Source: Rhodobiaceae bacterium
GTDB taxonomy: Bacteria; Pseudomonadota; Alphaproteobacteria; Micropepsales; Micropepsaceae
Length of the DNA stretch: 26,407 nt
NCBI GenBank assembly: GCA_031413455.1
Contig: JANOFD010000505.1
Location: forward strand, 1-26,407
Reading direction: 5' to 3'
Part shown: positions 1 to 26,407 of the stretch, piece after piece
Numbering within the stretch: position 1 is the first letter of the stretch
Layout of the letters: each line of letters starts with the position of its first letter
Translations under genes and position numbers: made by a program
Notes under the pieces: model-generated
What the model was told of the DNA's origin: nothing
Databases searched by the model: none
What the model saw: the letters and a program-made list of their open reading frames with translations, nothing else

Positions 1-2
1 GC

Positions 3-284
3 AAGGACCCGTTACCGGCGGAAGCTGCGTCGTATTACACGCTGGCCCCGCTGCCCGAAGAAAACGACACAGATTCGGATGCTGTCGCCGGCGCGGACCC
101 GACGCCGGTTGTGGTCGCGGAGCTACAAACCTCATTACGGGAAATGACGGTTGGGGCGGCCGTGATGCAACTTGACCTTGCGGAAAGCCCGGCGATCGTG
201 TTCAAGAACGCCGCCCATGGCCGTCTCAACGTCGTCTATCGTCGGCGGGATGGTCACATCGGCTGGATCGACCCGGCGAATTAA
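3..284 (+). CDS. hpf: Ribosome hibernation promoting factor (long HPF/RaiA), C-terminal part, 5'-truncated by the window edge
   Basis: Manual translation of frame +3: ...VVVAELQTSLREMTVGAAVMQLDLAESPAIVFKNAAHGRLNVVYRRRDGHIGWIDPAN*, the S30AE C-terminal motif. Lies directly upstream of ptsN, the usual hpf-ptsN order. Not in the ORF track. Confidence 0.93.
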   Translation, partial: KDPLPAEAASYYTLAPLPEENDTDSDAVAGADPTPVVVAELQTSLREMTVGAAVMQLDLAESPAIVFKNAAHGRLNVVYRRRDGHIGWIDPAN

Positions 285-360
285 GCGGTCCCGGGCCGGC
301 GCGACGGCGAACGATAAAGCAAGCGCCGTTGCCGCCGCTTAAAAGAAAGCCTCGAGCCCG

Positions 361-390
361 CTGGCCGGAACAAGGCTGGCCGGAACAAGG
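361..390. repeat. Perfect 15-bp tandem duplication (CTGGCCGGAACAAGG x2)
   Basis: Read directly at 361-375 and 376-390, 24 nt upstream of the ptsN start. Confidence 0.9.
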
Positions 391-414
391 ATTGCAGGGT
401 CGGCCGCAGATCAT

Positions 415-879
415 ATGGCGCTATCAGAATTACTCTCCTCAAAAGCTGTCGTCTTTAACCTTCACGCACGGTGCAAGCGTGAGGCGATCGCCGCGCTTGC
501 CGAACGCGCGGCTGCGCTGACCGGCACGGACGCCGAGACAATCCGCGACGCGCTGATGGAGCGCGAACGGCTGGGATCTACGGGCGTCGGGCGCGGCGTT
601 GCGATCCCGCATGGCAAGATCGCGGGGCTGCCGACGATGACCGGGCTCCTCGCAAAGCTTGACGCGGCGATCGATTTCGAGGCTGTCGACGATCAGCCGG
701 TCGATCTGATTTTCGTGCTGCTCGCGCCCGCCGATGCCTCCGCCGCGCATCTCAAAGCGCTGGCGAAAGTCTCGCGCCTTCTGCGCGATGACCGTGTGCG
801 CGAAGCCCTGCGCGGCGCCGAAACGCCGGAGGCGTTGTTCGCCATCGCGGTTGACAGCGAGCGCCCGCACGCGGCTTGA
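415..879 (+). CDS. ptsN: PTS IIA-like nitrogen regulatory protein EIIA(Ntr)
   Basis: 154 aa with RERLGSTGVGRGVAIPHGK (phospho-His motif) and AVDDQPVDLIFVLLAP...HLKALAKVSRLLRD; follows hpf. Confidence 0.97.
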   Translation: MALSELLSSKAVVFNLHARCKREAIAALAERAAALTGTDAETIRDALMERERLGSTGVGRGVAIPHGKIAGLPTMTGLLAKLDAAIDFEAVDDQPVDLIFVLLAPADASAAHLKALAKVSRLLRDDRVREALRGAETPEALFAIAVDSERPHAA

Positions 880-970
880 GGCGAGTTTTTATTGATCGTT
901 GTGCTGACAAAGTGTCGCGTCTGCAGCGCTCAGACTACCAATTTGTATTGACTGACGCTCGAATCCAAGC

Positions 971-1079
971 CGTCACCCCAGGGCGCGCCTCTTCGCGCGA
1001 GCCCTAGGACCACCTCGCAACGCGTTCCGCGCTTTGCCATGGATGCCGGGATCTACCAAGCGGCGGCCCCGGATTGACG
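971..1079. repeat. Degenerate REP/RIME-like intergenic palindromic element
   Basis: Ends CGTCACCCCAGGG and CCCCGGATTGACG are inverted repeats matching at 10 of 13 positions, with an internal GCGCG..CGCGC stem and TGGATGCCGGG. Resembles the CGTCATTCCGGG...CCCGGAATGACG repeats I recall from alphaproteobacterial intergenic regions. Sits between convergent genes. Confidence 0.6.
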
Positions 1080-1115
1080 AAGATGGGTATGAGTTGAATT
1101 TACTGCAAACGAGCC

Positions 1116-1415
1116 TCAATGCACGCTGACCGGATTCATCTCGTGCTGGCGGGCGGCGGCGAAGGCGAGGGCGCGGTCGCCGACGAGGGCGATGCGCTGG
1201 CCGTCGCTTGAGTGTACGGAATAAAGCGTCGTGTCGGCGGGAATGTCGATCACTGCGCCGGTGTCGTCGTCGACGAGGTCGGCGCGCACTTCGCTCGCGA
1301 GAACCGTGCGAACATAGACAAGCTTCTTGCCGCCGAGCGCCGCCAGATCGCGATCGCTCAAGGGACCTTGGGGTCCGCTTTCGGCATGCCGGTTCGACGA
1401 CTTAAGGCTGGCCAT
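1116..1415 (-). CDS. DUF1150 family protein
   Basis: LSDRDLAALGGKKLVYVR...LYSVHSSDGQRIALVGDRALAFAAARQHEMNPVSVH is typical of DUF1150. Start moved to ATG 1415, which follows GGAGG at 9 nt. Confidence 0.85.
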   Translation of the reverse strand: MASLKSSNRHAESGPQGPLSDRDLAALGGKKLVYVRTVLASEVRADLVDDDTGAVIDIPADTTLYSVHSSDGQRIALVGDRALAFAAARQHEMNPVSVH

Positions 1416-1463
1416 TGGCCAAATCCTCCATTCCATGCGTGTCGGACAAGTCCCGCCATGCCA

Positions 1464-1676
1464 TCACCGGCACACTTCGATCCCCGGCACGCGCGGCAGC
1501 ATCCAATCCAGCAAGATCAAATCTGGAGGCTCTTCCTGGACCATCAGCAGCGCCTCTTCGCCGTCCCGCGCTTCGGCAACCCGAAATCCTTCTTTCTCGA
1601 TATTGTAATGCAACAGCGTCGTCAGATGGGCTTCATCTTCCACGATCAACACCAGCGGTTTTCGGGCACCATTCAT
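1464..1676 (-). pseudogene. phoB: Truncated phosphate regulon response regulator PhoB (first 70 aa of the receiver domain only)
   Basis: LVLIVEDEAHLTTLLHYNIEKEGF...PDLILLDWMLPRVPGIEVCR* is PhoB-like and lies immediately after phoU with a GAGG RBS. It stops at TGA 1466-1464, and I found no PhoB continuation in another frame. Confidence 0.85.
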
Positions 1677-1698
1677 AAGAAGCACGCCTCAGCTCGTT

Positions 1699-2418
1699 CT
1701 ATGATTTCGCCACAGCCTGTACCGAAGTGGACGACGTCGTATCGCTCTTCGGCCGCAAGCTGCTCACTTTCAACCCCGTCACGATGTAGTGCACGGTTTC
1801 AGCAATATTGGTCGCATGATCGCCAACGCGTTCGAAGTTCTTGGCAATGAATAGCAAATGGGTCGCGTGGCTGATCTTGCGGGGATCTTCCATCATGTAG
1901 GTCAGCAGCTCGCGAAACAGCGAATTGTAAATCTCATCGATTTCGTCGTCACGGCTCCACACCGTCATCGCGGCGTTGGCATCGCGCCGGGAATACGCAT
2001 CCAACACATTCTTGACCTGCTGAAGCGACAACCGCCCCATGCGGACCAACCCTTGCGTTAGCGCTTGATCCGGTACGTCGCGCGCCACCACAAGTGCGCG
2101 TTTGGCAACATTCTTTGCCAAATCTCCAATCCGCTCCAGATCGGCGGAAATCTTGAGAGCAGCCAGCGTTTCGCGAAGATCGGTCGCCAACGGCTGACGC
2201 TGCGCCAACAACTGAGCCACCTGTTGCTCGATCTGGGTCTCCAGCCGGTCAATTGGAACATCGAGCTGCACGGTACGTTCGGCGATATCCATATCCCGCC
2301 GCGCGATGGACTCAATCGCATTGCCCAATTGTGTCTCGCACATTCCGCCCATCTGCACGATGGCCGTACTCAAGGCCTCGAGCTGATCATGGAAAGACTT
2401 AACAATGTGATCCGCCAT
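1699..2418 (-). CDS. phoU: Phosphate signalling complex protein PhoU
   Basis: MADHIVKSF...RQPLATDLR...DLERIGDLAKNVAKR...DDEID...LLTYMMEDPRKIS...AKNFERVGDHATNIAE. ATG 2418 follows GAGG. Confidence 0.97.
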   Translation of the reverse strand: MADHIVKSFHDQLEALSTAIVQMGGMCETQLGNAIESIARRDMDIAERTVQLDVPIDRLETQIEQQVAQLLAQRQPLATDLRETLAALKISADLERIGDLAKNVAKRALVVARDVPDQALTQGLVRMGRLSLQQVKNVLDAYSRRDANAAMTVWSRDDEIDEIYNSLFRELLTYMMEDPRKISHATHLLFIAKNFERVGDHATNIAETVHYIVTGLKVSSLRPKSDTTSSTSVQAVAKS

Positions 2419-2497
2419 ATCTGCCTCGTCAGTGAAAACAAAACCCAACATTTCCGGACGCCGCCACCCTGCCCCTCGTAGTGTAGCCGTGTCGGTC

Positions 2498-2530
2498 TAA
2501 TGTGACAATTCAGCGAAGGATTTATGACGA
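2498..2530 (-). promoter_or_regulatory. Candidate Pho box (three 11-bp units) upstream of phoU
   Basis: Minus strand reads TCGTCATAAAT / CCTTCGCTGAA / TTGTCACATTA in 11-bp phase against the consensus CTGTCAT-A/T-rich. Units 1 and 3 match well and unit 2 is weak. About 80 bp upstream of the phoU ATG. Confidence 0.5.
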
Positions 2531-5275
2531 GGTCAGAAGGCCTTGTTGCACCGCATCGCCCACACCCATCTCAGTGGCCAATGGAAGGTAGATTGTAAAC
2601 ACAGACCCCTCTCCAACCTGGCTTTCAATGGACAAGCGCCCGCGGTGGCGGTTGATAATATGTTTGACGATCGCAAGCCCCAAGCCCGTTCCGCCAATGG
2701 CACGGCTTCGGCGCGCGTCGACCCGGTAAAATCTCTCTGTCAGGCGCGGAATGTGCTCGCGCGCGATACCTTCGCCATGATCGCGCACGACGAGACAAAC
2801 TGAGGGTGAAGGCCCAGGCTCGCCCGGACCTGCGCGCCGGGTCGCCAATTCGATGGTGATGGAGGTTTGCGGTCTTCCATACTTGATCGCATTGTCAACC
2901 AGGTTTTGTATCACTTGGTAGAGTTCGTCCCGGTCACCTGCAACATTGGGCAAAGACGTAGGCTCAATAATTTCGAGCTGCATGTTCGCCGACACCGCCA
3001 TCGGTTGCAGGGCGTGAACAACCTCCTCGACCAAGTCCCCCACATTGACGCTGCCTGCGGGGCGTACGTGTTCGTTCAGTTCGATCCGGCTGAGCGACAA
3101 CAAATCATCGATGAGGCGCCGCATGCGAGCTGCCTGCTCCGCCATGATCGCCAAAAATCGCTCTTGGGCTTCCGGATCGTCCTTTGCATGGCCGCGCAAC
3201 GTATCGATAAATCCCGTCAGCGACGCCAACGGCGTTCGCAATTCGTGGCTGGCATTGGCAACAAAATCGGCCCGCATCTGTTCGACGCGTTGCGCTTTGG
3301 TCGTATCGTGCAAAACGATCAGCACCGCCTTGATTGTGCGATCTTCGCCTTGGATGGGTGCGATATCGGCCGTAAAATTCTGCTCGGGAGTACCAATGAT
3401 CGGGAATTCCACGCGCTGCGCGCCTCGCCCGGCCAACGTCGACTCCAACGCGCCCAGAACCTGCGGCGCGCGCATGACGCTCGCCAAATGCTTGCGTGGC
3501 TCCGCAACCCCCAGCAATTGCACTAGCACATCATTGGCGGCAACAATTCGTCCGCTGTGGTCAACCAGGATTGCAGCATCGGGCATGCGGCGAACAATCT
3601 CTGTCGCAGAAAAATCACTGGTCACCAGGTTCAGTGGTGCTTGTCCCGCCTTGTCGCCCGGCTGCTGAACAGAAGTGGCAGTCCTTGCAGGCAACGGTTC
3701 GGGAAGGCTGCGAACAAACCCAAGGCGGGCAACCGCAAACGCGCTCACGGCAACGGCAAGGATCAGGCAAAATGTCCACGCTTGCGTCCACGCCGCCAGC
3801 AGCAGCAGCGCGATCCAACACGCGGCGAGCGTCCACTTGATGTCGTCAAAGCGCGTGTTCAGCGCCGACTTCGTACGCCGGCGCTCATCCACGCGCGCAG
3901 TCGCACTGGCCTGAACACGTTCCGGCGCCACCCCGACAGAGGTCGCTTGCGTCTCTTCGCCTTGCACTGACATGCCAAATCCTTCAGCTGCATCGATGCC
4001 AACCTTGCCCCAAGATCGAGCGCCGCGCGGCTCTTCCACATAGAACCACAACATGACAGCGGCTGCGAGTTTCGCAACAACTGCCGCCGCAAACACAATT
4101 TCAAAACCCATACTCTCGGCGAGCTGCCCGCCAACAATGGCCCCAAAGACCTGAACCAGCGACTGCGCCGAATTAACCATCGCAATGCGCATCGGCAAGT
4201 CTTCGCGCGTTCCGAATTCAAGCACCATGTTCTGTGCCGCAATCTGAAATCCGGAATAACCGGCGCCAATTCCAACAAAGCAAAATATGACGCCGCTCTG
4301 ATCCGGTGCAAACGCTAAACCCACCGTTGCACCGGCCCACAATAACAACGCCGGTACAAAAACGGCCTTGAACCCCATCCGGTCGGCGAGCGCGCCCCAG
4401 CCAAGATTTGCAATCGTCTGCGACACAAGCAGCGCCAGTGAAAGCAATCCCAGCGTTTCGCCGGTCAACCCTTGAGTCTGTGCAATGAACAGAATGTAAA
4501 ATGGCAGCGCCAGCGTCCCCAGCGTCGCCAGCGACTGCGCCCAAAAATAAGCAGCGAAACCCCGGTCACGCAGCAGAGCCGGAATATCCCCGATGCGCTC
4601 GCGCACGCCAACCGGTGAACGCACAACAGGCGAAGAGGGCTCGCGCACAAGATACAGAAACGTCAGCCCGAAAGCCGTCAAAACAAAGGCAAGCAGAAAA
4701 GTCGAAGCGTAGCCATTGCCCAGCGCATCATGCTCAACAAGGTAGGTGCCACCAAAATAAGCAACCGCCGACGCCGTCATCCCGCCAAGGAAATTTCTGA
4801 GCCCGATCAACATACCCCGGCGATCCGCCGGTATCGTCTTGGTCAACAAGACATTCCAAAGCACGCCCTGCATGCCCGAAAAAATACCCAGTAGTCCCAG
4901 AAACACCGCAAAGACGTACAGGGTAATTCCCGGTGGCAACAGAAATCCAGCCAGCGCCAGCCCCAGCACGGACAGGCGCATCATCCAGCCGTAGCGCAAG
5001 CCCAAATCGACAATGCGCCGCCGGTGCTCGACCGCAGTCGCGCCGAACACGCTGCTGAAAAAAGAACCAAGATGCTGGGTCGCCAGGATCAAACCGACGA
5101 TGGCGGTGGAGCCTGACAGGGCAAACAGATAGGCGGGGACAAAGGTTGGCGCATTGACAAGGCGAAAGCCGGTCATTGCCAACATGCCGTGCGCAAGTTG
5201 GCTCAGGTAGTTTCGCGTCAGATTTGTGGCAACTTCCTCTTGGAACTGCGCCTCGGCACGGGCTTCGTCATTCAC
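2522..5275 (-). CDS. phoR: MFS transporter (aa ~1-420) fused in frame to a PhoR-like sensor histidine kinase (aa 435-917)
   Basis: One uninterrupted 917-aa frame from GTG 5275. The N-terminal part has about 12 hydrophobic segments, MFS loop motifs (WGALADRMG) and ends in VEEPR. The C-terminal part has 2 TM segments, a PAS domain (MPDAAILVD...LHDTT), the H-box RADFVANASHELRTPL, and NLVDNAIKY, DHGEGI, RLTERFYRVD and GGTGLGLAIVKH. Lies directly upstream of phoU. Confidence 0.88.
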   Translation of the reverse strand: MNDEARAEAQFQEEVATNLTRNYLSQLAHGMLAMTGFRLVNAPTFVPAYLFALSGSTAIVGLILATQHLGSFFSSVFGATAVEHRRRIVDLGLRYGWMMRLSVLGLALAGFLLPPGITLYVFAVFLGLLGIFSGMQGVLWNVLLTKTIPADRRGMLIGLRNFLGGMTASAVAYFGGTYLVEHDALGNGYASTFLLAFVLTAFGLTFLYLVREPSSPVVRSPVGVRERIGDIPALLRDRGFAAYFWAQSLATLGTLALPFYILFIAQTQGLTGETLGLLSLALLVSQTIANLGWGALADRMGFKAVFVPALLLWAGATVGLAFAPDQSGVIFCFVGIGAGYSGFQIAAQNMVLEFGTREDLPMRIAMVNSAQSLVQVFGAIVGGQLAESMGFEIVFAAAVVAKLAAAVMLWFYVEEPRGARSWGKVGIDAAEGFGMSVQGEETQATSVGVAPERVQASATARVDERRRTKSALNTRFDDIKWTLAACWIALLLLAAWTQAWTFCLILAVAVSAFAVARLGFVRSLPEPLPARTATSVQQPGDKAGQAPLNLVTSDFSATEIVRRMPDAAILVDHSGRIVAANDVLVQLLGVAEPRKHLASVMRAPQVLGALESTLAGRGAQRVEFPIIGTPEQNFTADIAPIQGEDRTIKAVLIVLHDTTKAQRVEQMRADFVANASHELRTPLASLTGFIDTLRGHAKDDPEAQERFLAIMAEQAARMRRLIDDLLSLSRIELNEHVRPAGSVNVGDLVEEVVHALQPMAVSANMQLEIIEPTSLPNVAGDRDELYQVIQNLVDNAIKYGRPQTSITIELATRRAGPGEPGPSPSVCLVVRDHGEGIAREHIPRLTERFYRVDARRSRAIGGTGLGLAIVKHIINRHRGRLSIESQVGEGSVFTIYLPLATEMGVGDAVQQGLLTSS

Positions 5276-5299
5276 GGTTTGTCGATCAGTCCTGTAACT

Positions 5300-6160
5300 T
5301 CAAACTCCGTGCGACTTAAACCATGCCAGACCCCGCGCCCATGCGTCTTTTGCGGCAGCCTCGTTGAAGCTGGGCCGGTAGTCCGCCAGGAACCCATGGT
5401 CGGCGCCCGGATAAACCACGATCTCGCTTTTGCTATCGCCAACCGCGGCAAGGGCCGCACGCATGGCATCGATCTGCGAAAGCGCGATGCCTTTATCGAG
5501 TTCACCATAGAGGCCAAGCATACGCCCCTTAAAGCCGGCCGCGACCTCCACCGGATGCTTGGCTTGCGTGTTGCCTTCGCGCCGGACCATTTGCCCGTAC
5601 CAGGCAACGCCCGCCTTCACGTTTGGATTGTGCGCCGTGTAAAGCCAGGTCACGCGTCCGCCCCAGCAAAATCCAGTCACGGCAATGCGTCCGCCATTAC
5701 CGCCATTGCCCGCCACCCATTTGGACGTGGCATCAAGATCGCTCATCACCGTCGCATCGTCGGTCTTTGCCACGATCTCACTTACGAGCTTGGGAATGTC
5801 GGTGTAGGCCGTCGCATCACCTTGCCGGGAATAAAGATAAGGCGCCACCGCCAGATACCCCTGCTTGGCAAACCGCCGGCAGATATCCTTCATCCACTCA
5901 TGCACGCCGAAAATTTCGTGCACCACGATCACGGTCGGCAGATTGACACCGTTGACGGGCATGGCGCGAAATGCAGGAATCTCACCATCGCTAACCGGAA
6001 TCTTGACGTCCCCGCTTACCAAACCACTGTCGTCGGTCACGATCACCGCCGCCGAGACCGGTTGCACCGAGAGCGCGAACCCCGCCGCCAGGCTTGTCAC
6101 CACAATCGTTCGCCTGTCGATGGGCAAACGCAAAGCATCGTCTTTAGAATGGCCCGTCAT
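5300..6160 (-). CDS. Dienelactone hydrolase family protein with a Tat-like N-terminus
   Basis: VVHEIFGVHEW, nucleophile motif GFCWGG, YG..D..I and YPGADHGF (Cys-Asp-His triad). N-terminus IDRRTIVVTSLAAGFALSV. Confidence 0.93.
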   Translation of the reverse strand: MTGHSKDDALRLPIDRRTIVVTSLAAGFALSVQPVSAAVIVTDDSGLVSGDVKIPVSDGEIPAFRAMPVNGVNLPTVIVVHEIFGVHEWMKDICRRFAKQGYLAVAPYLYSRQGDATAYTDIPKLVSEIVAKTDDATVMSDLDATSKWVAGNGGNGGRIAVTGFCWGGRVTWLYTAHNPNVKAGVAWYGQMVRREGNTQAKHPVEVAAGFKGRMLGLYGELDKGIALSQIDAMRAALAAVGDSKSEIVVYPGADHGFLADYRPSFNEAAAKDAWARGLAWFKSHGV

Positions 6161-6178
6161 GACAAAAATCACTCCCTT

Positions 6179-6880
6179 CTAGCGAACCCGCCGCACAGAT
6201 TCAGTCCGGTCGTTAAAACCAAAGGCCCACAAATTTGTCTGCGTGCGGTCGATAGTCACGCAAAACCCGCGATAGTTTGGCCGGTCACATAATTGCCAAA
6301 CGCCGCCCTGCACCACCACACTCGACGCAATATTTCCAAATTCGTCTGCGTTGAGGTTTGGGATGTCACTGGAATAGTTTCGCGACCGGCCGCCAAAGTT
6401 GGTGTTCTTGTAAAGAATAATCCTGCCCGGCCCATGATTGGACCCTAGTTCCCGCCGGCACTGGAGCATCCCATCGCTATTGGCGATATCACCCCGGCAA
6501 GACCGGAAGCCATTCAGTTCCGTATAGCGCCAGCGCCCGTTGCGATCCTGGCATTCGGCCGTCAGTGTTCCCCGTTCTGCATGCTCATCGCGGCATGTGC
6601 GCTGATAGCTTCCGGCTGGCAAGTCATCTTCGTCATCGCGCCAATCGCTTTGGCATTCCAGTTGGCCATTGTTATTGATGATGTCCCCATCGCAATCGTC
6701 ATAGTTGTCGAGTGATGTATCCCTCCATCGTCCATAGGGCGTCCTGCAAGTAGCCCACAGCGTATTCGCGCTGGCATCGATATCGCGGCATGATCGCTGA
6801 TAACTTCCCGGCGGCGCAGCCTCGGCCAAGGCGGGGCCTGTCACAAACAAGATTGCAAAAGCCGCTAAAATGAACCTCAT
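6179..6880 (-). CDS. Secreted protein with two Cys-rich CVNH-like repeats and a C-terminal beta/gamma-crystallin domain
   Basis: Signal peptide; two 54-aa repeats (PxGSYQRxCRD...C...GRWR...C.GDI.N..G.L.C) at aa 23-76 and 88-141; then LYKNTNFGGRS...GNIASS...WQLCDRPNYRGFC...NDRTES. Confidence 0.8.
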   Translation of the reverse strand: MRFILAAFAILFVTGPALAEAAPPGSYQRSCRDIDASANTLWATCRTPYGRWRDTSLDNYDDCDGDIINNNGQLECQSDWRDDEDDLPAGSYQRTCRDEHAERGTLTAECQDRNGRWRYTELNGFRSCRGDIANSDGMLQCRRELGSNHGPGRIILYKNTNFGGRSRNYSSDIPNLNADEFGNIASSVVVQGGVWQLCDRPNYRGFCVTIDRTQTNLWAFGFNDRTESVRRVR

Positions 6881-7023
6881 GAAATCACCCGATACTGACT
6901 GGCCGCAGAACCTGCGGAACCCATCACCGAATTACGGCTGAAATGCGTCGCCTTGGCAAGGGCATGCCTTAAGCTCGCCGCGATTTCTTGAGAAATCTGC
7001 GCTTCAATGTTCAACGGGCACTC

Positions 7024-7521
7024 ATGAAACTCCCCATTCTCGCCATGTGTTTGCTGGTGGCTGTCGCAGGACTTGCAACCGCCACTGCCGGCCAGACTAC
7101 GGCCAACCTCATCATCGTCGAAAAAGCCAAGCGGGTTCTGTCCTTGTACAACGGCAAGAATCTCATCAAGACCTACCGCATCGCCCTCGGCGGAAACCCG
7201 CTAGGTCACAAAGAGCAGGAGGGCGACTCGCGCACGCCCGAAGGCCGCTACATCATCGATGCCAAAAATCCATGGTCCAGCTTTCACCTGTCACTGCGCA
7301 TTTCGTATCCCAACAGGCGGGACCAGGCCGCAGCCCGGCGTCGCGGGGTTTCCCCGGGCGGCGCAATCATGATCCATGGCACGCCCGGCTCACTTGCAAC
7401 ACTGACCGCCGCAGGCTTTTATCCCGATTGGACGGCGGGCTGCATTGCGGTGACAAACAAGGACATCGAAGAAATCTACGCCAAAATTCGCAATGGCACG
7501 CCAATTGTAATCAAGCCATAA
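7024..7521 (+). CDS. L,D-transpeptidase (YkuD) family protein, YafK/DpaA-like
   Basis: Signal peptide, [21 protein letters not shown], and catalytic IHG...[11 protein letters not shown] 7024 chosen over the upstream TTG. Confidence 0.9.
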
Positions 7522-7564
7522 GCCAGTATGCTGCGCTGCCACATCCAAGCGGGTACACTCTTCA

Positions 7565-8563
7565 ATGACCACAGCGACCATCAGCGCCAGCCCAAAGCCA
7601 CCAACACGCACGTCCAAGCAAGCACACACTCGCTGGAGCCAGGCGTCCGCCCGCGCACTGTTTGAGCTACCTTTCGCCGATTTGATTTTCCGGGCCCAAA
7701 GCGTTCATCGCCTGCACTTCGATGCCAACGAAGTTCAAATGTCGACCTTGCTGTCGATCAAGACCGGCGGTTGCCCTGAAGATTGCGGCTATTGCAGCCA
7801 GTCAGCCCACTTCGACACCGGCCTCAAGGCTTCAAAACTCATGGCCCTGGACGAAGTCAAACAAGCAGCGGCCCAAGCCAAAGCAGGCGGCGCATCGCGC
7901 TTCTGCATGGGAGCCGCCTGGCGTGAACCCAAGGATCGCGACATCGACGTGCTGTGTGACATGGTCCGTGAAGTGAAGGCTTTGGGCATGGAAACCTGCA
8001 TGACCCTGGGCATGTTGTCAGCGCCTCAGGCTCAGCGCCTCGCCGACGCGGGCCTAGAGTACTACAACCACAACATCGACACCGGACCCGAATATTACGA
8101 GAAAGTGGTGTCCACACGCTCCATGCAGGACCGCCTCGATACCTTGGGCCACGTTCGCGACGCCGGCATGGCCGTCTGCAGTGGCGGCATTGTCGGCATG
8201 GGTGAAGCGAGAGAAGATCGCATCGGCATGCTTGTCACTCTGGCCAGCCTGCCAGCACCGCCGGAGTCAGTGCCCATCAACGCACTGATGCAGATCAAAG
8301 GCACGCCGCTCGGCGAATGCGCTCCAATCGAAGGCTTCGAATTTGTCCGCACCATTGCGGCAGCCCGCATCATGATGCCAACATCCGTCGTCCGATTGTC
8401 CGCCGGGCGCGAAAGCATGAGCGAAGAGCTACAGGCCCTGTGCTTCCTCGCCGGCGCCAATTCCATCTTCATTGGCCCAAAGCTGCTGACGACAGCAAAT
8501 CCCGCCAAGGAAAAGGACGACGCGCTGTGGTCCAAGCTCGGCATCCGTCCGATGGCAATCTGA
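7565..8563 (+). CDS. bioB: Biotin synthase
   Basis: [17 protein letters not shown] (radical SAM CxxxCxxC), [37 protein letters not shown]. Confidence 0.98.
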
Positions 8564-8569
8564 CAGGCT

Positions 8570-9349
8570 CTACACGGACCGCTTGACCATCATCTGCTTG
8601 ATCTCGCCGATGGCCTGCGCCGGATTCAATCCCTTCGGACACACCGATGCGCAATTCATGATCGTGTGACAACGATACAGCCGGAACGGATCCTCGAGAT
8701 TGTCCAGACGCTCACCCGTGGCTTCATCGCGGCTGTCGATCAGCCAGCGATAGGCCTGCAACAGCACCGCCGGACCCAGATACCGGTCCTGGCTCCACCA
8801 ATAGCTGGGACACGCCGTCGAACAGCAGGCGCACAGGATGCATTCATAAAGCCCGTCAAGTTTCTGACGGTCTTCCGGCATCTGGCGCCACTCCTTTTCG
8901 GGCGTGGGCGTTGTCGTGTGCAGCCAGGGCTCAATGGACGCATACTGCGCATAAAAATGCGTCATGTCCGGAACCAGATCTTTGACCACCTCCATGTGCG
9001 GCAAAGGATAGATCGCAACCGGACCCTTGATCTCGTCGATCGCTTTCGTACAGGCTAGGGTATTCGACCCATCGACATTCATTGCGCACGACCCGCACAC
9101 GCCTTCGCGGCATGAGCGGCGGAAAGTCAACGTTGGATCAATCTCATTCTTTATCTTGATCAACGCGTCCAGAACCATCGGCCCGCAGCTCGCAAGGTCG
9201 ACCTCATAGGTATCCAGCTTCGGATTTTCGCCGTCATCGGGGTTCCAACGATAGACCTTGAAGGCTCTGATCTGGGCAGACCCGGACGGCGCGGCCCACG
9301 TCTTGCCGGGTTTGACCCGGCTGTTGCGAGGTAAAGTGAGTTCGACCAT
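8570..9349 (-). CDS. sdhB: Succinate dehydrogenase iron-sulfur subunit
   Basis: [58 protein letters not shown]. Start at ATG 9349; the ORF-track extension to 9457 is not SdhB-like. Confidence 0.98.
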
Positions 9350-9483
9350 AAGGAATTCCCGCTGGTAAGAGCAAAACCGCCATCGATTCAGGGTGTACCG
9401 CGACCAAACGGTTCCGTCCACGGGGTACACAAGCCACAGTCCACCCTTTAATGTCATAGCCCTCGCCTCGGGGAATATTCTCT

Positions 9484-12192
9484 ATGCAAATGCTTGTCCG
9501 TCTCATGGCCGCGTCGCTCGTGCTCGTTCTCGCCGCATGCGAACCCTCTGCGCCGCCGCAAACCGGCGAAGGCGTCCCAGCCCAAAGATCCGAGTCAACC
9601 ATTCCCCTGGGGCAGTTGCCGGGCAATGTGGAGCCACTGCACTACCGGATCGACCTGACCATCAACCCCGACCAGCTTCGCTACGAAGGCGTCGTCGAAA
9701 TCGATATCGAGCTCAAAGCGCCCAGGCGGGAGTTCTACATCCACGGCAAAGACCTCAAAGTTGAAAACATCACGGCGCGGCTGCAAAACAAAACCATCAT
9801 CAAAGGCACCTACGCCCAGGTCCACGACAGCGGTGTGGCAAGGCTCACTTTCGAACAACAGATTCCGCGCGGCAAAATGACGGTGCGCTTGCCGTACTCG
9901 GCTGCGTTTGAGACCTCCCCGGACGCGCTCACCTCCATGCCCGACAATGGTGCGAAATATGTCTGGTCGCAGTTCGAGGCCATATCAGCCCGCCGTGCTT
10001 TCCCTGGCTTTGACGAACCGCGTTTCAAGACGCCCTTCGACATTTCGATAACAGCGATTGCGCGCGACATCACGGTCAGCAACACGCTGCCGGTGGCTCA
10101 GGAAAAAATTTCGGAAGGCGTGATCAAAACCACCTTTGCTACCACCGCACCATTGCCAACCTACCTGATTGCCATCGCAGTCGGCCCCTATGACGTCGTG
10201 AAGGCCCCCCCCATCGCCGCATCCACCCTGCGCGCAACACCTCTGCCCTTGCGCGCCGTGACTGTGGCCGGCAAAGGCGAGCGCGCCAGGTTTGCACTCA
10301 CCAACACCCAACCGTTGGTGCGCTATCTCGAAGACTATTTCGCAGCGCCATTTCCCTATCCAAAACTGGACCTGATCACGCCGCCAAACTTCGTTGCCGG
10401 TGGCATGGAAAACGCCGGCGCCATTACCTACACTGAGCGCGCGATATTGTTCGATCAGACGTCATCGGTTCAGCAAAAGCGCAATTTCACCCTGCTGCAC
10501 GGACACGAGCTGGCACATCAGTGGTTTGGCGATCTGGTCACGCCGAAATGGTGGAACGACATTTGGCTCAACGAAGCGTTCGCCACCTGGATGGGCAACA
10601 AGGCCGCTCTCACGGTATGGCCGCAGGGCGAATTTGATCGCGAAACCACACGCGATGCGCTGGAGGTCATGGACCTCGACGCGCTCAACTCCGCGCGCGC
10701 CATCCGCCAACCCATCAAAACAAACGACGACATCAACAACGCCTTTGACGGCCTGACCTACAAGAAAGGCGGCGGCGTGTTGGCAATGTTCGAGGCTTAT
10801 CTCGGTGCAGATGCATTTCGCGAGGGCGTCCGCATTCACATGCGCCGTTTTGCCCACGGCACCGCCGACGTTCGCGATTTTATGGACTCGCTTGTCCAGG
10901 GCTCCAAGCGGCCGGAAATCGTTGCCGCTTTTGAGACCTTTCTCAACCAACCAGGCGTTCCAATCGTTCGCCTCAAAACAGCCTGTAACAGCCAGGATCT
11001 TGAAGTCTCGCTGACCCAGTCGCCCTACGGCGCCAATACCGCCCAGGATAAACGGATGTGGTCAATTCCTGTGTGCGTGCGCGATTTGGTCAAGGGTAAA
11101 CCAATACCGTGCACAATGCTCAGTCAACGCTTGGGTTCGTTCACCCTCAAAAAACAGTGCAACGCCGTTCTGATGCCCAATGCCTACGGCGCCGGCTATT
11201 ACCGCTTTACGAGCGACGCCGCAGAGTGGCAAAAACTACTGGCGCTCACCACAAAAATGACCGCCGCCGAACAGCTCTCAACGCTGCATGCGCTGCGTGC
11301 CGCCTTTCGCGCGGGCGATGTCGACGCCAAGACTTACCTTGAAACTCTTCGCACAACCGGCACGGCAGGCAATTGGGATGTCACAGACATCGTGCGAACT
11401 TTCCTGACTGAAATGCGCGGCGACTTGCTTTCAAAGCCGGATCTTGGCCTGTTTGAACAGACCACTCGAAGCTGGTTTGAAAAGCCTCTGGCGAAAGTCG
11501 GATTAGTCGCGAAACGAAATGAAACGCCAGCCTCCACACTCATGCGCGCCACGCTGGCGGATCTCATGGTCAAAGTCGCCCGCGACCCAGTCACCCTTTC
11601 AGCCCTGGCCGTTAAGGGCACGAACCACTTCAAAGTGATGGCTGCCGGACAGGCTGACAACGCCATACCACCGGAATTGGTTGCAGCTTCGCTGTGGGCC
11701 GCTGTGAACACCGGCGGACTTCCCGTCGCACAAGACGCGATGGCCGCCATCAAAGCCTCCACGAACGCCGAATTTCGCAATGCTGCAATCAGGGCCTTGA
11801 CTGGTGTCCGGGACAAAGCCGCGATAGCAGAGGTGCAGGAATTCGCCATTTCAGGCGCTCTAAGATTGCGCGAACTGAGCACCTTCCTGCGTGAAGCCTT
11901 CGCAGATTCGGAACTGCGGGACACGATGTGGACGTGGTTTCGCAAAGACTTCAAGCGCATCACCGCCCCGGTCCCCGAAGGCAGCCGCGCCCGCTTCGTC
12001 GACCTGCCGTCACGGCTCTGCTCAAACGCGGCCCATGCTGAAATTGAAAAATTCTTCAAGCCCATGGCCGGCAAAATCGTCGGCGCCCCGCGCCGCCTCG
12101 CCAACGCCCTCGAGCTTGTCGAAAACTGTGCCATGTGGCGAAAAGCCAAAGGACCGGAACTCGCCGCCGCCCTCCAATCCCTGCCGCGTTGA
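9484..12192 (+). CDS. M1 family aminopeptidase, predicted lipoprotein
   Basis: Lipobox LVLAAC; QFEAISARRAFPGFDEP; GGMEN; HELAHQWFG...WLNEAFA (HEXXH-X18-E); YKKGG; long C-terminal domain of the ERAP1-C type. Confidence 0.95.
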   Translation: MQMLVRLMAASLVLVLAACEPSAPPQTGEGVPAQRSESTIPLGQLPGNVEPLHYRIDLTINPDQLRYEGVVEIDIELKAPRREFYIHGKDLKVENITARLQNKTIIKGTYAQVHDSGVARLTFEQQIPRGKMTVRLPYSAAFETSPDALTSMPDNGAKYVWSQFEAISARRAFPGFDEPRFKTPFDISITAIARDITVSNTLPVAQEKISEGVIKTTFATTAPLPTYLIAIAVGPYDVVKAPPIAASTLRATPLPLRAVTVAGKGERARFALTNTQPLVRYLEDYFAAPFPYPKLDLITPPNFVAGGMENAGAITYTERAILFDQTSSVQQKRNFTLLHGHELAHQWFGDLVTPKWWNDIWLNEAFATWMGNKAALTVWPQGEFDRETTRDALEVMDLDALNSARAIRQPIKTNDDINNAFDGLTYKKGGGVLAMFEAYLGADAFREGVRIHMRRFAHGTADVRDFMDSLVQGSKRPEIVAAFETFLNQPGVPIVRLKTACNSQDLEVSLTQSPYGANTAQDKRMWSIPVCVRDLVKGKPIPCTMLSQRLGSFTLKKQCNAVLMPNAYGAGYYRFTSDAAEWQKLLALTTKMTAAEQLSTLHALRAAFRAGDVDAKTYLETLRTTGTAGNWDVTDIVRTFLTEMRGDLLSKPDLGLFEQTTRSWFEKPLAKVGLVAKRNETPASTLMRATLADLMVKVARDPVTLSALAVKGTNHFKVMAAGQADNAIPPELVAASLWAAVNTGGLPVAQDAMAAIKASTNAEFRNAAIRALTGVRDKAAIAEVQEFAISGALRLRELSTFLREAFADSELRDTMWTWFRKDFKRITAPVPEGSRARFVDLPSRLCSNAAHAEIEKFFKPMAGKIVGAPRRLANALELVENCAMWRKAKGPELAAALQSLPR

Positions 12193-12205
12193 ATCACGTC
12201 TGTCT

Positions 12206-12262
12206 GCCCCCGCTTGCGGGGGAAGTGGCTGCGCCGCGTGAGCGGCTGCAGACGATGGGGGC
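12206..12262. repeat. REP-like palindromic element
   Basis: Hairpin CCCCCGC-TT-GCGGGGG at 12207-12222, plus GCCCCC (12206) and GGGGGC (12257-12262) as outer inverted ends. Matches the CCCCC..TTGCGGGGG repeat type common in alphaproteobacterial intergenic regions. Confidence 0.6.
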
Positions 12263-12458
12263 TTTGGGCAGGTGCAAAGCAGAATTTGTTCATGGACCCG
12301 TAACACCGTCACATTGGCTGAGAACTGCGGAAATCTGCGTAACATCGGGCGTCAGTTGTGTACACACAGCGCGCGTGGTGCCGTGGTTTGACAGAATATT
12401 CAAAAATTCAAGTCGCAGCGGAAAGAAGGGCGTTGAAATTAGCCCAACTCCGGAATTG

Positions 12459-12473
12459 GAACGTATATAGAAC
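12459..12473. promoter_or_regulatory. Alphaproteobacterial LexA (SOS) box
   Basis: GAAC-GTATATA-GAAC(AT), an exact GAAC-N7-GAAC (GTTC-N7-GTTC on the minus strand) in AT-rich intergenic DNA. Confidence 0.75.
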
Positions 12474-12492
12474 ATTTAGCTGTCGAGTCAAG
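12465..12492 (-). promoter_or_regulatory. Predicted sigma70 promoter overlapped by the LexA box
   Basis: Minus strand CTTGAC-N16-CTATAT against the rhizobial consensus CTTGAC-N17-CTATAT. The -10 element lies inside the SOS box. Confidence 0.6.
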
Positions 12493-12542
12493 CGGCGTGT
12501 CAGGAAGCCGGACCACATCTGACCAATGCGGCGAAACAGGCG

Positions 12543-14329
12543 CTAATACGTTCGCGCCTTTGGCTCGACATAGTCCACGTCTTTGCTCAGCGTGTATGTA
12601 TGCACGGGCCGATAATCGAGTTTGACCTTGCCGCTTTTCGTGTCGAACCACGAAAGCGTATGCTTCATCCACTTTTCATCATTGCGCTGCGCGAAATCTT
12701 CGCGCGCATGCGCCCCGCGGCTTTCCTCACGCGCCGCCGCACTCTCGACAGTCACCGCAGCCTGCGCAATCAGATTGTCGAGCTCAAGCGTCTCGACCAG
12801 ATCCGAGTTCCAGATCATCGACCTGTCCTTCACGTCGATATCCGGCATTTGGCTGTAGACCCCCGCGATCAGCTCACAGCCTTCGCGCAAAACGTCACCC
12901 GTGCGGAACACCGGGCAATGCGACTGCATCGTCCGCTGCATGCTGAGCCGCAGCTGCGCGGTTGAAACCGTGCCCTTCGCGTGACGGAAACGATCAAGTC
13001 GCGCCAGCGCACCGTCGCCAGCGCCCTTGGCCAGATCAGCCTGCCGATCTCCGGAATTGATGTCGGCCACGCACTTCATGCCCGCCGCCCGCCCGAACAC
13101 AACGAGGTCGGTCAGCGAATTTGAACCCAGACGATTGGCGCCGTGAACCGACACGCATGCCGCCTCACCGATCGCCATCAAGCCCGGCACGATAGCGTCG
13201 GGATTGCCGTCTTTGAGCGTCACGACCTCGCCATGATAATTCGTAGGGATGCCGCCCATATTGTAGTGCACCGTCGGCAATACGGGGATCGGCTGTTTCG
13301 TAACATCAACCCCGGCAAAAATACGCGCAGACTCCGCGATGCCGGGCAGCCGCTCGTGGATGATCTTCGGATCGAGATGGCTCAGATGCAGATGCACGTG
13401 ATCCTTGAGCGGGCCACAACCCCGTCCCTCGCGAATTTCAATCGTCATCGCCCGGCTGACAACGTCACGCGAGGCAAGATCCTTGGCGTGCGGGGCGTAA
13501 CGCTCCATGAAGCGCTCGCCGTTCGCATTGGTGACATAACCGCCTTCGCCGCGCACACCTTCAGTAATCAAAACGCCCGCGCCGTAAACGCCGGTCGGAT
13601 GGAACTGGATGAACTCCATGTCCTGCAACGGCAGGCCCGCCCGCAGCACCATGGCGTTACCGTCGCCGGTGCAGGTATGAGCCGAGGTGCAGGTGAAATA
13701 CGTACGGCCATAGCCGCCCGTCGCCAGGATAACGCGTTGCGCGCGGAAACGATGGATCGACCCGTCATCCAGACACCAGGCCATCCGCCGCGGCACTGCC
13801 CATCCTCCATGATCAGGTCAAGCGCAAAATACTCGATATAGAATTCCGCATCATGCCGAAGGCTCTGGCCATACAGCGAATGCAGGATCGCATGGCCCGT
13901 GCGGTCGGCAGCCGCAGCCGTTCGCTGGATCGCCGCTTTGCCGAACTCTTTCGTCATGCCACCAAAGGCTCGCTGATAGATGCGCCCGTCTTCTGTCCGG
14001 CTGAACGGCACGCCGAAATGCTCAAGCTCATAAACGGCTTCCGCTGCGTTCCGGCACAGATACTCGATCGCATCTTGGTCGCCCAGCCAGTCCGATCCCT
14101 TCACAGTGTCGTACATGTGCCAGCGCCAGTCGTCAGGTTCCATGTTGCCAAGCGCCGCTGATATGCCGCCTTGGGCCGCCACCGTATGACTGCGCGTGGG
14201 AAAAACCTTTGTGATGTTGGCAACCTTCAGGCCGTGGCGCGCCGCCTCAAGCGTCGCGCGCAACCCCGATCCTCCCGCGCCGACAACAACCACGTCATAG
14301 GTATGATCGATAATCTTGTAAGCCGTCAT
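12543..14329 (-). pseudogene. sdhA: Succinate dehydrogenase flavoprotein subunit, frameshifted as written (possibly a sequence error)
   Basis: N-terminal half ([24 protein letters not shown]) and C-terminal half ([39 protein letters not shown]) are in different frames. Junction TGC CGC GGC GG ATG GCC TGG at about 13785; adding one base gives 595 aa. Confidence 0.92.
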
Positions 14330-14347
14330 AATGAGAGAGCCTTGAAC

Positions 14348-14722
14348 TTAAAGGGCGATTTTCAAAACAGCGAAAACACAGACCGCAGCAACAGCAAAGG
14401 CCGCAAAATTTGTCAGCATGAACAAGGCAATTTTTGTGCCTTCGCGCTGAATGTAGTCTTCGATCACAACATGCAAACCCAACGCCATATGATAAACGCC
14501 CGCGACGATAAAGAGCAGCATCGAAACCGCGCTGACCGGATCGCTCAAAAAGGCGATCACTTCGCTATGGGGCGCGCCGGTATAACGCGCGACGCACCAA
14601 ACGAACCACAACGTCAGCGGCAAAAGTGCTACGGCCGTCAATCGCTGATGCCAGAAATGATGTGTGCCACTGCGGGCCGAACCCAGACCTTTGACCTTGC
14701 GCATTGGCGATTGCCCGCTCAT
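14348..14722 (-). CDS. sdhD: Succinate dehydrogenase hydrophobic membrane anchor subunit
   Basis: VKGLGSARSGTHHFWHQRLTAVAL...HMALGLHVVIEDY. ATG 14722 overlaps the sdhC stop (ATGA); ATG 14728 is an alternative. Confidence 0.96.
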   Translation of the reverse strand: MSGQSPMRKVKGLGSARSGTHHFWHQRLTAVALLPLTLWFVWCVARYTGAPHSEVIAFLSDPVSAVSMLLFIVAGVYHMALGLHVVIEDYIQREGTKIALFMLTNFAAFAVAAVCVFAVLKIAL

Positions 14723-15138
14723 TGCCATGCCCCCATCGATTGATAGGCCATCACCCAGATCACGATAGTCGCAACTAGCGTCAGCGCGTACACGGCAAGT
14801 CCAGACAAATTTGCGCCGGCCGTTTTGAATCCGTAGCCCGCATCCCAAAACAGATGACGCACACCATTGAAAGCGTGAAAGACGAGTGCGAGTGTGAACC
14901 CGAAAAGGACCAAGCGCCCAAACCAGCCATAAGCCACGCTTTCAAAGTCGGCATAGGCGTCAGGCCCCATCGACGCTGCCACCAGCCACCAGGCAAGCAA
15001 CAGCGTGCCAAAGGCCAGCCCAATCCCCGTGATCCGGTGCAGGATCGAGGTCCCCATCGTGATCGGCCACCGGTAAATTTGCAGATGAGGAGAAAGCGGC
15101 CTTGAAGAAGGACGCCCGCTTGTTCGGGCCTCTGGCAT
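14719..15138 (-). CDS. sdhC: Succinate dehydrogenase cytochrome b556 subunit
   Basis: RPLSPHLQIYR...SILHRITG...HAFNGVRHLFWD. Confidence 0.97.
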   Translation of the reverse strand: MPEARTSGRPSSRPLSPHLQIYRWPITMGTSILHRITGIGLAFGTLLLAWWLVAASMGPDAYADFESVAYGWFGRLVLFGFTLALVFHAFNGVRHLFWDAGYGFKTAGANLSGLAVYALTLVATIVIWVMAYQSMGAWQ

Positions 15139-15277
15139 GCAGTCTGATCCTTGAATGACGATGTACGCAGCAGAAGCAGCTGCGAACAGCCCAAACTTTC
15201 ACAAGCCTCTTGCGCCTGCAAGCCATTGTAGTCATTCAGGCCCGGACTTGAAGGCCCATGCTTGTCCGGAGGATACG

Positions 15278-15907
15278 ATGTTTGAAGCGGTGATCTTTGA
15301 TTTTGGCGGTGTGATTACCCAGAGCCCCTTTGAGGCTTTCAACAGGCTTGAAGCCGGACGCAACATCGCCAAAGACACAATTCGGCAAATCAATGCCACC
15401 AACCCTCACGAAAATGCCTGGGCGCGATTTGAACGCTCCGAGATCAGCCCGGCCCAGTTCGACACGGCTTTTGCCCAAGAGGCGCATGCTTTGGGGATAA
15501 CACTGCAGGGCCGCGAAGTTTTGGCCTGTCTCCAGGGGGCCGTCAGACCAGAAATGCTTGAAGCCCTGCGCCGGATATCACAGCGCTTTAAGACGGGCTG
15601 CATCACCAACAACGTCAAGTCCGATCAGGCAGCCGGCGCTTGGCGTAATCCTGAAGTTGATGAAGCCATGTCGCTGTTCCAACATGTCATCGAGTCTTCG
15701 AAGCTGGGCATCCGCAAGCCCGACCCCCGCATTTACAAAATGATGCTCACCGAACTGGCCGTAGAACCGGCCCGCAGCATTTATCTTGATGACCTTGGGA
15801 TCAACTTGAAACCAGCGCGCGACCTCGGGATGACCACCATCAAAGTTGGCGAAGCAGGCCCTGCTTTGGAAACCCTCGAAGCCTTGCTAAAGGTTAGTTT
15901 ACGTTAA
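15278..15907 (+). CDS. HAD-superfamily hydrolase (subfamily IA, epoxide hydrolase N-terminal phosphatase-like)
   Basis: VIFDFGGVI, CITNN, ESSKLGIRKPDPRIY, YLDDLGINLKPA. ATG 15278 follows GGAGG. Confidence 0.92.
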   Translation: MFEAVIFDFGGVITQSPFEAFNRLEAGRNIAKDTIRQINATNPHENAWARFERSEISPAQFDTAFAQEAHALGITLQGREVLACLQGAVRPEMLEALRRISQRFKTGCITNNVKSDQAAGAWRNPEVDEAMSLFQHVIESSKLGIRKPDPRIYKMMLTELAVEPARSIYLDDLGINLKPARDLGMTTIKVGEAGPALETLEALLKVSLR

Positions 15908-15939
15908 CCATAACGTGCAGTTAACGAGCCGTGCACGCG

Positions 15940-16365
15940 CTAATTCCGCGCAAAAATCATGCGCTCATCGGCGAACGCTTTGAATTCCAGCGCATTACCT
16001 GAAGGGTCACTGAAAAACATCGTTAATTGCTCTCCGACCTGTCCAGAAAAGCGGGTCTGGGGCTCAATAATAAATACTATTTTTTTTGCAGTGAGGTTTT
16101 CGGAAATTTCCCTGAATTTACAAGGGGTTACAATGACTCCAAAATGGCGGACCGGTACGCGCTCTCCATCAACCTCGTTTGCCCCTTCCCATGCCCCCCC
16201 GATCAGGCTCAGATGAGCAACGATTTGGTGCCCGAAGAAGTCGAAATCGACCCAATCAGGCGCTGATCGTCCTTCCGGACAACCGAGTACACCGCCATAA
16301 AAGGCGCGTGCTTTGTCCAGGTCGTGAACGGGAAAGGCCAAATGAAATCGTGGTCGCTCGCTCAT
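15940..16365 (-). CDS. VOC family (glyoxalase/dioxygenase-like) protein
   Basis: FHLAFPVHDLDKARAFYGGVLGCPEGRS..WVDFDFFGHQIVAH...HFGV...DPSGNALEFK. Confidence 0.92.
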   Translation of the reverse strand: MSERPRFHLAFPVHDLDKARAFYGGVLGCPEGRSAPDWVDFDFFGHQIVAHLSLIGGAWEGANEVDGERVPVRHFGVIVTPCKFREISENLTAKKIVFIIEPQTRFSGQVGEQLTMFFSDPSGNALEFKAFADERMIFARN

Positions 16366-16432
16366 CGCCTGAAACTAAAGCAATCGGACACCGGAGGCGA
16401 GGGGCGAAGTTAGAACGAGGGGTGACGACGAA

Positions 16433-17188
16433 GTGGCACGTGCACAAAATAGTACACTTAGAATTGGCGGCAAGTCGGTCCCGGTCAAAGTGCGCTTGAA
16501 CCCCCGTGCGCGCCGTGTGATCGTTAAAGTTCATCCGTCCACGGGCGAAGTAGCGGTTATCGCGCCCAGCCAGCGATCCGTTCCCAGGGCACTGGACTTC
16601 GCAAGACAAGAAGGCGTCTGGATCGCAGACCACCTTTCCCGCGTTCCAGAGCGCATCCATTTCCATCCTGGCGATACTTTGCTCTTTAAGGGCACACGCC
16701 ATGTCATCCGCCTCAGCTCCGACCAGCGTGGAGCCGTTTGGCTGGACCCTGAGTCAGAAAGGCCCACCATTCGGGTCGCGGGCCTTCGCGAACACACCCC
16801 GCGCCGCGTGGAAGACTGGTTAAAGAAACAAGCCCGCACCCAAATTATCCGGCGTGTGAACGCTCTGACGGCTGAACTCGGCGTCACGGCAACCCGCATC
16901 ACCGTCCGCGACACCGCCAGTCGCTGGGGATCGTGCTCGACAAGCGGTGCAATCTCACTGTCGTGGCGCTTGATCATGGCGCCGAACTCGGTGCTGAACT
17001 ATGTCTGCGCTCACGAAGTGGCGCACTTGAAGGAAATGAACCATGGACGCCGCTTTTGGCGCCTGGTGGAACGGTTGACCGGCCCAGAAGAAGCAGCAGC
17101 GGCTCAAGAATGGCTGCGCTTGAACGGCACTGAACTGCACCGCTATTCGGCGATACGCCCCGATGGGATCACATCTAAAGCAGCTTAG
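16433..17188 (+). CDS. M48 family / YgjP-like zinc-dependent metalloprotein
   Basis: RDTASRWGSCS...SWRLIMAP..VLNYVCAHEVAHLKEMNHGRRFW. Confidence 0.9.
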   Translation: MARAQNSTLRIGGKSVPVKVRLNPRARRVIVKVHPSTGEVAVIAPSQRSVPRALDFARQEGVWIADHLSRVPERIHFHPGDTLLFKGTRHVIRLSSDQRGAVWLDPESERPTIRVAGLREHTPRRVEDWLKKQARTQIIRRVNALTAELGVTATRITVRDTASRWGSCSTSGAISLSWRLIMAPNSVLNYVCAHEVAHLKEMNHGRRFWRLVERLTGPEEAAAAQEWLRLNGTELHRYSAIRPDGITSKAA

Positions 17189-19158
17189 TTTTGGCCGCCG
17201 GCTTCAGGGTTGCCCTTGAACAAGTCCGCCAAGACCTCATCAAAGTCGCTGGCGGCTTCACCAGCGGTGGCGGACTGATCGATGACATCGGTCCCCGGCA
17301 GCGCCAGCACCGGTTGGCCTGCGGTCGCACGCTCCATGAATGATTTCCATATCTGCGTCGGCAATGTGCCGCCCGTGATGTTCTTGCTCATCGGAAAACC
17401 TTCATCGTTGCCCAGCCAAACCCCGGCGACGAGCTGACGCGTGTACCCCACGAACCACGCATCCTTAAACTCTTGCGATGTGCCGGTTTTTCCGGCCATG
17501 GCCCGGCCATTGAGCATGGCAGCCTTGCCGGTACCATTGCGCACGGCGTCGACAAGCATGCGATTCATGGCACCCGCATGTTCAGCCGCAATCAGCCTGC
17601 CCAAACCCGATCCCCGGCGCTCGTACAGCACTTCGCCATCGATCGTCCGCACACGTTTGATGCCATGAGCGATTGCGCCTCTTCCACCCGTCGCAAAAGG
17701 TACATAGGCGCCAACCAGCTCAGACAACGTCACCTCTGACGTGCCAAGCGCCAATGAAGGCACCGCCGCAAGATCGGAAGTAATGCCCATGCGCCGCGCG
17801 CTTGCTACAACCGACTCCGGGCCTAATTCCAGACACAACTGAACGGCAATCGTATTCACCGACGTGGAAAGCGCCTGGGTCAAAGTCATCTCCCCCTGAT
17901 GGCCTTCCAAAAAATTCGCTGGCGTCCATCCACGATAGGTCACCGGCGCATCGACCACACGCGATGACGGCGACAGTCCCGCTTCCAGCGCCGTCAAGTA
18001 CACGAACGGTTTAAAGGCAGACCCCGGTTGCCGCCTGGCCTGTGTGGCCCGGTTAAACACAGACGCCGCATAGGACCGTCCCCCCACCATGGCGCGCACT
18101 GCCCCATCAGTGCTCATCGCCAACAAGGCTCCCTGGATGTGGGCCGGCCCTTTGGCGTCTATGATCTTGATCACCGCATCTTCTGCCGCGCGTTGCATGC
18201 CAACATCGAGCGTTGTCTCAACAATGAGATCCGATTTTCCATGCCCCACAAGTTCAGGCAGTTGCTCCATCACCCAGTCGGTAAAATATTGATTGCCTTG
18301 AACCGCCGGGCCCGTGGCGAACTTCGGTTGCGTGCGCAAGGCCTCGTCACGTCTGGCTGCACTGATAAATCCGGTTTCCACCATCGTCTGAAGCACGATA
18401 GCAGCCCTGCTTTGTGCAATCTCATGTCCGTTCATTGGTGAATAGCGTGAGGGCGCTTTGAGCAGCCCTGCAAGAATAGCTGATTCGATCAGACTTAGAC
18501 GCGACGCTGGCTTGTTGAAATAACGCCGGGACGCCGCATCCACGCCGTAAGCGCCTGCTCCGAAATACACACGGTTCAGATACAGCGCCAGAATATCGTC
18601 TTTCGAAAACGACGCCTCCAAATAGAACGCCAGAAGCGCTTCTTGCATTTTGCGGGCAATTGTCCGCTCGGGCTTCAGAAAAAGATTCTTGGCGAGTTGC
18701 TGTGAAATTGTAGAGCCGCCTTGAACAATGCGGCCCGCTTGCAAGTTCACCCACGCCGCACGCGCAAAACCCCACGCATCCATTCCATAATGAGAATAGA
18801 AACGCCGGTCTTCACTGGCGATCACCGCTTGCGCAACATGCGCGGGCAAGTCTTTGAGAGTGACCAGAAGCCCGCCATCGATGCCCCGCCGGGCAATGAC
18901 GCGCCCGCCCGCATCCACCAGCGTCACAGATTGCGTGTGCTCGCGCCGGGCAAGCCCCTCGGTCGAAGGTAAGTCTGACGCAAAATAGGCAAGCATACCG
19001 GCAACGCCGATGACGCCCCAAATCGTGCAGATCGTGATCCCATAGAGAATTCGCCACCACATACTGCGCGCTGGCGTATCGGCGACGCTGGCCGGACGCG
19101 CCTTCCGGGTGGAAGTGCGTGACCCGGCCCGCCCCTTGCCATTGCCACCGTTACTCAT
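17185..19158 (-). CDS. Class A penicillin-binding protein (PBP1A family transglycosylase/transpeptidase)
   Basis: N-terminal TM; GT51 motifs EDRRFYSH, GGSTISQQLAKN, RKMQE, YLNRVYFG; transpeptidase motifs SAFK, SVN, KTGT. Confidence 0.96.
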   Translation of the reverse strand: MSNGGNGKGRAGSRTSTRKARPASVADTPARSMWWRILYGITICTIWGVIGVAGMLAYFASDLPSTEGLARREHTQSVTLVDAGGRVIARRGIDGGLLVTLKDLPAHVAQAVIASEDRRFYSHYGMDAWGFARAAWVNLQAGRIVQGGSTISQQLAKNLFLKPERTIARKMQEALLAFYLEASFSKDDILALYLNRVYFGAGAYGVDAASRRYFNKPASRLSLIESAILAGLLKAPSRYSPMNGHEIAQSRAAIVLQTMVETGFISAARRDEALRTQPKFATGPAVQGNQYFTDWVMEQLPELVGHGKSDLIVETTLDVGMQRAAEDAVIKIIDAKGPAHIQGALLAMSTDGAVRAMVGGRSYAASVFNRATQARRQPGSAFKPFVYLTALEAGLSPSSRVVDAPVTYRGWTPANFLEGHQGEMTLTQALSTSVNTIAVQLCLELGPESVVASARRMGITSDLAAVPSLALGTSEVTLSELVGAYVPFATGGRGAIAHGIKRVRTIDGEVLYERRGSGLGRLIAAEHAGAMNRMLVDAVRNGTGKAAMLNGRAMAGKTGTSQEFKDAWFVGYTRQLVAGVWLGNDEGFPMSKNITGGTLPTQIWKSFMERATAGQPVLALPGTDVIDQSATAGEAASDFDEVLADLFKGNPEAGGQN

Positions 19159-19324
19159 GCGCTCAAGGAATTCCTTCTGATCAGGCTTCTGGTTCTAGAG
19201 AATCGGCCTTAACACCCGCTGAATCGAAGAAGTGTTAAAAAGTCGTGATTCAACTGGTTCAAGACGGAGGAAATGGCTGCTATCATGGCGGAGCGTGCCT
19301 TCTTTGGATGGGTGAAATAAAATC

Positions 19325-19915
19325 ATGTTGATAGAGCGTTCACATGCCGCAAGGCGTTTGCGAATTGTCTTCCTCGCGGCCCTTTTTGTGTTGGCCACAG
19401 CGCCATCGCAGGCCAAGTTTCCAGACCTGTTCGCCGACGACCCGCTCGCCACAGCCGTACGCAAAGGATCGCTTGCCGATACCACCACGGCATTGCTCGC
19501 AGGCTCCTCTGCCAATGCCCAAGCTGCCGACGGCACGCCGGTGATTGTACTTGCCGTTGCCGTCTCGAGTCTGGACATTGTGAAAATTCTTATCGAAAAC
19601 GACGCAAGGCCCGACAAAAAAAGCAAAGACGAAACCACGGCTTTAACCTTGGCTGCGGCCAATGGTGAATACGAAATTGCGCACTATTTGCTTGATCACA
19701 AAGCCGACGTGAATGAGCCAGGCTCCCTGCGTGAAACCGCCCTCATCAAGGCGACACGCGCGCATCACAACGCCGTTGTTAAATTGCTGGTTGAACGTGG
19801 CGCTGATTTGGATGAAACAGATACGTCCGGCGCAACGTCGCTTGAAATCGCTCAGCGCAGCGGTTGGGGTGACACCGCTGCGCTTTTGATGAAGAAGAAG
19901 GCAGGCTCCAAATAG
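19325..19915 (+). CDS. Secreted ankyrin-repeat protein
   Basis: Signal peptide, then about four ankyrin repeats (TALTLAAANGEYEIAHYLLDHKADVN; TALIKATRAHHNAVVKLLVERGADLD). Confidence 0.9.
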   Translation: MLIERSHAARRLRIVFLAALFVLATAPSQAKFPDLFADDPLATAVRKGSLADTTTALLAGSSANAQAADGTPVIVLAVAVSSLDIVKILIENDARPDKKSKDETTALTLAAANGEYEIAHYLLDHKADVNEPGSLRETALIKATRAHHNAVVKLLVERGADLDETDTSGATSLEIAQRSGWGDTAALLMKKKAGSK

Positions 19916-20025
19916 TCTCTGATCACATTTCAAACAGCAATCCGGACATCGCCGCAGGCCATAAGGACTCCGCGGCACCTCCAGCGGACTTCTTTGCGGC
20001 AATCGGCGAGAGCGTCGGGTCAGGC

Positions 20026-21318
20026 GTGCGCCTTCGCACATTGTTGTCCGTGCGGTCGCTGGGAATTATCGGTCAAATCGTTGCAATCGTGATCGTGTTC
20101 TTCGGTCTGAAATATCAGATGCCGATCGGTCAATGTCTGGCTGTTATTTCTGTCGCCATAGCTTTCAATGCAACGCTTTTCGCCACCTACCCCAACGTTC
20201 ACATGCTCAACGAGCGCGAGGCTGCAACACATCTTGCCTTCGATATTTGTCAACTGACAGCGATGTTGGCGCTGACCGGCGGGATACAAAACCCCTTTGC
20301 TTTGCTCTACATGGCGCCCGTTGTCATATCTGCAAGCAACCTCAGCCTGGGCGCAACACTCGCCCTTGCGATGCTGGCCTTCGGCAGCATCTCCGTCATT
20401 TCATTTTTGCATTGGCCTTTGCCTTGGGATCCCCAAGACCCGCTTTTACTGCCTCCACTCTATGTCGCCGGCAACTGGATTTCCCTCACACTCGGCATCG
20501 GCTTTTGCCTGATATACGCATGGCGTACCGCTGACGAAGCCCGCCGCATGCATGCAGCGCTGGCGGCCACCCAGTCCGCACTCGCCCGTGAGCAACGCCT
20601 GTCCGACTTGGGTGCCCTTGCCGCGGCCGCTGCGCACGAACTCGGCACGCCCCTGGGTACGATCGCCATTGTCGCGCGTGAACTCGAACGCGACATGGGC
20701 GCTTCCAGCAAATGGATCGAGGACGTTCGCCTGTTACGCAGCCAAGCCGAAAGATGCAGGCAAATCCTGTCGCAACTCGCCCAACAGGACACCGGTGAAG
20801 ATACGATTGCAAAACGCCTGCCGCTGGCTGCCCTCATCGATGAAATTGCAGAACCCCATCGCGGCTTTGGCATCGACATCAATTTAAACATCCACACGCC
20901 CGGACAATTAACCGTCGTCAGGACCCCGGAAGTGGTGCATGGCCTTGGAAATCTGATAGAAAATGCCGTCGATTTTGCAAAAACCAAAGTCGATATCGAT
21001 GCTCAATGGGACCACGAGACTATTGTGCTAACCATAATCGACGATGGCTCCGGCTTTGATCAGGAAATATTGGTACGGCTGGGCGAGCCTTATGTGACCT
21101 CGCGCTCCGGAATAGATGCGCCGCGTCCGGCCAACGCGAACACCACCACCCACGCCGAAGGACATGCCGGGATGGGATTGGGCTTTTTCATCGCCAAAAC
21201 CCTGCTTGAACGCATCGGTAGTCAAATGACCTTTGGTAACCAACCGGGTTCTGGTGCGCGCATCCGATTAAATATCCCGCGCAAGAGTCTGGAAAACCCC
21301 GCAAACTCACGCGTGTGA
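20026..21318 (+). CDS. regB: RegB/PrrB/ActS family redox sensor histidine kinase
   Basis: Six TM segments with the quinone-binding GGIQNPF, H-box AAAAAHELGTPL, redox cysteine in AERCRQIL, NAVDFA and GMGLGFFI. Confidence 0.95.
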   Translation: MRLRTLLSVRSLGIIGQIVAIVIVFFGLKYQMPIGQCLAVISVAIAFNATLFATYPNVHMLNEREAATHLAFDICQLTAMLALTGGIQNPFALLYMAPVVISASNLSLGATLALAMLAFGSISVISFLHWPLPWDPQDPLLLPPLYVAGNWISLTLGIGFCLIYAWRTADEARRMHAALAATQSALAREQRLSDLGALAAAAAHELGTPLGTIAIVARELERDMGASSKWIEDVRLLRSQAERCRQILSQLAQQDTGEDTIAKRLPLAALIDEIAEPHRGFGIDINLNIHTPGQLTVVRTPEVVHGLGNLIENAVDFAKTKVDIDAQWDHETIVLTIIDDGSGFDQEILVRLGEPYVTSRSGIDAPRPANANTTTHAEGHAGMGLGFFIAKTLLERIGSQMTFGNQPGSGARIRLNIPRKSLENPANSRV

Positions 21319-21393
21319 GGAACGCTAGCATGCGGCGACAATCCTCTCTATATTCAGCAAAACCGCCTTTTGACCCTTTTGAGGTAACCACCC

Positions 21394-21945
21394 GTGGCCC
21401 TGTCTGCCGAAGGATTGCCCGACAAAACTCTTTTGATCGTTGATGACGATGGACCATTTCGGCTGCGCCTGGCGCGCGCAATGGAAGCGCGTGGGTTCTT
21501 GGTCACAGCCGCTGAAACGGCCGACGAAGCCATTGCCTTGTCGAGGCGCACGCCCCCCGCCTTTGCCGTTGTTGACCTGAGACTGGGGCAATCAGGCAAT
21601 GGCCTCGACGTCGTTGACGTCATTCATCAAACCAGGCCCGACGCCCGTGTTGTCATTCTCACAGGTTATGGAAATATCGCCACCGCCGTTGCCGCGGTAA
21701 AGCACGGCGCTGTCGATTATTTGTCGAAACCTGCTGATGCTGACGACGTGGCGGCCGCATTGCTGGCCCATCCGCGATCTAAGCCCGCGCCGCCCGACAA
21801 TCCAATGTCTGCAGACCGCGTCCGCTGGGAACACATACAACGCGTATATGAGCTGTGCGGGCAAAACGTGTCTGAAACGGCCCGGCGCCTGAACATGCAT
21901 CGCCGCACGCTTCAACGCATCTTGGCCAAACGCTCTCCAAAATAG
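21394..21945 (+). CDS. regA: RegA/PrrA/ActR family response regulator
   Basis: VVDLRLG, LTGYGNIATAVAAVK, PMSADRVRWEHIQRVYELCGQNVSETARRLNMHRRTLQRILAKR. Confidence 0.98.
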   Translation: MALSAEGLPDKTLLIVDDDGPFRLRLARAMEARGFLVTAAETADEAIALSRRTPPAFAVVDLRLGQSGNGLDVVDVIHQTRPDARVVILTGYGNIATAVAAVKHGAVDYLSKPADADDVAAALLAHPRSKPAPPDNPMSADRVRWEHIQRVYELCGQNVSETARRLNMHRRTLQRILAKRSPK

Positions 21946-21953
21946 CAAAAGCC

Positions 21954-22406
21954 TCACACCCGGTTGGGGTCGATCAGCCGCGCGTAACGCTCGGCAGCTG
22001 TTCGCGCGAAGCGTATGAGCATGGCCTTGCGGCGCGCGGGCGCCAAAGGCACCGCCGAGGCTTCGCGAATGATAGCTGCACCGAATTTATCGGCAACAAT
22101 CAGGCCGTGCCCTTCCGGTAAAACCAAACGCGGAAAGCCATCGGGAACCGCAAAAAAATACCTGTCGCAATACTCCAGATACTCACCCCATTTCCCGTCG
22201 CCACGAAAATCCTCCAGGCTCACTTTGATTTCAACGGCAACGATTTCGCCGCTGTCAGAGATCGCGGCGACGTCCAGACGCCGACCATTGGGCAACGTAA
22301 ACTCCAGCAAAGGCGACAACCCGGCATCCATCAGCATGCGGCTGACACCCCGCGCCACTTCGCTTGTCAGTCCGAAGGCACGCGAATTTTCGCTCATGGT
22401 GCTCAC
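21954..22406 (-). CDS. mmcB: MmcB family DNA repair protein (putative endonuclease)
   Basis: EFTLPNGRRLDVAAI...VEIKVSLEDFRGDGKWGEYLEYCDRYFFAVP. Start is GTG 22406 or ATG 22397. Confidence 0.88.
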   Translation of the reverse strand: MSTMSENSRAFGLTSEVARGVSRMLMDAGLSPLLEFTLPNGRRLDVAAISDSGEIVAVEIKVSLEDFRGDGKWGEYLEYCDRYFFAVPDGFPRLVLPEGHGLIVADKFGAAIIREASAVPLAPARRKAMLIRFARTAAERYARLIDPNRV

Positions 22407-22420
22407 CAGCCTGCCCGCCT

Positions 22421-22452
22421 AACGAAAACGGGGTAGCCAATAAGCCACCCCG
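22421..22452 (-). terminator. Intrinsic terminator of the ferritin-like gene
   Basis: Minus strand CGGGGTGGC-TTATTG-GCTACCCCG-TTTTCGTT: a 9-bp stem (one G-U pair) followed by a U tract, 25 nt after the stop at 22478. Confidence 0.7.
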
Positions 22453-22477
22453 CCGCGTCCTGTCAAAATTCCAGATC

Positions 22478-23599
22478 CTATTCAGCCGCGAGCAGCGACG
22501 AACCCTTTGCCGGACCGCCAAAATTCACCGTCTGCAGATACCGGATGCCTTCTTCCGCAATGTCGTCGCCTATCATGCGGTCACCCTCAGCCTTCAACTC
22601 GTCCATGTTGACGTACATGGCATAGAATGAGCGCGTACGGTCTGTGATGATGCCGGCTTTGAGCAGCGTTTTGATAAGCACACGGAAGATGTCGGTGCCC
22701 TGGTTCATCCGCTTGCGCCGTTCTTCGTCAGTGATGGCTTCCATCAATGACGCCTGCGCTTCCTGCCAATCGATACCGATCAGCGCATACACCGATTTCA
22801 TCTGCTCCGGGTTGATCAGGTTGAACAACAAAGTCTGGAAGCAGCTGACGGCCCAGTCTTCGACGATGTTTTGCTCTTCGATGCTCAACTTCGGAATCGT
22901 GCGATCGGCCCAAATCTTGCCGAACTTGTGATGAAACGCTTCATCCGTCATGACCAACTGGCACAGACGAACGAGCAATGGGTCGCGCGATTTCGTGTAA
23001 AGCGTCGCAAATGCGCCCATCGCCAACCCCTCGACCAGCATTTGCATGCCGACGATTTTTTTGAAAACCTCCGGGGCTAGCACCAATTCGGTCAGCAAAT
23101 TGCCAAGCGTTGGCCCAACGGGCAGCGGCTTGCCCCAACGGGCCTGGACATAGCGTGAAAATCCGGTGACATGACGCGCCTCTTCACGCGCTTGATTGGC
23201 AGCGTACTCCTGCGCTCCGGGATCGCGCAGAATGTGACAGAGAGACGCCGACAACGACAGCGCGCCTTGTTCTCCATGCAGTATGGAAGACAGAATCCAG
23301 CGCGCCGACTCATTGGCAAACCGGATACGGTCTTTGCCGCTGATGCCCTCGCCAAGTTTCGTTTGAAAAATCGGAAAGAACTCATCCGGAAGAATGGACT
23401 CGTTTTCAAGGTCGAACGGCTCGGAGAAATCGATGTATTTCTTGTCGAGTGGATCCCAAAAGTGGTCGTGCGTCGCCGATATGATCTTGTCGAACGCCGT
23501 CGACCGCGCGTTGTAACGATCCACGTCCATCATGGCCGGGAAGTCATTGGGATCTAACGCGTCGTATGCATTGTCCTTGGTAATTTGCTTCACAGCCAT
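22478..23599 (-). CDS. Ferritin-like domain diiron-carboxylate protein (AurF/desaturase-like superfamily)
   Basis: Four-helix diiron pattern HGEQGA...EEARH...VEG...DEAFH. Confidence 0.85.
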   Translation of the reverse strand: MAVKQITKDNAYDALDPNDFPAMMDVDRYNARSTAFDKIISATHDHFWDPLDKKYIDFSEPFDLENESILPDEFFPIFQTKLGEGISGKDRIRFANESARWILSSILHGEQGALSLSASLCHILRDPGAQEYAANQAREEARHVTGFSRYVQARWGKPLPVGPTLGNLLTELVLAPEVFKKIVGMQMLVEGLAMGAFATLYTKSRDPLLVRLCQLVMTDEAFHHKFGKIWADRTIPKLSIEEQNIVEDWAVSCFQTLLFNLINPEQMKSVYALIGIDWQEAQASLMEAITDEERRKRMNQGTDIFRVLIKTLLKAGIITDRTRSFYAMYVNMDELKAEGDRMIGDDIAEEGIRYLQTVNFGGPAKGSSLLAAE

Positions 23600-23646
23600 T
23601 CTGAAACTCCGTTCTGAAACAATTCAGTCGGCACCTTGGCAAATAA

Positions 23647-23683
23647 TGACGCCAACGTCAACTTTATAATGACACTAGTGTCA
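23647..23683. promoter_or_regulatory. Tandem palindromic operator-like sites TGAC-N6-GTCA
   Basis: TGACGCCAACGTCA (23647-23660) and the perfect palindrome TGACACTAGTGTCA (23670-23683). Each is preceded by ATAA and the starts are 23 bp apart. Confidence 0.65.
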
Positions 23684-24116
23684 GGAAAGAAGGAGGCGTT
23701 GGGTAGTTAGAACGGCCTTAAACCAAACCATGCTATTTTATTTACAACCTTGGATAGAAAAATTCAAAAAACTGAGGCGCAAGCCCCACACCTCACTCGG
23801 GTAATCATCCAGTGCCACAACCAACCAGTTCGCGCCTTGCAATGATTGTGTTACAGCAGTTCAAATGGGAACGCGGCGCTCGCAAATTGTTGACCCGCTG
23901 CGATAAATTTGGGCTGTGCGCACGGGGAGTGCCTGCAGACTGTGGTGTGAGTTGGGGAAGGTAGCGCGAATGCAAGAAAAATTTGCGTCTGGCATGCACC
24001 CCGGAGCACTTGGGCCAGTCGAATGCAATCATGCGCCGGGCACTGTGCCTTCATTTAGTGTTTTCATAAATCAATGTCGGTCAGCGCTGACCACGCGTGG
24101 GGAGTAAGCGAGTTCT

Positions 24117-26407
24117 ATGATCCGGTTTCTTGAAACGATTTTCTTCCGTGGCCGCGTGCCCGTGCTGGCACTTGTCGCGCTCGTCACCATAGTCCTCGGA
24201 TATGAAGCAAGCAAACTTCGTATGGATGCAGGCTTCTATAAGAGCTTGCCCACCGATCACCCTTACATCGACACGTTCCTTGAATATCAGGACCGTTTGT
24301 TCGGTGCCAACCGCGTCATTATCGTTGTCCGCAATACCAAAGGCGACATATGGAACAAGGCGTTCCTCAATACGCTCAACGATGTAACGCAAGCGATATT
24401 CTATCTCCCGGGCGTTGACCGCCGCACAGTCACCAGTCTGTGGACCCCCAACACGCGAATTCTGGAAATCACGGAAGACGGCATTTCGGCACGCGACGTG
24501 ATCCCTGGCAAAATCACGCCCGAGGAAATGGAAGGCCTGGCGATCAAGCAGCTGAAGAACGATGTTCTGAAAGGAAATTTGGTCGGACGTTTGGTTTCGA
24601 ATGATTTCACCGCCTCAATGGTCGTCACCGAACTCCTCGAATACGATCCGGCCACGCAAACCAAGCTCGATTACATTGCCCTCGGTGAACAGCTCGAAAA
24701 AGAAATCCGTGGCAAGTTCGAGAAAGACGGCCTTGAAGTCCACATCATCGGCTTTGCAAAAAACATCTCCGACATTGCCAAAGGCGGCAGCGAATCCGCG
24801 CCCGTATTCTTCGGCGGCGCGTTCTTGCTCACGGTGCTTGCAGTCTATTTTTATTGCCGCAACTGGAAGCTGACGTGGTTAACCGTAGGGTGCTCTCTGA
24901 CCACGGTCGTGTGGCAGTTCGGCATGATCACCCTGCTGGGCTTTGGTCTCGATCCTTTGGCCATTCTGGTCCCGTTTTTGGTGTTTGCCATTGGCACCAG
25001 TCATGGTGTCCAGCAGCTGAATATGATGACGGCCGAAATCACCCACGGTAGCTCTCCCGAAGCCGCCGCGCGTTCGAGCTTCCGCGGCCTCCTCATTCCG
25101 GGCTCGCTATCTCTCATCACAGCCGTTGTCGGCTTCGCGGCCTTGCTGGTTGTTCCAATTCCTCAAATTCAGGAACTGGCGATCACCGCATCGATCGGAA
25201 CCGGTCTCAAACTCATCAGCAACCTGATCATGCTGCCGGTTATAGCGTCGTACTTCACCTACGATGAGGGTTACCGCCAGCGCATCACCAATGCTCGTGA
25301 CAGCCGGTTGAAGGTCATCCGGGTGCTTGGAGTCTTCGGCAAACCTGTCGTCGCCTTTCCGGTCACGATTATCTTTCTAAGCCTGTTTGCCGCGTCCGTT
25401 TATCTCAGCGCAGACCGCCACGTCGGCGATTTGCACGCGGGTTCGCCTGAGTTGCGGCCGGACTCGCGCTACAATGTCGACGCGCGAACAATTTCCGAGA
25501 AGTTCTCCGTCGGCTTGGATCTGTTTACAATCATCGTCGAAACACCACCGCAATCTTGCATCAATTACGCGGCCATGAATTATCTGAACGAATTCAGCTG
25601 GTACATGCGCAATGTCGACGGTGTGCGTGAAGTGCAAAGCGCCCCGTTCACCGCAAAACAAATCGCTGCAGGATGGAATGAAGGAAATCTGAAATGGCGC
25701 GCCTTGCCGCGCAATCAATACGCCCTCGTGCAAGCCGTAGGCCCCATCCCATCGTCCTCTGGTTTGATTGACGTGGATTGCGCCCTCTTGCCGCTCCAGG
25801 TTTTCTTGGTCGATGGTAAGGCGACCACGCTCAAGAAAGTCGTGTCAGCAACCGAAGAATGGATTGCAGCCCGGGGATTCAAGCCGGTGCTTTCAGCAGG
25901 CAGACCCAATGGCGACCGCATCATGCCGCCGGAATTCCTGTCCGATGGCAAACCGCGGCGCGAACCCGCAAAAGCCACAAGCACCTGGACGGTCAGTCGC
26001 GAGCAGGCCGTGGGATTGATTTATACCGCACCTATTCAGTCGAAAGATCAGGCCCAAACATTCACGGTCAGAGGGTTCCTCCCTCCTCCTGCGGACAAGT
26101 TTGAACTGCGTGGCCTCGTCGGTGCGCCCATTGCAGGTGCTGAAGGCACCGTTGAAGTCACCCCGGGCAAAGACGGAACAGCAAAAGTCGATTTGGTGAC
26201 GCTGATCAGCAAGAAAGAGTTCGCCACATCGGAACTGTTTGTCATCGACGGCGTGCCAGACTCATTCAACATTCGTATGGCGTCGGGCAACTCCGGTGTA
26301 ACCGCCGCGGTCAACCAGACGCTTGAGACTTACGAGTTGCCCTCGACGCTCATCGTCTACGTGATGGTGTTGTTCCTCACCTACATCACCTACTTCGATT
26401 GGCGGGC
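24117..26407 (+). CDS. MMPL/RND family transporter permease, 3'-truncated by the window edge
   Basis: Manual translation is open from ATG 24117 (GGGAG upstream) to the window end: MIRFLE...LRMDAGFYKSLPTDHPYI...FGANRV...VTSLWTPN...LDPLAILVPFLVFAIGTSHGVQ...PELRPDSRYN...MASGNSGVTAA. Absent from the ORF track because there is no stop codon in the window. Confidence 0.93.
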   Translation, partial: MIRFLETIFFRGRVPVLALVALVTIVLGYEASKLRMDAGFYKSLPTDHPYIDTFLEYQDRLFGANRVIIVVRNTKGDIWNKAFLNTLNDVTQAIFYLPGVDRRTVTSLWTPNTRILEITEDGISARDVIPGKITPEEMEGLAIKQLKNDVLKGNLVGRLVSNDFTASMVVTELLEYDPATQTKLDYIALGEQLEKEIRGKFEKDGLEVHIIGFAKNISDIAKGGSESAPVFFGGAFLLTVLAVYFYCRNWKLTWLTVGCSLTTVVWQFGMITLLGFGLDPLAILVPFLVFAIGTSHGVQQLNMMTAEITHGSSPEAAARSSFRGLLIPGSLSLITAVVGFAALLVVPIPQIQELAITASIGTGLKLISNLIMLPVIASYFTYDEGYRQRITNARDSRLKVIRVLGVFGKPVVAFPVTIIFLSLFAASVYLSADRHVGDLHAGSPELRPDSRYNVDARTISEKFSVGLDLFTIIVETPPQSCINYAAMNYLNEFSWYMRNVDGVREVQSAPFTAKQIAAGWNEGNLKWRALPRNQYALVQAVGPIPSSSGLIDVDCALLPLQVFLVDGKATTLKKVVSATEEWIAARGFKPVLSAGRPNGDRIMPPEFLSDGKPRREPAKATSTWTVSREQAVGLIYTAPIQSKDQAQTFTVRGFLPPPADKFELRGLVGAPIAGAEGTVEVTPGKDGTAKVDLVTLISKKEFATSELFVIDGVPDSFNIRMASGNSGVTAAVNQTLETYELPSTLIVYVMVLFLTYITYFDWR

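Follow-up and report, generated by a model that had tools for sequence, protein, structure and literature searches.

How the histidine kinase PhoR perceives phosphate is still debated, the protein having no obvious sensing domain and relying on PstSCAB and PhoU. Whether a secondary transporter could also feed it is the question raised by one gene in the window analysed here, a stretch of 26,407 nt from an alphaproteobacterial contig (JANOFD010000505.1), where a permease of the major facilitator superfamily (MFS) is joined in frame to PhoR. An earlier note, made from the letters alone, proposed that such a protein could be a transceptor supplying the signal in place of Pst, and cautioned that a single indel or substitution in the linker would give two ordinary adjacent genes. 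Coordinates below are those of the window, and all features located by them lie on the reverse strand (-).

One frame for a permease and a kinase

The fusion gene (2522..5275, stop codon counted in) starts with GTG and encodes 917 aa, in the order 12-helix MFS permease, some 54 residues of disordered linker and complete PhoR; Pfam applied to this frame returned MFS_1, PAS_4 (weakly), HisKA and HATPase_c. The permease domain takes up aa 1-417 (4025..5275; MFS_1 at 8e-29) and has a motif-A-like GxLADRxGxK between TM8 and TM9; in the AF2 model its 12 transmembrane (TM) helices span residues 2 to 412 as two sets of six, parted by a central cytoplasmic loop at 208-237. The linker that follows (aa 418-470, 3866..4024) is predicted to be cytoplasmic and disordered (AF2 pLDDT 23-32). 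The earlier note was right that one frame holds a full MFS protein and PhoR, but not in its linker of about 17 aa: 17 is the number of residues between EPR and Met, and the true spacer, aa 418-471 in the AF2 model, separates MFS helix 12 from the first membrane helix of PhoR by about 54 residues.

The PhoR half begins with a two-helix membrane hairpin (aa 471-522, 3710..3865; AF2 helices 471-497 and 500-522), continues with a cytoplasmic PAS domain (aa 557-657, 3305..3607) and ends in a kinase core (2576..3301) made up of DHp/HisKA at aa 659-736 and HATPase_c at aa 742-900, with Pfam values of 4.1e-19 and 2.5e-29 and the H-box SHELRTPL in the translation. The PAS assignment draws on PAS_4 at E=0.0037, which is under the Pfam cut-off, on a helix-and-strand domain at these residues in the AF2 model and on TIGR02966. 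This last NCBIfam model, phoR_proteo, covers 559-896 at 324-327 bits against a cut-off of 334 that just 1 of 14 control genomes passes, and its next-best match in the genome reaches 171 bits, against 327 for the fused PhoR, which is the sole PhoR orthologue of the genome. By Foldseek, residues 7-429 of E. coli PhoR align to residues 476-902, and the layout is that of PhoR, namely two N-terminal TM helices with a minimal periplasmic loop and then a cytoplasmic PAS. A single gene coding for a complete MFS permease, a tether and a complete PhoR histidine kinase is thereby shown to be genuine.

That an assembly or sequencing indel had merely joined two ordinary neighbouring genes is extremely improbable. 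The source assembly is fragmented (844 contigs) and the window has other oddities, phoB being truncated and sdhA possibly frameshifted, which speak for such an error. Against it, no indels are reported in any of four sequencing runs; a 2759-nt contig of one run (X1) is identical to 2031-4789 of the window, and an independent 4547-nt contig of a different study (X5) covers 1467-5363 in the same frame with 41 substitutions and zero gaps. About 30 species moreover have the frame uninterrupted, some of them with single-contig genomes and at identities as low as 56%, and these comparative data already refute the artefact.

The carriers, every one a metagenome-assembled genome, belong to a single group of uncultured alphaproteobacteria from freshwater and soil (the Micropepsaceae lineage). 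Runs X1-X5, in which the organism of the window occurs, come from freshwater sediment. In a first draw of same-genus species the full-length frame was uninterrupted in 20 of 24, contig ends cutting the fusion in the remaining four except for one split gene (G018); in a wider search all 34 species of the genus gave a match, with a full-length uninterrupted frame listed for 29. A sister-genus genome (G064) also carries an uninterrupted MFS-PhoR frame. Both comparisons called for earlier, of the locus in relatives and of junction-spanning matches in protein databases, came out for the fusion, its frame recurring in about 30 same-genus species and one sister-genus species, and the fused architecture in more than 50 protein clusters of 64-95% overall identity. 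Sister-genus MFS frames of about 900 aa, considered as extra fusions, were discarded: the DNA is GC-rich, and these are artefacts, frames that merely stay open upstream of ordinary genes encoding about 450 aa.

The fused PhoRs group in a single clade (support 100/99), inside which the split G018 also falls, and 1 of 99 clusters of the MFS subfamily is fused (E<=1e-30, 1.84 billion representatives searched). Values of dN/dS are 0.135 for the MFS, 0.114 for the PAS-HK and about 0.47 for the linker (dS about 1), and by this measure purifying selection on both halves is strong. On comparative grounds the MFS-PhoR fusion is shown to have had one origin, in the uncultured Micropepsaceae lineage, and to have been maintained by selection afterwards.

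The linker and its candidate internal start

The linker varies in sequence and in length, and every length difference seen keeps the frame, G018 excepted. Within it the elements pointed out in the earlier note are all present: an ATG at 3971..3973 (M435), ahead of which lies a Shine-Dalgarno-like (SD) GAAGGA at 3980..3985, a TGA at 3986-3984 that is out of frame, and an in-frame CGA at 4018-4016 that encodes R420. M435 is invariant in 51 proteins and, across two overlapping locus sets, in all full-length fused loci read from the genus. All 30 genus loci carry the SD core A[G/A]GG (-11 to -8; position -10 is G in 28 and A in two), and it persists despite amino-acid changes, codon -4 reading as E, Q, K or G and codon -3 as G or E; position -7 before M435 is C in none of the genus loci. 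SD strength at M435 has a median of -7.6 kcal/mol, while the 12 other conserved start-type codons reach -4.9 at best, and what had been entered as a caveat, an internal Met with its own SD, turns out to be the sole conserved strong-SD/start pair gene-wide (1 of 13 conserved start-type codons). The sister-genus G064 retains the Met with a weak SD.

In G018 a +1 insertion of a single nucleotide between the SD and the ATG gives two intact genes, the PhoR starting at the M435 ATG, which is precisely what a single indel had been expected to do. A scan of 1400-7100 for promoters and terminators gave counts at chance, with no internal promoter ahead of M435. Because M435 is invariant, its SD is conserved and the G018 insertion falls exactly there, a short PhoR isoform is likely, and the gene rather probably yields two proteins, the full fusion and an MFS-less PhoR of 483 aa from the internal SD and ATG. 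The E/Q-G residues upstream of M435 could alternatively be a protein motif. As it stands the locus is a clean candidate for a bacterial gene with two isoforms from nested starts. Separately, the split state is evidently viable in G018.

The same linker also suits a rather doubtful account in which phoR became joined to the MFS gene ahead of it when a stop codon was lost, and the halves work independently, so that the transporter would transport, PhoR would signal via PstSCAB/PhoU with the signalling PhoR made from the internal start, and the fusion would persist as harmless or as an aid to co-expression and membrane co-localisation. A linker that is long, disordered and variable, an internal SD and ATG that are conserved, and a G018 that lives with two separate intact genes are each in keeping with this account; less so is the finding that 1 of about 30 assessable loci is split, though the spacer lengths before the Met differ, the frame always being kept.

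The Pho neighbourhood and the transporter half

Directly downstream of the fusion lies phoU (1699..2451; 250 aa, two PhoU repeats, Pfam PhoU 2.8e-47), and then a 5' fragment of phoB of 71 codons (1464..1676; TIGR02154 positions 4-69) that stops abruptly at a TGA where the contig changes over to an unrelated DUF1150 gene. Left of 1467 the X5 contig has a different sequence, which translates by eye as further response-regulator coding, and in the relatives G005 and G066 a response-regulator gene (receiver and DNA-binding domains) comes after phoU. Contig C310, tried as the missing half of phoB, encodes another OmpR-family regulator. The order of fusion then phoU is common to relatives. On the other side, 24 nt upstream of the fusion, a dienelactone-hydrolase-family (DLH) gene (5300..6172; Pfam DLH 2.5e-53) probably belongs to the same operon; the order in G005 is DLH (L003 605-1465), fusion, PhoU and response-regulator gene. 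A search of the window for Pho boxes (CTGTCAT-N4-CTGTCAT, at most 3 mismatches) gave a single chance-level match, and up to 1.5 kb upstream of the fusion in 30 loci no conserved Pho box was found.

The phoR-phoU-phoB cluster without adjacent pst genes, together with low-scoring hits to PgtP and UhpT, could be taken to mean that the MFS is a phosphate or organophosphate carrier that takes over from PstSCAB in providing the phosphate signal, which is a most unlikely reading. Since the same genome has pstS-pstC-pstA-pstB on another contig (C621), with PstB exceeding its NCBIfam cut-off, and since phoU is retained, signalling in place of Pst is not supported, and of the transceptor proposal what stands is a complete and maintained MFS-PhoR fusion. 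The sister-genus G066, with an unfused PhoR, has phoR, phoU and response regulator with no pst genes between, and as this layout is the same without the fusion, the pst-free order is not special to it. The organophosphate:Pi antiporter models themselves score 30 bits for PgtP (cut-off 408) and 19 for UhpT (497), below cut-off, weaker than generic efflux models and no better than drug-efflux ones, and the fused forms lack a conserved TM7 arginine, a residue of possible use in an anion site.

As far as sequence goes, nothing ties the MFS subfamily to phosphate. The stand-alone MFS homologues have no Pho neighbours, their neighbours being an MFS_3 gene, aldo-keto reductases and housekeeping genes, and this want of a Pho context would again be expected if the two halves worked independently. 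One stand-alone homologue from a cultured organism, at locus L104 of Noviherbaspirillum aridicola, is about 50% identical to the fused MFS half. Leads to a substrate were few: a PDB sequence search gave NorA and Qdr2 only, with E of 2e-4 or weaker, the ESM Atlas returned clusters named 'MFS transporter' only, and in Foldseek against Swiss-Prot models the kinase half dominated the matches.

The MFS half retains 81 of 102 subfamily-conserved positions, and so the conserved residue set, used as a proxy for unchanged transport function, is not fully kept. Three substitutions are specific to the fusion, namely G33A, by which a TM1 glycine is lost (A33, 5179-5177), Q102S, by which a TM3 glutamine is lost (S102, 4972-4970), and R247Q, by which a TM7 arginine is lost (Q247, 4537-4535). 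They are fixed in all fused forms and occur in no stand-alone homologue, those of the same family included; the TM7 arginine and TM3 glutamine are kept by all stand-alone homologues examined.

The PhoR hairpin shows the conserved pattern DDIKW...AAWT..WTFC...ARLGFVRS, and its identity relative to that of the PAS-HK is 0.7-0.8 in fused forms against 0.32-0.45 in stand-alone ones, the latter being five sequences and the segment one that aligns poorly; at equal PAS-HK divergence hairpin identity is 0.43-0.51 in fused and 0.22-0.31 in the same small number (five) of stand-alone forms. Four PhoR-like proteins of 508-540 aa (P0055-P0058), considered as stand-alone PhoRs, are actually fusions truncated at contig ends. 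A passive anchor would predict neither a cavity remodelled along with the fusion nor a hairpin whose conservation, measured against that of the kinase, is 2-3 times that seen in stand-alone PhoRs, and both speak against independently working halves.

A candidate co-sensor among transporter-linked kinases

Taken as a whole the best explanation, modestly favoured, is a genuine, selected fusion with two products in which the MFS is a tethered co-sensor. The last part taken singly is more tentative, at somewhat less than an even chance: the MFS module may add an input to the PstSCAB/PhoU route. The unusually conserved PhoR hairpin, in contact with the MFS within the membrane, would sense the state of the latter, dependent on substrate or conformation. 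Counting against this explanation are the want of a phosphate link in the MFS subfamily, the absence of a canonical Pho box upstream in the loci scanned, the weak SD in G064 and the viable split in G018. As the tether is long, disordered and fast-evolving it cannot transmit force, and any coupling must then be by domain contacts; a docking prediction of MFS 1-417 against the hairpin at 466-530 scored 0.00, which is evidence neither way. Full-length and MFS-less PhoR would together give kinase dimers with two, one or no transporter modules. After the fusion the MFS cavity was remodelled, its TM7 arginine and TM3 glutamine having been replaced, and the fused MFS may on that account bind a different ligand or be a receptor and not a carrier. 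A bolder and fairly improbable form of the co-sensor reading has the MFS turned into a ligand receptor that docks on the hairpin as a direct input to PhoR, with mixed dimers containing MFS-less PhoR setting the gain.

Calling the protein a candidate transceptor is a reasonable inference. In any case a second membrane machine has been covalently joined to PhoR and retained over a long evolutionary span. The three fusion-specific cavity substitutions, the conserved hairpin and the conserved internal start with its split variant G018 offer handles, and whether a secondary transporter can feed PhoR is made directly testable by heterologous expression. Should the MFS be a receptor for PhoR, the protein would be an MFS-histidine-kinase transceptor without precedent, and signals could enter the Pho regulon independently of Pst; no description of an MFS-PhoR or MFS-kinase fusion was found in the literature searched, which lay mostly outside subscription journals.

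The canonical PhoR-PhoB system, found in E. coli and most proteobacteria, takes its input from PstSCAB/PhoU. The C-terminal 440 residues of the fusion align over the full E. coli and P. aeruginosa PhoR and share with them two TM helices, a near-zero periplasmic loop, PAS, H-box and CA domain, and phoU and phoB downstream and pstSCAB in the genome complete the likeness. What is added is a 12-TM MFS and a tether of about 54 residues ahead of the kinase; in addition the fused hairpin is far better conserved, and the pst genes are not adjacent.

For a signal path from MFS to kinase the nearest functional analogue is UhpC-UhpB of E. coli, where an MFS protein turned sensor controls a membrane histidine kinase. 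Those two are, however, separate polypeptides, and UhpC belongs to the organophosphate:Pi antiporter family, outside which the fused MFS falls. Pho84 of yeast, a phosphate transceptor, likewise combines an MFS carrier with signalling of phosphate status, but this eukaryotic protein comes from another MFS subfamily, carries no covalently attached kinase and passes its signal to PKA.

In architecture the likeness is to CbrA and CrbS, SLC5-STAC histidine kinases described as 'transceptors' (PMC7096432, PMC13488458, PMC9100948), in which a full secondary transporter also lies N-terminal to a PAS-DHp-CA kinase in one polypeptide. Here the transporter is an MFS instead of an SLC5 protein and the Pho regulon takes the place of theirs; instead of STAC there is a disordered tether and then the kinase's own two-helix anchor, Pfam having found no SLC5 (SSS) or STAC domain in the fusion. 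The transporter domain of CbrA is dispensable for kinase activity, and histidine leaves its activities unchanged (PMC7096432), a precedent that would favour halves working independently. A precedent for cavity remodelling in the fused MFS is the ammonium sensor histidine kinase Ks-Amt5, which no longer completes transport according to Pfluger et al. 2018 as cited in PMC11152129. In Ks-Amt5 and Sd-Amt1 a transporter scaffold is likewise reused as a receptor and joined to a signalling module, but the fold is Amt, the transducer is attached directly or via HAMP, and Pho signalling plays no part. With the gene described here the MFS, the largest transporter superfamily, would join SLC5 (CbrA) and Amt (Ks-Amt5) among the so far few transporter-kinase fusions.

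The fused frame, its layout and its distribution

The MFS permease and the PhoR histidine kinase share one frame of 917 codons on the minus strand (window 2522–5275), and the fusion is real and no artefact. Contigs from four public sequencing runs aligned to window 1000–5400 gave no report of an indel in any of the four: a 2759-nt contig from run X1 (freshwater sediment) is identical to the window across the junction, and a 4547-nt contig from run X5, of a separate study, has 41 substitutions and zero gaps over window 1467–5363. The earlier note had read the sequence correctly throughout (ATG 3973–3971, GAAGGA 3985–3980, out-of-frame TGA 3986–3984, in-frame CGA 4018–4016), but its linker of ~17 aa is too short. 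In the AlphaFold2 model (51 homologues as input, mean pLDDT 73) 12 membrane helices of the MFS end by residue 412 and are separated from the PhoR hairpin of two membrane helices (residues 471–497 and 500–522) by a disordered spacer at 418–471, making it some 54 residues long. A second disordered segment (524–555), a PAS-type domain (557–657), DHp helices (659–736) and the catalytic domain (742–899) follow. The modelled topology is coherent, with the MFS C-terminus cytoplasmic, then the hairpin, and the PAS domain again cytoplasmic. Pfam finds MFS_1 in the N-terminal half, then PAS_4 (weakly), HisKA and HATPase_c, and the match to the NCBIfam PhoR model TIGR02966 spans residues 559–896 at 324 bits, slightly below the strict cut-off of 334. 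The kinase half passes for a PhoR in structure and in context, and the fusion is the sole PhoR orthologue of its genome (327 bits versus 171 for the runner-up).

The earlier note had asked whether any database protein spans the junction, and a junction-centred search returned more than 50 clusters of ~910–955 aa, 64–95% identical overall and every one with MFS, HisKA and HATPase. Of the 24 same-genus species sampled first, 20 have the full-length frame without interruption, the remainder being truncated by contig ends, bar a split gene in the metagenome-assembled genome G018. Across 301 genomes of the order (one family) same-genus matches were 34 of 34, with a full-length uninterrupted frame listed in 29, and the sister-genus genome G064 likewise has an uninterrupted fusion, at 56% identity. 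In the other six genera PhoR is a separate gene with an open frame of ~430–560 aa, and the MFS orthologue, where present, stands apart from it at a distant locus, with 45–49% identity. Named carrier records are metagenome-assembled genomes only, labelled Micropepsaceae or Alphaproteobacteria apart from a few under other names, and no cultured carrier was found. When the PhoR part is placed in a maximum-likelihood tree, all the fused proteins, G064 included, form one clade (support 100/99) apart from stand-alone PhoRs, with the split G018 PhoR nested within it; a single fusion event plus one secondary split is the simplest history. Pairwise dN/dS across 29 species (dS about 1) is 0.135 for the MFS domain, 0.114 for the PAS-kinase, 0.24 for the hairpin and about 0.47 for the spacers, and by these estimates the MFS and PAS-kinase halves are under equally tight constraint. 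The fusion is lineage-specific and selectively maintained.

A probable internal start at M435

Within the variable spacer the internal methionine M435 (ATG 3973–3971) never varies, either across 51 proteins or across the full-length fused loci of the genus in two overlapping locus sets. Upstream of it 30 of 30 loci have A[G/A]GG at −11 to −8 (−10 being G in 28 and A in 2), and −7 is never C. In the proteins, E, Q, K or G is encoded at codon −4 and G or E at codon −3; since NAR has just three sense translations, E, Q and K, the constraint looks to be on nucleotides, and the motif would fit a Shine-Dalgarno site ~7 nt upstream of the ATG. The gene has 13 conserved start-type codons, and strong anti-SD pairing is predicted for M435 alone (median −7.6 kcal/mol, as against −4.9 for the runner-up and weaker than −3 for the others), although in the window itself the pairing is a modest −5.5 kcal/mol, and G064 retains the Met with only a weak SD.

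In G018 (locus L035, G018:C2, local 3021–3127) a one-base insertion separating the SD motif from the ATG throws the MFS out of frame, to a stop 14 codons later, giving an MFS of 453 aa and a PhoR starting at exactly the conserved Met, with frames overlapping by ~100 nt; both genes are intact and have ordinary branch lengths. Canonical PhoR starts further downstream (residue 7 of E. coli PhoR aligns to fusion residue 476) and stand-alone relatives have only ~10–15 residues ahead of the first helix, so a short isoform would bear an extra disordered N-terminal tail of ~35–40 residues. The fusion gene probably encodes two isoforms.

The Pho locus and its surroundings

Downstream of the fusion lie phoU (1699–2451, minus strand, by Pfam) and the first 71 codons of phoB (1464–1676, minus strand). 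Genome G005 has the order dienelactone hydrolase, fusion, PhoU, response-regulator gene; the sister-genus genome G066, which is unfused, has PhoR, PhoU and response-regulator gene, and therefore the pst-less cluster is not peculiar to the fusion. The proposal that the MFS supplies the signal in place of Pst finds no support, as pstS-pstC-pstA-pstB is present on another contig (C621) of the same genome, with PstB exceeding its cut-off. There the gene in pstC position (L048:1458–4103, plus strand) encodes an unusually long PstC of 881 aa, its permease domain confined to residues 687–876 and residues 278–470 giving weak beta-propeller (WD40-like) matches far under cut-offs.

The TGA that closes the phoB frame falls precisely at the point where the contig passes into an unrelated DUF1150 gene (1116–1436; breakpoint 1466/1467). 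Left of 1467 the X5 contig has a different sequence, which by-eye translation reads as further response-regulator coding sequence, and a short low-depth X1 contig spans the join, which is either a chimeric assembly join or a strain-specific deletion. The rest of the assembly yielded no complete phoB, its highest score being 199 bits where the cut-off is 296.

Elsewhere in the window, two genes upstream of the fusion and on its strand (6179–6880, minus), is a 233-aa protein with CVNH (cyanovirin-like lectin) and beta/gamma-crystallin domains. An SdhA-like flavoprotein frame (12543–13796, minus) matches only positions 181–414 of the FAD_binding_2 profile, and the same-strand frame overlapping it (13568–14329) may hold the missing N-terminal part; the region 12543–14329 could be a frameshift or assembly error. 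A second two-component pair, unrelated to the Pho locus, lies at 20026–21945 (plus), a 430-aa histidine kinase with a 183-aa response-regulator-like gene after it.

Possible coupling of the halves, and known systems

The fused MFS has only generic matches to characterised families. A search of 1.84 billion cluster representatives at E ≤ 1e-30 puts 99 clusters in its subfamily, and only one of the 99 is the fusion. In the loci examined Pho genes were never beside the stand-alone homologues, which often adjoin an MFS_3 (PF05977) transporter gene, repeatedly so in Micropepsaceae and Myxococcota alike, or, at other loci, an aldo-keto reductase; the loci concerned are L041 622–2163, L044 3644–5092, L088 4554–5999 and L085 3277–4611, and also L084 379–1365 and L036 4527–5468. 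Some proteins of 660 aa combine an aldo-keto reductase with MFS domains (P0059).

Twenty-two stand-alone homologues, drawn from several phyla, share 102 positions at a conservation of 95% or more, and the fused MFS retains 81 of these. All fused forms, G064 and the split G018 among them, carry G33A in TM1, Q102S in TM3 and R247Q in TM7 as fixed changes, which occur in none of the stand-alone homologues examined, same-family ones included. The lost arginine, buried and otherwise kept throughout the family, hints that the ligand has changed or that the MFS serves solely as a receptor. A plausible candidate role for the MFS module is that of co-sensor for PhoR; that the fusion serves only as a tether is a serious rival. 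A passive anchor would not predict the greater identity of the hairpin among fused PhoRs (0.43–0.51) than among five stand-alone PhoRs (0.22–0.31) at PAS-kinase identity of 0.62–0.72, in a comparison where the sample is small and the alignment of divergent membrane segments is poor.

For an MFS signalling to a kinase the closest functional parallel is UhpC-UhpB, a pair of separate proteins. No description of an MFS-PhoR fusion came up in a literature search whose coverage took in few subscription journals. In architecture the fusion is like the transporter-kinase fusions CbrA/CrbS (PMC7096432, PMC13488458) and Ks-Amt5 (cited in PMC11152129). MFS-PhoR is a member of neither family, because its superfamily differs and it is without a STAC or direct coupling domain.
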